Shown piece after piece: positions 1 through 56,036 of a stretch of DNA of 56,036 nucleotides. The position numbers were made by a program, and so were the translations under genes. Under the pieces are notes generated by a model that did no database searches, was not told where the DNA came from, and saw only the letters and a list, made by a program, of their open reading frames with translations. The stretch lies in the IMG/VR virus record IMGVR_UViG_3300002894_000009, positions 1 through 56,036 of that record. One strand, written 5' to 3'. The stretch comes from a virus. Lineage: Duplodnaviria > Caudoviricetes. Position 1 is the stretch's first letter; the number at the start of each line of letters is the position of its first letter.

Positions 1-732
1 TCAGACGATCAGCCCGCGCCTGAACCCCTCGGCCACCGCCTGGGTGCGCGAGACGCAGCCGAGCTTCACCCGGGCCGAGCGCAGGTGGAAATCGACGCCG
101 TGGCGTGAAATCCCCATCAGCTCACCGATCTCCCAGTCGGTCTTGCCCTCGGCGACCCATTGCAGGCTCTCGCGCTCGCGCGGGGTCAAACCCATCCGCC
201 GCTCGCTGGGGCCGTTGTCGATGAGCAGCGTCTGCCCGACCACGTAGGAGGCGATGAGGGTGAGCATGCCGCGCTGTCCCGGGCTGATATCGAGCTGCCG
301 GCCGGCGAAGGTCAGGCCGCCGCGCTCCTCCTCCAGCGTCGCGAGCGGCACGGTGAAGCCGTCGCCGAGACCGAACTCGACCGCCTCGTTCATCACCTGC
401 AGCGCCTTCGGATCCTGGAGGCCCGCCGGATCGATCTCGGACCAGCGGAAGCCGGTCGTGCTGGACAGGGTCGCCTGCACGATCGGGTCAAAATACATGT
501 AGCCTTTCGAGAAGTAGAGGCGGTTCCATTCGTCGGAGGTGTTTTCAAGTATAACGAAGTTCTTCTGGGTTCGTGCCGGAAGCCGCTTCTGCGGGATCAT
601 CGCCGAGATGACGTATTCGATCCCCATCGCATTGAGCCGGGGCATGATCGCCCGCAGGATGTCCTCGCGCGAATGCGCTCGGTCGAGCGACTTGAGGATT
701 TCCAACGTCAGGTCGAGCGATTTTCTGGACAT
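1..732 (-). CDS. LuxR-family transcriptional regulator with autoinducer-binding domain (host gene; no luxI in window)
   Basis: 243 aa; W-x3-Y...DP...W motifs in N-terminal domain, C-terminal LuxR HTH (LTPRERESLQWVAEGKTDWEIG). Confidence 0.92.
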   Translation of the reverse strand: MSRKSLDLTLEILKSLDRAHSREDILRAIMPRLNAMGIEYVISAMIPQKRLPARTQKNFVILENTSDEWNRLYFSKGYMYFDPIVQATLSSTTGFRWSEIDPAGLQDPKALQVMNEAVEFGLGDGFTVPLATLEEERGGLTFAGRQLDISPGQRGMLTLIASYVVGQTLLIDNGPSERRMGLTPRERESLQWVAEGKTDWEIGELMGISRHGVDFHLRSARVKLGCVSRTQAVAEGFRRGLIV

Positions 733-1043
733 GGCCGGGCGAAAAAATAACTCTCACATCACGATAAGTCGCTCGGCCGCCCTTGAGAAGGGCAATGAGA
801 GATTTCGTTTAGGTTGCCATGCCGAGCCCGCTGCGCGGTGTCCCGACGGGGAGCCCGGCCCCGCCTCGCCGACCGTACTGCTTGAGCCGGTGCTGCCAAG
901 CAATGCGCTGGATCAAATTGCACCGGGAGACAGGCCCGGTGCGCAGGCCGCGTCCGCATCGCGCGGAAGGGCACGCAGAAGGGTGCGGAAGGGGTTGCGC
1001 TGCCCGAAGCGGACCGCTATGAGCCGCGAGCCCGTACGGGCAT

Positions 1044-1120
1044 CGGAGTGTAGCGCAGCCCGGTAGCGCACCTGTCTGGGGGACAGGGGGTCGTCGGTTC
1101 AAGTCCGGCCACTCCGACCA
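1044..1120 (+). tRNA. tRNA-Pro(GGG), prophage integration target
   Basis: CGGAGTG acceptor stem, anticodon arm CCTGT-CTGGGGG-ACAGG, T-loop GGTTCAAGTCC, encoded CCA end; 77 nt. Confidence 0.97.
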
Positions 1121-1121
1121 T
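1071..1121 (+). repeat. attL core (51 bp)
   Basis: CCTGTCTGGGGGACAGGGGGTCGTCGGTTCAAGTCCGGCCACTCCGACCAT identical to 54930-54980. Confidence 0.97.
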
Positions 1122-1146
1122 TACTTGCCAATGACTTAGGGCAGGC

Positions 1147-2223
1147 TCAGCCCTTCGCCCCTCCGCCGTTTTGCAGAGCGTTTTGCAAGTTTCTGTTCCG
1201 GCGGTGTTCGTCGAGCTTCGCGATCGCCGATTCGGCCAGCGTCCGGGTTCGGGCCAGATACCGGTCCAAGATCTTCTGCGCGTGCGCCTGCGAGTGACCC
1301 GTGATGGTCGCGATTTCCGGCACCGTGCAGCCTGCCTCCGCCAGCATCGTCACCGCCGTTCCGCGCAGGTCGTGGAAGTGGAGATCCTCGGCGATCTTCG
1401 CCTCCGCGAACGCCTCGCTCCACAACTCGTGGAAGCGCCGCTTGCGCCAGGCCGCGCCGCGCGGGGCGACGAGGATCGTGGTTGCGCGACGAGGTGCCGC
1501 GTCGAGCGCCGCCTTCAAGGCACGGGTCGCAGGCACGTAGACCAGCCTGCGGCTTTTGCTCTGGCTGCGGACGGTCACCGCCGTGCCGTCCCATGCCGAC
1601 CACGGCAGCATCAGAAGGTCGACCTGACGTTGTCCGGTGTGGAGGGCGAGCATCATCGCTAGCCGGATCTCGGGCGAGGCGACCGCCTCGAATGCGGCGA
1701 CGTGCTCCGGCATCCAGATCATTTCGGCGCGGTCTGAGCGGTAGGCGCGCTCGAAGTTGGCGACCGGGTTATGCCGGATGTGCCCGCGATCGACGCCCCA
1801 AGCGAAGACGCGCGCCAGCCGCCCGAGCTTCGCGTCGGCCGCCTTCGGGTGCTTCTCGGCGAGATTGTCGTGCCACTTCAGGAAGGCGGGCCGGCTGCGC
1901 GGGTTCTCGACGATGGTCAGCAGCGTCGAGCCCCATCGCTCCTCGCACGCCTTCAGGTCATAGGCGGCGCTCTCTCGCGTCTTGGCGGCGAGTTCGGTCC
2001 AGGCCCGTGATTCCCGGTACTGCCGGATCAGCCATTCGACGGTGCCCTCGCTGCGCGCCAGGGCCGTGTTGCGGACCGCGTCCTGAAACGAGCGGATGAA
2101 CTCGGGCGTACCGGGGTCACCGACGAGCTTCGTGCCGGTGGCGCGATGGTAGTGGTAGACCTTCTCCGTTCCGTCGGCGAGCTTCGCGCGGACGGTGTTG
2201 ATGCCTCGCAGCCTAACCCGCAT
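1147..2223 (-). CDS. int: Tyrosine integrase
   Basis: HTGQR, HFHDLRGT, TGHS and terminal Y catalytic motifs; adjacent to attL; start chosen at MRVRLRG. Confidence 0.95.
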   Translation of the reverse strand: MRVRLRGINTVRAKLADGTEKVYHYHRATGTKLVGDPGTPEFIRSFQDAVRNTALARSEGTVEWLIRQYRESRAWTELAAKTRESAAYDLKACEERWGSTLLTIVENPRSRPAFLKWHDNLAEKHPKAADAKLGRLARVFAWGVDRGHIRHNPVANFERAYRSDRAEMIWMPEHVAAFEAVASPEIRLAMMLALHTGQRQVDLLMLPWSAWDGTAVTVRSQSKSRRLVYVPATRALKAALDAAPRRATTILVAPRGAAWRKRRFHELWSEAFAEAKIAEDLHFHDLRGTAVTMLAEAGCTVPEIATITGHSQAHAQKILDRYLARTRTLAESAIAKLDEHRRNRNLQNALQNGGGAKG

Positions 2224-2506
2224 TCTCGGCCAGCCATTCGTCGATGGACGTGGTCGCATCAGAGATCAGGCCGGAACGGCGATCAAGCGCGCGATCGATG
2301 GCTCGCCGGTCCCACCGGTGCGTGCCGGTGATCGGGCCCGGCACGATGCCCTTGCGCACCCATCCGTCGAACGCCTCGACCGTCTCGCAGCCGCAGTATT
2401 CGGCTGCCTGGGCGCGGGTCAGGCACCGGGGAGCGATGTTCGCCGGCAGCCGCTTTGACCCGCTCGCCCCTCCGTTGGGGATGCCCGGCAGGCTGGCGCT
2501 ACGCAT
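2213..2506 (-). CDS. Putative excisionase (small winged-HTH)
   Basis: PRCLTRAQAAEYCG...RWDRRAID pattern; overlaps integrase start. Confidence 0.75.
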   Translation of the reverse strand: MRSASLPGIPNGGASGSKRLPANIAPRCLTRAQAAEYCGCETVEAFDGWVRKGIVPGPITGTHRWDRRAIDRALDRRSGLISDATTSIDEWLAENAG

Positions 2507-2888
2507 CTCGGCCTCGTGCGGTGGTGGTGGGTTGGATGTTGAGGAGGCCGTTCGGCGGCAGGCCGTTGCGGCTCCGGAGCAGTTCGATCCGCTCGACGTG
2601 ACGGGCGTTCCCGCGCCGCTGTGCCTCGAAGTAGCTCGCTCCGTAGCGGTCAGTCTCAATCGCGCCAGCCTGTATCGCCAAGGCGCGCTTGCTCTTCGCG
2701 ATGTCGAAATGGACCCACGAGGCGTTGCGGTGCTTGCCGAAGGACAGCGTCGCGTGCCCCTGGATCCATTTCCGCTGCACGCCGATGCGGTCCACCATGG
2801 CCAGCAACTCGTTGAGGCTGTCGGCCCAAAGGTGGCACATCATCATGTTGCCGAACGGGAAGATGGGCTGATCGACGTAGACGCCCAT
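2499..2888 (-). CDS. DUF4031-family protein
   Basis: MGVYVD...MCHLWADSLNELLAM...HFDI motif; coupled ATG at 2888. Confidence 0.8.
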   Translation of the reverse strand: MGVYVDQPIFPFGNMMMCHLWADSLNELLAMVDRIGVQRKWIQGHATLSFGKHRNASWVHFDIAKSKRALAIQAGAIETDRYGASYFEAQRRGNARHVERIELLRSRNGLPPNGLLNIQPTTTARGRDA

Positions 2889-3361
2889 CAGAAGTCCCCC
2901 GGTGCGACTTGGCAGCAGACGATGCCGCGCGAGCGCCACATCGCCACCATGGAAGCTCGATCCTCGAACACGAGCGCGGGCGTGCGCCCCTCGTCGAGCC
3001 ATTCGGCCTTGAGGACGGTGTCGGGCCGGTGGTCGCCCGCGCGGCGCGTCCGGATCGGGATGTGACCCAGCCCGTGCTCGGCGAGCCAAGCCGTCGTCTT
3101 GTCCTTCACCTCGTCGGACCGGCCGGACCAAATCTCCACCTCGGCGCCGGTGCTGTGGAGCGCCAGGAGCGTGCGGATAAGCGGGTGGCAGGGCTCGTCC
3201 CGATCGCAGGCAGCGTAGAACCCGCGCCAGTCCTTCTCCCTGCTCGGGCGATTCAGGAAGTGCGCCCGGTGATCGGTGAGGGCCAAGGTGCCGTCCAGGT
3301 CGAACACGACGAACATGCGCTTCCTCATCTGAGAGACGATCTGATCGGTGGTGGCGCTCAT
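2888..3361 (-). CDS. HAD-superfamily phosphatase (PNK 3'-phosphatase-like)
   Basis: FDLDGTLA motif I, WSGR motif II, RPDxxLK, FEDR motif IV. Confidence 0.85.
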   Translation of the reverse strand: MSATTDQIVSQMRKRMFVVFDLDGTLALTDHRAHFLNRPSREKDWRGFYAACDRDEPCHPLIRTLLALHSTGAEVEIWSGRSDEVKDKTTAWLAEHGLGHIPIRTRRAGDHRPDTVLKAEWLDEGRTPALVFEDRASMVAMWRSRGIVCCQVAPGDF

Positions 3362-3837
3362 CAGCCGTCCTTCCCGAGATACGGCAGCAGCGGCGTGCTG
3401 CTCTGGGTCTCGTGTGCAATCCGCATGGGCTCGCGCATGGCCTCGCCGAGGGTGACGCTGGAGCCCGGCGGGACGGTGTTCGCGAGGAACTCGTCCTCGA
3501 ACATGACGATGCCGACCTCGACCGCTTCGAGCTTCGCCTTGATGACGAGGGCGAGCGCCCGCCAGCTCGCGCGGCAGGCCTGCTCCCATGCTCCCTCGGC
3601 GACGTTCGCCGCCCGCGGCTTGCCGGTCTCCGTATGCGTGAAAGCGCGGTCCTTTTGATCGGGCATCGGCACCCGGAAGAGGATGCGGCGGCCGCGCATC
3701 ACGAACGAGACGGCGGCGCGCTCGTCGCTCTCCATGTGCATGAACTCGTTGGCCCCGTAGCGCCGGACGGTCGTCCGGATCTCGGCGATGCTGCGGTCCA
3801 TCGAGACCGACGTGTCGGCGGCGAAACGGCGGGTCAT
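3361..3837 (-). CDS. Phage hypothetical protein
   Basis: 158 aa, translationally coupled; WRALALVIKAKLEAVE...FEDEFLA segment. Confidence 0.7.
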   Translation of the reverse strand: MTRRFAADTSVSMDRSIAEIRTTVRRYGANEFMHMESDERAAVSFVMRGRRILFRVPMPDQKDRAFTHTETGKPRAANVAEGAWEQACRASWRALALVIKAKLEAVEVGIVMFEDEFLANTVPPGSSVTLGEAMREPMRIAHETQSSTPLLPYLGKDG

Positions 3838-4781
3838 GTCAGCACCTCGGGCATGCCGTTATGCTCCACGCCATCGAGGAGGCGGCCGGCGAGCTTCTTG
3901 CCGACGCGCGAGACGAAGGCGGCTCCGGCGTCAGGGTAGAGTTCTTCGCGCCGCGCCGGCCCGTCCGTGTGCGCCCGCAGGGCCCGCCATCCGTTCGGGA
4001 AGGCTCGCGGGTTGTTGGGATCGTCGCCGATCCACTCGCCGTTCTGCTTGTGCAGGTACGGCACACCGGCCGATGCGCAGGCGTCGCGGATGTCTCGGAA
4101 CCACTGCGGGTGCGTCGACCGGGCTGCGTGCCGCCCCTGGTCTGTCTCGCCGCCCGTGATGACCCAATCGATGCGCTCGATATCGGATGCCTTCAGGGCG
4201 TCACGCACGATCACGAAGTCGTCCGCCTTGCCGTAGATGATCCGGGTGAAGTCGATCGGACCGAGTAGCGGCTCGGCCGAGACGAAGGTCAGGGCCGGGC
4301 GCAGCTCGCGCGCCGCGTCCAGCACGTGCCGCACATTGATGTTGGCCCGCTTCTGATCCTCGCATGTGGTGCCGAGTGCGGCGTTCTCGGGCAGCCCGCC
4401 GGCAGCCTCGCACATGGCGACGATGTTTTGCGGCCGTTTCGTCAGCAGCAGCCAGAGCAGGTTCGGAGTCGCCCGGATCAGGTCGAACCACTCGCGACGC
4501 ATCGCGGGGTCAGCCCGATTGTCGAAGGGATCGCACAGGCTCGGAAAAACACGGAGCATGCGCCCTGCAGCCTTAGCCTCCCGGTCCCATGCCAGCGGCT
4601 TCCGCCAATAGCCGGCGCTGGTCCGCGAGCGCTCGCCGTGGGGCCCCCACTCGACCCGGCCCATGCGGGTGTCCATCAGGTGCTCGGCATAACAGCCGTC
4701 GCACGCCGGGCTGACCTTCGTGCAGCCGATCCAGGGTGACCACGTGTGGTCGGTCCATTCGATGGTGCTGTGCTCGGCCAT
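3834..4781 (-). CDS. DUF5131 (Gp37/Gp68) family three-Cys radical-SAM-like protein
   Basis: IEWTDHTWSPWIGCTKVSPACDGCYAE, LLTKRP, SAEPLLG, WVITGGE motifs. Confidence 0.9.
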   Translation of the reverse strand: MAEHSTIEWTDHTWSPWIGCTKVSPACDGCYAEHLMDTRMGRVEWGPHGERSRTSAGYWRKPLAWDREAKAAGRMLRVFPSLCDPFDNRADPAMRREWFDLIRATPNLLWLLLTKRPQNIVAMCEAAGGLPENAALGTTCEDQKRANINVRHVLDAARELRPALTFVSAEPLLGPIDFTRIIYGKADDFVIVRDALKASDIERIDWVITGGETDQGRHAARSTHPQWFRDIRDACASAGVPYLHKQNGEWIGDDPNNPRAFPNGWRALRAHTDGPARREELYPDAGAAFVSRVGKKLAGRLLDGVEHNGMPEVLT

Positions 4782-4786
4782 GGCGG

Positions 4787-5863
4787 TCACTCCGCGGCAA
4801 TCAGGTTGGCAGGCTTGGCGAAGTCCTCGGCGCGCAGGTGTTTGCCGTCCGGCGTCACCAGGCTGAGGATGTGCGGGACGCGGAGAACTTCGGCCTCTGC
4901 CTCTTCGCGCGTGTACCGCCCGGCAAAAGTCATATCGGCGGTGTAACCGCAGTATTGCGGGCCGTAATAGCAGTCGTTCTTGCGCGACCAGATGCGATAG
5001 ACGGGCGCCGATCCGAACGCGATCTTCTTTAGGAGTGCCGCGCGCTCGAAGTTCTCGCTTCTGACCGCGCGGCCAATCTCCCGCTCGATTTGCTTGCGGC
5101 GCTGGTCGTCATTCCTCTTCCGCCGGAGGTCTGGCGGCGGCGCGGTGAACATCTCGTACGCCGAGGCGAAGGTGACGCCGAACCGGCCGATCTGGATGGC
5201 CCAACGGTCGTTGAGCGAGTAGAACGCCCGCCCTCGCAGGACTCGCCCCTTGCTGTCGATGAACCATGCGAGCGCGCCGTGCTCTAGGAGCCTGCCGTCC
5301 GCCGCCTTGCGGCACCGGTCGCCGTTCGTGTAGCGGGACCGGCCGAGTTCGGGCACGAAATGTCCCGACTGGCGGGCATTCCGCTCGATCCATTCCGCAG
5401 CCGGCAGTTCACCTGAGCTGGCTCCGCAACGCTGGTTGCGAGGCGCCCTGACCTTCAGTTCGGCCCGCTCGCCCAGCCAATCCAGGATACGGCGGATCTC
5501 TAAGTCCATCCGCAGCCGGTCGAGGTACGGCGCCCGGCCTCGCTTGTCGAAGTCGTAGCGCCGACCGTTCCGGTTCTCCTGCTTGGCCTGTTCCGACCAG
5601 AACTCCACCTCAATGGATCGGCCGTGGCACTCAGCCTTCGCGCGCAGGTCGCCACGCTCGGCGACGCGATAGTACTTGCTGATGCAGCGGTGGCGCTTCA
5701 GCACCTCCGGATCAGCCGTGACGCGCCACCCGCGCCGCCGCATCCAAGCCGTGAGCGGCTCGAAGATCTCGGAACGGAAGGTCGGGTCGTTCGGGTCGTC
5801 CTGCCAGATGCCGATCCGCGTATCGTGGAGATTGATGTCGAGCTTGCGTGATTTGTCGGCCAT
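4787..5863 (-). CDS. Phage hypothetical protein
   Basis: ATG after the recurrent GAGTGACCGCCATG junction; 358 codons. Confidence 0.7.
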   Translation of the reverse strand: MADKSRKLDINLHDTRIGIWQDDPNDPTFRSEIFEPLTAWMRRRGWRVTADPEVLKRHRCISKYYRVAERGDLRAKAECHGRSIEVEFWSEQAKQENRNGRRYDFDKRGRAPYLDRLRMDLEIRRILDWLGERAELKVRAPRNQRCGASSGELPAAEWIERNARQSGHFVPELGRSRYTNGDRCRKAADGRLLEHGALAWFIDSKGRVLRGRAFYSLNDRWAIQIGRFGVTFASAYEMFTAPPPDLRRKRNDDQRRKQIEREIGRAVRSENFERAALLKKIAFGSAPVYRIWSRKNDCYYGPQYCGYTADMTFAGRYTREEAEAEVLRVPHILSLVTPDGKHLRAEDFAKPANLIAAE

Positions 5864-5868
5864 GGCGG

Positions 5869-6294
5869 TCACTCGGCTGCGAGGGGAAGGACGGGGGCAG
5901 CAACGAGCGGCTGCCAGCGGATCAGCACGCCCTCGAAGGCGATGCGGTCGCCCTCCTCCGGCGGGTGCTCGGCCCACCAGAAGCGAGCCATGTCCTCGAT
6001 GCTCTCGAAGCCGTCCTCGCGCGCGAAGGCCTCCATCCGGGTCGGGCTCAGCAACTCGCCGCCGACCTCGAAAAGCTCGGTTGCGCTGCGCTCCGAGAAG
6101 CACAGGCGCACCGGCATGACGGAGAGGCAGGTCGGGCGGCCGAGGAGCGTGCAATGCCGCGTCCGCATCCCGGTGTAGAGCTGAAGCTCCTCGCCTTGGC
6201 GGGCGTGGCGCTTCCGGTCCGCGCGGATCGTCTGCGCCTTCGTGCCGGCGAGGATCGGCGGGCCGAACCGCTTCTTGAAGCTGTAGGCGACCAT
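5869..6294 (-). CDS. ASCH-domain protein
   Basis: F-x3-F...ILAGTKAQTIR...LQLYTGMRT, AREDGF motifs. Confidence 0.75.
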   Translation of the reverse strand: MVAYSFKKRFGPPILAGTKAQTIRADRKRHARQGEELQLYTGMRTRHCTLLGRPTCLSVMPVRLCFSERSATELFEVGGELLSPTRMEAFAREDGFESIEDMARFWWAEHPPEEGDRIAFEGVLIRWQPLVAAPVLPLAAE

Positions 6295-6299
6295 GGGCG

Positions 6300-8489
6300 T
6301 CACTCCGCGGCGAAAAGGGGCATGGGCTCGGCAGCGGCGGCCGAACGGGGCGGGCGCATCTCGTCCTCGCGATAGTTCGCGGCGACGATGGCCTGGGCGA
6401 CCTGCGGGCAGACGGAGTTCCCGCACGCCCGGCCCTGCTGCTCCAGTGTGAGCGCGATCTGGGAGCCGTCTTCCAGCTCGCCGCGATCGATCACGTAATC
6501 GGCCCGGAACCCCTGTGCGTTGAACCGCTCGCGGGGCGTCAGCATCCGCATGCCGATATCGACGATGGCGTAGGGCTGGCCGTTCACGGTCACCGTGACG
6601 AGGCCGTGCCGGGGCTTCGCGGTGACGGTGTGCAGCGGCTCGTCGGCCGGCTGCGAGGGCAGGCCCTCCCCGTAGTATTTCGCAAGGAAGGCGTAGACCG
6701 CCGCGGCGTGGTTGCCGCCACCGGTCACCGTCGGCGCGGGCGCGTCGACCGGTCCGTCCCGACGGTCGGAGCCGCGCAGGTTCAGCATGTGGGCGGCGAC
6801 GATGCCCTGCTGGCAGCCCTTGCCGGTGATCGTCGAAACCGGCTCCTCGACCGACTTCGCGGGCTGGCCCGGATGCGATCCGGCGGTGTGCTGAGCGACG
6901 AAGGCCGCGACGAGGGTCTGGTGTCCGCCGGCGGCGGTGATGGTCGAGACGGGCTCGCGCGCGTCGGTGCCGGGCTTCGCCGCGCCGTTCCGCTCGGTGT
7001 TGTGCTGCGCCAGGAACGCGGCGACGACACCGGCCTTGCCCGCGCCGCCGGCCGTGATGGTGCCGACAGGCTCCTCGGCGGCCGATCCGACGGAGGCGCC
7101 GAACTGCCGGGTGAGATGGACGGCCGCAAGGCTGCCCTCGTTGCCGGTCGGGACGATGACGGGCGCCGGCTCGTCGATCGCACGGGCGCGCGGGTCCTGG
7201 CCGGGCCGCTCGCCGTAGCGGGGCACGAGGTAGCCGGACACGAGGGCCTGCGCGCCCGCGGTCGTGATCGTCGAGACCGGGGCGTCCGCGGGGTGAATGC
7301 CCTTGCGCGCCGCGTCGCCGCTGGTCTGGTCGACACGGATCAGGTGCGGGGCGACGATGCCGAGAGGTGCCGCGCCGCCGCCGTGCGTCTCGCTGTGATG
7401 GGAGGTCACCGTCGCGAGCGGCTGCTCCATCGCGTGGCCGGTGGCGCCGCGATTGAACTTGGTCACGAAGGGCGCGACGATCGCGTTCTGATCCTTCGGC
7501 GAGGCGCAGAGCGTGTGCAGCGGGTCGGCGGCATCACGGTTGCCGCCGCCCTGCTGGCCATAGGTGACGAAGGGCGTCACCAGGGCCTCGCCCCGGCTCG
7601 CCGTCATCGTGTTCAGCGGCTCGTCGAGCGGGTATTCCCGGCGCCCGCGGCTGTCGCCGTGGTTCACGCTGACGAGGAACGGCCGCACCGCGTTCACGAC
7701 GTAGCGCATCGTGCCCTTGGCGATGCGGGCCATGGTGGCGTCAGCAAGCGGACGGTTCGCGCGGATGTTCCAGCGCGCCTTGATCTCGGCGGAGGTCTCG
7801 AAGATCGACGGGCACGGGAGCGACCAGTCGATGATCTCGGCCGCGGTCCGCCAAGGCTTCAGCAGGCCGGACCGCACCGCCTCGGACTTCGGGTCGCCGT
7901 GCGTCGGCGCCGGCCACTCGATCGGGCGACCGTCGCGGCGAGCGACGAGGAACAGGCGCTTCCGGATTGTCGGTGCGCCGTAATCGCAGGCCCGCAGCTC
8001 GCGCCACTCGACCACGTAGCCCATCGCCTCGAAGGCCTGCACGAAGCTCTTGAAGGTCGCGCCGCGCTGGAGCGGGCACGGCTTGCCGTCATCGAGGAGC
8101 GGGCCCCAATCCTGAAACTCTTCGACGTTCTCCAGGGCGACGACTTTGGGCCGCTGCCACTTCGGCAGGCTCTTGATCCAGCGCACCCCGACCCACGCCA
8201 GGCCGCGGATCGCCTTCTCGCGCGGCTTGCCGCCCTTCGCCTTGCTGAAGTGCTTGCAGTCGGGGCTCATCCAGAGGAGCCCGACGGGTCGGCCGGCGCA
8301 CATGGCGCGGGCGTCCACGTTCCAGACGTCCTCCTCGATGTGGTGCGTGTCCGGATGGTTGATCCGGTGCATGGCGAGCGCGATCGCATCGTGGTTCAGG
8401 GCGAAGTCGGGATCCCGGCCGATCGCGGCCCGGATGCCCTCGGACGCGCCGCCGCCGCCCGCGAAGGAATCGATGATCAGGGGGCGCAT
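6300..8489 (-). CDS. DNA (cytosine-5) methyltransferase with repeat-expanded variable region
   Basis: DSFAGGGG (I), SPDC (IV), LENVEEF (VI), RKRLF (VIII), RMLTPRE (IX), GNSVCP (X). Confidence 0.93.
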   Translation of the reverse strand: MRPLIIDSFAGGGGASEGIRAAIGRDPDFALNHDAIALAMHRINHPDTHHIEEDVWNVDARAMCAGRPVGLLWMSPDCKHFSKAKGGKPREKAIRGLAWVGVRWIKSLPKWQRPKVVALENVEEFQDWGPLLDDGKPCPLQRGATFKSFVQAFEAMGYVVEWRELRACDYGAPTIRKRLFLVARRDGRPIEWPAPTHGDPKSEAVRSGLLKPWRTAAEIIDWSLPCPSIFETSAEIKARWNIRANRPLADATMARIAKGTMRYVVNAVRPFLVSVNHGDSRGRREYPLDEPLNTMTASRGEALVTPFVTYGQQGGGNRDAADPLHTLCASPKDQNAIVAPFVTKFNRGATGHAMEQPLATVTSHHSETHGGGAAPLGIVAPHLIRVDQTSGDAARKGIHPADAPVSTITTAGAQALVSGYLVPRYGERPGQDPRARAIDEPAPVIVPTGNEGSLAAVHLTRQFGASVGSAAEEPVGTITAGGAGKAGVVAAFLAQHNTERNGAAKPGTDAREPVSTITAAGGHQTLVAAFVAQHTAGSHPGQPAKSVEEPVSTITGKGCQQGIVAAHMLNLRGSDRRDGPVDAPAPTVTGGGNHAAAVYAFLAKYYGEGLPSQPADEPLHTVTAKPRHGLVTVTVNGQPYAIVDIGMRMLTPRERFNAQGFRADYVIDRGELEDGSQIALTLEQQGRACGNSVCPQVAQAIVAANYREDEMRPPRSAAAAEPMPLFAAE

Positions 8490-8941
8490 CAGGCGGCTTT
8501 CCTCGGGCGATAGGTCTGGGCGTGCTTCGTGACGTCGGCGTAGGAGGCGCCCTGGAGCGCCCGCCACGCGTGGCGGCACCATTCGAGGTTGAAGCGGTCG
8601 ATCGCGGCCTCGTCCGCCGGCAGCCGCAGCGCATGGGCGAGGAAGGACGCGACGCGCTCCTCGGCGATGGTCCGACCGTTCGGGCAGTGGCGCAGGGCCT
8701 CGCCGATCAGCCGCTCGACCTGGCGCTCGCGCAGCATCGCGCGGGCGTTGCGGGTCTCGGCGCCGGCCGGGAGCCCGACCGACGTGCCGTCCTCCGCGCA
8801 GAGGGCCCACGCCTCGGGGCAGACCGTGCAGGCCCAGACCTGGGCGTCGCGCAGGTCCGGCTCACGGGCACCGGCCTCGCGACCGGTGATGCGCTCGCAC
8901 TCGGTGCCGCAATCGGCGCAGTAGATGCCGAGGGCTCTCAT
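8489..8941 (-). CDS. Zinc-finger protein (DUF3268-like)
   Basis: CADCG...WACTVC...GLPA...R-x2-R pattern. Confidence 0.6.
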   Translation of the reverse strand: MRALGIYCADCGTECERITGREAGAREPDLRDAQVWACTVCPEAWALCAEDGTSVGLPAGAETRNARAMLRERQVERLIGEALRHCPNGRTIAEERVASFLAHALRLPADEAAIDRFNLEWCRHAWRALQGASYADVTKHAQTYRPRKAA

Positions 8942-9375
8942 GCAGCCCTCCGGTCGAACGCGAGATCGGAGGAGCCGCGATAGGCGGCGACGGCCTCGTC
9001 GAAGCGAATGACGCTCTCCGGATGGAGCCGCCAGCCGCGCCCATAGATCGTCTCGACCTGGATGCGGGTCTGCGCCTCCATCAGTCGGCGCCGAACCTTG
9101 CACAGGTAGACGTCGAGGATCTTCGGCTCTGGCGGCTCGTCGCTCAGACCGTAGAGGGCGATCATCATCCGCTCGCGGTGAACCATGCCCGGAGCGGCGG
9201 CGCGCAGCGCATTGAGGAAGTCCGCCTCCATGCGACTGAGGCGCCACGCTGCCGGCAGGACGATGGTCGGGCGCAGCAACTCTTCGAGCTGGCGGACCTG
9301 CTCGCGGAGGGTGTCGCGCTCTTCGAGGAGCGCGATTACCTGGTGCCGCGAGAGATGGTGGGTGTGCATGTTCAT
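8938..9375 (-). CDS. OmpR-type winged-helix regulator, CtrA DNA-binding-domain-like, lacking receiver domain
   Basis: [25 protein letters not shown]...[11 protein letters not shown] resembles CtrA [24 protein letters not shown]...IETVWGRGY; N-terminal coiled coil instead of REC. Confidence 0.8.
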   Translation of the reverse strand: [145 protein letters not shown]

Positions 9376-9376
9376 C

Positions 9377-9769
9377 TCAGGCGGCCCTCCCGAGACGTGC
9401 GTCGATGGACTCGGCCCGGCGGCGCTCGCGCAGGAGCCCGCGGCAGTGGCGCGCGGCCTCGAACTCGTCGAAGTCCTTCAGGTGGTCGAGGTAATCCTCG
9501 GCCACTTCGGCGGCCCACGGCGGGACCAGTTCGAGCTCCGGCGGTCGGCCGATCCGCGCCGGTTCGGTCGGCTCGACCGGGGCGACGTCGAGCTTGGCGT
9601 CCGCTTTCTTCGCGCGGCGCATCGCCCGGCTATCGTGGCCATACTTCGCCGCGATCTGGCTGACGCGGGACCGAACGCAGCCGAAATCGGCCGCGATGTC
9701 GGCGTGGCGGGCCCCGGTTTGGAGGGCCTTCAGGATCGCGATTTCGTCGAGACCGATGACGGCTGGCAC
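9377..9769 (-). CDS. Small HTH protein
   Basis: HADIAADFGCVRSRVSQIA helix-turn-helix. Confidence 0.6.
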   Translation of the reverse strand: MPAVIGLDEIAILKALQTGARHADIAADFGCVRSRVSQIAAKYGHDSRAMRRAKKADAKLDVAPVEPTEPARIGRPPELELVPPWAAEVAEDYLDHLKDFDEFEAARHCRGLLRERRRAESIDARLGRAA

Positions 9770-9772
9770 GGA

Positions 9773-10882
9773 TCAGCCCTCCGCCTCGACCGAGTCGAAC
9801 CCGGCCTTCCACTTGGCGAAGCGGCCCTCATCCTCGCGGATGGCGGTGATGACGCACCGCTTCTGCCCCGCCTTCGCGGCCTCGACGCCCTTCTTGAAGT
9901 CGGGGTCGTTCGGATCGACAGCCGGCTCCTCATCGGCGCCCTGCACTTCCTGCTCGGGTGCGGCGCTCGCCTTGATGCGATCGCGCGCCGCCTCGGCCGC
10001 GTTCTCGATCCGGGTGCGCTGAGCGCGCGAGAGCCGGTCCGCCTCGGCGTAAGGGGTCACCGCCGCCTCACAGTCGGCGATATCCTCCTCGGTGCGCGCG
10101 AGCTGCACGTCGTTCTCGAACTGAGCGACGACAGCCTCGACGTCGTCCTCGGCCTTCGGCGCGGCCTCCTCCTGCGTCGGTGCGGGCTGCTCGGTCGCCG
10201 GTGCCGGCTTCGAGGCGGTCAGGCGCGGCGGTCCGCTCGGGCGCGGCCCGGCGGGCTGGGTGCTGCTTTCGAACTGACGCGGCGGGGTGACGTCGCGGGG
10301 CGCGCTCTGGGTCGCGTCCTCGATCTCCTCGGCGGACTGGATGCCGAGCATCACCTCCGGCGCGTAGAGGCGGATCAGCATCGCCGCTGACCGCCACCGG
10401 AGCATGTGCTCGGGCATGGTCATGTACTTGGCGTTCTTGGTCCAACCGTCGGCCTTCGCCATCGCCATCGAGACGGCAACGGAGACGACCTCGCCGCTGT
10501 CCGCGAGCGCGGCGGAGGCGGTGACGGCGAGGTCGGCGCCCTGCCCTGCCGACTTCCACGTGATCCGGCTGGAGAACACACCCGACTTGTTGGCCCGGGC
10601 GATCATGTACTGCGTCTGCCAGCACGGCTTACCGGACACGACGGCGAGGTTCTGCATCACCGTGAGCGGGTCTTCGCCCATCCGGTCGGCGATGTTCAGC
10701 GCGATCAGGCAGTTCGGAAGCTTGCCCTGGAAGTGGGGCGGCACCAGCGCCGACTCCGAGAACACGCGGGCGACGCGCTGAGCGTGCTCGAACTTGTCGG
10801 GGCTCGCGAAGATGCCGACCGGGGCCAGGATCTGCGGCGGGCGGTGGTCGGCGACGGCGGGAAGCTGGGTGCGTGCGTTCAC
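9773..10882 (-). CDS. RecT-like single-strand annealing protein
   Basis: LVPPHFQGK-x2-CLIAL...PLTVMQNL...GKP...AKADGW...PEHMLRWRS...YAPEVMLG core; acidic/Pro-rich tail. Confidence 0.75.
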   Translation of the reverse strand: MNARTQLPAVADHRPPQILAPVGIFASPDKFEHAQRVARVFSESALVPPHFQGKLPNCLIALNIADRMGEDPLTVMQNLAVVSGKPCWQTQYMIARANKSGVFSSRITWKSAGQGADLAVTASAALADSGEVVSVAVSMAMAKADGWTKNAKYMTMPEHMLRWRSAAMLIRLYAPEVMLGIQSAEEIEDATQSAPRDVTPPRQFESSTQPAGPRPSGPPRLTASKPAPATEQPAPTQEEAAPKAEDDVEAVVAQFENDVQLARTEEDIADCEAAVTPYAEADRLSRAQRTRIENAAEAARDRIKASAAPEQEVQGADEEPAVDPNDPDFKKGVEAAKAGQKRCVITAIREDEGRFAKWKAGFDSVEAEG

Positions 10883-10893
10883 GGGTTCTCTCC

Positions 10894-11820
10894 TCAGGCG
10901 GCCTTGTCGGTGGCGACGATGCGGGTGCCGGGCAGCGCCGCGCCGGAGGCGGCGACGCGGTTGGCGAGGCGCTGGACGAGGTCGCGGATCTCGGGGTTGT
11001 CCTTCAGCGCCATCAGGGCGGCGTCGAAGTCCTCGATGAGCGCGGTGCGGACGCTGCGAAGGCTCGTCTTGCGACCGGCGGTGCCGGCGGCGGCGTTGGC
11101 GGCGGGCCGGATCGCCTCACCCGCCTGGGCTGCGGCAGCGCGCTCCTCGGCCTCGCGGCGGCGCTTCTCGACGAGGAAGGGCGTCTGTGCGTCCTTCAGC
11201 CGGGCTTTGAGGGTGGCGGCGGCGTCCTGCACCGGGCGCCAGCGGGCATCGACGTCCTTCGCCGCCTTCTCATGCGGCAGCTTCTCGGTGCGCCGGCCCT
11301 CCTGGGCGCGCTTCTCCATCTCGGCGAAGCGCAGCGCCCAATTCGCGGCGCGGTCGGCGCCGGCCTGATCCGTGATCGGCGTGGCGAGCCACGCTTCGGC
11401 CTCGATCCGCTCGCCTTCGAGCTCGATCCGCAGGGCCTCCAGCGGGTCGCTCGGCATGTTGGCGTAATCGGTGACGCGCTCGGGGGGCAGGTCAGGCCAC
11501 GCGGCGCCCTCTTCGACGACAGCGAAGTAGACCTCCTCCGTGATCGGGGCGCGCCAGCAGAAGGTGATGACGCGCTCGCAGAACTCCTGCTCGCCCTCGG
11601 CGAGGGAGACGGGATCAGCGCGGCCGACCTTCGCCCAGCGGACGCCGTCGGCCTCCTGCCAGACCGCGACCGGCTCCAGCGTCCCATCGCGGCGACGCAG
11701 GCGGAAGAAGCCGCACGGGGCGTGCCCGAGGTCGAGGCGGTCAATTTGCCCGGCGAGGTTCGCGCGGTACCACGCGAAGGGGTCGGCCTCGGCGGCGCCG
11801 GCCTTGTCGATCATCTCCAT
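10894..11820 (-). CDS. Phage protein with coiled-coil C-terminus, next to the recombinase
   Basis: PCGFFRLR...PVAVW N-terminus; helical C-terminus ending LPGTRIV; GGAG SD. Confidence 0.7.
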   Translation of the reverse strand: MEMIDKAGAAEADPFAWYRANLAGQIDRLDLGHAPCGFFRLRRRDGTLEPVAVWQEADGVRWAKVGRADPVSLAEGEQEFCERVITFCWRAPITEEVYFAVVEEGAAWPDLPPERVTDYANMPSDPLEALRIELEGERIEAEAWLATPITDQAGADRAANWALRFAEMEKRAQEGRRTEKLPHEKAAKDVDARWRPVQDAAATLKARLKDAQTPFLVEKRRREAEERAAAAQAGEAIRPAANAAAGTAGRKTSLRSVRTALIEDFDAALMALKDNPEIRDLVQRLANRVAASGAALPGTRIVATDKAA

Positions 11821-11825
11821 GGGGG

Positions 11826-12173
11826 TCACTCCGCGGCAGGCCTGCGCGCGGACTGGGCCAGCGCGACGAGATGGTTGGGGTCGAGGGGATCGGACGCCGC
11901 CCGGATCGTGTCGGCGGTCAGCGGCCGAAGGACCGGGAGCGGGCCGGACTCGTGGTCGGGGGTGCCGGTGGCGATGTTCACCGCGGCGGCGAAGGCCAGG
12001 GCGATGGCGCGTTCATTCGAGGGACCGTCGCCGGGCAAGCCAGCGAAGCGCGGGCGCCCGTCAGCCTCCGCGAGGCCGCGGCCGTGCATCCCGCAGACCC
12101 GGATCGGGAGCCGGACGCCGAGCGCGAGGAAGGCGTCGGCAAGTTGCTGCTGGTCTGGGGTGCGGTCAGCCAC
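11826..12173 (-). CDS. Hypothetical protein
   Basis: GTG start after GGAGG, coupled to upstream gene. Confidence 0.6.
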   Translation of the reverse strand: MADRTPDQQQLADAFLALGVRLPIRVCGMHGRGLAEADGRPRFAGLPGDGPSNERAIALAFAAAVNIATGTPDHESGPLPVLRPLTADTIRAASDPLDPNHLVALAQSARRPAAE

Positions 12174-12366
12174 GGACGGCCTCCGGGGTGAAGGTGCGCT
12201 CGGTGCCGTCGCCGGACGCGGCGAGCAGTTCGCGGGCGAGGAGGCGGGCGCCCTCGCGGGCCATGTCGAACTCGGCGGCGCGCTCGCCGTCGGGGCCGAT
12301 CGCGACGAGGCGCGGGCCATCGGCGGTGCGCTCGACGGTGAGGGTGTACGGGGCGCGGTCAGCCAC
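12166..12366 (-). CDS. Hypothetical protein
   Basis: 66 aa, GGAG SD, coupled. Confidence 0.6.
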   Translation of the reverse strand: MADRAPYTLTVERTADGPRLVAIGPDGERAAEFDMAREGARLLARELLAASGDGTERTFTPEAVRG

Positions 12367-12493
12367 GGTCGCGGCCCTCCCCGTCGTCGGCCGCCTGCTG
12401 GGCGCAAGCGTCGTCGTAGGCGCGGAAAGCCGCGTAGGCGGTGAGGCCAGCGATCCCAGCGAGCGTCAGGATCCAGGGGAGGTTGGCGAGCAT
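12359..12493 (-). CDS. Small membrane protein (44 aa)
   Basis: Read manually: MLANPPWILTLAGIAGLTAYAAFRAY...; overlaps next start. Confidence 0.5.
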   Translation of the reverse strand: MLANLPWILTLAGIAGLTAYAAFRAYDDACAQQAADDGEGRDRG

Positions 12494-12550
12494 GGGAGGC
12501 GCCGCGAACGGAGGGCGGGCGCCGGGCCGGAGACCGACCCGGCGGACGGG

Positions 12551-12973
12551 TCAGGCGGCCTTCTGCTCCGGCTCGGAGCCGGGGCCGGTGTAGGGTTCGA
12601 GCTTCCAGCTCTCCTTCCAGAAGGCGACGAGGCACCCGTCAGCCTCGCACCCAACTCGAACGTCCAACCGAAGGCCAAAGGCTTGGCTATGGACGCTGTC
12701 CTTCGAGTCGTGCGTCACGAAATTGCGGATCGGGGTTTCCAGCACCTCGAGCACGACCTGCGGCTCGCCTTCACCGACGTAGTCGCTATCCGCGCGAGGC
12801 GTCACGAGGTCGCCGACCTTGAAGGGGCACGGAGCCGTGTAGCGATCCGTGAGCTCCCGCAGGGTCGTGCACAGCACGTCCGGAGGGCTCTTGCGTGCTT
12901 CCTGATCCGCCCGGCTTTGCTGCGCTGCGGCCCTCAAGAATTCCGACAGTTCGATCATAGTGGTGCCTTTCAT
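12551..12973 (-). CDS. Hypothetical protein (possible SH3-like fold)
   Basis: PFKVGDLV...VVLEV pattern; start could be 12958. Confidence 0.6.
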   Translation of the reverse strand: MKGTTMIELSEFLRAAAQQSRADQEARKSPPDVLCTTLRELTDRYTAPCPFKVGDLVTPRADSDYVGEGEPQVVLEVLETPIRNFVTHDSKDSVHSQAFGLRLDVRVGCEADGCLVAFWKESWKLEPYTGPGSEPEQKAA

Positions 12974-13001
12974 CGTGAGGGACTCGCCCTCGGGTTCGCG
13001 G

Positions 13002-13277
13002 CTAGGCCGCATCTCGGTGTTCGGTGGAGGGATCAGCGTCGGTCGCCGCGGCGATGCGGTCAGCGGACGCGATGCTGTCGCAGAGGCCGGCGAGGCTCAC
13101 GGCGCGGGCGCGGAGCAGTTCGACCTTCCAGGCGTGGTCGCCGACGCGAACGTCGGGCGCGATGCCGTCGCGGATGCTGATGGTTTCGGCGAGGGCCTGC
13201 TCGACCTGATCCAGGGCGCGGTTCAGCGCGTCGCTGATTTCGCCGGTGGAGTCGCAGAGGACGAGGGCGGCGGCCAT
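13002..13277 (-). CDS. Hypothetical protein
   Basis: 91 aa, TGATG coupling. Confidence 0.55.
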   Translation of the reverse strand: MAAALVLCDSTGEISDALNRALDQVEQALAETISIRDGIAPDVRVGDHAWKVELLRARAVSLAGLCDSIASADRIAAATDADPSTEHRDAA

Positions 13278-13420
13278 CACAGCCGCCCCGTGATCACGGT
13301 GCGGACCAGCCGGCCCGCGTCGTAGATGAAGAAGGCGATGGCGAGCCCGGCGACCGGGGCACCGATGCCAGCGACCGCGAGAGCCTGGAGCGGCGGGAGA
13401 GCTTCGAGGAGCGCGACCAT
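13277..13420 (-). CDS. Small membrane protein (47 aa)
   Basis: Read manually: MVALLEALPPLQALAVAGIGAPVAGLAIAFFIY...; coupled on both sides. Confidence 0.5.
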   Translation of the reverse strand: MVALLEALPPLQALAVAGIGAPVAGLAIAFFIYDAGRLVRTVITGRL

Positions 13421-13629
13421 CACGCAGCCTCGGCGAGATGCTGGGCCTCGAAGTCGTCCTGCGCGGCGCGCTCCTCCTGGGCCGCAACGCGGTCGCGCTC
13501 GATCAAGTCGAGGATGTGGTTCTGCGCGTCGCCGCGGCTCTCGATGCCCTCAAGCTCGATGCCTGAGGCAGAGAGGACGGCGAAGGCGCCGTCGAGGCGG
13601 TCGATCCAGTAATCGGCGGGGTGAGGCAC
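13420..13629 (-). CDS. First gene of leftward early operon, hypothetical
   Basis: GGAG SD, GTG start, directly downstream of PL. Confidence 0.6.
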   Translation of the reverse strand: MPHPADYWIDRLDGAFAVLSASGIELEGIESRGDAQNHILDLIERDRVAAQEERAAQDDFEAQHLAEAA

Positions 13630-13667
13630 CTTGCGGCTCCATCGGCTCGGTGAGCGGCGATGAAGAG

Positions 13668-13709
13668 ACGCTATTACCGTGGTTGTTGGTTGTCAACTAC
13701 CTGAGTAAT
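13668..13709 (-). promoter_or_regulatory. PL promoter with OL operators
   Basis: TTGACA (13696-13691)-N17-TAGCGT; operator-like ATTACCGTGGTTGT (13673-13686) and ACTACCTGAGTAAT (13696-13709). Confidence 0.75.
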
Positions 13710-13727
13710 GGGAATGGTTGTCGCTGG

Positions 13728-13736
13728 TTATCCACA
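13728..13736 (+). promoter_or_regulatory. Consensus DnaA box
   Basis: TTATCCACA, followed by a partial CTCCACA. Confidence 0.5.
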
Positions 13737-13757
13737 GCGCTCCACAGGGCGTGCCCG

Positions 13758-13787
13758 TTGACGAGAGACGGAACGAAACAAGAACAT
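13758..13787 (+). promoter_or_regulatory. Promoter with alphaproteobacterial LexA (SOS) box
   Basis: TTGACG at 13758; GAAC-GAAACAA-GAAC (GAAC-N7-GAAC) at 13771-13785. Confidence 0.8.
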
Positions 13788-13819
13788 AGGCCTCGCAGAC
13801 TCACTGCGAGGAACCGCTC

Positions 13820-14080
13820 ATGGCACAGGCGAACACCGGCCGGCAGACCTATTACGTCGTTCAGTCATTCTCGAAGCAGGGGCGGACGCTTCGCATGGAT
13901 GCGCCAGTGCAAGCATTAAGCGAAGCATCCGCGCGCCGGATGGCCGAACGGTTGGCGCCACGCAAGCAATCGGTGGTGGCCTTCGCGCGTAGCGGCGATC
14001 CGGCAACTGGCGAGTTTGAGGACCCAGTGGTGCTGGTGAGCTACGGGGACAACGGTCCGGATGAGGACCTGCCGTTCTAG
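13820..14080 (+). CDS. Small protein under predicted LexA control, convergent with cI
   Basis: 86 aa, GAGGA SD; stop overlaps cI stop. Confidence 0.75.
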   Translation: MAQANTGRQTYYVVQSFSKQGRTLRMDAPVQALSEASARRMAERLAPRKQSVVAFARSGDPATGEFEDPVVLVSYGDNGPDEDLPF

Positions 14081-14760
14081 GTCCGGAAGTTCTTTGAGAC
14101 GATCCGATGTCGGGTAGGCCAGCGACCACGGTCGAGGGCGAACGTGCGATCAGGGTTGTACTGCCTCACGCGCCATTCCGTGTCGGTCGATCCGAGAAAT
14201 CGCTTGACCGACGCGAAGGGTCCGTCTTCGCTACTGCTGATAAATAGACAAGAGGCGCCCGGCAGTGCAGGAAGGCGAGGATTGATCATCAAGGTATCCC
14301 CCGGTTCAAATTCCGGGACCATGGATTCACCTACTAGGTAGACCGCGTATCCGTCCTTTACACCTTGCAGGAGCGGCGGCCTTTTCACGCTGCCTATCGG
14401 CTCGCGCTCAATAATGAGTGCCCCCTCCCCACCTTCAGCGGATGCGTAGAGCGGAACTTCACCGATCAGCCCGGCAGCCGCAGCCCAATACGCGGGATCG
14501 CGTGCGTAAGCCGGAACCGCTTGGCTCTGAGCCTGAGCTTGCGCTTGCCTCGGACGGCCGTCGGCAAAGGCCGACTCGGGGAACTGCGTCGCGTCAAGAT
14601 TTAAAGCGTCGATCAGCGCCTGCAGGTGCTCGCTGCTCTGGACCGTGCCGCCCTCGATCTTGGCTATAAGAGCCTGCGACACGCCGATGCGCCGGCCGAG
14701 CACCTTCTGGCTCTCGCCGGACCTTAGCCGCCCCTCTCGGATCAGATCATGCCACGTCAT
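14077..14760 (-). CDS. cI: CI-like repressor (XRE HTH plus S24 peptidase)
   Basis: N-terminal HTH (SQKVLGRRIGVSQALIAKIEGG); GESMVP catalytic Ser and VKR catalytic Lys; start at MTWHD, possibly leaderless. Confidence 0.92.
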   Translation of the reverse strand: MTWHDLIREGRLRSGESQKVLGRRIGVSQALIAKIEGGTVQSSEHLQALIDALNLDATQFPESAFADGRPRQAQAQAQSQAVPAYARDPAYWAAAAGLIGEVPLYASAEGGEGALIIEREPIGSVKRPPLLQGVKDGYAVYLVGESMVPEFEPGDTLMINPRLPALPGASCLFISSSEDGPFASVKRFLGSTDTEWRVRQYNPDRTFALDRGRWPTRHRIVSKNFRT

Positions 14761-14773
14761 CGCAGAAGACCCT

Positions 14774-14841
14774 ACAACCGAGGTTGTTAGTAGGCTTCGG
14801 TAATTTGGTTGTTGACAACCAACAACCAAAGCATTCATACC
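14774..14841. promoter_or_regulatory. OR operators and PR/PRM promoters
   Basis: Palindrome ACAACC-GA-GGTTGT (14774-14787); TTGACA at 14812; further ACAACC/GGTTGT half-sites. Confidence 0.8.
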
Positions 14842-14851
14842 TGCTGGCACC

Positions 14852-15088
14852 ATGAGTGTCAGATCTCTCATCGAAGCCGCGATCCGCGACCGTGGGTCTG
14901 AGGCTAAGCTCGCCAGCGCATGCGGCGTGACTCAGGCTGCAATCTGGAAGGCCAAGAAGGTCGGGCGCTGCTCGCCCCGCTTGGCTCTTAAGATCGAAGC
15001 TGCCTGCGGGATCAGCAGACGACTGCTGTGCCCGGACATCTTCGGCTCGGCTGTGCAGCCTGAGCCGGAGCCTCGGAGGGTCGCCTGA
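14852..15088 (+). CDS. cro: Cro-like repressor (YdaS family)
   Basis: GSEAKLASACGVTQAAIWK...LCPDIF; divergent from cI. Confidence 0.88.
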   Translation: MSVRSLIEAAIRDRGSEAKLASACGVTQAAIWKAKKVGRCSPRLALKIEAACGISRRLLCPDIFGSAVQPEPEPRRVA

Positions 15089-15351
15089 TGCGCACCCTCA
15101 ATCCCCTCTTCTGGCTCTCGCGGTGGCTAGACCGGCGCCGCGCTGCTGCGGACGCGGCAGAGCGTGCCCGCAGCGAGAGGATGGCTCGCGCCTACTGGTC
15201 TGCGGAGGCTGACCGCATCAGTGGGTTGACGCGTCGGCATCCAGCAGAACCCGCATCATGTGACGGACAAGATCAATCTCGTCCAACACGCCCGGCGTCA
15301 TGCGAGCCGCAGGCCCTCCATCAATCATCGCTTGGAGGCGACGCTCGATGA
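15088..15351 (+). CDS. Hypothetical protein
   Basis: TGATG-coupled to cro, GGAGG SD. Confidence 0.55.
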   Translation: MRTLNPLFWLSRWLDRRRAAADAAERARSERMARAYWSAEADRISGLTRRHPAEPASCDGQDQSRPTRPASCEPQALHQSSLGGDAR

Positions 15352-15481
15352 CTTGCCGGTTGATCACCTTTTTCTTCACGAGTTCGGCGAGCAACATGCA
15401 TAGGACGCCTCGGTGCGCCATGCAGATATCTTCGGTCGGGGTCGTGATCGGGGCATCCGAACGGAAGGTCGGATCGCTCAT
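15218..15481 (-). CDS. Antisense-oriented hypothetical protein (87 aa)
   Basis: AAGGAG SD before ATG 15481; amphipathic helical sequence. Confidence 0.55.
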   Translation of the reverse strand: MSDPTFRSDAPITTPTEDICMAHRGVLCMLLAELVKKKVINRQVIERRLQAMIDGGPAARMTPGVLDEIDLVRHMMRVLLDADASTH

Positions 15482-15586
15482 TCCCAGCTCCTTGGTTCGC
15501 TTCGCACCGGCCAAGGTAGCGGCGTGGGCGGGTTGCGCCAGCGATGGCTGCGACCCGCTCATGACTGCCTCGCGGAGCGCCGCGTG

Positions 15587-15754
15587 ATGGCCGCGCTCCT
15601 CCTAGACATCGGCGCGCTCGACTGCGCGGTGCTCGCGGCTGGTGTCGCCCAGCGCGCCCACGCGGTGCGGGTCCAGGGCCGGTTCACGGCGCTGATCTCC
15701 TGCGCCCTGCTCGCCATCGGCGCCGGCCTGCTCGTCCTGGCGAGGGCCGCCTGA
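15587..15754 (+). CDS. Small membrane protein
   Basis: GGAG SD, hydrophobic segments. Confidence 0.5.
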   Translation: MAALLLDIGALDCAVLAAGVAQRAHAVRVQGRFTALISCALLAIGAGLLVLARAA

Positions 15755-15755
15755 G

Positions 15756-15905
15756 ATGACCGGCCTCGTCGCCCTCACCCTCGCCGTCTGCGCTGTCGCC
15801 GGCTTCGCTCGCGCTGCGCTGCGCGGGTCGCCCTCGGCGCTCGCTGTCGGCGTGGTCGATGCGGCGGCAGGCGCCGTGTGCTGGCTCGCGTGGTGGCTGC
15901 CATGA
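15756..15905 (+). CDS. Small membrane protein (49 aa)
   Basis: Read manually: MTGLVALTLAVCAVAG...CWLAWWLP. Confidence 0.5.
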   Translation: MTGLVALTLAVCAVAGFARAALRGSPSALAVGVVDAAAGAVCWLAWWLP

Positions 15906-16272
15906 GCGCCGCCCTTCCCTTTCCCAGATCGCGCGGACTCACCCGCGTGATCGCCCGGCCGACCTTTCCCCTCAAGGTCACTGTTTTGGACGACAGCGCC
16001 GGGCGTCCCCATTCGTGCCGTTCCCGCGGCACGCTCGTGGTCCGCCGCTGCCCCGCGGCCGACACACCCTTCGTGGGTGTTTCTCCCAAGGACTTGGCCG
16101 CTCCCGTCCCCACGGGAGCGGTCCTTTCCTCGGGACGTCTTTTCTACCAGCACAGCCGCCTTCGCCGCCAAGCACAGAGCGGCTGTGCACTTGCGTATGC
16201 GTTCCTGTTCTTCCTGCCGAAGCACTTCGATCAACCCTCCACGAGAATTGTCTCGCACGGAGGGCTGACCGA

Positions 16273-16800
16273 ATGCGGTCAAAATTGGAGGGCGGTCGCG
16301 TGACGATGACGGCCGAACAAGCCGCGGAATGGATCAGGCCCGATCTCGCTCGGGTGGTCGCCGCGAAGGAAGAGCGCCTCGGCTCGCGGATGCGCGCCTA
16401 CGAGGCTCTCGGCTCGAAGCTCGGGCGGTCCCCGACCTGGATCCGGAAGGTGCTCGGTCGCGCCCCGGACGTGACGGTCGGGCTGCACGACGCGCTGAAC
16501 ATCCGCGCCGCCTACGAGCGCCTCTGCGCTCGGGTCGAGAACGCGGCCGACGCCCTGGAGGCGGGCAACGAAGAACTTCGGAGGGAACTCGATGCGGCTC
16601 TCGGTGGCGATCGGACGGTGGCTGCGCGCCAGGGCGGAGCGGCTTCGGCTCGGCCTGCGGAAGCGCCTGCGGTCAGTCAGCGAGTCGCGCCCGCATCGGC
16701 ACCTGTCGCGCCGCCTGCTGCAGCGCCTCGCCTCCGCAAGAAGGCCTCGGGTGAACTGACCGAGCTGCCCCTGTTCGGGGCGATGGAGCCGCGGCCGTAG
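16273..16800 (+). CDS. CII-like or other HTH regulator
   Basis: AYEALGSKLGRSPTWIRKVLG HTH followed by coiled coil; GGAGG SD; position after cro. Confidence 0.6.
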   Translation: MRSKLEGGRVTMTAEQAAEWIRPDLARVVAAKEERLGSRMRAYEALGSKLGRSPTWIRKVLGRAPDVTVGLHDALNIRAAYERLCARVENAADALEAGNEELRRELDAALGGDRTVAARQGGAASARPAEAPAVSQRVAPASAPVAPPAAAPRLRKKASGELTELPLFGAMEPRP

Positions 16801-16822
16801 CCGCTGAGCGAGAGGAGCCACC

Positions 16823-17170
16823 ATGTCGAGCGACGAGACCAAGCTGGAAGAGACCCTGCAGGCGAAGGGTCTCAACGCCCCGCGCCTCACGCCCGAGCTG
16901 ATCGATGCCTGCATCATCGGCGAGGCCTACCACGTCTTCCCGGGCACGACGCTGACCGTCTGCGCGCTCACCCTGCGCAACGGCTTCAATGTCACCGGCG
17001 AGAGCGCCGCGGCCAGCCCGGCGAACTTCGATCCGGAGATCGGTCGGCAGATCGCGCGGAAGAACGCCCGCGAGAAGATCTGGGCCTTCGAGGGATACCT
17101 GCTCCGCGAGCGGCTTGCCGACGAGGCGACCGCCGCGCGCGGTCAGACCGACGCCGTCCAGGTCGCCTGA
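16823..17170 (+). CDS. Gp49-family protein (N4 gp49/Sf6 gp66); candidate Acb4-type nucleotide sponge
   Basis: APRLTP...[19 protein letters not shown]-x-ASPANFD-x-EIG...A...IW-x2-EGYLL family signature. Confidence 0.85.
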
Positions 17171-17172
17171 TC

Positions 17173-17493
17173 ATGAGCGCCCTCGCCGACCTGTCCGATG
17201 CCGGCCTCGCCGACCTGATCGACACCGTGCGCGACGAGATCGTGCGCCGGAACGAGCTGCTGCGGAGCAATGCGTCGCCGTCGGCGAGGAGCCTCGTGCA
17301 GTGCCGGCGGTATGCGCTGCTCGCGCTCGGGCAGGCGGAAGAGCGGCTTCGGGCCGGCGCGGCGACCGATCTGCCGGCGGTGGCCCTCCCCGCGATCGAA
17401 GAGCCCCTCGTGCCGCGGCGGTCGCTCTTCAACGGCAGCGACGTGCGCCCGCTCGACGACGGCCGCCTGCCGGGCGGTCGCTACCACCCCTGA
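17173..17493 (+). CDS. Hypothetical protein
   Basis: 106 aa, follows Gp49-family gene. Confidence 0.55.
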
Positions 17494-17564
17494 AACGCGA
17501 ACCGCCCGGCCTGCTGGGGAGCGGGTGCCGGGCGGCTGCAATGTCCGAGATCAAGGTGAGACAA

Positions 17565-18092
17565 ATGAGTGCCAGAAATGCGCCTGCGCCGCAAGTCGAT
17601 CCGTCTTCGGTCGCTGCGGATCAACTGAAAACCATCATCGAGCGTATTGAACGGCTCGAAGATGAGAAGGCCGGCATCGCGGGCGATATCAAGGACGTCT
17701 ACGCGGAGGCCAAGGCGAACGGCTTCGACACGAAGGTCATTCGCAAGATCATCGCCATGCGCAAGCGCGATTACGATGAGCGCATGGAAGAGGAGGCGAT
17801 CCTCGAACTCTACATGCAGGCGCTCGGCATGCTGGCGGATACGCCGCTCGGGCGCGCTGCCGTGGAGCGCGAAGTTCGCTCCAACAACGTCCGGGCCGCA
17901 GCTCGGCGTCGCCCGGCGGATGATGGGCTGAAGGCCGCTGTCGCGGCGTTCGGCAAGTCGGTCCCGCTGACGGATGAAGAGCGCGCGCAGGGTGCCGTTG
18001 CGGCATTCGAGAAGGACGGCCAGCGCTGCTCGATCTCCTTCGGGGCTGGCGCGCAGGTCGATATCGAAGACGCGATCGCGGCGCGGGGCTGA
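17565..18092 (+). CDS. GapR-like (DUF2312) nucleoid-associated protein with C-terminal extension
   Basis: [19 protein letters not shown]...[17 protein letters not shown]...[10 protein letters not shown]. Confidence 0.9.
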
Positions 18093-18095
18093 GAC

Positions 18096-18452
18096 ATGGC
18101 CCGCCGCTCCGTCCTCCGCGAATCCGCCATTCAGGCTGCCGTCATCGAGCATTGGAAGACGCTCGGCCTGCCGGACACGCTCGTCGCCGCGATCCCGAAC
18201 GCGGGCGCCCTCGGTCAGCCTGGCCTGACCGCCGGACTGTCCGACCTCCTGGTGCTGGGCGGCATTGTCCGCGTCGGCTTCATCGAGCTGAAGACCACGC
18301 GCGGCGTCGAGAGCGCTGCGCAGCTCACATTCCGGGGGCGATGCGAGCGCCTCGGCATCCCGTGCGTACTCACGCGCGGCCGGGATGAGCCGATCGCGGT
18401 GCTGGAGCAGTGGCGCATCGTTCGCCCGCAGGCCGGGAGGCTCGCGGCATGA
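18096..18452 (+). CDS. VRR-NUC domain nuclease
   Basis: E-x2-IQ...IPN...GLSDL...FIELKT-x2-G...Q PD-(D/E)XK pattern. Confidence 0.8.
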   Translation: MARRSVLRESAIQAAVIEHWKTLGLPDTLVAAIPNAGALGQPGLTAGLSDLLVLGGIVRVGFIELKTTRGVESAAQLTFRGRCERLGIPCVLTRGRDEPIAVLEQWRIVRPQAGRLAA

Positions 18453-19057
18453 GCCCGTTCGTCGGCCTTCCGCAGCGCCATTACGAGGCGGTCGTGATCG
18501 ACCCGCCGTGGCGCTTCTCCGGCGGCACCAAGAGCCGCCCGCAGCACTACGACCGGATGACGCTCGCCGAGGTGAAGGCCTTGCCGATGCGGGATCTGCT
18601 CCGGCCCGAGGGCGGGCGTGTGTTCCTCTGGATCACCGCGCCGCTCCTGCACCGCATCCCGGAGATCGCCCGTGCGTGGCGGCTCCGCTACTCGTCGGCC
18701 ATCCCATGGATCAAGCTCTGGCCGTCCGAGCCGGGCCTGTTCGTCTACGCCTCGTCGGTCGCCCGCGGCACCGGCTTCGAGGTGATGGGGAACGCCGAGT
18801 ACGTGGTGATCCTGAAGGCTGGGCGCCCGCACAGCATCAAGGGCACCCCGTTCTCCGGTGTCTGGATGACGCCGCGCCGGGAGCACTCCCGCAAGCCGCC
18901 GAACCTGCATGAGGAGATCGAGGCCCGGATCCCCGGCCCGTATCTCGAGGTGTTCGCCCGCGCCTCCCGGCCGGGCTGGGACACCTTCGGCAACCAAGCG
19001 ACCAAGTTCGATCCGACGCCGAGCGCGCCGGCCCCTCTCCCGATGGCAGCGGAGTGA
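18449..19057 (+). CDS. MT-A70-family adenine methyltransferase
   Basis: IDPPW catalytic motif, FLW, HSRKP, YLEVFAR, GWD-x-FGN. Confidence 0.9.
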   Translation: MSPFVGLPQRHYEAVVIDPPWRFSGGTKSRPQHYDRMTLAEVKALPMRDLLRPEGGRVFLWITAPLLHRIPEIARAWRLRYSSAIPWIKLWPSEPGLFVYASSVARGTGFEVMGNAEYVVILKAGRPHSIKGTPFSGVWMTPRREHSRKPPNLHEEIEARIPGPYLEVFARASRPGWDTFGNQATKFDPTPSAPAPLPMAAE

Positions 19058-19590
19058 TGTCGATGAGCAAAGGCGGAATCGACCGATTGATTGATCAGGC
19101 GCAGGATCGGCTCGCCGCCCAGATGAGGGCTTTGCACGATCATCGCCTCTCCCGTTTCCCGAGCCCCATCGAGGCGCTGTTCTACTCCTCGCTAACGGCT
19201 GCCGTGCGCTTCCAAGCGGTCCACCCGCGCGGTGAGCACATCATGCCGTTCCTCGACCGCGAGAAGTGGCAGGACACCGACTTCGAGTATCTCACGATCG
19301 CGGCTGAGATGCAGGTCAGGGTGTTGGACTGGCCCGTCGACTTCTTGCTCGGCGTGTCCGACTTCAGCGGCGTCAAGCACTACGCTGTCGTCGAGTGCGA
19401 CGGGCACGATTTCCACGAGCGGACCAAGGAGCAGGCCGCCCGCGACCGGTCGCGTGATCGGCGCCTGCAGGAGGCGGGCTTTCGCGTCTTCAGGTTCACC
19501 GGGTCGGAACTCTACCGGGATCCTCTCGGCTGCGCGGTGGAGGTCCATCGCTGGGCGGAAACCTGCTGGGATGCGGGGCTCCTGTCATGA
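19057..19590 (+). CDS. DUF559/Vsr-like endonuclease domain protein
   Basis: SPIE...VDFL...VVECDGHDFH...RDR-x-RDR-x-LQ-x2-G-x2-VFRFTGSE. Confidence 0.85.
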   Translation: MSMSKGGIDRLIDQAQDRLAAQMRALHDHRLSRFPSPIEALFYSSLTAAVRFQAVHPRGEHIMPFLDREKWQDTDFEYLTIAAEMQVRVLDWPVDFLLGVSDFSGVKHYAVVECDGHDFHERTKEQAARDRSRDRRLQEAGFRVFRFTGSELYRDPLGCAVEVHRWAETCWDAGLLS

Positions 19591-20549
19591 GCACCGATCG
19601 CCTCCCCTGGTTCCGCTGCGGGCCAAGCCGCCTCCTTGGCGCCCTGTCCGGTCTCCAGCCCGATGAGGGCCTGATCTACGTGACCGTGCTCCTCCGGATC
19701 TACGAGTCCGGCGGTCCGATCGCGGACACGGCCCGCACTCTCGCCCGCCGTACGGGCATCACGGAGCGGCGAGCCGGCGCCGCGATCGAGAGTCTCGCTG
19801 AGGCCGGGAAGATCACCCTCATGGGGGACAACCGGATCGACAGCACCTCGACGCACGAGGAGCTGGAATGGCAGCGCGCGCGCAGCCTTGATGCCGCTGC
19901 CGCCGGCCGGATCAGCGGCACGGAGCGTCAGAAAAGAAAAACGCGTGCGAAATTAGCCGCGGCTAAATCGTTCGAAAAACCTCAAAAAAATCAACGAAGC
20001 GAGCCAACGGACGTTGAGCGTGCGTTGGGAGATAGAGAAGAAGATTTAGAAGAAGAGTCTCCCCCTCCCGCCCGTGCGACCCCGCTCTCGAAGCGCTGGA
20101 CGCCGGATGCCGAGGATGAGGCGACTGCACTCGCCAAGGGCATGCCCGCGGCGGTGATCGCCAGCGAGGGGGAACGGTTCCGGGCTTGGAACCGCGAGCG
20201 CAACTTCTGCTCGTTCGACTGGCGCGAATCCTGGTCGAAGTGGTGCGACCGCTACCGACCCGACCGTCGCCTGCTCCCGCCCCCGCACCGGAGCAATCCC
20301 ACCGGCCTCGCTGGCCGTGTCGTCCGCCTCTACGAGCGCTCCCTGGAAGGGCCCTACGATGTCGAGCCGCCTGCCGTCGATGCGAACTCTCCCGACGCTG
20401 AGCCAAGCCGAGGCGAAGATCTCGGCCTTGCATGGCAGGCTGGCTCCGGTGGACGGCCAACCAACCCGCTTCTGCGTGCCGCGGGCTTTGGCGGCCACGA
20501 CAGCGGAGCGTCACGCGCTCTCCGACGTCGCCGCGCGGGTGACGGCTGA
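19587..20549 (+). CDS. Replication initiator (DUF1376/YdaU-like)
   Basis: LPWF...L-x3-E-x2-IY-x2-LL-x2-IY-x2-GGP N-terminus; A-rich central linker; DnaT-like C-terminal domain (F-x2-W...DW-x3-W-x2-W). Confidence 0.75.
   Translation: MSTDRLPWFRCGPSRLLGALSGLQPDEGLIYVTVLLRIYESGGPIADTARTLARRTGITERRAGAAIESLAEAGKITLMGDNRIDSTSTHEELEWQRARSLDAAAAGRISGTERQKRKTRAKLAAAKSFEKPQKNQRSEPTDVERALGDREEDLEEESPPPARATPLSKRWTPDAEDEATALAKGMPAAVIASEGERFRAWNRERNFCSFDWRESWSKWCDRYRPDRRLLPPPHRSNPTGLAGRVVRLYERSLEGPYDVEPPAVDANSPDAEPSRGEDLGLAWQAGSGGRPTNPLLRAAGFGGHDSGASRALRRRRAGDG
19930..20060. other. Candidate replication origin within initiator gene
   Basis: A-tracts, 14-bp palindrome TTAGCCGCGGCTAA (19953-19966), CAACG/CGTTG repeats. 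Confidence 0.45.
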
Positions 20550-21105
20550 ACTCGCCCCCAGCAAGCAGCGCGACCACGTCGATGCGATGGTCAGCCGGGT
20601 GCTGCTCGGATTCGAGCAGGGGCGCGGGCGTGGTGCGGACGAGGAGGAGGTTCTCGTCTCGGAGTACATCGCGGCCCTGAAGGATCTCCCGCTCGCCGGC
20701 ATCCACGGGGCGGCCGAGCGCTTCCGGAACGGCCAGACCCTGTTGCCCTGGTCCCGACGCTGGCGCCCATCGCCTGCCGAGTTCGCGGCGGAGGTCCGCG
20801 AGGGCCTGATCCCGCTGCGGGCGAAGCTCGTCCACATCCGACAGATCCTCGATGCGGAGGTCTACGACCCGCCCACCGACGAGGACCGGGCGAAGGTCGC
20901 GGAGATCGCGGCGTCGTGGCTGAACCGGGGAGGCGATGCCGAGCCGGGGCGCCCTCGTCCGTCGCCGGAAGCCGTCGCCGCCGCCCGTGAAGACGTGCTG
21001 CACGAGCACGGCGCCAAGTTTCGCGAGGTCGCCGTCGGGTCGCTCGCGCAGCTCGCCGCGCGGCTCGATGCCAAGGCGGCGGCGCATCGGGAGCAGGTGC
21101 CGTGA
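20359..21105 (+). CDS. Putative helicase-loader-like replication protein
   Basis: Y-x2-AL-x2-LP...W-x-PSPAEF motif; follows and overlaps the initiator. Confidence 0.55.
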   Translation: MSSRLPSMRTLPTLSQAEAKISALHGRLAPVDGQPTRFCVPRALAATTAERHALSDVAARVTAELAPSKQRDHVDAMVSRVLLGFEQGRGRGADEEEVLVSEYIAALKDLPLAGIHGAAERFRNGQTLLPWSRRWRPSPAEFAAEVREGLIPLRAKLVHIRQILDAEVYDPPTDEDRAKVAEIAASWLNRGGDAEPGRPRPSPEAVAAAREDVLHEHGAKFREVAVGSLAQLAARLDAKAAAHREQVP

Positions 21106-21455
21106 GTGCCGCCCTCGCTCTGACCGATTCCGCTCGCCTCGTCGCCTCTTGGCGGGCCGGCGTGCTCAGCCTGCCGGACGACCGCGTGCCCTGCCCCGGC
21201 ATGATCTGGATTGAGCCGGGCCCGGCCGCCGCCGACTTCGGATGGAGCACGGAAGCGTTGTTCGGCGTCCACCGGCTTGCGGGCGCCTCGCGCGCCGACT
21301 GCACCGGCACCCTCGTCACCGTCTACCCGCGCCGCTGCATCGCCCTGTGCGAGCGCGAGATCCACCTCGACCGCATCGGCGGCTCCGTCGTCGTTGATCG
21401 CCGGCCCGCAGTCATCCCGCCGGATTGCGTGCCGATCTGGATGTTCGGGAAGTGA
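21102..21455 (+). CDS. Hypothetical protein
   Basis: GTGA coupling; GWS-x2-ALFG motif. Confidence 0.55.
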   Translation: MSAALALTDSARLVASWRAGVLSLPDDRVPCPGMIWIEPGPAAADFGWSTEALFGVHRLAGASRADCTGTLVTVYPRRCIALCEREIHLDRIGGSVVVDRRPAVIPPDCVPIWMFGK

Positions 21456-21465
21456 GGAGAGCACG

Positions 21466-21720
21466 ATGCGCGGTGGTAGCGAGATCGAGCCAGTGTTCCT
21501 GTCTGGCGATGCAGACTATGGGTCAGACAGGCTGGAGGCCTACTGCAGGGGCGGTCGAATGACCGTCGAGATTGAATCGCCTTGGATGGGCGACAGCGAG
21601 ACAGGTTTCGGCCGCTCATGCTCCATCGGGTTGAGCTTGGATGGCGCTGAGTCCCTCGCGCGTTGGATGCTGGCAACCGTTGAATGCGCGCGCCGCACCG
21701 GCGAACCAGTCGAAAATTGA
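21466..21720 (+). CDS. Hypothetical protein
   Basis: GAGGAG SD before ATG 21466. Confidence 0.6.
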   Translation: MRGGSEIEPVFLSGDADYGSDRLEAYCRGGRMTVEIESPWMGDSETGFGRSCSIGLSLDGAESLARWMLATVECARRTGEPVEN

Positions 21721-21917
21721 CGTCGTGTCCGTCGTCCTGATCCTGTTCCTGTCCAGCGCTACGCCCAGCGCCGACTATTCGATCGCGTCCGAGTCGTTCC
21801 CAACGATGCAGACCTGCGAGGCGGCCGGCCGGGCGGAGCAGTCGCGCCGCCGTGGCCGGGTCGTGCTCTGGGCGTGCGTGACGCGGGCGCCGGGCTGAAG
21901 GTCATCGCTGGAGCCTG

Positions 21918-22304
21918 ATGCTCGCGCCTCCGGAAGGACCTGACCCGCCCCAGCGCTCCGCTACCCCGTGGACCCGCGCCGACGTCGAACTGTGGCTGAA
22001 GGCGGCATTCCGCGCGATGCCCTCGACCCCGATCTATGCCCCGCGCGGCAACACGCTCCATGCGGCGGCCGGCGACGTGCCTGACGCGACCTTCGATATC
22101 GTCGCCTTCTCCGGCACCGTGCTCGGCGATAAAAGCGAGGATCGGCAGGTGGTGCTTCTCTGGGCCCGCTCGATGGCGACGCACGGGGAGGTCGGCGGAT
22201 CGATCGCCGAGTTCTGCCGGCGCACCAGGTGGTCGCGCGCCACCTTCGACCGGCGCCGCATCAAGGCCTGCGAGCGGATCGCAGCAGCGAAGAATACGAC
22301 CTGA
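21918..22304 (+). CDS. Putative late-gene regulator with C-terminal HTH (DUF6362-like)
   Basis: WT-x3-V-x2-WL-x2-AF-x2-MP N-terminus; SIAEFCRRTRWSRATFDRR HTH. Confidence 0.55.
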   Translation: MLAPPEGPDPPQRSATPWTRADVELWLKAAFRAMPSTPIYAPRGNTLHAAAGDVPDATFDIVAFSGTVLGDKSEDRQVVLLWARSMATHGEVGGSIAEFCRRTRWSRATFDRRRIKACERIAAAKNTT

Positions 22305-22410
22305 GGCAGTGTCGCGCTGCAATTATTCCTCTTGACTGTGAGGAAACGGACAATCGACCCATGATCTTGTCGGCGCCCAGAACGGTTGCGCCACTTCCGA
22401 GGTCTGGCTC

Positions 22411-23034
22411 GTGTCCGTCGCCGCTTCGTCCATCTCAATTTCCGCCAGCAAGAAGAGCCGCCGCGCGGCCTCCTCGCGGCGTCCGCTCCCGCGCCTTGCC
22501 AGCGATCGCGAGATCGTCGTCGGCCGCGCCAACGTCCCCGACCCGTTCGAGCCGGGCGCATACCGGGAAGTCGCGATCAACCGCCGCGTCGATGTCCTGG
22601 CGCAAGAGCTTGCGGGCAAGCGCATCGAGCGCGCCGAGTTCGAGGTCGGCCGCATGGTCCAGGCCGTGTTCGAGCGGGGCTCCGGCGCCCGGCTCGGCTC
22701 CGGTGGCTGGAATGCCGGCGGCTCCCGTGACCAGACCATCGCGCATGAGCTGGCGATTATCTACGCCATCGACGACGCCGAACGGGTCCGCAAGTTCACG
22801 GCCCGGCTCGAGCAGGCGATCGGCGGTGTGGGCGTCCATTTCCTCCGCGCCATCCTCGCCGAGGGGCAGACGTTCTCCGCCTATGCCGCGCGCACCGGCA
22901 AAGGATCGGGCGAGCGGGCCGCGACCGACGTGGCGAAGCGCTTCCGCTGGCTGCTGGAATCCCTGACCGACCAGCAACACACCGCGACCGGGGCTGAAGG
23001 GCAGCGCATCCGGGCGACGCGGGAGCCGGCATAA
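22411..23034 (+). CDS. Putative antiterminator Q-like/late regulator (DUF6456-like)
   Basis: Last early gene before the first late-promoter motif; L-x3-RI-x3-EF-x2-G...EGQTF helical pattern. Confidence 0.55.
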   Translation: MSVAASSISISASKKSRRAASSRRPLPRLASDREIVVGRANVPDPFEPGAYREVAINRRVDVLAQELAGKRIERAEFEVGRMVQAVFERGSGARLGSGGWNAGGSRDQTIAHELAIIYAIDDAERVRKFTARLEQAIGGVGVHFLRAILAEGQTFSAYAARTGKGSGERAATDVAKRFRWLLESLTDQQHTATGAEGQRIRATREPA

Positions 23035-23071
23035 CTGACCTAGGCCCCTGCTCCATCTACCTGATGCGAAG

Positions 23072-23842
23072 TTATGGGTTGTCGGCCATCCACTTCTCCA
23101 CCACCGCTCGCCGATAGCTGTCCTCGCCCGAGAGAAAGGCGGAGAGTAGAACAGGCACTTTGTTAGTCGATACGGCTGTTCGCATCTCCGCTTCGAGTTG
23201 GGTGGCCATCCTCTTGAGTTGACTTCGGCCCGGCTCTTCAACGTATTGCAATCCGCCGTTTTGGTGCATCGATAGAGCAAAGTTTGCGAATTTGAACCTG
23301 CTGGCAGACTTGGCCAGATCCCCCCCATCCAGCGCTTTTGACGCCTCCGCGTTATTGGAAAGCAAATCGTTGTTGACCCGACTGTTTCTCAACTGCACCC
23401 ATAAAATCGCGGATCGAAAGGCGAGCATGTCGTCAAATTTCTGGCGAGCTTCCGCAAATTCGTAAGTCGGACCGTTGATCTTCCGTAAGAGTTTGTCGAT
23501 CTCAGATGCGGAGGACAGTACCTCTTCGGCTGGGGTCAGGCCGATCATGATGCTGTTTCCAAGCGATATGTAGGATTGAACCGCAAACGTCTCGGATATT
23601 GATTTTATTTCGGTGAGAACATCTCTCGCATTTCGGACCTGATCTCTGATGCGCGTTTCCAGGCCCCATCCTTTGAAAACCTCAATATTTGGCAGGGCGG
23701 TCAAGAGAAATAGCACTGTGGAGAATGTGCCGAGTGTTCGCGCAGAGGCGTTGTTTTGACGGATAGCCATCACGATTGTGGCTGCGGATGCTAGCGTGGC
23801 GAGCGCCAGCAGCATCACCGATGTGGTTGTCTCGATCGTCAT
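23072..23842 (-). CDS. Counter-oriented moron: membrane protein with two N-terminal TM helices
   Basis: Visibly lower GC than flanks; hydrophobic N-terminus then FKGWGLETR and a helical domain. Confidence 0.75.
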   Translation of the reverse strand: MTIETTTSVMLLALATLASAATIVMAIRQNNASARTLGTFSTVLFLLTALPNIEVFKGWGLETRIRDQVRNARDVLTEIKSISETFAVQSYISLGNSIMIGLTPAEEVLSSASEIDKLLRKINGPTYEFAEARQKFDDMLAFRSAILWVQLRNSRVNNDLLSNNAEASKALDGGDLAKSASRFKFANFALSMHQNGGLQYVEEPGRSQLKRMATQLEAEMRTAVSTNKVPVLLSAFLSGEDSYRRAVVEKWMADNP

Positions 23843-23894
23843 GCCGATGGTGTATCCGAAGGGGCTGCGAGGCAGAGGATAGCCTGAACGCGGA

Positions 23895-23944
23895 TTGACC
23901 CGACGGGCAATCCCTGCCAAATCCACAGTGTCGCGAGACGCGCG
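23895..23944 (+). promoter_or_regulatory. Late-promoter motif copy 1
   Basis: TTGACCCGACGGGCAA-N19-GTCGCGAGACGCGCG. Confidence 0.7.
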
Positions 23945-23973
23945 CCCGGGGCCTCACCGCCGCCGGGCGTTTT
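23943..23973 (+). terminator. Promoter-proximal intrinsic terminator (tR'-like)
   Basis: CGCCCGG...CCGGGCG stem followed by TTTT. Confidence 0.55.
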
Positions 23974-24069
23974 GCTGTCCGCTCCCCTCCATCACATCGC
24001 GAACCGCCCACCGGCTTAAGCGTTGCTCCGGCAGACGCGGGCGGACCCTTGTGCCATGATCGGCCCCCG

Positions 24070-24321
24070 ATGAGCGCGCACGCCACACTCACGGCGATCG
24101 AGCAGGAGGCCCGCGCCTTCTGCCGTCGGCGCTTCCGCGATCAAGCCGAGTACCTCGAAGCGAAGGACGCGCACTGCAAGCGCATCCTCGCACTCGTGAG
24201 CAAGGGCCGGCGTCAGGTCGGCATTCCCGAAATGCTGAGCTTCGGCACCGGCCGGCGCACCTATGGCGGGCGGTCGTTCAGCGTCGAGCTGCGGATGCCG
24301 CGGGCTCGGAAGGCGGCCTGA
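24070..24321 (+). CDS. Basic hypothetical protein upstream of serine recombinase
   Basis: 83 aa ORF. Confidence 0.6.
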   Translation: MSAHATLTAIEQEARAFCRRRFRDQAEYLEAKDAHCKRILALVSKGRRQVGIPEMLSFGTGRRTYGGRSFSVELRMPRARKAA

Positions 24322-24344
24322 TCCGACCCCGTTTTATGGCGATT

Positions 24345-24368
24345 TCACCATTCTCAAGAGAATGGTGA
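24345..24368. repeat. Perfect 11-2-11 inverted repeat, candidate serine-recombinase crossover or binding site
   Basis: TCACCATTCTC-AA-GAGAATGGTGA, 50 bp upstream of the recombinase start. Confidence 0.7.
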
Positions 24369-24418
24369 CAAAAGCAGCCCCACGGCGCGAATAACGCAGC
24401 AAAAACAAGGGTTTACAG

Positions 24419-25267
24419 GTGGTTTCTGGCTCGCGTCGCGTGGGCCGCCTGAAGGCCCGGAATAAAATCCAGGTCGATGCCCGCGCTGCGATCGCCACCA
24501 AGGCGGTCGCCTACATCCGGGTCTCGACCGAGGAGCAGGCGGCCACCGGCCACGGCCTCGAAACGCAGGACAAGGCGGTCCGCGCCTTCGCCGAAAGCCA
24601 GGGTTACGAGATGATCGACGTGATCGGCGATCCCGGCGTGTCGGGTGCGACCCGTCCGGCGGAGCGTCCGGGCTTCGGCCGCATCCTCGAACTGGCAGCG
24701 GCCGGCGCCTTCACGGTGCTGCTGGTCTACAAGTTCGATCGGCTCGCCCGCGAGATCCGCTACGCGGTCACCACCGTGTCGGATCTGGCGGAACAGCACG
24801 ACGTGGTGATCCGGTCGGTAACCGAGCCGATCGACACGGCGACCCCGATGGGGCGCACACTGTTCGCGATCCTCGCCGGCATGGCGGAGAACGAGCGCTT
24901 CGCGATCCGGGACCGGACGGCAGGCGGTCGCCTCACCAAGGCGGACAAGGGCGGATTTGCGGGCGGTCGGGCGCCCTACGGCTACCGGCGCGGCACCGAG
25001 GGCGGTCTCGTCGTGGTGCCGGAGGAAGCCCGGATCGTCCGGCGCATCTACCAAGAGCGGCGACGGAAGCGGACCCTGCGGGCCATCGCCGACGATCTGA
25101 ACCGCGACGGCATCCCGTCGCCCGGCGGCGCAGTCTGGCACCCGTACCGGGTCGGCTACGTCATCGACAACCCGAAATACCGCGGCGCCGTCGAGTACCT
25201 GTTCCGGTGGAGCGGGGTCGAGACGCACGTCCTCCAGCCGGGCGCACACGCCGCGATCATAGGCTGA
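24419..25267 (+). CDS. Serine recombinase (catalytic plus recombinase domain, no zinc ribbon)
   Basis: AYIRVSTEEQ catalytic Ser, DPGVSG, RPGF, DRLAR, APYGY, IADDLN-x2-G, NPKYRG. Confidence 0.93.
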   Translation: MVSGSRRVGRLKARNKIQVDARAAIATKAVAYIRVSTEEQAATGHGLETQDKAVRAFAESQGYEMIDVIGDPGVSGATRPAERPGFGRILELAAAGAFTVLLVYKFDRLAREIRYAVTTVSDLAEQHDVVIRSVTEPIDTATPMGRTLFAILAGMAENERFAIRDRTAGGRLTKADKGGFAGGRAPYGYRRGTEGGLVVVPEEARIVRRIYQERRRKRTLRAIADDLNRDGIPSPGGAVWHPYRVGYVIDNPKYRGAVEYLFRWSGVETHVLQPGAHAAIIG

Positions 25268-25280
25268 CGGAGCAACCCCG

Positions 25281-25427
25281 ATGACCCGTTCCCAGCGCGC
25301 CGCCCTCGTCGAGATGACGAGCGCGATCCTCAAGTGTGACTGCGCCTCCCCCGAGATGCGCGCCCGCGCCTCGAACCTGCGGCTCCGTCTGAGCCTCGGC
25401 GCTGTTCTCGGCGGCATCTTCGCCTGA
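25281..25427 (+). CDS. Small hypothetical protein (48 aa)
   Basis: GGAG SD; TGATG-coupled to next gene. Confidence 0.5.
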   Translation: MTRSQRAALVEMTSAILKCDCASPEMRARASNLRLRLSLGAVLGGIFA

Positions 25428-25675
25428 TGACCGACAGCCTCGTGCCCCGCGACGAGGCGATCAGCCTCGGCCGCATCGAGCCCGCCGCCTCCACCTATGG
25501 CGCCCATCTGCGCGACCCCGGCGCCATTCGCCGCGAGGTCGCTCGGGTCCGTGCGCTGATGGACGGCCGCGGCCTGCCGGCGGCAACGCCCATGCTCGTC
25601 ACCACGCCCGCCGATGATGTCGCCGCCGATGCGGCGGAGGTGCGCCGGGCGGTTCTCACGAGGTTCCGGCTGTGA
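25427..25675 (+). CDS. Hypothetical protein
   Basis: 82 aa, coupled. Confidence 0.55.
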   Translation: MTDSLVPRDEAISLGRIEPAASTYGAHLRDPGAIRREVARVRALMDGRGLPAATPMLVTTPADDVAADAAEVRRAVLTRFRL

Positions 25676-25839
25676 AGAAGAAGAAGCTGACCTTCGGGCA
25701 GAAGCTGATCCAGGCCGCCCGCGAGGCCGTCGCCATCGCCCGCGGCGAGGCCGATCCGAGCACGTATCGCGTCTACCTCGTCGAGAGCGGTCGCGTGATC
25801 CGCTCCGGCCGCGTGCTCAGCAATGGGTCCGGACGCTGA
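25672..25839 (+). CDS. 55-aa peptide resembling the N-terminal toxin-binding segment of HigA-type antitoxins
   Basis: Read manually: MKKKKLTFGQKLIQAAREAVAIARGEADPSTYRVYLVESGRVIRSGRVLSNGSGR; GTGA and TGATG coupling. Confidence 0.6.
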   Translation: MKKKKLTFGQKLIQAAREAVAIARGEADPSTYRVYLVESGRVIRSGRVLSNGSGR

Positions 25840-26086
25840 TGCCCCGCCTCGTCGCCCTCCTCGTGCTGGCCGGCGTCGCCGTGGCTGCCGTCGGCCGCCG
25901 CCCGGCCCGGCCAGCGCCGGTCTTCGTGTTCCCGCTGTCGCGCACGGCGCACTGATGAACCGGCTCCACGTCTTGGTCGCTCTCGCTGTCGGCCTCGTCC
26001 TGGCGCTTGAGGCGCTCAGTTGGCGGGAGTGCCGGCAGGTCGGCCACAGCGTCGGCTACTGCGTCCTGAACATCGGGCACCGCTGA
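25839..26086 (+). CDS. Two tiny coupled membrane or secreted ORFs (25839-25955 and 25955-26086)
   Basis: TGATG coupling; hydrophobic N-termini. Confidence 0.45.
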
Positions 26087-26394
26087 TGACCCGCACCGCC
26101 GATCCCCGTCCGCCGCGGTTCGACCGCGCGTGGCTCCTCTTCGGCGTGGTGCCGCTGGTCGTGCTGCTCGCGGCCCCGCGCCCGTCGATTGCCGCCGACG
26201 GCTTCCTCGCGGTCGCCCTCGCCTGCCCGGCCGGCATCGAGGCGCCCGCCTGCTCGCGTGAGAACGCGACCGACATGCTGGTGCAGCCCGCCGGCCCCTT
26301 CGACTGCCTCAAGGTCGGCGAGGTCCTGGCCACCCATCTCGGCCTCGCGCCGGGCGAGCGGCACAAGATCGTCTGCGAGCGGCGGAAGGGCTAA
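26086..26394 (+). CDS. Secreted or membrane-anchored protein with four Cys
   Basis: TM helix then C...C...C...C; coupled. Confidence 0.6.
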   Translation: MTRTADPRPPRFDRAWLLFGVVPLVVLLAAPRPSIAADGFLAVALACPAGIEAPACSRENATDMLVQPAGPFDCLKVGEVLATHLGLAPGERHKIVCERRKG

Positions 26395-27035
26395 TGCTGT
26401 CCCGCCCGCGGCCTCCGGAGCGCCTGCTCGGGCAGGAAGGCGCGATGACCGCCTATCCCGTCGAGCCGGCGCACGACCTGGAGGCCTGGATGCGGGCCAC
26501 CTTCATCGACGAGGACGCGCCCCTCCTCAACGAGGAACACCTGCATCTCCGCGATGCCCGCCTCGGCGTCCTCTGGTGCTCGCTGCCGAACGCCCGGCAG
26601 GGCAACAGCGTCGTCGGGATGTGCGAGGAGGCCACCTTCATCGGCAACCGCTGGGCCAAGGCTCGGTGGGCGCAGCAGATCGAGGGCTGGTTCGGCTCGG
26701 TGCCGGACTTCCTGCTCACGTTCGACGCCGGTTATGCCGACCAGTGCTCCGATGCCGCGTTCTGCGCGCTTGTCGAGCACGAGCTGCTGCACGCGGGCCA
26801 GAAAAAGGATGCTTGGGGCGCGCCGCGCTTCAGCAAGATGACGGGCCGTCCGGTGTTCGGCATCCGCGGCCACGACGTCGAGGAGTTCGTCGGCATCGTC
26901 GCGCGGTACGGCGCCGGCAACGGTGCGGGCCAGACCCGCGCCCTCGTCGAGGCGGCCGGTCGGGCTCCGATCATCTGCGAGGCTGAGATTGCTGGCGCCT
27001 GTGGCACCTGCGGGCGCGGCCTGACCGGACCCTGA
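26394..27035 (+). CDS. Putative phage metallopeptidase
   Basis: ALVEHELLH (HExxH) and HDVEEF-x-GIV-x-RYG motifs; typical position before terS. Confidence 0.85.
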   Translation: MLSRPRPPERLLGQEGAMTAYPVEPAHDLEAWMRATFIDEDAPLLNEEHLHLRDARLGVLWCSLPNARQGNSVVGMCEEATFIGNRWAKARWAQQIEGWFGSVPDFLLTFDAGYADQCSDAAFCALVEHELLHAGQKKDAWGAPRFSKMTGRPVFGIRGHDVEEFVGIVARYGAGNGAGQTRALVEAAGRAPIICEAEIAGACGTCGRGLTGP

Positions 27036-27043
27036 CAAAAGCC

Positions 27044-27517
27044 ATGGCCCAGCAGACCCTCTCCGACGACGCAAAACGCTTCGTCGTTCAACAGCTTGCG
27101 ATGTTCGAGACCCCCTCGGAGGTCGCGCGCTCGGTCAAGGACGAGTTCGGGATCGAGATCAGCCGACAGGCCGTCGAGGCCTACGACCCGAACAAGCGGG
27201 CCGGCGCGTCGCTGTCGCAGGAGTTCCGGGAGCTTTTCGCGGCCACGCGCGAGACCTTCATCGCCGACACGGCGTCGATCGGCGTGACGCACAAGGTCGT
27301 TCGCCTCCGCACCCTCGCCCGGCTGATTGAGAAGGCAGAGGGTCGCGGCAACGCGGTGCTCGTCGCCTCGCTGCTGGAGCAGGTCGCCAAGGAATGCGGC
27401 GACGCCTTCACGAACAAGCGGCAGGTTGAGGCGACGGGCAAGGATGGCGCCCCGCTGATGGATGGCGGGATCACCGTGACGTTCCTGCGGCCGGCGCCCG
27501 TGCCCGATGCAGGTTGA
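27044..27517 (+). CDS. terS: Terminase small subunit (DUF2280 family)
   Basis: FVVQQLAMFETPSEV...YDPNK...LLEQVAKE-x-G-x-AFTN; E-x-TGKDG-x-P tail. Confidence 0.85.
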   Translation: MAQQTLSDDAKRFVVQQLAMFETPSEVARSVKDEFGIEISRQAVEAYDPNKRAGASLSQEFRELFAATRETFIADTASIGVTHKVVRLRTLARLIEKAEGRGNAVLVASLLEQVAKECGDAFTNKRQVEATGKDGAPLMDGGITVTFLRPAPVPDAG

Positions 27518-28811
27518 GTTCCCGGAAAAGCTCGACTTCCTGTTCGAGCCGGCGCGCTACAAGATCGCCTACGGTGGGCGCGGCGGAGCGAAGTCCTGGG
27601 GCTTCGGCCGCGCGCTCCTGATCCTCGGGGCGCAAAAGCCCCTGCGCATCCTCTGCGCCCGCGAGTTCCAGAACTCGATTGCGGAATCGGCCCACGCGCT
27701 GCTCGCTCAGCAAGTCGATCTGCTCGGGCTGTCCGCCTATTACGACACGCAGGAGAAGCGCATCCTCGGCTCCAACGGGACCGAGTTCATCTTCAAGGGG
27801 CTCCGGCACAACGTCGCCTCGGTAAAGTCGACCGAGGGCGTCGATATCTGCTGGGTTGAGGAAGCCCGCACCGTCTCGAAGGCCTCCTGGGACGTGCTGG
27901 TCCCGACGATCCGCAAGCCGGGCTCGGAGATCTGGATCAGCTTCAACACCGAGCTGGCGGAGGACGAGACCTATAAGCGGTTCGTGAAGAACCCGCCGAC
28001 CGGCGCCCGCGTGGTCAAGATCGGCTGGGAGGACAATCCCTGGTTCCCGGACGTCCTGCGCCAGGAAGCGCTCGACCTGAAGGCCCGCGATCCGATCGCC
28101 TACGAAACGGTCTGGGGCGGCAACTGCAAGCAGGTCCTCGACGGCGCGATCTTCTGCAACGAGATCCTCGCCGCGACGCGGGCCAACCGCTTCACCAGCG
28201 TGCCGTTCGAGCCGGGACAGCCGGTTCACGTCTTCTGCGACCTGGGCCGGGCCGACAAAACGTCGATGTGGTTCGTCCAGGTCGTCGGTCTCGAGTTCCG
28301 GATCCTCGCCTTCTACGAGAACCGCGGGTTCTTCTGGGAGCACTACCTCGACAAGCTCAAGGCGCTGAAGGAAGAGCGCGGCTACACCTACGGCGAGATC
28401 TGGCTGCCGCATGACGCGCAGAACGAGCTTCTCGCCTCGAAGCGCACCATCGAGCAGCAGACCCGCGATGCCGGGTATCGGGTCCGCATCGTTCCGAAGC
28501 TCTCGGTTGCCGGCGGCATCGACGCCGCGCGCCAGGTGTTCGGGCGGTGCTTCTTCGACGAGGATCTCTGCGCCGAGGGCCTGCAGTCGCTCCGAAACTA
28601 CCGGTACGAGGTCGATCCGGCGACGCAGCAGTTCTCGAAGAACCCGCTGCACGATTGGGCCAGCCACGGGGCCGACGCCTTCCGTTACTTCGCCGTCGGC
28701 ATCGCCGAACCGCGCTCCCCCGAGGAGCAGGTGGACGGCCCCAACGACGTCTACGCGCGCCGCCGACGCGAGCGCAGCAGCAGCACTTCAGGATCGGGTT
28801 GGGCGGCATGA
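27507..28811 (+). CDS. terL: Terminase large subunit (PBSX family)
   Basis: YGGRGGAKSW Walker A, WVEEA Walker B, PTIRK, DLG, PHDA, H-x-ADAFRY. Confidence 0.95.
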   Translation: MQVEFPEKLDFLFEPARYKIAYGGRGGAKSWGFGRALLILGAQKPLRILCAREFQNSIAESAHALLAQQVDLLGLSAYYDTQEKRILGSNGTEFIFKGLRHNVASVKSTEGVDICWVEEARTVSKASWDVLVPTIRKPGSEIWISFNTELAEDETYKRFVKNPPTGARVVKIGWEDNPWFPDVLRQEALDLKARDPIAYETVWGGNCKQVLDGAIFCNEILAATRANRFTSVPFEPGQPVHVFCDLGRADKTSMWFVQVVGLEFRILAFYENRGFFWEHYLDKLKALKEERGYTYGEIWLPHDAQNELLASKRTIEQQTRDAGYRVRIVPKLSVAGGIDAARQVFGRCFFDEDLCAEGLQSLRNYRYEVDPATQQFSKNPLHDWASHGADAFRYFAVGIAEPRSPEEQVDGPNDVYARRRRERSSSTSGSGWAA

Positions 28812-30757
28812 CGGACACGGACGCCGATCGCGAGCCCATGAGTGCCGAGGAGAAGGCCGGGCTCGACCGCGCCGCGCTCGGGCGCAAGCTCAAAGCGTGG
28901 TTCAAGGCCGACCGGGAGGCCTCCTCGCACTGGAGACGCGAGGCTCGCGAGGACTTCGATTTCGTCGCCGGCAAGCAGTGGGCGCCTGAGGACGAGGCTG
29001 TGCTGCGTGAGCAGGGCCGCCCGCCGATCACATTCAACCGCGTCCTGCCGGTCATCAAGGCCGTGGCGGGCTCCGAGGTCACCTCGCGCCAGGATATCCA
29101 GTACCTGCCCCGCGAGGTCGGCGACGGCGCGCTGAACGAGGTCCTGACGGAGGGCTCGCGCTACCTCGCCAACGAGGCGGAGGCAGAGGACGAGGAATCG
29201 GACGCGTTCGTCGATACCGCGATCTGCGGCATGGGCTGGGTCGAGATGCGTCTCGATTACGAGATCGACCCCGACGGCGCCTATGTCGAGGACCGGGTCA
29301 ACCCGCTGGAGATGTTCTGGGACGCTTCCGCCGCGAAGCGCAACCTCGCCGACAAGCGCCGGCTCTTCCGGGCCAAAAGCATGGACCGGGCCGAGGCCGA
29401 GGGCCTGTTCCCGGATGTAGACGCGAGCCTGCTGGATGCGGCCTGGGCCGAGGACCGCGACGGCGACGAGCCGCACCGTGAGATCCAGGCCGGCGAGCGC
29501 CGCATCGACCGTCCCGGCACGGCCGAGGAGGGCACGTCTCGCGTCACCATCGTCGAATGCCAATGGTGGGAGCGCGCCAAGGTCGCCGTCGCCATCGACC
29601 TGACCACGGGCGAAGAGACCGAGATGGAGCCGGAGCAGGGCGAAGTGCTCGCGCGCCGCGCCAACGTGCTCGCCATGCCGGTGCAGGTCGTGGGCCGGGT
29701 GAAGCGTCGCTACCGCCGCGCCTTCATCGGCTCCGAGATCCTGGAGGAGGGCCCGGCGCCAGCGGGCGACCGGTTCTCGTATGCCTGCATGACGGGCGAC
29801 CGCGACCAGAACCGGAATAGTTGGTTCGGCATCGTGCGGCCGATGCGCGACCCGCAGCGCTTCGCCAACAAGTGGCTGAGCCAGACGCTCGACATGCTCA
29901 ACCGGCAGGCCAAGGGCGGCATGCTGATGGAGAAGGGCGCGGTCCCGGATCAGCGCCAGTTCGAGGCCTCCTACGCCAAGCCCGGCGCCATCTCCTGGGT
30001 CGAGGATGGTGCTCTCATGGGCGGTCGGATGAAGGAGAAGCCCCTCCCCGTCCTGCCGGCGGGCCACTGGCAGCTCATCGAGTTCGCGATCGGCTCCATC
30101 CGCGACTCGTCCGGCGTGAACCTGGAGCTTCTCGGCCAGCGCCAGGTGCAGCAGGCCGGCGTGCTGGAGTACCAGCGCAAGCAGGCCGCGATGACGATCC
30201 TCGCCGGGCTGTTCGACGCGCTGCGCCGGGCGCGCAAGCACATCGGCCGCGTCCGGCTCTACTACATCCAGAACTTCCTCTCGGACGGGCGCCTGATCCG
30301 CATCGTGGGCGCCAAGGGCACCAAGGTCGTGCCGCTGCTCCGCGACCGCACGGCCGGCAAGTATGACGTCATCATCGACGAGGCACCGTCCTCGCCGAAC
30401 CAGCAGGAGCGGGTCTGGGCGACCTTCGTGCAGGTGCTCCCGATCATCAAGGACATGATCACCCCGCAGGTGCTCCTCGAAATCCTGCCCTACTCGCCGT
30501 TCCCCGACAGCTTCACGGCGAAAATCCGCGAGATGCTGGCCAACGCGCCGACCGATCCGCAGGCGGAGCAGCAGAAGCAGATCGCGGTGCAGACCGCGCT
30601 CGCCAAGATCGAGGACATGGTCGCCGGCGCCGGGCTCAAGCACGCCAAGGCCGAGCGCGAGCGCGGGCTCGCCCAGCAGGATGAACTCGACGGCTTCGCG
30701 AAGGTGGCGGCGATGGCCGCGCCTCCCGCCGGGCCCGCCGCGCTGTTCGCGGCTTAA
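28808..30757 (+). CDS. Portal protein (P22-like)
   Basis: F-x-AG-x-QW...RP-x-ITFNR...G-x-E; GIVR-x2-RDPQR-x2-N; GKYDVIIDEAPS. Confidence 0.9.
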   Translation: MTDTDADREPMSAEEKAGLDRAALGRKLKAWFKADREASSHWRREAREDFDFVAGKQWAPEDEAVLREQGRPPITFNRVLPVIKAVAGSEVTSRQDIQYLPREVGDGALNEVLTEGSRYLANEAEAEDEESDAFVDTAICGMGWVEMRLDYEIDPDGAYVEDRVNPLEMFWDASAAKRNLADKRRLFRAKSMDRAEAEGLFPDVDASLLDAAWAEDRDGDEPHREIQAGERRIDRPGTAEEGTSRVTIVECQWWERAKVAVAIDLTTGEETEMEPEQGEVLARRANVLAMPVQVVGRVKRRYRRAFIGSEILEEGPAPAGDRFSYACMTGDRDQNRNSWFGIVRPMRDPQRFANKWLSQTLDMLNRQAKGGMLMEKGAVPDQRQFEASYAKPGAISWVEDGALMGGRMKEKPLPVLPAGHWQLIEFAIGSIRDSSGVNLELLGQRQVQQAGVLEYQRKQAAMTILAGLFDALRRARKHIGRVRLYYIQNFLSDGRLIRIVGAKGTKVVPLLRDRTAGKYDVIIDEAPSSPNQQERVWATFVQVLPIIKDMITPQVLLEILPYSPFPDSFTAKIREMLANAPTDPQAEQQKQIAVQTALAKIEDMVAGAGLKHAKAERERGLAQQDELDGFAKVAAMAAPPAGPAALFAA

Positions 30758-30948
30758 GCCTTCCGCACCAGCCAGCGGCCGGTGGCGCCCTCATAGAGCA
30801 GAACGTCGTCCGGCGGTTCTTCGAGATCCGCCAGACAGACAAGCTTGGCCCAGATGGCGACCGGCACGGCAACGGGAGAGCCGAGCACCATTCGCTCCAA
30901 CGGCCCATCGGGTGGGAGCGTGATTTGAGGCGGGCGAGCGCTGTCCAT
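30754..30948 (-). CDS. Small counter-oriented moron (64 aa)
   Basis: Fills the portal-scaffold gap; TG-T-TAAGGT-N6-ATG leaderless-type promoter; stop overlaps portal stop. Confidence 0.55.
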   Translation of the reverse strand: MDSARPPQITLPPDGPLERMVLGSPVAVPVAIWAKLVCLADLEEPPDDVLLYEGATGRWLVRKA

Positions 30949-31022
30949 GCCTCAACCTTAACACCTTCCGCCCGGCCGGCGCGACAGTCCGGCCTTCGTC
31001 TCCATCACGTCACGAGGACACC

Positions 31023-32063
31023 ATGAGCGACCAGACCGAGAGCCTGGGCGGCGACGCCTTCACGCCCGAAGAGCAGGCCATGTTCGACGCCTACGAGCGC
31101 GGCGAGGATGCCCCTGCGGCGCCTGTCGGCGGCGGCGAGGCGGCTCCGGCTCCCGAGGCGGCTGCTGATGCCCCCGAGGCTGCTGCCGCGGCTCCCGGCG
31201 CTGCGTCCGCGCCCGGCGATGTGGTCGACCCCGAGGTCGAGGAGGGCTCGGCCGAGGAGAACAAGGGCAAGTTCGTCCGTCATGGCGCCTTCCATCAGGA
31301 GCGCGAGCGCCGGAAGGCCGTCGAGCGCGAGCTGGCCGAGGTCCGCGAGAAGTTCGCCCGCGGCGACGAGCGCCTCCGCCTCCTGTCCGAGGCGATGACG
31401 CGGGCCCCGCAGGCGCCGGCCGCCGCGCAGGCCGCGCCGGAGCCCGAGGCGGTGCCGGATCCGAACGAGGATATCTTCGGGTACGCCAAGTACCTGGAGA
31501 AGCAGATCGCCGACCTCCGCAACGGTCACCAGCAGATGACCGAGGCGCAGAAGCAGCAGGCGGAGCAGGCTCGGGCTGCCGACGAGGAGCGCACCATCGT
31601 CGGGGCGTATCAGCAGGACATCGAGCGCTACGCCGCGACCGAGCCGGCCTTCGTCGAAGCCTACCGGTATCTCGTCTCCGGCCGGGTCGCCGAGCTGAAG
31701 CTCTACGGACTGTCGGACGCGGACGCGATCAAGCAGGCCAACGCGGACGAGCTCGCCTTCGTGCGGGCCGCCGTGCAACGCGGTGTGTCACCCGCCGAGC
31801 AGGCCTTCGCGCTGGCCAAGGCGCGCGGCTTCATGGCCAAGGCGCCGGAGCCGGCCGCCCCGCCCGCCCCCGTGGCCGAGACCCCGCAGGAGCGCCAGAC
31901 GCGCCTCGCCGCCGGGCAGGCTGCCTCGAAGTCGCTCTCCGGTGCCGGTGGCGGCCCGGCCGGCGAGATCACGCTCGAGATGCTGGCCACGATGTCGGAG
32001 GCCGATTTCGAGAAGTTCGCGGCCAAGAACCCGGGCAAGCTCGAAGCCCTGATGGGGGCCTGA
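31023..32063 (+). CDS. Capsid scaffolding protein
   Basis: Acidic Ala/Pro-rich N-terminus, ERERRK coiled coil, MS-x2-DF C-terminus; position after portal. Confidence 0.8.
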   Translation: MSDQTESLGGDAFTPEEQAMFDAYERGEDAPAAPVGGGEAAPAPEAAADAPEAAAAAPGAASAPGDVVDPEVEEGSAEENKGKFVRHGAFHQERERRKAVERELAEVREKFARGDERLRLLSEAMTRAPQAPAAAQAAPEPEAVPDPNEDIFGYAKYLEKQIADLRNGHQQMTEAQKQQAEQARAADEERTIVGAYQQDIERYAATEPAFVEAYRYLVSGRVAELKLYGLSDADAIKQANADELAFVRAAVQRGVSPAEQAFALAKARGFMAKAPEPAAPPAPVAETPQERQTRLAAGQAASKSLSGAGGGPAGEITLEMLATMSEADFEKFAAKNPGKLEALMGA

Positions 32064-32067
32064 TCCC

Positions 32068-32436
32068 ATGTCCGTCGCCATGGTCACCGCGCAACTCGTC
32101 GATGGCGCCGCGGCGCCGATCGGCACGGGCTCGAACCCGCTCGCCGTGACCACGGAGGCGGTCAATCGGGAGGCGGCTGGCTTCACCACGACCAACACCG
32201 CGGGAATCGGCCAAGCGTCGGTTCTCGTGTCGGCCGCCTATCCAGGCGGACGGCGGTCGATCGTGAACGACGGGACGGTGCTGCTGCGGATCGTGAACGC
32301 GGCCGGCGTGACGGCAGGCGGTTTCGCGCTCCCTGTCGGCGCGGCCTACGTCATTGACGGGCAGAACCCGCTCGCGGCGGCGCTTTACGCCTACGCCCCG
32401 ACCGGTGCCGGCTCCGTCTCCGAGATCCGGCAGTAG
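32068..32436 (+). CDS. Beta-rich putative virion protein
   Basis: 122 aa between scaffold and capsid. Confidence 0.6.
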   Translation: MSVAMVTAQLVDGAAAPIGTGSNPLAVTTEAVNREAAGFTTTNTAGIGQASVLVSAAYPGGRRSIVNDGTVLLRIVNAAGVTAGGFALPVGAAYVIDGQNPLAAALYAYAPTGAGSVSEIRQ

Positions 32437-32440
32437 CGCC

Positions 32441-32983
32441 ATGGCAGGCTTCAGCGGTGGGGGCATGGCGTCGGCGGACGTCGCGGCGATCGCTCAGTCG
32501 GTGGCGGAGCAGGCGGCCCACGCCTCGGACGCGATCCTGCCCGACGTGTTCACGGTCGACACGCTGCCGGCGGCGGCGGACAACCTCGACCGGTACGCTC
32601 GGGTCACGGACCTGTTCGGCTCGAAGCGGGATCTCGTGCTCGCGTCGAAGGTGGGGAACGCCGCCTTCTGGCAGCCGGTGCGCCCGGTCTTCGCAGCCAA
32701 GCAGACCGTCATGGCAGACATGACGCTCTACCCGCTGAAGACGCCCTCGGTGCTGCTGCTGGAGGGCAACGTCCCGCTCGGCACCACGCGCAAGATCACG
32801 CTCTCTGCGGAGCGTGCCTTTCCGGGCGCCTCGTTCCGCTTCAAGCAGCGCTCGACGCTTGGCTCCATCCTCGGTGCGCTGCAGATCCTCAACGTCAATC
32901 TGGGCACGCCGGTCTCGGTACTGACCGGCGGCACGCAGGAATTCGTCTTCGACCTCACCGATGGATGGGTGCAGGTCACCTGA
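32441..32983 (+). CDS. Putative virion (head fibre or decoration) protein
   Basis: FTVDTLPAA motif resembling fibre proteins; ATG 32441. Confidence 0.55.
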   Translation: MAGFSGGGMASADVAAIAQSVAEQAAHASDAILPDVFTVDTLPAAADNLDRYARVTDLFGSKRDLVLASKVGNAAFWQPVRPVFAAKQTVMADMTLYPLKTPSVLLLEGNVPLGTTRKITLSAERAFPGASFRFKQRSTLGSILGALQILNVNLGTPVSVLTGGTQEFVFDLTDGWVQVT

Positions 32984-32987
32984 CCCC

Positions 32988-33038
32988 TTGACCCGACGGG
33001 CAAAACAGCCCCAAGGACTATCCGTCGCGAGACGCGCG
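32988..33038 (+). promoter_or_regulatory. Late-promoter motif copy 2
   Basis: TTGACCCGACGGGCAA-N20-GTCGCGAGACGCGCG upstream of the major capsid gene. Confidence 0.7.
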
Positions 33039-33305
33039 GGCACAGCCCCGTCCGCGGCACATCACCAGTTTCGGCATCTCCATCACGCCAGCCGCTTGCG
33101 GCCCTGGCGCGACGACGCATGCCGCTTCGCCTGATCGGACGTCACCCGATCCGCCCACGCCGCGTCAGTGCCTCCGGCTGAGCCCCGTATCGGCTCCCGT
33201 CACACCGTCCCCACGGTCACATGGGGCCCGGCTTCCGTCCGCGCGGCGACGACACGCCCGCACGCACCCTCCCCAACGGAATCCCAGCCCGCAGAGGCCA
33301 GTCCC

Positions 33306-34400
33306 ATGACTTACACCGCGTTCGCCCAGAACGACCCGATGGCTGTGAAGCTGTGGTCGAAGAAGCTCGCCGTCGAGGCCAACAAGTCCATCGACATCGA
33401 TCCCCTGATCGGCACCTCCGACGCCTCCGTGATCCAGGAGAAGGAGGAGACGAAGAAGGGCAACGGCGACCAGGTCACCTTCGGCCTGCGCATGCAGCTC
33501 AAGGGCGCCGGCTTCTCGTCCTCCGACGTCGCCGAGGGCAACGGCGAGCAGCTCGGCACCAACTCCGACAAGGTGACGATCGACGAGCTCGGTCACGTCG
33601 TCGGCGTGAAGTCCGAGAACACGATCGATCAGCAGCGCGTCCCCTTCAACCTGCGTGAGCAGGCCCGCTCCGGCCTCGCTGACTGGTTCCAGACCCGCAA
33701 GACGGTCTCGTTCTTCAACCACGTCTGCGGCTTCACCCCGGCCAACGCGCTCGGCAAGAAGTTCACCGCCAACAACGTCGTCACCGCCCCGTCGCAAGGC
33801 CGCATCCTGCGTCCGAACAACCGCGCCGACGACGGCGCCCTCGTGGCCGGCGACATCTTCACCCTCGACCTGATCGACCGCGCCGTCGAGTTGGCGAAGA
33901 CCGGCGGCCAGGGCAAGAAGGTGATGATCCGTCCCGTCGTGGTGAACGGGAAGAAGTACTACATCCTCTATCTCGCCTCGGAGCAGGTCACCTCGCTGCG
34001 CACCAACACGGCGGCCGGCCAGTGGCTCGATATCCAGAAGGCGGCGATGGCCGGCATGGAGTCGAGCAAGTCCCCGATCTTCTCGGGTGCGCTCGGCGAG
34101 TACAACGGCGTCATCCTCCGCGAGGCGCAGGACATCACCGCCGGCGTCTCGGCCAACGGCCAGAACGCGGTGGCGAACACCCGCCGCGCCGTGCTGCTCG
34201 GCGCGCAGGCGGCCACCATCGCCTACGGCAAGGCCGGCGGTGACACCCGGTACCGCTGGAACGAGGAGCTGCTCGACCACAAGCGCAACCTCGAGGTCTC
34301 GGCCTGGGCGATCTGGGGTCTGAAGAAGACGACCTTCAACGGCGACGACTTCGGCACCGTCGTGATCCCGACCTACGCCAAGCCGGCCGACGCCGCCTAA
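33306..34400 (+). CDS. Major capsid protein (N4-gp56/DUF4043 family)
   Basis: AVKLWSKKL...GDQVTFGL-x2-QL-x-G...QQRV-x-FNLR...PIFSGALGEYNGVIL...LLGAQA...DFG. Confidence 0.92.
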   Translation: MTYTAFAQNDPMAVKLWSKKLAVEANKSIDIDPLIGTSDASVIQEKEETKKGNGDQVTFGLRMQLKGAGFSSSDVAEGNGEQLGTNSDKVTIDELGHVVGVKSENTIDQQRVPFNLREQARSGLADWFQTRKTVSFFNHVCGFTPANALGKKFTANNVVTAPSQGRILRPNNRADDGALVAGDIFTLDLIDRAVELAKTGGQGKKVMIRPVVVNGKKYYILYLASEQVTSLRTNTAAGQWLDIQKAAMAGMESSKSPIFSGALGEYNGVILREAQDITAGVSANGQNAVANTRRAVLLGAQAATIAYGKAGGDTRYRWNEELLDHKRNLEVSAWAIWGLKKTTFNGDDFGTVVIPTYAKPADAA

Positions 34401-34426
34401 GCGGCCCTCCCCGCCTGAATGAACCT

Positions 34427-34464
34427 CGCGCGGGGCTTCGGCTCCGCGCGCCTTCTTCCGTTCT
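34427..34464 (+). terminator. Hairpin terminator after the capsid gene
   Basis: CGCGCGGGGC-TTCG-GCTCCGCGCG followed by a pyrimidine-rich tract. Confidence 0.65.
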
Positions 34465-34484
34465 GATCTGAGAGAGGGCCCACC

Positions 34485-34877
34485 ATGGCCACCAACGTCC
34501 CTCCGGTGAACCCGGCCGCCCGCGAGTACCGCGAGCAGGAAGTCCACTACGTCCGCCGCACCGTCACCTTCTCGAATGGCACCTTCGTGATGCCAGCCTC
34601 CCTGCCCGAGGGTGCCCTCATCACCGCGACGCTCGTCCTCGTCACCACCGCGTTCTCGGCCGGCGCCTCGCTCGTCGTCGGTTCGGCCCCGGGCGGCAAC
34701 GACATCCTGGCCGCGGCCGATTCCGCCGTCACCGCGGCGGGCGCCAAGCGTCCCGACACCGCCACCCTGAAGGGCCCGCTCGCGGCCGACACCACGCTCT
34801 ACGGCACCATCGCAGGCGCGCCGGCCGCGGGCGCCGCGACGATCGTGTTCTTCTTCGTCCCGAACAACGACGGCTGA
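34485..34877 (+). CDS. Capsid decoration/cement-like protein
   Basis: LPEGA-x-I...VTTAF beta-rich small protein after the capsid gene. Confidence 0.7.
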   Translation: MATNVPPVNPAAREYREQEVHYVRRTVTFSNGTFVMPASLPEGALITATLVLVTTAFSAGASLVVGSAPGGNDILAAADSAVTAAGAKRPDTATLKGPLAADTTLYGTIAGAPAAGAATIVFFFVPNNDG

Positions 34878-34976
34878 TGTCCGCCCTCGCGTGGCTGCAC
34901 CTCGCAGCCGCCACGGTCCTGACGGCGGAGCCCAGCGCCCCGCCGTCGCCTTCTCCACCACAGCCGAGCGACGCCG

Positions 34977-35615
34977 ATGCCGGACAATCAGGGCCGCCCG
35001 ACGCTCGCCGAGCTGATCGCGGAAATCGAGGACGACATCGAGCGGGCGGATCTCGGCGCGCAGGTCGCGAAGGCGGTTGAGCGGGCCATCCGGCACTACC
35101 AGCCGGTCCGGTTCTTCTTCAACGAGCGCTCGCTGACGTTCCAGACGCTGCCCGGAACGGACCTCTACGGCCGCGGCGACCGGGACGAGGTCCCGAACCT
35201 GCTCACGATCGACAGCGCCGTGCTGATCGAGAACGAGCAGACCGCCGTGCTGCGGCGGATGCCCGAGACTGAGATCGAGCGCCTCGACGATCCGGCCGGC
35301 CCGGCACGGCCGTGCGCCTTCTCCTACTTCGACCAGGGACTTCGGCTTTGGCCGGTGCCGTCGGGCGAGTGGACGGTCCGCCTCAAGGCGCACGTCCTGT
35401 TGCCGGCGCCGGCACTCGACGAGGGCAACGCCTGGACCGACGAGGCCGGGTCGCTGATCGCCGCGTGGGCGAAGCGGCATCTCGCGCTCAACAGCCTCTC
35501 GAAGCCGTCCCTCGCGCAGGCGCAGGCCCTTCTCGTCGCCGATGAGGAGCGGCGCCTGCGGGGCCGCTCCAACGTCATCGCGTCGTCCGGCCAGATCCAA
35601 GCCTCCTACCTCTGA
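34977..35615 (+). CDS. Head-tail adaptor protein 1
   Basis: TL-x-EL-x3-I-x-DD-x2-R-x-DL...AI-x2-Y...FNE...LWPVP...N-x-W. Confidence 0.7.
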   Translation: MPDNQGRPTLAELIAEIEDDIERADLGAQVAKAVERAIRHYQPVRFFFNERSLTFQTLPGTDLYGRGDRDEVPNLLTIDSAVLIENEQTAVLRRMPETEIERLDDPAGPARPCAFSYFDQGLRLWPVPSGEWTVRLKAHVLLPAPALDEGNAWTDEAGSLIAAWAKRHLALNSLSKPSLAQAQALLVADEERRLRGRSNVIASSGQIQASYL

Positions 35616-35630
35616 CCGGAGTCCGCCCGC

Positions 35631-36290
35631 ATGGCCGATCCCATCACCAATTATCCGACGCTGGTGGCGGCGCTGGAGGAGTATCTCGCCCGAGACGATC
35701 TCCAGAGCTACGCCCCGTTGTTCGTCCAGCAGGCCGAAGGGCGCTTCAACACCGACCTCAAGGTCGTGGACATGCACAAGTCCACGGGTGCCCTGGACCT
35801 CGCTGCGGGTTCGATCGCGCTTCCGGCCGATTTTATCGATTGGGTGGCGGTCGAGTGGACGCCGTCCGCCGGCAGCCCGCAGCGCCCGCTCATGCTGCGC
35901 TACGTCGAGGCCGATTCCCCCGAGTTCCGCACCCGGCACCGCCCGAACGGTCCGGCACAGTTCTACACCGTGCTCGCCGGACGGGTGCGCGTCATGCCCG
36001 CCGCCGCCGGCAAGCTGGAGATGACCTATTACAGCCGCATCCCGGCCCTGTCCGCCGCGCGCACGACGAACTGGCTGATCGAGAAGTCGCCCGAGATCTA
36101 TCTCTACGGTGCTCTCCTGGAGGCGATGCTTTTCCAGAAGGATGAGGAGCGCTCCGGCCAGTGGTTTGGTCTTCTCGATAAGCGTCTCGCCGCCGTCTTC
36201 GGCCAGGCAGACACGCAGAAGACCGGCGCCCGGGTAACGCGCACCGCGGTTGAGAACGCCGAGGCCGCGGCGGCGAAGGCGGTCGTCTGA
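35631..36290 (+). CDS. Head-tail adaptor protein 2
   Basis: ITNY-x2-L...L-x-R-x-DL...F-x3-AE...LP-x-DF...NWL-x3-SPEIYLYGAL. Confidence 0.75.
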   Translation: MADPITNYPTLVAALEEYLARDDLQSYAPLFVQQAEGRFNTDLKVVDMHKSTGALDLAAGSIALPADFIDWVAVEWTPSAGSPQRPLMLRYVEADSPEFRTRHRPNGPAQFYTVLAGRVRVMPAAAGKLEMTYYSRIPALSAARTTNWLIEKSPEIYLYGALLEAMLFQKDEERSGQWFGLLDKRLAAVFGQADTQKTGARVTRTAVENAEAAAAKAVV

Positions 36291-36291
36291 C

Positions 36292-37800
36292 GTGGCCGAG
36301 CCGCTGCCCCGCGTCCCGCTGGCGCCCTACGCGCCGGACGTGGCGTCGATCGACGCATCGGTCTGCGCGGTCGCCCGCAATGTCATTCCCCGCGCCGACG
36401 GCTACGCGCCGTTGCCCGGGCCGGAGGCGATCACGGACGCGCTGCCCGACGTCTGCCGCGGCGCGGTGACGGTGACAAGCCCGCTCTTCGGCGTGCCGAT
36501 CTTCTTCGCCGGCACCGGCTCACGGCTCTACCGCTCGAACGGCACCGGCGGCTGGACCGACGTCTCGAACCCGTCGCGGGCCTACGGGATGCCGGCCGAC
36601 GATAGCTGGTCCTTCGCCCTGTACGGTTCGCTTCTGGTCGCGGTGCATCTCGGCGCCCCGCCGCAGGTCATTGACGTAGACAGCGGTGCGAGCTTCCGCG
36701 ATCTCGGCGCGTCGAGCGGTTTCCCGCCGCCGCGGGCCCGCCACGTCGCCGTGGTGCGTGAATACCTCGTGCTTGGCGGGCTCGCAGACGACCGCGGCGC
36801 GGTGCAGTGGTCGGACATCGGCAATCCCGAGTCATGGCCGCTCGGTCAGCAGAACGGCCACGACGGCGATATCCAGATTTTTCCCGACGGCGGCGCGGTC
36901 ACGGCCGTGGTCGGCGGCGAATTTGGCCTCGTCCTGCAGGAACGCACGGTCCGGCGCCTGGACGTGTCGGGCGGCGCCGGCGTGCTCTCGTTCTCGCTGC
37001 TGGAGGAGAACCGCGGATCGGTCTCGCCCTCGGCCGCGGTCCGGGCCGGCCCCCGCGTGTTCTTCGTGGACCGCGACGGCTTCCACGCCTTCCCCTACGC
37101 CGGCAGCGCATCGGTGCCGATCGGCGCCGAGCGGGTCAACCGCACGTTCCTCGACCGTGTGGATCCGAACCGCATCGGCGCGACAGTCGCCATCCGGGAT
37201 GCCACCGGACCGCGGATCCTGTTCGCCTACCGCTTGAAAGGTGCGCCGGCCTCCGATCCGAGCCTTCTCGGCGAGGCCCTGCTCTACGACTGGCTCCTCG
37301 ACCGCTGGACAGGTCCGATCACGGTGACGCTGCGCGCAGGCCTCGCTGCGGCAACCCCGGCGGTGTCGATCGACTCGATACCCGGCTCGGTCGATGATCC
37401 CAGCCAGCTCTCGTTCGATGATCCGAGCTATGCCGGCGGCGTCCCCGCCCTCGGCTACATCACCGCCGACAACCGTCTCGCCTTGCTGACCGGCGCGCCG
37501 CTGGAGGCCCTGATCGAGACGGCGGACATCATGCCGTTTCGGCCGGACCGCGCCTTCGTCCGCGGTGTCCGGCTCGACACGGATGCCGACGACTGGCGGA
37601 TCGCCGTTGGCGGTCGCGAGACGCTGAAGCGCGCCGATCAGGTGGCCTACAAGCCGGAGACGGCCCCGACGGTGGAACGCTTCGCCCCCTGCCGGGTGTC
37701 GGCGCGCTACCATCGCGCCCGCATCCGGATCCCGGCCGGCACCGCCTGGACCTATGCCGTCGGGGTCGAACCCGATGCGACGCGGGAGGGCTTGCGATGA
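36292..37800 (+). CDS. Tail nozzle / DNA-stabilisation protein (beta-propeller, P22 gp10-like position)
   Basis: APD...ARNV-x-P-x-ADGY; VQWSDIGNPESW; FF-x3-DGF; PIG-x-ERV. Confidence 0.75.
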   Translation: MAEPLPRVPLAPYAPDVASIDASVCAVARNVIPRADGYAPLPGPEAITDALPDVCRGAVTVTSPLFGVPIFFAGTGSRLYRSNGTGGWTDVSNPSRAYGMPADDSWSFALYGSLLVAVHLGAPPQVIDVDSGASFRDLGASSGFPPPRARHVAVVREYLVLGGLADDRGAVQWSDIGNPESWPLGQQNGHDGDIQIFPDGGAVTAVVGGEFGLVLQERTVRRLDVSGGAGVLSFSLLEENRGSVSPSAAVRAGPRVFFVDRDGFHAFPYAGSASVPIGAERVNRTFLDRVDPNRIGATVAIRDATGPRILFAYRLKGAPASDPSLLGEALLYDWLLDRWTGPITVTLRAGLAAATPAVSIDSIPGSVDDPSQLSFDDPSYAGGVPALGYITADNRLALLTGAPLEALIETADIMPFRPDRAFVRGVRLDTDADDWRIAVGGRETLKRADQVAYKPETAPTVERFAPCRVSARYHRARIRIPAGTAWTYAVGVEPDATREGLR

Positions 37801-38096
37801 ACCTGCCCGGCCCTCAGGAGACGAACCCCGCCCGCATCGTCTCGGCGCTGCGCGATATGGCGGAGGGGGCGACCAACGCTCTCTCGCGGACCGATGCGGT
37901 GCTCGGCACCGGCACAGCAACCCGTGTCGAATCCCGGCTCTGCGTGCCCGGCGCGCTGGTGACGTTCGCGCCGCTCGACGCGGGCGCCGCCGCCGCCGGC
38001 ATCTTCCTCCAGGAGGCGGCCCGCGGCTTCTTCGTGCTCGGCCATGCGCCGGGCAGCGAGGGGCGCCGGGTGCGGTTCGAGGTTCGCCGCCCGTGA
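37797..38096 (+). CDS. Small tail-associated protein
   Basis: 99 aa, coupled. Confidence 0.6.
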   Translation: MNLPGPQETNPARIVSALRDMAEGATNALSRTDAVLGTGTATRVESRLCVPGALVTFAPLDAGAAAAGIFLQEAARGFFVLGHAPGSEGRRVRFEVRRP

Positions 38097-38503
38097 TCCG
38101 CTTCTACGCCGCCCCGATGGACGCGGTCGGGCTCCTCTGGCCCCTCGTCGAAGGGCACCTCCATCGCGCCTGCGAGCGGGGCGTCGGTGACATCTCGACG
38201 GACACCCTGCGGGCCGAGTGCGAGGGGCACCGAGCCCGTCTGCTCCTGACCTGCGACGGTCCCCGCATCCTCGCCGCGGCGGTGGCCCGCTTCTGCCTCC
38301 AGGCCGACGGCTCGACCGCCTGCGAACTCGTCGCGGCCGGCGGCGGCTCGCTCTCCGCGTGGAAGCACGTCATCCCCGACTTCGAGGCGTGGGCTCGGTT
38401 CCACGGCGCCAAGAGCATCCGCCTTTGCGGCCGCCCGGGCTGGGAGCGCGTCTTCCTCGGCTACCGCCGCCGCCCCCTCGTCTCCCTCGTGAAGGATCTC
38501 TGA
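38093..38503 (+). CDS. GNAT-like virion morphogenesis protein
   Basis: GG-x-L-x2-W...E-x-WAR-x2-G-x3-I-x3-GR-x-GW-x-RV; typical position before ejection proteins. Confidence 0.65.
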   Translation: MIRFYAAPMDAVGLLWPLVEGHLHRACERGVGDISTDTLRAECEGHRARLLLTCDGPRILAAAVARFCLQADGSTACELVAAGGGSLSAWKHVIPDFEAWARFHGAKSIRLCGRPGWERVFLGYRRRPLVSLVKDL

Positions 38504-38505
38504 CC

Positions 38506-39804
38506 ATGCCCGGCGGTGGCGGCTCCAACACCACGACCCAGCAGCAGAGCCAGAAGACGGAGCCGTGGGCTCCGGCGGTCCCGGCGCTGAACGAGATCCT
38601 CGGCGGCGCCACGAAGGCCTATCAGTCTGGCGTCGGCTCGCAGGTCTATGGCGGACAGCGCGTGGCCGGGCTCGGGTCCGACACTCTCGCCGGCCTCGAC
38701 ATGCTGAAGGATGCCGCAACCACGGGCAACGCGACTGCGGGGGCGGCGAACGACCTCGTCGGCGGTCTGGCGCGCTCCGGCGGCACCACGGCGGCGACGC
38801 AGCAGGCCGTGGCGGGCTTCGGCGGGATCAACCCGACCGTGAGCACGGACGGCGTCGGCAGCGCGGTCGCGAAGCTGTCCGATCCGGGCAACATCGCCTC
38901 CACCACCGGAGCGAAGATGGCGGGCGGCGCCTACGCGACGGATACCGCGTCGGTGGCCGGGCTCGCGGGCGACTTCGCGACCGGCACCAGCCAGACCCAG
39001 CGCTCGCTCCAGGATGTGGCCGACGGCAAGTTTCTGGGTGGGGCGAACCCCTTCCTCGACGAGATCATCTCCCGGTCGGGCAACGAGGCAGCCACGAAGG
39101 TCGCGCAGGCGTTCTCGGCCTCGGGCCGCTACGGCTCGGGCCGCTTCGCCGGCGCGACCGCCGATGCCGTGGCCGGGATCGGGTCGAAGCTGCGCTACGA
39201 CGATTACGAGGCGGAGCGCGGTCGGCAGGCCTCGGCCGCCTCGGCGATCGACGCGGCGGGCAACGCGCGCGCCGGGCTCGCCGGCAGCCTGCTCTCGACC
39301 GTCGCGGGCGTGAACACCGGGAACGCGAACATCGCGGCTACCGGCGCCGGCCTCGCGCAAGGCGCGCTCAAGGACTCGCTGGCAGGCGAGACCACGCTCG
39401 CCGGTCTCGACGCCGACAACATCACCCGCCGCCTCACTCAGGCCGGCACCCTGCTCTCGGCGGCACAGGGCGACCGTGCGGCCGGCCTCGCCGCGGCGGG
39501 TCAGGTGCCGACGATCCTCGACGCCCTGGAGCGTGGCGGCCGCACCGTCGGCGCGGTCGGCGCAGCGCAGGACGAGGCGCGGCAGAACGCCCTCGATAGC
39601 GAGCGCGAGGTCTTCGACGAGACGCAGGGCGCGCCCTGGAAGCAACTCGGGCTCTATGCCGGTCTCGTGCAGCCGACCGCCGGTCTCGGCGGCACGTCGG
39701 AAGGCACGACGACCACGAAGACGCCGAAGCCGAGCTTCCTGCAGCAGCTCTTCGGCATGGGCCTCGCGGGCGCGTCCGTCGCCTCGAAGTTCATGGGCCC
39801 TTAG
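38506..39804 (+). CDS. Ejection (DNA transfer) protein 1
   Basis: Gly/Ala-rich; GGG-x3-TTQ...EPW start, NPFL, GRYGS, hydrophobic C-terminus. Confidence 0.75.
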   Translation: MPGGGGSNTTTQQQSQKTEPWAPAVPALNEILGGATKAYQSGVGSQVYGGQRVAGLGSDTLAGLDMLKDAATTGNATAGAANDLVGGLARSGGTTAATQQAVAGFGGINPTVSTDGVGSAVAKLSDPGNIASTTGAKMAGGAYATDTASVAGLAGDFATGTSQTQRSLQDVADGKFLGGANPFLDEIISRSGNEAATKVAQAFSASGRYGSGRFAGATADAVAGIGSKLRYDDYEAERGRQASAASAIDAAGNARAGLAGSLLSTVAGVNTGNANIAATGAGLAQGALKDSLAGETTLAGLDADNITRRLTQAGTLLSAAQGDRAAGLAAAGQVPTILDALERGGRTVGAVGAAQDEARQNALDSEREVFDETQGAPWKQLGLYAGLVQPTAGLGGTSEGTTTTKTPKPSFLQQLFGMGLAGASVASKFMGP

Positions 39805-41462
39805 TGGCCGCCTCCTCGCAAGGAACCCCGCCCGTGAGCGCATCTCCCTTCGGCTTCGGCGCATCCATGGCGCCGGAGGATCTCGCCCGCCTGTTCGGCC
39901 GGATGCCGATCGGCGCGCCGCAGGGCTTCGCGCCCGTCGCTGAGAGCGAGGCCGACGTACAGCGCCTCGAGCGGGCCACCGGCATGGTGCCCCAGTCGAC
40001 TGCGCCCAAGCCCCGCGCCGGCCTCGTTGATGTCGCGCCGGCCACGCGGTCCGGCGCCATGACGGTGCCGCTGCCGCCCGCGCGCCCCGCCGAACTCTCG
40101 ACCTCGGAGGCGGATCTTCCCGCCGCGGGCGCCCAGCCGATCATGGCCGCGCCCGCCCCGACCGTAGCATCGAGCCCGGCCGCGCCAGAGGGCCCGTCCT
40201 TCGGCGACCGCCTCATGAAGGGGCTGAAGGACAACGGCGATTATCTCGGCGCACTCGGTGCCGGCCTGCTCTCGTCCCCGACGTGGCACGGCGGCGTCGC
40301 CGCGGCGATGCAGTTGGCGTCGAAGAGTGACAAGGACCGGGCGGCAACCGATCTGGCAAAGGTCGAACTCGGGCTCAAGCAGCGCAAGCTCGCGCAGGAA
40401 ACGTCGGCTCTCACCGGCAACGCCTCGTTCCTGAAGAAGGTCTATCCGGGGCTCTCCGATCAGGAGGCCATGGCGATGGGTTCGAATAGTTCGGCCCTCA
40501 TGGAAGCCCTCAAGATCTCTCGCGATCCGAACCATGGGCGCGAGAACGATCCGGCGGTGATTCGCGCTAAGGCGCAGGCGCAGGCTGAAGGCGCGGAAGC
40601 CGGCAAGCCCGAGAAGGCGAAGTGGCGGCAGGTGCAGACGCCCGACGGCGGCACGATGCTCTACAACGAGGACGATCCGGCCCAGAACCAGATGCTCGTC
40701 CAGGGCCAGCCGGTGCGGCCGGCGACCGAGGAGGAGCTTCAGCGGTTCGGCATCGCGCCAGGTCAGGGCGTGAAGATGACAGCAAAGGATGGTCCGGTAG
40801 CGATCGGGACGCCGCCGCGCCCGCAGGCCCAGACCTTCGAGCGCTCCGACGGCACGAAGGAGACTCGCGTCCTCAACTCGCGCACGGGTCAATGGGAGGC
40901 GCCCGATCTCGATGGCGGAGCCTCAGCGCCGGCGGCAGGCAATCCCTACGCGACGGGCAAATTCAATAACGAGCAGGGCAAGGCGGCCGGCTTCTCAGAT
41001 CGCATGCTCGGCTCCGAGCAGACGCTGCGCGGGCTGGAAGGGATCAACAGCGGCTTCGGCGGTGGCCTCGCGGGTACCGTGAGCGGCTGGACGCCGAACG
41101 GCATGAAATCGGCTGACCGGCAGCGCTTCGAGCAGGCGAAGCGGGATTTCGTTAACGCTCAGCTCCGCCGCGAGTCGGGTGCCGCGATCTCTCAGAAGGA
41201 GTTCGACAACGCAGATGCGCAGTACTTCCCGCAGCCCGGCGACAGCGCGGATGTGATCGCGCAGAAGCGGACGAACCGGCAGCGTGCGGTGGAGGCAATG
41301 GCCCGCGAGGGCGGCCCCTCGTACCGTCCGCATAGCGTGTTCGACGAGTCGGGCGCGATCGTACCGTATCAGCCGGGCGGCACGCCCTCCCCCGCGCCGC
41401 GCCAGCCCCTCACGCCGGCCAAGCGCCTGCGCTTCGATCCCGCAACCGGAGCCTTCAACTGA
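39804..41462 (+). CDS. Ejection (DNA transfer) protein 2
   Basis: QAKRDF-x-NA-x-LRRESGAAIS-x2-EF...YFPQPGD C-terminal motif. Confidence 0.75.
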   Translation: MAASSQGTPPVSASPFGFGASMAPEDLARLFGRMPIGAPQGFAPVAESEADVQRLERATGMVPQSTAPKPRAGLVDVAPATRSGAMTVPLPPARPAELSTSEADLPAAGAQPIMAAPAPTVASSPAAPEGPSFGDRLMKGLKDNGDYLGALGAGLLSSPTWHGGVAAAMQLASKSDKDRAATDLAKVELGLKQRKLAQETSALTGNASFLKKVYPGLSDQEAMAMGSNSSALMEALKISRDPNHGRENDPAVIRAKAQAQAEGAEAGKPEKAKWRQVQTPDGGTMLYNEDDPAQNQMLVQGQPVRPATEEELQRFGIAPGQGVKMTAKDGPVAIGTPPRPQAQTFERSDGTKETRVLNSRTGQWEAPDLDGGASAPAAGNPYATGKFNNEQGKAAGFSDRMLGSEQTLRGLEGINSGFGGGLAGTVSGWTPNGMKSADRQRFEQAKRDFVNAQLRRESGAAISQKEFDNADAQYFPQPGDSADVIAQKRTNRQRAVEAMAREGGPSYRPHSVFDESGAIVPYQPGGTPSPAPRQPLTPAKRLRFDPATGAFN

Positions 41463-44400
41463 TGGACGTGCCCGATATCGAGGTCGAAGGCCCGGACGGG
41501 CAGGTGTTCGCGTTCCCGTCCGGCACGGCCGATGGCGTGATGCGTACCGCCCTGCTGCGCCACTACCAGGGGGCGGGGAAGACTGCCTCGGCAGCCGATC
41601 CCGCGCCCAGCCCGAGCGCTCCGGCTCCCGCGAACGGCGGAGCTGCCGAAGCCATCGCGCGAGGACTCGTCGATGGCGTGCCGGTCGTCGGCCCCGTCGT
41701 CATGTCGGCGGCGAACAAGCTGGCGGCCGGCATCCGCTCGCTCAAGAACGACACGCGGTTCTCGGACGAGTTGAAGGGCATCGAGCAGCGCGGCGCTCAG
41801 GCTGCCGCTGAAAACCCGTGGTCGAGCACCGGGGCCTCCATGGTCGGTGGCGTGGTCGGCACGCTCCCGCTCGTCGCGGCCGCGCCGGCCGCCTTCGGTG
41901 CCGGTGCTGCGGCCTTGCCCGCACGCATGGTAGCTTCTGGCTTCTCTGGGACCGGACTCGGTGCGGCCGACTCTGCGGTTCGCAGTGATGGCGATATTGG
42001 ATCGGCGGCGACAGGTGCAGCGGTCGGTGGCGCCCTCGGCTTTGCCGGTCCGGCGATCGGAGCTGGTGTCGGCAAGATTGCTGGAGCGCTGACGTCGCGG
42101 GGCCGGTCGGGCGGCCTCGTGAAGGAGGCGCTCGAAGGTGTCTCCGAGAAGGATCTGGAATCCGCGCAGTTCCTCATCGAGCAGGCCCGCAACCTGCCCG
42201 GTGGCGGCGTCGCTCTGACCCTGGACGAGGCGCTGAACGCGGCGACAGGCGGACAGGCGACGCGCGCCTCGCAGCTCGCCCGCGTCGTCGGCAATTCCGG
42301 CGGTGAGGGCGGCCGGATCATGAACGAGTTCTACGCCGCGCGGCCCGCCTCGGTGGACAACGTCGGCAAGAGTGCCTTCGACCGGGTAGCCGAGCCGAAC
42401 CTGAAGCCGACGGAGGTGGGTTTCGACATCCAGGATGCGGCTCGGGCCGGCGTCGCACAGACCCCGGAGGGGCAGGCCCTCAGCGCGGCCCGCCGTGCGC
42501 AGGCGCCTCGGATCACTCCGGAGCAGGCCGGGCAGGCGATCCAGACCGATCTCGGCGGCGTGCGCGCGCTGCGCGAGGCGGCACGGGATGCGCGTGCGAA
42601 CGTCGATTATCGCCTCGCCCGCGAGGCGCCGGAGAATGTCGGCGTCGAGCGGATGATCACGGTGGAGCGGCCTGGCGAGCCGGTCGTGACCCGGCCAGAG
42701 GGCTCGCCGCGCTTCAGCGACGCCGCACCGCGTCCGATGGACCCGCCGCCTGTCGTCGAGTCCTCCGCCGCGGCCGGACCGGAAAGCCTTGCCCGCTTCG
42801 TGGCGCGCTACGGCGGTCTCCGGCTCGACGGCGACGTGCTCGCCACGGATCTTCACCGCTTCAACATCCCCGGTGTCGGCAATGTCGCGCGCGAGGGCGG
42901 CAAGGGCATCGACAACTTCTGGCGCGAGCGGTTGATCGAGGCCGGCTATCTACGCCCCGATCCCGATGGGGGTGCGGCGCGGGACATCACCAACGAGCTC
43001 CTGCGCAAGCTCCAGAATGAGCAGCGCGGCTATCCCAGCTTCCCCGTTGATGATGCGCGGCAGGCCGCGGCCGTGCGCGGGCGGCAGGGGCAGGTGACGG
43101 ACGAATTTCGAGCGGCGCAGTCGCAGGCGGAGAGCAGCCTGGACGAGGCGCTGAGCCGGGCCGGCGTGCCGCCGGAGAGCCTGCACCCGGAGATCCGCAG
43201 CCGCACGGTCGGCGCCCTGATGCGGGGCGAGCACGTCGATCCGCTCGACGCCTACGAGCGCACCGTTGCGGCAATGCGGGAGCCGCCGGCGCCTTACGTG
43301 CGCGGTACGACGATCACCGAGGAGATCCCGGACGTCCGCTTCATGCAGGTCGATCCTCGGCCTGCGCTGGCGGCGGTGGCGGAGCAGGGCCGCTTTGCCA
43401 AGGGCGACGTCCGGAGCGCTCTCGGCTCGGTTGAGCGCAATCTGTTCGAGCCCGGCGGCGACATAGACGGGAGCGTCGAGGGTCTGCTGAAGGCGCGCGA
43501 GCGGCTCGATTTCGATCTCAAGCAGGCCCTGGAGATCGGGGACGGCACGAAGGTGCGCGACCTGACGATCACCCGCAACGCCCTCGACCGGCAGCTCAAG
43601 CAGGTGCCGGAGGTGGCTACGGCCGACGCGAACTATGTCCGGAACTCGGCGCCCCTCGCCTCCTTCGAGCGACCGAACGCGCCGCTGAACCGGGTGACGG
43701 CGCGCGAAAACGTGCCGGGCGGTGAGCCGGGGCCGTTCCGCACCCCGGCGGAGCAGGTGCCGGAGGCGTTCACAGGGCCGACGGCGCTTCGCGAGGCCTT
43801 AGCGAACGGCGGACCTGGGACCCGTGAGGCGGTGGAGCGCCGGTTCTCGACGCAGATCCTCGACGCGGCCACCGACGCGCGAGGCGACGTGTCATCGGAG
43901 GCGCTGCGCACCGCGATGCGAGACAGCGCGGACGTGCTCGACCAGCTTCCGGCGCTCCGGGACCGTCTTTCGAACTTGGTGCTCGCCCGAGAGGGCATGG
44001 CGCGCGTCGAAGCCTCGCCGCTGGGGCAGATCGCCCAACAGCCGGACGTCAAGCATGCGATTTCGGTGCTGTTCCCGAAGAAGCTCGACGTGCTGGCGAA
44101 TTCGCAAGAGGAGATCCGCTCCGCGGTCCAGGCGCTTGCCCGCAACAACCCAAAGGCGGCTCGCGAGACAGTCCGGATCTATCTGGAGACGGTCTTCAAC
44201 GATGCGACGGAGACGACGAAGGGGGTTGCGAAGCTCTATGGCGGCGCCGGCTTCGCCTCGGCCGTCCGGGGCAACGGACAACGGCGCCATAACCTTGAGG
44301 CCGCGGTCCGGGCGCTCCCTGACGGCGATACCCTCTGGACCGGGCTCGACCGGATGCTGACGACGCTGGAGGCGACCGGCTACCGGCCACAGAAGGGGTC

Positions 44401-44770
44401 GGACACGGCCTTCAATCAGGCGATTCAGTCGCGGATGAAGGAGGGCACCGGCGCCGTCGGCCAAGCGATCACGGACGTAGTGTCTGGTGGGGCTGCGGGT
44501 GCGACCGTAGGCGGTCCGGGCGGTGCGCTCGGCGGCGCACTGGTCGGCGCTCGCCGCGGTGGCACGAAGGTCATTCAGGAGATGAGGATCCGGCGAGACG
44601 GCGAGGCGATCGCGCGCATCCTCACCGACCCGCAGGCTATCCCGATGCTGCGCCTGCTCGGAACGCAGAACCCCGGCGGGCGCGGTGCCGAGATCCTGAC
44701 CTCGAAGCTGATCCAGCTTGGTGGACGTGGCGTGTCGTCTGCGGCGCAGCCATCAGCGCCGCCGCGATGA
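41462..44770 (+). CDS. Large ejection (DNA transfer) protein 3
   Basis: 1102 aa; V-x-GPDG-x3-FP-x-GT N-terminus, Gly/Ala hydrophobic segments at both ends. Confidence 0.75.
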   Translation: MDVPDIEVEGPDGQVFAFPSGTADGVMRTALLRHYQGAGKTASAADPAPSPSAPAPANGGAAEAIARGLVDGVPVVGPVVMSAANKLAAGIRSLKNDTRFSDELKGIEQRGAQAAAENPWSSTGASMVGGVVGTLPLVAAAPAAFGAGAAALPARMVASGFSGTGLGAADSAVRSDGDIGSAATGAAVGGALGFAGPAIGAGVGKIAGALTSRGRSGGLVKEALEGVSEKDLESAQFLIEQARNLPGGGVALTLDEALNAATGGQATRASQLARVVGNSGGEGGRIMNEFYAARPASVDNVGKSAFDRVAEPNLKPTEVGFDIQDAARAGVAQTPEGQALSAARRAQAPRITPEQAGQAIQTDLGGVRALREAARDARANVDYRLAREAPENVGVERMITVERPGEPVVTRPEGSPRFSDAAPRPMDPPPVVESSAAAGPESLARFVARYGGLRLDGDVLATDLHRFNIPGVGNVAREGGKGIDNFWRERLIEAGYLRPDPDGGAARDITNELLRKLQNEQRGYPSFPVDDARQAAAVRGRQGQVTDEFRAAQSQAESSLDEALSRAGVPPESLHPEIRSRTVGALMRGEHVDPLDAYERTVAAMREPPAPYVRGTTITEEIPDVRFMQVDPRPALAAVAEQGRFAKGDVRSALGSVERNLFEPGGDIDGSVEGLLKARERLDFDLKQALEIGDGTKVRDLTITRNALDRQLKQVPEVATADANYVRNSAPLASFERPNAPLNRVTARENVPGGEPGPFRTPAEQVPEAFTGPTALREALANGGPGTREAVERRFSTQILDAATDARGDVSSEALRTAMRDSADVLDQLPALRDRLSNLVLAREGMARVEASPLGQIAQQPDVKHAISVLFPKKLDVLANSQEEIRSAVQALARNNPKAARETVRIYLETVFNDATETTKGVAKLYGGAGFASAVRGNGQRRHNLEAAVRALPDGDTLWTGLDRMLTTLEATGYRPQKGSDTAFNQAIQSRMKEGTGAVGQAITDVVSGGAAGATVGGPGGALGGALVGARRGGTKVIQEMRIRRDGEAIARILTDPQAIPMLRLLGTQNPGGRGAEILTSKLIQLGGRGVSSAAQPSAPPR

Positions 44771-44986
44771 GCCCTGGCGGCGATGTTCACGATAGGACCA
44801 AGCGCCTCCAACAGCGGCGAGCGACAATAGGAGTACGAGCACCGCTCCTGCCCCGATCTTCGACGAGGCCCACTCGACCGCATCCGGCACCGTCGCATGC
44901 AGCACGGCTCGAAGAGCCAGCATAGCGGCTGTGAAGAGGACGAGGCAGATAGTGATGTAGAGGATTTTGTTTAGCGCTGGGCGCAC
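44753..44986 (-). CDS. Small two-TM membrane protein (start uncertain)
   Basis: ILYITICLVLFTAAMLAL and AVLVLLLSLAAVGGAW helices; downstream of the Rap1a gene. Confidence 0.5.
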   Translation of the reverse strand: MRPALNKILYITICLVLFTAAMLALRAVLHATVPDAVEWASSKIGAGAVLVLLLSLAAVGGAWSYREHRRQGSSRRR

Positions 44987-45330
44987 GGATACGCTGCCTT
45001 GAAGGACTGAACGATGAAGACCCTCGCGTCCGTATGCAGGAGTTGTGGCGCACGTCGTCCGGCTTCTGTGAAAACGCGGATGTACTGCTCTGGATTCACG
45101 TTGCCGGGCGGGCACCAGAGTTGCTCTTTTTTACCAAGCCTGAATATCTCATGCATGTGAATAAGCCCGGCTATGTAGCCCGTGCAAAGATTGCTGTCTG
45201 CCTCGCATTCCTTGAGCATCATGAGGGCGTTAAATTCATTGGCTCGCAACTTCGAAGGCGGGTAGACCGCCAGCGCAACGGCGATGGCGAAAATGCGTTT
45301 GCGCGAGGAAGCGGAATTCATACCGAACAT
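44971..45330 (-). CDS. Rap1a/Tai-family immunity protein
   Basis: Signal peptide; C...C-x-GY-x2-G...C-x-P...A-x-YPC four-Cys signature. Confidence 0.8.
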   Translation of the reverse strand: MFGMNSASSRKRIFAIAVALAVYPPSKLRANEFNALMMLKECEADSNLCTGYIAGLIHMHEIFRLGKKEQLWCPPGNVNPEQYIRVFTEAGRRAPQLLHTDARVFIVQSFKAAYPCAQR

Positions 45331-45403
45331 CCCGCCACGCTATCACGCCATTCGTTGATGAAAAGCGCCGGCCACCCTCAAGGAGCGGCTCTAGCCTCAT
45401 CGG

Positions 45404-45485
45404 CGACCCCGGGGCGGGATTTGAACCCGCATACTCCTTGGCTTGGAGCCAACCCAAGGCGCTAAACCGGTCGCTACCCGGGACC
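45404..45485 (-). ncRNA. Non-canonical tRNA-like element (or pseudo-tRNA-Trp)
   Basis: TCCCGGG/CCCGGGG acceptor stem, TAGC at 8-11, perfect T-arm GCGGG-TTCAAAT-CCCGC, anticodon arm CCTTGG-GTTGGCTCCAAG-CCAAGG, no encoded CCA end. Confidence 0.7.
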
Positions 45486-45541
45486 TCGTGGTCATCGGTC
45501 CTGCTAGGGCACCTCTACCCACGCCGCGGCGCAAACAATCT

Positions 45542-46330
45542 CTAACTCAGATTTGAGCTTCGGGGAAGATGGAAGTGTCTAGCTCTTAGTTCCAGGCGAG
45601 ACGCGATAGAAACAATATCCCATGTGGATAGCTGCTTAAGCTCGCAGTTTTCATCGGGGGCCGGCCAAATCTGGGTCATTTCAGGCACCTGATAGCTGGA
45701 AACAATGACGTCGTCTAACATGTCTTCCTGGTGGCTAAAGCAGTGCACGAGCAGTCGGCCAATTGAAAACGTAGTGCTTTGTGCATTAGTCACGGCAAAA
45801 GAAGGTGCAGGCGCAGAAATAGTCGGATATATTCCAACGGCTGATACGTGGAACTCGCAGGGAGCGGGCTCCTTCATTGTGGCCATCCAAACCTGCCACC
45901 CCTTGATGGGCTTTATCTCACTCCTGAACCTCGATCTCTGCGTTGCGGTTGTGCAAACAAGTCTAGGGTTCGTGAACTCCATCACGATGGTCATCATCGT
46001 AGCCCACGTTGCCACACAAGTCGCGTCAACCGAATTATTGATTGATGACCCCTCACCCCTGATAATTGGCAGCAGGATGGGCTTCGATCTATTCTGAAGT
46101 GCACTTCCCCAATTATTGTTGCATTTTGCGCACAAAATCCTCAGCTTCTGCTGTAAAAGATCCCTCCGGCGAGTGAGAGGGCCGGATCCTGCTGTGCCGA
46201 ACGATCTAATGGTGTGGGCTGTATGTGAGAAACGCCATGGAACAGAGTCTCTAACCCACCTTGGAAAGATATGCTCTTCGCTTCTGGCCGGTGAATTGCA
46301 ATATATACACTTTTTTGTCGAAAGTTTCAT
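45542..46330 (-). CDS. HNH-type (His-Me finger) nuclease-like moron protein
   Basis: CIYC...SEEHIFPRW...LCAKCNN; visibly AT-richer than flanks; alternative start 46384. Confidence 0.75.
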   Translation of the reverse strand: MKLSTKKCIYCNSPARSEEHIFPRWVRDSVPWRFSHTAHTIRSFGTAGSGPLTRRRDLLQQKLRILCAKCNNNWGSALQNRSKPILLPIIRGEGSSINNSVDATCVATWATMMTIVMEFTNPRLVCTTATQRSRFRSEIKPIKGWQVWMATMKEPAPCEFHVSAVGIYPTISAPAPSFAVTNAQSTTFSIGRLLVHCFSHQEDMLDDVIVSSYQVPEMTQIWPAPDENCELKQLSTWDIVSIASRLELRARHFHLPRSSNLS

Positions 46331-46467
46331 CTTTATCCAGGTTGTGCCTGGACGATAACCGTACTTTTGCAGTAGGTTAAGCATCCATCGGTTGAGTCGC
46401 ATCTCCGATGGTGACTGGGCCGGGCCGCTTTCACAAGCGCCCGGCTCAACTGCTTCTGCGGCGCCCC

Positions 46468-46510
46468 TTGACCCGTCGGGCAAAACCCGCGATTTGATCA
46501 CCGTCCCGAG
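46468..46510 (+). promoter_or_regulatory. Late-promoter motif copy 3
   Basis: TTGACCCGTCGGGCAA-N19-GTCCCGAG; hairpin AAGGCCGCTC/GGGCGGCCTT follows at 46529-46553. Confidence 0.65.
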
Positions 46511-46566
46511 CGCTGTGCGCCGGGCCCGAAGGCCGCTCCGAGATGGGCGGCCTTTCGCGTTTCAGG

Positions 46567-47301
46567 ATGCCGCTTATGGACGCTGCCGACCGCGATGCGC
46601 TGATCGCCTCGGCCGGGCGGCTCGGGCTGACCCCTGTCGAGTGGGGCGGCCTTATGAGCTACGAGAGCGGGCTCAATCCGGGCCGGTGGGGTGGTGCCGG
46701 CGGTCGGCACCTCGGGCTGATCCAGTTCGGCCCGTCCGAGCAGAAGCAGTTCGGCGTCACTGGCCGCGAGAGCTTCCAGGAGCAGCTCCCGAAGGCGGAA
46801 GCCTTCCTCCTTGCCCGCGGCTACGAGCCCGGAATGGGCCTGATGCAGGCCTACAGCACCGTCAACGCTGGCTCGCCCGGTCGCCTGAACGCCTCGGACG
46901 CGAACAACGGCGGCATGCCGGGCACGGTGGCGGACAAGGTAAACAATCAGTTCGGCCCGCACTTCAAGAAGGTGGCCGCCTTCCTCGGCGGCGACGCGGC
47001 CATGACGATGCCAGCCGAGTCCGGTGCGGCGCCCGTCGCCTCCGGTCGCTTCGGCTTCTCCGGCATCGAGCCCTCGGCCGCGCCGGCGCCAACGATGGCG
47101 ACGCCCGACGCGAAGAAAGACGACGGGCTCGACGCGGCCTCCATTCTCAAGATGCTCGCGGGCGAAAAAGGCCTCGCGTCGTTGGCCGCGCCGGCAGCGG
47201 GTGGCGCGACCGCCGCCCCGGCGCCGCCGCCCATGGTGCCGATCCAACGCCGCGCCGTCCCCTTCGACCGCGACGCCTTCCTCGCGCTGCTGCGCCGCTG
47301 A
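46567..47301 (+). CDS. Lysozyme/lytic-transglycosylase-fold protein (probably virion-associated)
   Basis: MSYESGLNP catalytic Glu, GLIQF, AY-x3-NAG; low-complexity C-terminus. Confidence 0.75.
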   Translation: MPLMDAADRDALIASAGRLGLTPVEWGGLMSYESGLNPGRWGGAGGRHLGLIQFGPSEQKQFGVTGRESFQEQLPKAEAFLLARGYEPGMGLMQAYSTVNAGSPGRLNASDANNGGMPGTVADKVNNQFGPHFKKVAAFLGGDAAMTMPAESGAAPVASGRFGFSGIEPSAAPAPTMATPDAKKDDGLDAASILKMLAGEKGLASLAAPAAGGATAAPAPPPMVPIQRRAVPFDRDAFLALLRR

Positions 47302-47387
47302 CCTGACCCGATTCCGCTGAAGGCCTGACCAACCTGCACGCTGCCAGCGCTGTGGGAACGGACGGTCGCGCGCGCCTGGAGCCCGAG

Positions 47388-48647
47388 ATGACCGGCCTTA
47401 TCGACTTCTCGATTTTCGCGGCGGAGAACGCCACGGCAGCGCCTCCGATCAACTGGCCGGAGGGCATGCCGGCCAACGCCGTGAACAACTCTTCGCGGGA
47501 GGAAATGGCGGCACTGGCTCGTTGGCGGGCCGACGACAGCGGCGTCCTCGGCGCGACGATCGCCGGCAACGCGGTCTCGGTCACGACCTTTCAGGGCTTC
47601 AAGGCCAGCCACTTCAACAGCGCTTTCCGCCTCTCGTTCGCGCTGCCGCAAGAGAACACCGGCCCCGTCACGCTCAACATCGACAACACCGGGGCTCGCC
47701 CATGGCGTCGCCTCCGCGGCTTCGAGTTTGCGCCCGGCGATCTTCAGATCCTCGTCACCCATGACGTGATCTGGAACCCTGTCATCGGCGCCTTCATCTC
47801 CCGGGCGCCGACCTTCGACACGCCCGGCCGGATCAGCGCTTTCGCGACGCCCGAGGCGATCCCGCCCGGGTGGGTCGAATGCGACGGCCGAGAGCTTTCC
47901 CGCGTCTCATACGCCGCCCTATTTTCAGTCATCGGCACGGCCTATGGCGCCGGCAACGGCTCGACCACGTTCAACGTGCCGGATCTGCGCGGTCGAACCC
48001 TGTTCGGGCGCGATGGCGGCGTCGGTCGCCTGACGGGCGCCGGCGGGCTCGGCGGCAATGTCGGCAACGCGGGCGGCTCCGAGACCGTGACGCTGAACGA
48101 GCTGCAGTTGCCCTCGCATGGGCATGCGGGCTCAACGGGTGGCGCCGGCGGGCACGACCACGGCGGCGGAACGGGGCAGGCAGGCCAGCACAGCCACGGG
48201 GGCGTCACCGGCGATTCGGGCGGGCACACCCACTCGGCTTCGTCCGACCAGCAGGGTAACCACGCGCACACCGGGACGACCGACAACAACGGCGAGCACT
48301 CGCACCAGCAGGGCTATGCCGTGGGTGTGGCAGGCTCCGGATCGACCAACCGCACCGTGTCGGATCTCGCGCCTACGGGGGCGCGCACCGGCATCGGCAT
48401 CACGGATGCCGCCGGCGTCCACCAGCATACCTTCACGACCGCAGACGCCGGAGCGCACTCGCACGGCATTACGGTCAACGGCGTCAGCGACCATGCCCAC
48501 GTGATCAACGCGGACGGTGGCCACGCTCACACGATCCCGGGCGTCGGCGACCATACCCATTCGCTGAACATCTCGGTGACGGGCGGCAGCCAAGCGCACC
48601 CGAACATGCCGCCCGGCCTCGTCGGCGTCTTCGCGATCAAGGGCTGA
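47388..48647 (+). CDS. Tail fibre with tail-collar domain and HxH-repeat needle
   Basis: GWVECDG-x3-SR-x2-Y-x2-LF-x-VIGT-x-YG-x-GNGSTTFNVPDLRGR collar; 11 HxH motifs; H-x-N-x-PP end. Confidence 0.9.
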   Translation: MTGLIDFSIFAAENATAAPPINWPEGMPANAVNNSSREEMAALARWRADDSGVLGATIAGNAVSVTTFQGFKASHFNSAFRLSFALPQENTGPVTLNIDNTGARPWRRLRGFEFAPGDLQILVTHDVIWNPVIGAFISRAPTFDTPGRISAFATPEAIPPGWVECDGRELSRVSYAALFSVIGTAYGAGNGSTTFNVPDLRGRTLFGRDGGVGRLTGAGGLGGNVGNAGGSETVTLNELQLPSHGHAGSTGGAGGHDHGGGTGQAGQHSHGGVTGDSGGHTHSASSDQQGNHAHTGTTDNNGEHSHQQGYAVGVAGSGSTNRTVSDLAPTGARTGIGITDAAGVHQHTFTTADAGAHSHGITVNGVSDHAHVINADGGHAHTIPGVGDHTHSLNISVTGGSQAHPNMPPGLVGVFAIKG

Positions 48648-48679
48648 TCGCTCCTCCCCCTCAAAACCGGAACCCTCGA

Positions 48680-49651
48680 ATGAGCGTCACCGACTGGTCC
48701 CCCCAGCCGGGCGGCAACGCCTTGGCTGATCGCGCCATCCCCGCCCGAGACGGCATGGCCGGCCGTGAGGTTCCGGAGGCGATCCGCGGTCTGATGGCAA
48801 AGACCGCTGCGCTAGCCCTGGATCAGGGCGGCGCCCTGGTCTCGACCGGCACCGACAACGTTTACGAGGTCGCGACGAACTCGGGCGTCTCAGCCTTGAA
48901 GCCGGGCGTCTCGATCTCGTTTTGGGCCGACCGCGACAACACCGCCGAGCCGTATCTCAATGTGGACGGGACCGGGCCGCGGCGCTGGCTGTCTGCCGAC
49001 GGGCTAAGCCTGCCGGCCGGCGCGATCCAGGCCGGCCTTCTCTACACCGTCTCCTGGAATGCGGCCCTGCCCGGCACGTTGCCGGCGTGGCGCATGGTCG
49101 GTGCAGCGACAGGGTCCATCTCGACGGGCCTAGCCGGCTTCGACTTCTCCGGCACGCTGGCTGAGCGCGCGCAGTACGACGCCGAATCCAAGGGTAAGGT
49201 CTACCTCGCCATAGCGGACACGCCGCTCGGGCCGTCGTGGACCCTCTACGTCAAGCGCTCGAACGGGTTCGCCGACTGGTCCACGGGGCTGCCAATCAAG
49301 GCGAGCCCAGCGCAGTCAACGGCCGAAGCGCAGGCTGCAGCAGACCGCGCCGCTGCGCAGATCCCGCTCGTGACACAAGCGGGCGCCGAACAGGTCGCCG
49401 CTGCGCAGGCACAAGCGCAGACCGCCTCTGTGCAAGCTGCGGCATCGTCTCAGGCGCGGGCCGAGGCAGTGGCAGCCCGCGACGTTACCGAAGTTCTGAA
49501 GTCCGCCGCCGGCCAGAGCGCCGCGCAGGCCGCCGCCTCAAGCGTGGAGGCGACACAACTCGCGCGGCTCGTCGGCGCGCTCGTCTACGACATGGGCACC
49601 CTGGACCAGCCCTCCGATGGGTCCACCTCCTTTGACTTCGGATCGCTCTGA
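48680..49651 (+). CDS. Tail adaptor/fibre with anchor domain paralogous to 47388
   Basis: Shared N-terminal DW/DF-S...GM...R-x2-MA pattern; Ala-rich coiled coil; C-terminal YDMG...FDFG. Confidence 0.7.
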   Translation: MSVTDWSPQPGGNALADRAIPARDGMAGREVPEAIRGLMAKTAALALDQGGALVSTGTDNVYEVATNSGVSALKPGVSISFWADRDNTAEPYLNVDGTGPRRWLSADGLSLPAGAIQAGLLYTVSWNAALPGTLPAWRMVGAATGSISTGLAGFDFSGTLAERAQYDAESKGKVYLAIADTPLGPSWTLYVKRSNGFADWSTGLPIKASPAQSTAEAQAAADRAAAQIPLVTQAGAEQVAAAQAQAQTASVQAAASSQARAEAVAARDVTEVLKSAAGQSAAQAAASSVEATQLARLVGALVYDMGTLDQPSDGSTSFDFGSL

Positions 49652-51180
49652 TGGCTCGTACGCCCCTCCGCGTCGTTCGAGACGCTGCCGCTCGGATTGC
49701 GAGCTATGTCGGTCCCTCCGGGGAGCCGGTGTTCAACGCCGACACACGCCGCCTGCACATGCAGGATGGTGTCACCGCGGGAGGTCATCCGCTTGCGCTT
49801 CTCTCTGAGGTCCCTAAGGGCGTGAACGACCTGCCGGGCCTGCCCGATGCACTCGCAGCTCGCGCCTACCAGCCCGCCTACAAGTCGCTGGTCATCTTCG
49901 GCTCGTCGAACGGCGCGGGTATGGGTGCGTCCAGCTATACGGGTGATCCGACCGAGGCCAACGGCTGGGCCTCCCCGCCCACAAGCGCGATGGGCCTACT
50001 GACCGCAGCATTGAAGCAGCATGATGTACGGTGGCAGGCCTTCAATCGCTCGATTTCTGGATCTGGCGTAATCCAGTCTCTTGATCGGTTCTACACGGAT
50101 GTGGCTCCCCACCGTCCGTCACACGTCATTCTGGGCACCCACCCGAAGAACGACGGATACGACGTGCAACGCTACTTGCGCGGCACCGAGCTCCTCTGCC
50201 GGATGTGTGATGCGATTGGTGCTGTTCCGATCATCCGGGGCGCCTACCCCGACAACGCCATGTCGGCCGATGAGTATAACCGGTGTCTCGCGCTGAACGC
50301 GGCACTCGACACGCTGGGCCGTAACCGGATCGACCACATGTCGATCATGGACGACGGCGCTGGCCACATCGTTGGCGGCTCGGCCTACCACATCGGCGAC
50401 GGGCTGCACCTCAACGATGCCGGGCAGGAGTTGCAGTTCCGGGCCATCGATGTCGGGCTGTTCACCTATGGCGCCTCGATGCGCTTCGCCGACGCGGATC
50501 GGGGGTTCGCATGGCAGATCGCGCCCGCTACCACGACCGGAACCGCGATCGTTCTCAATGCGAGCGCCGGCCTTCTCAACCCGCCGCGTAGCCTCACGAT
50601 GCGGGCGAGGGTGCGGAGCGGCCCTGGCTCTACCACGGCCGTCGCCCCCCTGTCGGCCTATGCGCAGGGACTCGGCACCGAGGCCGATCAGAACAACATC
50701 GTCCGCATCCGGGCGGCGAACGGCCCTTACGCCCTGGCGGATGTGGGCGGGGTCATTGGCCCCAACAGCAACGTCAACCCGAGGTCGGACGGCACGACCG
50801 TCCGCGATCTGGTGATGGTGGTGGATGCCGCCGCAAACCGCCTCTCGTTCTTCATCGACGGCGTGTTGATTTCGTCTGGCGCTCCGAATGCGGCCCTGGT
50901 CCCCTGCAAGGTCTTTGCTATCGGCGGGCGGGCGGAGCCCGGCAACGCGTTCCCGGCGTCGGGGCTGGCGATTGCCGGCGCAGGCATCTGGAACGTCCCG
51001 CTGAGCGCTACGGCCGTCGCCGAGATGTACCGGACCGGGCGGCTCCCGCCGGCCGGGCTCATCTACGGCGGTGTGCTCTCTGGGGCGCCGTCGGCGGGGG
51101 GCATCGTGCCGAACGTCGTCCGCAACAGCTTGGTCGGCCGCCTCGGCGAAGCTCCCTGGCAGACCGTGCCGAACATCTAA
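49651..51180 (+). CDS. Tailspike: Mtd-N-like head, SGNH esterase and LamG-like domain
   Basis: GE-x5-DT-x2-L-x3-DGVT-x-GG; IFGSSNG block I, NRSISGS block II, DGLHLN block V; FFIDG...IWN-x-PLS LamG. Confidence 0.8.
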
Positions 51181-51239
51181 GCGGACCTGCTCGCCGCGCC
51201 ACTCGGCCCGAGCCCACCTCCTCGACAATCGGAACCAGC

Positions 51240-51578
51240 ATGTTCCTGCAACGCCTCGCGGTGCGGGCCGCTCTCGCTTGCCTCGTGCTCGCGGGCGCGC
51301 CCGCCTGCGCCGAAACGGCCTCGTGGTACGGGCCCGGCTTCCACGGTCGGCTCACGGCCAACGGCGAGCGGTTCGACCAGAACGCCCTCACCGCCGCGCA
51401 TCGCTCACTGCCCTTCGGCACACGCGTGCGCGTCACGAGTACGGAGACCGGCCGGTCGGTGGTGGTCCGCATCAACGACCGCGGCCCCTTCGTTCGAGGT
51501 CGGTCGATCGACCTCGCCCGTGCCGCCGCCCGGGTGATCGGCTGCGGCACCTGCCGCGTCGCTCTTCAGCCCCTCTGA
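51240..51578 (+). CDS. RlpA-family (DPBB) lytic transglycosylase, no SPOR domain
   Basis: Signal peptide; ASWYG-x2-FHG-x2-TANGE-x-F...TAAH-x-SLPFGT...RINDRGPF...IDL. Confidence 0.92.
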
Positions 51579-51600
51579 TCCTCCCGCGCCAGGACCGCTG

Positions 51601-52095
51601 ATGTCCCGCTTCGCCTACTACTTCGACTTCGTGTCGATGCCGGCGCTCGCGCTGGTGCTGATCCTGTTCGGCGGCGCCACGCTGCCGGGCATCCTCCTCG
51701 GCCTCGTCGCCTGGACGCTCGCCGAGTATGCGATCCACCGCGTGCTGTTCCACCGCCTGCCGCTGTTCAAGGCGGGCCACGACGAGCACCACGCCAAGCC
51801 CTCGGGCCGAACCGGCGTCACGTCCTGGCACTCGCTTCTCGTGTTCGGGGCGCTGTTCCTGCTGCTGCCGGCTGGCGTGCTCGCGGGCCTCGCCCTCGGG
51901 TATCTCGCCTACATCGCGGCTCACCATGCCGTGCATCACTGGCGGGTTGCGCCGGGTCATCTGCTCTATGGGCTGAAGATCCGGCACGCGATGCACCACC
52001 GCGGCGATGAGGTGAACTTCGGCGTCGTCACCACCGTATGGGATCGGGTGTTCGGGACGCACCGGCCTAGTCGGTCAAAACCCGGTCAAATCTAG
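51601..52095 (+). CDS. Fatty acid hydroxylase / sterol desaturase family membrane di-iron enzyme
   Basis: EYAIHRVLFH, HDEHH, HHAVHH, HAMHH His boxes; NFGV-x3-WDRVFGT; TM helices. Confidence 0.9.
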   Translation: MSRFAYYFDFVSMPALALVLILFGGATLPGILLGLVAWTLAEYAIHRVLFHRLPLFKAGHDEHHAKPSGRTGVTSWHSLLVFGALFLLLPAGVLAGLALGYLAYIAAHHAVHHWRVAPGHLLYGLKIRHAMHHRGDEVNFGVVTTVWDRVFGTHRPSRSKPGQI

Positions 52096-52197
52096 TCCAT
52101 CCGCTAAGCGCCTGATCCGCTGAGCTTTCGACCTGCTGGAGCGGGGTCGGATCGCGCCGCGGTCAAGAACTCGTCCACCCACAATCCGGAGATCTCG

Positions 52198-52854
52198 ATG
52201 GCCGCGAGCCTGAACCGCGCCGCCTTCTATGCGGCCGTGCGCGCATCCCTGTTCGAGGGGCGTCTGAAGTCCTCGCAGGTCACCGGCATGGACGCGATCC
52301 TCGACGCCGCGCCCTCGCTGCTCGGCACCACGTCGCTCGGCTATGCGCTGGCGACCACGTTCCACGAGACGGCGCGCACCATGCAGCCGATCGAGGAATA
52401 CGGCCGAGGCAAGGGTCGCGCCTACGGGCCGACCGGCTTCTGGGGGCGCGGCTTCGTGCAGCTCACCTGGGAGGAGAACTACGCCAAGGCGACCAAGCGT
52501 CTCCGACAGCTCGGCATCCTGCGGGCCGACGAGGACCTGGTGAAGACGCCGAATCTCGCGATGCGGCTCGATGTAGCTGCGGCGATCCTCTTCTACGGCA
52601 TGGTCGAGGGCTGGTTCACCGGCAAGAAGCTCGCGGACTATTTCGGCGGCGGTCGCTACGAGCCGGTCGGAGCCCGCCGCATCATCAACGGCACCGACAA
52701 GGACGACCTGATCGCCGGCCAGTGCGGTCACATGGTCGATGCGCTGCGCGCCGCCGGGCATTCGGTGATCCCGACCGTAGTGAGCCCGCCCGTCACCCCC
52801 AAGCCGGGCTTCCTCGCGCGGCTCGCGGCCACCTTCACCGGAAAGGCCGCCTGA
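52198..52854 (+). CDS. Endolysin, glycoside hydrolase family 19
   Basis: YALAT-x2-HET...PIEE...GRGFVQLTW-x2-NY...ARRIING. Confidence 0.9.
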   Translation: MAASLNRAAFYAAVRASLFEGRLKSSQVTGMDAILDAAPSLLGTTSLGYALATTFHETARTMQPIEEYGRGKGRAYGPTGFWGRGFVQLTWEENYAKATKRLRQLGILRADEDLVKTPNLAMRLDVAAAILFYGMVEGWFTGKKLADYFGGGRYEPVGARRIINGTDKDDLIAGQCGHMVDALRAAGHSVIPTVVSPPVTPKPGFLARLAATFTGKAA

Positions 52855-53120
52855 TGTTCCCCGCCCTTCGCCGCCGGGCTCGGCGCTGCATGGCCGCGAT
52901 GCGCGGCTACAAGGTTTATGCGGCGTCGGCCGCGCTCGCCTCCATCGATCTTGTGCCCGAGCTGCTCAATGCGACGGCCGGCGTGGATTGGTCGCCGCTG
53001 CTGCCGGAGGGGTGGGGCGTGCGCGCGGCCGGCTGGCTGGCTGTCTTGCGCCTTGTCGCGCCTATCGTGAAGGCGCGCCTGCGCAAGCCGCCGGCCGATC
53101 CGATGGGCGGGCCCCGCTGA
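52854..53120 (+). CDS. Putative holin or antiholin
   Basis: Two hydrophobic segments; coupled to the endolysin gene. Confidence 0.6.
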   Translation: MFPALRRRARRCMAAMRGYKVYAASAALASIDLVPELLNATAGVDWSPLLPEGWGVRAAGWLAVLRLVAPIVKARLRKPPADPMGGPR

Positions 53121-53533
53121 TGTGGGGACTCATCCTCTCGGTTTTGCCGGGGCTGGCCGGCAAGCTGCTCGACTTCGCCAACAAGCGTGCGGACACCGAC
53201 CTCGCTCGGCATCAGGCCGATATCGGCGCCGATGTCGCGACCAACGCGCAGATGTTTCAGGCCTGGATCGTCGCCCAGCAGCAGGTGGCGGCCGCCCGGA
53301 ACGCGGACCGTGCGTCCCTCCTCACGGCGTGGATGATGCCCGTCGCGTTCGCGATCGCAATTACCCACTTCGGCGCCGTCACCTTCGACTGCTTCCCGTG
53401 GCCGGGGCACGAAGTCGGATCGTGGCGGATCGCGGCCATGCCCGGCGCCTACCTCCAAATTCAGCAGACGATCATCTGGGCTGGCGTCGGCTTGGTTGGG
53501 CTGCTCGGCGTGAAGAAGACGTTCGCGCGGTAG
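53120..53533 (+). CDS. Putative holin (3TM-like)
   Basis: N-terminal amphipathic helix, two further TM segments, basic C-terminus. Confidence 0.65.
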   Translation: MWGLILSVLPGLAGKLLDFANKRADTDLARHQADIGADVATNAQMFQAWIVAQQQVAAARNADRASLLTAWMMPVAFAIAITHFGAVTFDCFPWPGHEVGSWRIAAMPGAYLQIQQTIIWAGVGLVGLLGVKKTFAR

Positions 53534-53554
53534 GGCCGCGCAAAGGATACAGCT

Positions 53555-53911
53555 ATGGACACCTCGTTCCTCTCGCCCGGCCCGATCACCTGGGCGCATG
53601 TCGTGGCGTTCGCACTGTTCCTGGTCGGTCTCGGCAAGCTCGTCGACTGGATCACGGGCAAGCTGCGCGCCGGCACGAAGGACGCGGTGTCCCCGCTTAC
53701 GATCGACATGGCGGCGGTGAAGATCCAGATCGCGGCCCAGACGGAAGCCCTGCACAACTTCAAGGTCGAGGTCGCCCGAACCTACGTGACCGGCGACGTC
53801 ATCACCCGGATGGAGCGCCGCATCGACGACCTCGTGACCTCGATGCGCGAGGAAATGGCCGCGACACGCCGGGAGATGCTTCAAGCGATCACGGGGCGCC
53901 GGCCCGACTGA
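53555..53911 (+). CDS. TM plus coiled-coil lysis-module protein
   Basis: N-terminal TM, VARTYV...RMERRID coiled coil; AAGGA SD. Confidence 0.6.
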   Translation: MDTSFLSPGPITWAHVVAFALFLVGLGKLVDWITGKLRAGTKDAVSPLTIDMAAVKIQIAAQTEALHNFKVEVARTYVTGDVITRMERRIDDLVTSMREEMAATRREMLQAITGRRPD

Positions 53912-53917
53912 TCCCCA

Positions 53918-54409
53918 CTATCCACATCCGTCCACATACCGCCCCGGGGCTTCGGCCTCGGGGCTTTTTTCGTGCGTGCTGCCGGCCGGCCGCTCGTATC
54001 CCTCCCACGCGACCATGGCGACCCAATACGTCATGCCGCCATTGTCGTGGGCGGTGAGCCTGCGCATCTCCGCGCGCCAGTTTCGCTCCAGCGCCCAGGC
54101 CGCGCGTAGCGCCTCGATCGCCTCCTCCTTCGTGTGCCGGAAGCCGCTCTCGGTCTTGCTCGGCTTCGTCATGCCGACGAACTGGCGAACGCAGGTGATC
54201 GTCCAGTACCAGCGCGGCGGAGCGGGGATGCTGTCGTTGCGGTAGATCCGGCCGACCACGATGCCGCGGACCTCGAGCGTGAAGTCGGGGCCCGGCTCGA
54301 AGGTGTGGCGCCAGACCTCGGCGTCGGGGTCGGTCACCACAGGCGCAGCATCCGGGTGGCAAGCGCGAAGAAGCCGAGCGCCCAGCCTGTCAACACGAGC
54401 CAGTGCCAC
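53918..54409 (-). CDS. Hypothetical protein (start uncertain)
   Basis: VVGRIY...W-x-WTI...G-x3-TKEEA pattern. Confidence 0.55.
   Translation of the reverse strand: MALARVDRLGARLLRACHPDAAPVVTDPDAEVWRHTFEPGPDFTLEVRGIVVGRIYRNDSIPAPPRWYWTITCVRQFVGMTKPSKTESGFRHTKEEAIEALRAAWALERNWRAEMRRLTAHDNGGMTYWVAMVAWEGYERPAGSTHEKSPEAEAPGRYVDGCG
53941..53970 (+). terminator. Intrinsic terminator ending the late operon
   Basis: GCCCCGGGGC-TTCG-GCCTCGGGGC-TTTTTT. Confidence 0.9.
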
Positions 54410-54500
54410 CAGCGCATGGGCTTCGGTTGATGCCGCGGGCGCTCCTCGACGTTGGCGAGGTAGCGATCAAGTTGCGCGGCGGGCGAGTCCTCAGGCTCGC

Positions 54501-54767
54501 TCACGCCTTCTGCGCCCGCGCCAGCAGGATCGCGGTGCGGACCGCCGCGCGCTTTAGGTTCTCGCTCGACTCGGTGTTAGCGACGACCTCGCTCGCCCAT
54601 GCGTGTCCGGCGACGGCCGCGGCGAGGTCGAGGCTGTAGCCGTCGGCGATCGGGTGGGCGGTGGTGCCGGGATCGGCCCGGTACGCCTCGACAGCCGCGT
54701 TCACCTGCTCGTCGGTGACGGCCTTGGCCTTGAACAGTTCGCCGACGGTGGGGTTTAGATCAGCCAT
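54501..54767 (-). CDS. Hypothetical protein (88 aa), probably leaderless
   Basis: TAGGCT-N6-ATG; protein-like helical sequence. Confidence 0.65.
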   Translation of the reverse strand: MADLNPTVGELFKAKAVTDEQVNAAVEAYRADPGTTAHPIADGYSLDLAAAVAGHAWASEVVANTESSENLKRAAVRTAILLARAQKA

Positions 54768-54929
54768 CCCGCGAGCCTATCCCGCCGGCATTTGACCCGC
54801 CAGGACACCCGCGTCACAGCGTCGAAGGGAGGCCATTTCCGCTTTGCGAAACCCGTCTAACCCACTGATAAACCTAGCGGCCAATTTTCGGTCTTTTGCA
54901 GAAAATACATTGAATTTCAGCAAATCGAG

Positions 54930-54980
54930 CCTGTCTGGGGGACAGGGGGTCGTCGGTTCAAGTCCGGCCACTCCGACCAT
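54930..54980 (+). repeat. attR core (51 bp, 3' half of tRNA-Pro)
   Basis: Identical to 1071-1121; preceded by an AT-rich arm region. Confidence 0.97.
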
Positions 54981-55085
54981 CTTTTCGCGAAGTCCGCCTC
55001 CACATCGGTGGACGATCGCGCCGCACGGCCATCCCACCGACTTCCACTCCGAGATCGCTGCCGCGTCCTTTAGGACGGTGCGGCC

Positions 55086-56036
55086 TTATGGCCAGGACCC
55101 GTCGGTTCGTGACCGCGGATCGGACTTGCGCAGCGTCACGATGGTCTCCCGCAGCCAGCGCTGACTCGGCACCGCGTCGTTGGAGGCATGCCAGATCATC
55201 GAGATGGAGACGTCCGGCAGCGTGATCGGCGCCGGGCTCACGGTGAGCCCCATGCTGTCGGCGAAGAAGCGCGCGAGCCGCGCATGCATCGTGGCGATGA
55301 CCGGCGCCTGCCGCACCACGAAGGGCATCACCGAGAAGCGCGGCGAGGTCAGCGCGATGACCCGCTTGCGGCCGATCTTGGCCAGTGCGTCGTCCACCAC
55401 GCCGTGGGCGCTCTCCACGAGGCTGGTCAGCAGGTGGGGCAGCCGCACGTAGTCGTCGAGGGAGATCGGCGCCGTCACGCCGACGAGGTCGGCGTTGAAG
55501 ATGCAGAGGTAGCTCTCCTTGTTGAGGATCCGGCGCTTGTGGTGCGTCTGGCCCTGCTCGAACACGCCGATGCCGAGATCGACGCGGCCGGTATCGAGGT
55601 CGTCGAGGATGCGGTGGCGATCGACCGTGTGCAGCAGGAGCTTCACGCCGGGCGCCACCGCCTGCAGATGCGCGATGAGGGTGGGCATCAGCAGCACCTC
55701 GGTCGAGTCCGGGATGCCGAGGGTGAAGGTGATGTCGGCCGTGGCCGGATCGAAGGCGTCGGGCGGCGCGGTGATCTCTTGGATCTGCGCGAGCGCCGCC
55801 TGCACCGGCGCCATCAGCGCCAGCGCCCGCGGAGTCGGTCGCATGCCGTCGGGGCTCCGCGTCAGCAGCTCGTCCGAGAAGGTGGTCCGCAGCCGTCCCA
55901 GGGCGTGGCTCATCGCCGACTGGCTGATGCCGATCCGCCCCGCGGCCCGGGTCACGCTGCGTTCCGTCAACAGCGCGTCAAGGGCGACGAGCAGGTTGAG
56001 ATCGAGCCGACCGAGATGCACGTGATCGATGCGCAT
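55086..56036 (-). CDS. LysR-family transcriptional regulator (host gene)
   Basis: LDLNLLVALDALL-x-ERSVTRAA...SQSAMS-x2-L-x-RLR HTH; substrate-binding domain. Confidence 0.95.
   Translation of the reverse strand: MRIDHVHLGRLDLNLLVALDALLTERSVTRAAGRIGISQSAMSHALGRLRTTFSDELLTRSPDGMRPTPRALALMAPVQAALAQIQEITAPPDAFDPATADITFTLGIPDSTEVLLMPTLIAHLQAVAPGVKLLLHTVDRHRILDDLDTGRVDLGIGVFEQGQTHHKRRILNKESYLCIFNADLVGVTAPISLDDYVRLPHLLTSLVESAHGVVDDALAKIGRKRVIALTSPRFSVMPFVVRQAPVIATMHARLARFFADSMGLTVSPAPITLPDVSISMIWHASNDAVPSQRWLRETIVTLRKSDPRSRTDGSWP

Follow-up and report, generated by a model that had tools for sequence, protein, structure and literature searches.

A tRNA-derived element with a predicted closed anticodon arm in a variable cargo slot of an alphaproteobacterial provirus

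tRNA-like top halves act as processing signals in mascRNA and tmRNA, and in YrlA a long helix takes the place of the anticodon arm. Escape tRNAs of the PARIS/T5 type are said to be functional and chargeable, to differ by point changes in the 7-nt loop and to belong mostly to lytic phages with tRNA clusters. Published work describes phage tRNAs whose anticodon loops are altered and which evade tRNA-targeting defenses (PMC10264068; for PARIS and the T5 tRNA, PMC11464382), free-standing homing endonuclease genes that neighbor tRNA genes in phages, such as T4 SegB (PMC2330249), nuclease genes at phage exchange boundaries (PMC10448857), and the classification of the His-Me finger (HNH) nucleases (PMC5714182). 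Here, we report a 79-nt element directly behind a nuclease-like gene of a provirus, which we are somewhat inclined to read as a tRNA relic or passenger in a variable moron slot, one that would not decode and would have no family-level tie to the nuclease-like gene.

The window is the whole stretch of DNA analyzed, the 56,036 nucleotides of the IMG/VR record IMGVR_UViG_3300002894_000009 (Caudoviricetes). The provirus sits in a tRNA-Pro(GGG) gene, with a 51-bp identity (1071-1121 and 54930-54980) that covers tRNA-Pro(ggg) from its anticodon stem to the 3' end and with its integrase at 1147-2259; its host lineage is alphaproteobacterial. The locus between its tail genes is composed as follows.

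44971 to 45330, minus strand: gene of a Rap1a-like immunity protein, co-oriented and downstream (Pfam PF18602, E 2.1e-13)
45380 to 46464, minus strand: 1085-bp insertion with leader, ORF, spacer and tRNA-like element (blastn against 12 related loci)
45405 to 45483, minus strand: tRNA-derived element of 79 nt (ARAGORN call tRNA-Pro(tgg))
45484 to 45541, minus strand: spacer from stop codon to element, 58 nt, 63.8% GC (read from the sequence)
45542 to 46330, minus strand: gene of a 262-aa protein with Cys4/EH/N motifs and a weak HNH_5 likeness (Pfam, family alignment)
46382 to 46464, minus strand: leader of about 80 nt with the hairpins GCCGGGC/GCCCGGC and CCATCGG/CCGATGG (blastn)
46464 to 46500, plus strand: conserved promoter-like element TTGACC...GATTTGATCA before the tail-fiber genes (7/7 relatives inspected)

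The boundaries of the insertion, 45380 and 46464, were defined against the empty site of related proviruses and are ambiguous by 1-2 nt. In two of the related loci, L008 and L006, the site is empty and homology joins at 45377-45379 and 46462-46464; in L011 and L005, other cargo occupies it, and altogether the slot is empty or filled differently in 12/12 related viral loci, across which ARAGORN finds 0 tRNAs. The right-hand border of this variable slot is the promoter-like element. The leader is common only to L011, where it stands upstream of a different cargo ORF, and the region of the Rap1a-like gene is variable too, blastn matching only its edges in the relatives. Both its presence or absence among close relatives and its foreign composition (52.8% GC against 68.5% in the window) mark the insertion as a moron. 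Within it, the ORF has 49.7% GC and the spacer, the element and the tail about 64%, which hints at separate origins. A consensus scan of its minus strand gave no promoter or terminator, although alphaproteobacterial promoters may escape such a scan.

We consider it quite unlikely that the element acts at the DNA level, i.e., that it is a present or former target or scar of site-specific recombination, either used as a secondary attachment site by tRNA-targeting integrases or left behind when an integrase or transposon acted aberrantly in the anticodon arm of a phage-borne tRNA gene. The location speaks for such a site in several respects: the provirus itself integrates via the 51-bp tRNA-Pro(ggg) identity, the insertion junction is only 15-25 nt from the element, the lesion falls exactly in the anticodon arm as a perfect 5-nt tandem duplication inside a palindrome, and a 7-bp direct repeat stands on both sides of the element.

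45397 to 45403, no strand assigned: direct repeat TCATCGG, left copy, 7 bp (repeat search)
45492 to 45498, no strand assigned: direct repeat TCATCGG, right copy, 7 bp (repeat search)

This repeat had been pointed out in the first-pass annotation, and it is present at 45397 and 45492, but not significant alone; such a pair is expected by chance at 2.5% (shuffled 25-nt flanks) or 5.7% (random 79-nt window segments), which counts against recombination, as does the content of the insertion, where neither an integrase nor a transposase is found within the 1085 bp and where a repeat scan of 45380-46464 detects no target duplication and no convincing terminal repeats or terminal inverted repeats. Tyrosine recombinases normally leave no duplication, which also speaks against this reading.

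ARAGORN at default thresholds calls the element tRNA-Pro(tgg) at 45405-45483, and when the 56-kb window was shuffled 100 times with its dinucleotides preserved, it made only 2 calls. Re-reading the minus strand of 45485-45401 gave letters identical to those published in the first-pass annotation, and the tRNA features listed there are all readable in them. The acceptor stem has 7 bp, with U.G as the first pair, and reaches 9 bp when G.U and G-C pairs are added; U8-A9 is in place; the T arm reads GCGGG/TTCAAAT/CCCGC with a consensus T loop; and no CCA is encoded. CCA is encoded, in contrast, by the window's tRNA-Pro(ggg), by both tRNAs of the related provirus G204 and by the displayed host tRNAs. 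The D stem, described earlier as weak, has indeed 3 bp (3-4 bp) and is followed by an aberrant D loop, CCGGTTTA, in which GG is present, C occupies positions 14 and 15, and the conserved core (A14, R15, G18-G19) is not kept. The discriminator position is U. Positions 14, 15 and 37 and the discriminator are named by the canonical tRNA numbering, and the identity rules considered are those of ProRS and TrpRS. Intact in 45405-45483 are all 7/7 pairs of the acceptor stem, 5/5 of the T stem, and 6 + 3 of the arm. By the ARAGORN call and these features, the minus strand of 45405-45483 is tRNA-derived.

The element fails the tRNA covariance models. There is no Rfam tRNA match at the gathering score (29 bits for RF00005), and of the 2 matches that RF00005 has in the window at E<=10, neither is the element; the best match within the tRNA clan is tRNA-Sec (RF01852; 21.1 bits, E 0.11, cut-off 47). 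An identity as tRNA-Sec was rejected on this score and on the loop, which is without UCA. For reference, RF00005 in three related host genomes (Methylorubrum/Methylobacterium) gives 51.6-75 bits for 138/141 matches and 29.8-36.3 bits for the other 3.

The most unusual part of the element is its extended "anticodon" arm.

45436 to 45459, minus strand: extended "anticodon" arm, a near-perfect 24-nt palindrome (minimum free energy fold and pair probabilities)
45437 to 45446, minus strand: perfect tandem duplication CCAAG-CCAAG in the 3' strand of the arm (read from the sequence)

In the ViennaRNA prediction, CCTTGG...CCAAGG forms a helix of 6 bp, then a G.G mismatch and 3 further bp, and ends in a GCUC tetraloop; the pairs have probabilities of 0.96-0.98, computed without tertiary contacts or modifications. 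The fold containing this rod has -33.7 kcal/mol, versus -27.5 for the cloverleaf of ARAGORN. The element folds no more stably than its shuffles (z -1.14 and -0.61). In the ARAGORN drawing, the loop is the 7-nt GTTGGCT with C at 37, nucleotide 26 is missing, and the variable region is 11 nt long, unpaired and stemless, with the second CCAAG copy falling inside it. The loop of 12-14 nt proposed in the first-pass annotation is therefore one of two cloverleaf readings; ViennaRNA, however, predicts neither loop to be open, so that the element is predicted to lack the usual open anticodon loop of 7 nt in which U33 is followed by a purine at 37. Removal of one CCAAG copy would give an arm of normal length.

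If the element still worked as an odd decoding tRNA, it would have to be a Pro(UGG) tRNA whose variable region measures 11 nt, or else a tRNA whose anticodon loop is expanded. That ARAGORN accepts it at default thresholds is in favor, and unusual tRNAs do occur in this phage group, as seen from the tRNA-Trp of G204, which is odd yet plausible at 28.2 bits and encodes CCA. We nevertheless regard decoding as highly improbable, given that the element stays below 21.1 bits on the rest of the tRNA clan, that the anticodon stem of ARAGORN's cloverleaf has a pair probability of 0.0, and that C37, C14, C15, the U discriminator and the absent CCA all stand against it.

No second copy of the element turned up in any of the collections scanned, which do not include the records nearest to the window. 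The arm pattern, exact or in IUPAC code, occurs 0 times in viral contigs and 0 times in genome contigs; the D-arm pattern occurs 0 times in viral contigs and gives 2 chance matches in metagenome contigs. The pattern of T arm plus acceptor stem returned 4 archaeal stretches, in two of which (L001, L003) ARAGORN sees no tRNA, and 2 unrelated viral tRNAs (Met, Leu), none of them a relative. By blastn, what 45380-45560 matches among 201 genomes of the host-type family is limited to stretches of 16-43 nt, most of which fall in the T arm. When the element is compared with the 46 tRNAs of one Methylorubrum genome and with the window's tRNA-Pro, 43-56 of its 79 positions are identical, and no isoacceptor stands out as a parent (Ser 56, Pro-tgg 54, Met 53, Trp 49).

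The neighboring ORF, which has 49.7% GC and a GC3 of 0.54, is AT-richer than the window, as had been remarked before. Its start at 46330 agrees with the family alignment and its stop codon lies at 45542-45544, so that the spacer to the element is 58 nt, close to the approximately 55 bp originally given for this co-oriented gene. The CxxC...EH...CxxCN motifs attributed to the protein are conserved in an alignment of 41 sequences: C8, C11, E19, C67, C70 and N71 never vary, H20 is conserved in at least 90%, with the EH and CxxCN motifs about 47 residues apart. Its designation as an HNH-type nuclease has weak support: the Cys4/EH/N motif is kept, but the Pfam match to HNH_5 (PF14279) is below threshold for the window's protein (19 bits, cut-off 27.5); HNH_5 matches at E<=0.01 are found in 10/41 family members, with a best E of 1.1e-5. 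The predicted model has a pLDDT of 87.4, and in it residues 62-66 form a strand and a helix begins at 68; the C-terminal ~170 residues are without a known relative. Foldseek against PDB gave no match at E<0.04, a PDB profile search with the family gave 0 sequences, and BFVD gave one uncharacterized myovirus protein (E 4.2e-5, TM 0.46).

The family itself is large, with 4396 cluster representatives. Its ESM Atlas matches are "hypothetical protein" clusters only, the single PHROGs match is a family of unknown function, PADLOC matched 0/41 family members, and NCBIfam gave 1/41 members a weak SWIM/SEC-C match; a RIG-I C-RD match (E 9.6e-4, 1/41 members) was put down to chance via the Cys spacing. 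Word-based searches found only the 262-aa protein itself and no relative in viral or genome contigs, and the phage collection contained no DNA or protein match. Please note that the family is scattered as a solitary gene, in places directly behind tRNA genes. As its family has many members, its fold is predicted with confidence, and none of its relatives has been solved or named, this protein is the more promising by-product of the present analysis.

The first-pass annotation had suggested a two-part module made up of the nuclease and the tRNA mimic, for defense or addiction. When co-occurrence was examined at the best 80 homologue loci, which are bacterial contigs with heterogeneous neighbors including housekeeping genes, a co-oriented downstream tRNA or tRNA-like gene was found at 0/80, and any tRNA within ~2.5 kb at 8/80. 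Lowering the ARAGORN thresholds on these 80 loci produced noise (30 calls at 90%, 545 at 80%) and placed nothing co-oriented directly downstream. Nor is there a conserved neighbor: a scan of 143 of the 151 flanking ORFs shows every family at most 5 times. The module does not survive this comparison, and the simpler alternative offered alongside it, a decaying tRNA, is the better-supported reading; the RNA may still have a function confined to this lineage. These results bear equally on the wider possibility that the element acts in trans as a partner of the nuclease-like protein, be it an RNA antitoxin, a decoy or a guide, or as a decoy against host tRNA-cleaving defenses. The element adjoins the gene in the same orientation, the protein family is uncharacterized and its substrate therefore unconstrained, and phage tRNAs that counter tRNA-targeting defenses have been published (PMC10264068, PMC11464382); however, with the homologue loci showing neither a downstream tRNA-like gene nor conserved neighbors, the element unique in all scanned collections, no tandem repeats of the RNA-antitoxin kind, and a predicted rod that would offer an anticodon nuclease no anticodon loop, we hold a partnership to be very unlikely.

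Outside the arm and the D loop, the element has few signs of random decay, indicating that the event is recent or that the "top half" is under constraint, and since all stems are intact, functional readings (processing signal, decoy, recombination site) are possible. The co-orientation, the 58-nt distance and the spacer, whose minus strand is free of a terminator-like site at 45484-45541, would suit a co-transcribed RNA. A cis-acting processing or stability element would use the top half as a substrate of RNase P, RNase Z or the CCA-adding enzyme; cleavage would fix where the nuclease-like mRNA ends on its 3' side and cut it off from the downstream Rap1a-like cistron, and the rod would replace an anticodon loop that is not needed. 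A perfect top half next to an aberrant D loop and anticodon arm fits this, as do the position 58 nt past the stop codon in the same orientation and a minus strand without a terminator-like site from the ORF through the element to the next gene. No equivalent stands behind the other cargo genes of the slot (L011, L005), though, the fold stability is like that of shuffles as noted above, and the mascRNA model gives 13.9 bits against a cut-off of 42.5; we rate such a processing role as rather unlikely. It is also quite unlikely that the element is an anticodon-less tRNA mimic, i.e., a perfect top half for tRNA-handling enzymes with a sealed arm, co-transcribed with the HNH_5-like gene; the roles that would go with a mimic, mRNA-end punctuation for accessory genes or a decoy or antidote restraining the nuclease or a host tRNA-targeting enzyme during lysogeny, are just as unlikely. 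If it were true that the top half is a processing signal or decoy, bacteria would have in the element a compact equivalent of the tRNA-like processing modules.

We thus return to the relic, for which our confidence is a little better than even, a grade that covers this reading as a whole, including the view that the element would have no family-level functional tie to the nuclease-like gene. The rod may have been born when 5 nt were duplicated within the anticodon arm of a former tRNA gene, be it a Pro(UGG)-like one that gained the perfect tandem CCAAG-CCAAG or a Trp(CCA)-like one in which GTTGG was doubled, after which the element would no longer be used in translation; its adjacency to the nuclease-like gene may be a by-product of cargo accumulating in one slot. 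The element is probably ordinary. As a relic, it would add a further case of tRNA-type cargo that decays in the accessory slot of a prophage, which is of little consequence, and an example of how an anticodon arm can be sealed by one short duplication into a palindrome and still be accepted by a tRNA finder.

The closest comparison comes from the same phage group. G204 carries a pair of tRNAs, Trp(cca) and Gln(ctg), after the terminator hairpin of an Abi_alpha gene, whereas at L166, a 77%-identical homologue locus, the Abi_alpha gene and the hairpin are present and the tRNAs absent; the G204 tRNAs are hence a separate cassette, and tRNAs are independent cargo in this phage group. A general module of defense gene plus tRNA was rejected on the basis of this tRNA-less locus. 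The Abi_alpha protein of the G204 type is matched in only 2/301 host-family genomes. Both the G204 cassette and the element are small tRNA-type cargo in a variable slot, on the strand opposite to the structural genes, with an accessory gene immediately before them, an order that recurs once, i.e., in G204. The G204 tRNAs differ in encoding CCA, in their 7-nt anticodon loops and in their scores (55.6 and 28.2 bits), whereas the window's element stays below 21.1 bits on the rest of the clan, has no CCA and is predicted to form a closed rod; the sequences are dissimilar.

Among the systems described elsewhere, the defense-escaping phage tRNAs resemble the element in being virus-borne tRNA-type genes that differ from host tRNAs in the anticodon arm; unlike them, the element has no open loop predicted and failed the tRNA models. 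Cassettes of the T4 SegB type likewise join a nuclease-like gene and a tRNA-type gene into one block in an intergenic position, present or absent between related phages, but the window's protein is of no recognized homing-endonuclease family, and its best 80 homologue loci are bacterial contigs with housekeeping neighbors. With HNH_5 (PF14279), the protein shares CxxC...EH...CxxCN, kept across its family; it departs from it in its sub-threshold score, in the distance of about 47 residues between EH and CxxCN and in the C-terminal part of ~170 residues. The YrlA/Y RNA-like RNAs (RF02553), mascRNA (RF01684) and tRNA-Sec (RF01852) have in common with the element an acceptor/T-arm top half on a non-canonical lower half; judged by its scores of 14.7 (cut-off 69), 13.9 (42.5) and 21.1 bits (47), respectively, the element belongs to none of the three.

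The window is a provirus record integrated in tRNA-Pro(ggg), and the 79-nt tRNA-like element is located among its tail genes, on the strand opposite to them. The features are, by position:

1044-1121: tRNA-Pro(ggg) with repeat region, at the provirus end, tyrosine integrase next to it
1071-1121 and 54930-54980: perfect 51-bp direct repeat, spanning the tRNA from its anticodon stem to its 3' end
1147-2259: tyrosine integrase
41462-44770: 1102-aa tail protein
45405-45483, minus strand: the element, called tRNA-Pro(tgg) by ARAGORN
46464-46500, plus strand: promoter-like element (TTGACC, 17 nt, GATTTGATCA) at the right border of the slot holding the element, before the tail-fibre genes
47352-48647: collar-domain fibre

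The right repeat copy is a 15.6-bit fragment by RF00005. Two proteins encoded in the early region carry known domains, GapR-like DNA-binding in one (367 aa; 16989-18092, plus strand) and C-5 cytosine methylase in the other (836 aa; 6300-8810, minus strand). The GapR-like domain, together with weaker relatives of the tail protein in Methylorubrum genomes (42-43% identity), suggests that the host is an alphaproteobacterium.

Twelve related viral loci were collected via the tail protein (42-92% identity). Homology to the window ends at 45373-45389 and restarts at 46462-46465, and in two of these loci (L008 and L006) the edges meet, i.e., the site is empty; relative to them, the window has an insertion of 1085 bp (45380-46464, boundaries uncertain by 1-2 nt), for which terminal inverted repeats and a target duplication were looked for and none seen. 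L011 has only an ~80-nt leader (46382-46464) in common with the window and then a different membrane-type ORF, and several other small ORFs occupy the slot in L005. Because it is empty in two relatives and holds other cargo in two more, the slot is an accessory-gene hot spot. No tRNA was called by ARAGORN in the 12 loci. The promoter-like element is kept in all seven relatives printed, even with 42-45% identical tail proteins. The GC content is 49.7% in the nuclease-like ORF (GC3 0.54), ~64% in the spacer, element and 3' tail, and 68.5% in the whole window. The leader, with two hairpins, stands ahead of different cargo ORFs in the window (46382-46464, minus strand) and L011 (10298-10380) and may be a portable promoter/leader module for accessory genes; the L011 cargo is a membrane-type protein of 219-260 aa with no family match. 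Directly downstream of the element and co-oriented with it, in this variable region of the prophage, is a gene for a Rap1a-like immunity protein (44971-45330, minus strand; Pfam E 2.1e-13, type VI secretion immunity family), with blastn matches to relatives at its edges only.

The nuclease-like ORF (minus strand) ends with a stop at 45542-45544, 58 nt upstream of the element; its most likely start is the ATG at 46330, given that the alignment with family members begins at that codon. Word-based searches for relatives of its 262-aa product returned only itself; an exhaustive HMMER search of 1.84 billion representatives gave 4396 proteins at E<=0.001, of which 1255 also pass E<=1e-10, the best 150 matches listed being mostly 250-300 aa and the closest non-self match among those listed having 36% identity. 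Invariant in 41 aligned members are C8, C11, E19, W25, C67, C70, N71, W74 and W109, and H20 is nearly so. The first-pass annotation called this protein an HNH-type nuclease; the conserved Cys/E/H/N motif and a weak HNH_5 match (ten of the 41 members reach E<=0.01, the best 1.1e-5) speak for that label, but the window's own protein, at 19 bits, falls short of the Pfam cut-off of 27.5. The AlphaFold2 model is confident (pLDDT 87.4, pTM 0.88), yet Foldseek gave no PDB match at E<0.04 and a PDB sequence profile search none at all. One uncharacterised myovirus protein was matched in BFVD, only "hypothetical protein" clusters in ESM Atlas, no family member in PADLOC (0 of 41), and a single, weak and unrelated family in NCBIfam. 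The label is thus reasonable, though unproven.

The same annotation proposed that nuclease and tRNA mimic form a two-part module. A profile from 11 family members found 540 relatives in at least 600 matched genome-collection stretches, and the best 80 of these, mostly from Alphaproteobacteria, were analysed with ARAGORN at default settings, which do pick up the window's element. Eight of the 80 loci contain a tRNA, none of them downstream of the gene and co-oriented with it: four have a co-oriented tRNA 150-580 nt upstream, one has a tRNA 2 kb upstream, and three have one downstream on the opposite strand. Lowered thresholds yielded noise only. In a Pfam scan of 143 of the 151 flanking ORFs (all except eight of L092-L096), no neighbour family recurred more than five times (IS1595 transposase five, integrase two). 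The nuclease-like family is a solitary gene, with no RNA or protein that regularly accompanies it, and the two-part module did not hold up in this test; that the element is a partner or decoy RNA of this protein is very doubtful, given that none of the 80 homologue loci has a co-oriented tRNA downstream. Relatives of the element itself were not found by sequence-pattern and blastn searches in the collections searched, which leave out the records nearest to the window. The four upstream-tRNA loci (L047, L050, L067 and L077) exceed expectation by a rough tRNA-density estimate, which suggests that nuclease-like genes are inserted island-style beside tRNA genes.

What, then, is the element? Its minus-strand transcription (45485-45401) in the first-pass annotation proved exact on re-reading. 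There is a 7-bp acceptor stem (TCCCGGG/CCCGGGG, first pair U.G, extendable to 9 bp), U8-A9, a T arm (GCGGG-TTCAAAT-CCCGC) and an arm reading CCTTGG-GTTGGCTCCAAG-CCAAGG. In ARAGORN's drawing the D stem has 3 bp, the anticodon stem is CTTGG/CCAAG with GTTGGCT as its loop, and the variable region spans 11 unpaired nt. Because shuffling the window 100 times with dinucleotides preserved gave only two ARAGORN calls, and because the T loop is consensus, the element is tRNA-derived and not a chance match. The flanking 7-bp repeat TCATCGG (45397 and 45492) carries little weight; such a repeat arises by chance in 2.5% of shuffles of the 25-nt flanks, and 5.7% of random 79-nt window segments are bracketed by one.

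The central 24 nt (45436-45459) are a near-perfect palindrome of two CTTGG-like units, CT and two CCAAG units, which ViennaRNA folds into a rod: 6 bp, then 3 more beyond a G.G mismatch, capped by a GCUC loop. The predicted rod (-33.7 kcal/mol) beats both the previously proposed 12-nt loop (-28.1 to -28.9 kcal/mol) and ARAGORN's cloverleaf (-27.5 kcal/mol), with pair probabilities of 0.96-0.98 for the rod and 0.0 for ARAGORN's anticodon stem. The extended anticodon arm noted earlier is therefore right, and its loop is probably closed altogether. A single 5-nt event would explain the extra length. One candidate is the perfect tandem CCAAG-CCAAG at 45437-45446, which, with GTTGGCT as the gene's loop, would imply a Pro-UGG-like parent with non-canonical positions 32 and 37; in the other, GTTGG would have been copied imperfectly and the gene's loop would be CTCCAAG, implying a Trp-CCA-like parent whose loop positions are canonical. 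In a comparison with 47 tRNAs, 43-56 of the element's 79 positions agree, and no isoacceptor stands out as parent.

The most likely reading, somewhat more probable than not, is that the element is a cargo-borne tRNA gene, its anticodon arm sealed by a 5-nt duplication and no longer decoding: a tRNA gene would have entered as cargo, together with the low-GC ORF or separately, the duplication would have sealed the arm, and decoding would have been lost. The main caution is that no stem is damaged and the top half has no flaw, so either the lesion is young or the top half is in use. A role as co-transcribed processing or stability signal is conceivable, if rather unlikely; the overall fold has no extra stability over shuffles (z -1.14 alone, -0.61 with flanks). 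A recombination site or scar, a reading helped by the provirus's own attachment identity beginning in an anticodon stem, is less likely still.

For the preferred reading of a cargo-borne tRNA gene, a related provirus (G204) is informative. RF00005 matches in 10 related viral records are mostly at or near record ends or short fragments, presumed to be attachment-site tRNAs or remnants; for G206 this was confirmed, its tRNA being the tRNA-Pro(ggg) attachment site adjoining the integrase. G204 is the exception, with an unusual internal tRNA-Trp(cca) (28.2 bits, small D arm with 3-bp stem, 6-bp anticodon stem, CCA encoded) and an internal tRNA-Gln(ctg) (55.6 bits) in another variable slot, syntenic to ~23.98-24.05 kb of the window:

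L164 (locus within G204), 971-1913: Abi_alpha gene (Pfam E 2.1e-23; PADLOC candidate PDC-S47), then tRNA-Trp(cca) and tRNA-Gln(ctg), co-oriented

Because the locus of a 77%-identical homologue (L166) keeps the gene and its hairpin without the tRNAs, the tRNAs of this phage group are small independent cassettes landing behind accessory genes, not gene partners. In the window this slot is filled by a low-GC ORF (23072-23926, minus strand; 284 aa, GC3 0.62, region 55.9% GC) with no family in Pfam or PADLOC.

That the element is an odd but working tRNA is most improbable. An Rfam scan of the window at gathering scores reported solely the tRNA-Pro(ggg) (1044-1117), and a direct RF00005 search (E<=10) gave two matches, the element in neither. 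In a 501-nt search of the tRNA clan (E<=10), its top match was tRNA-Sec (21.1 bits vs a cut-off of 47, E 0.11), followed by YrlA (14.7 vs 69) and mascRNA (13.9 vs 42.5). RF00005 matches in three Methylorubrum/Methylobacterium genomes score 51.6-75 bits in 138 of 141 cases and 29.8-36.3 in the other three. In ARAGORN's reading, the element has C at position 37, lacks nucleotide 26 and has C at D-loop positions 14 and 15, all departures from the canonical tRNA pattern. The element departs widely from a normal tRNA, and whereas the window's tRNA-Pro, the host-type tRNAs shown and both tRNAs of the related provirus encode the 3'-terminal CCA, it does not.
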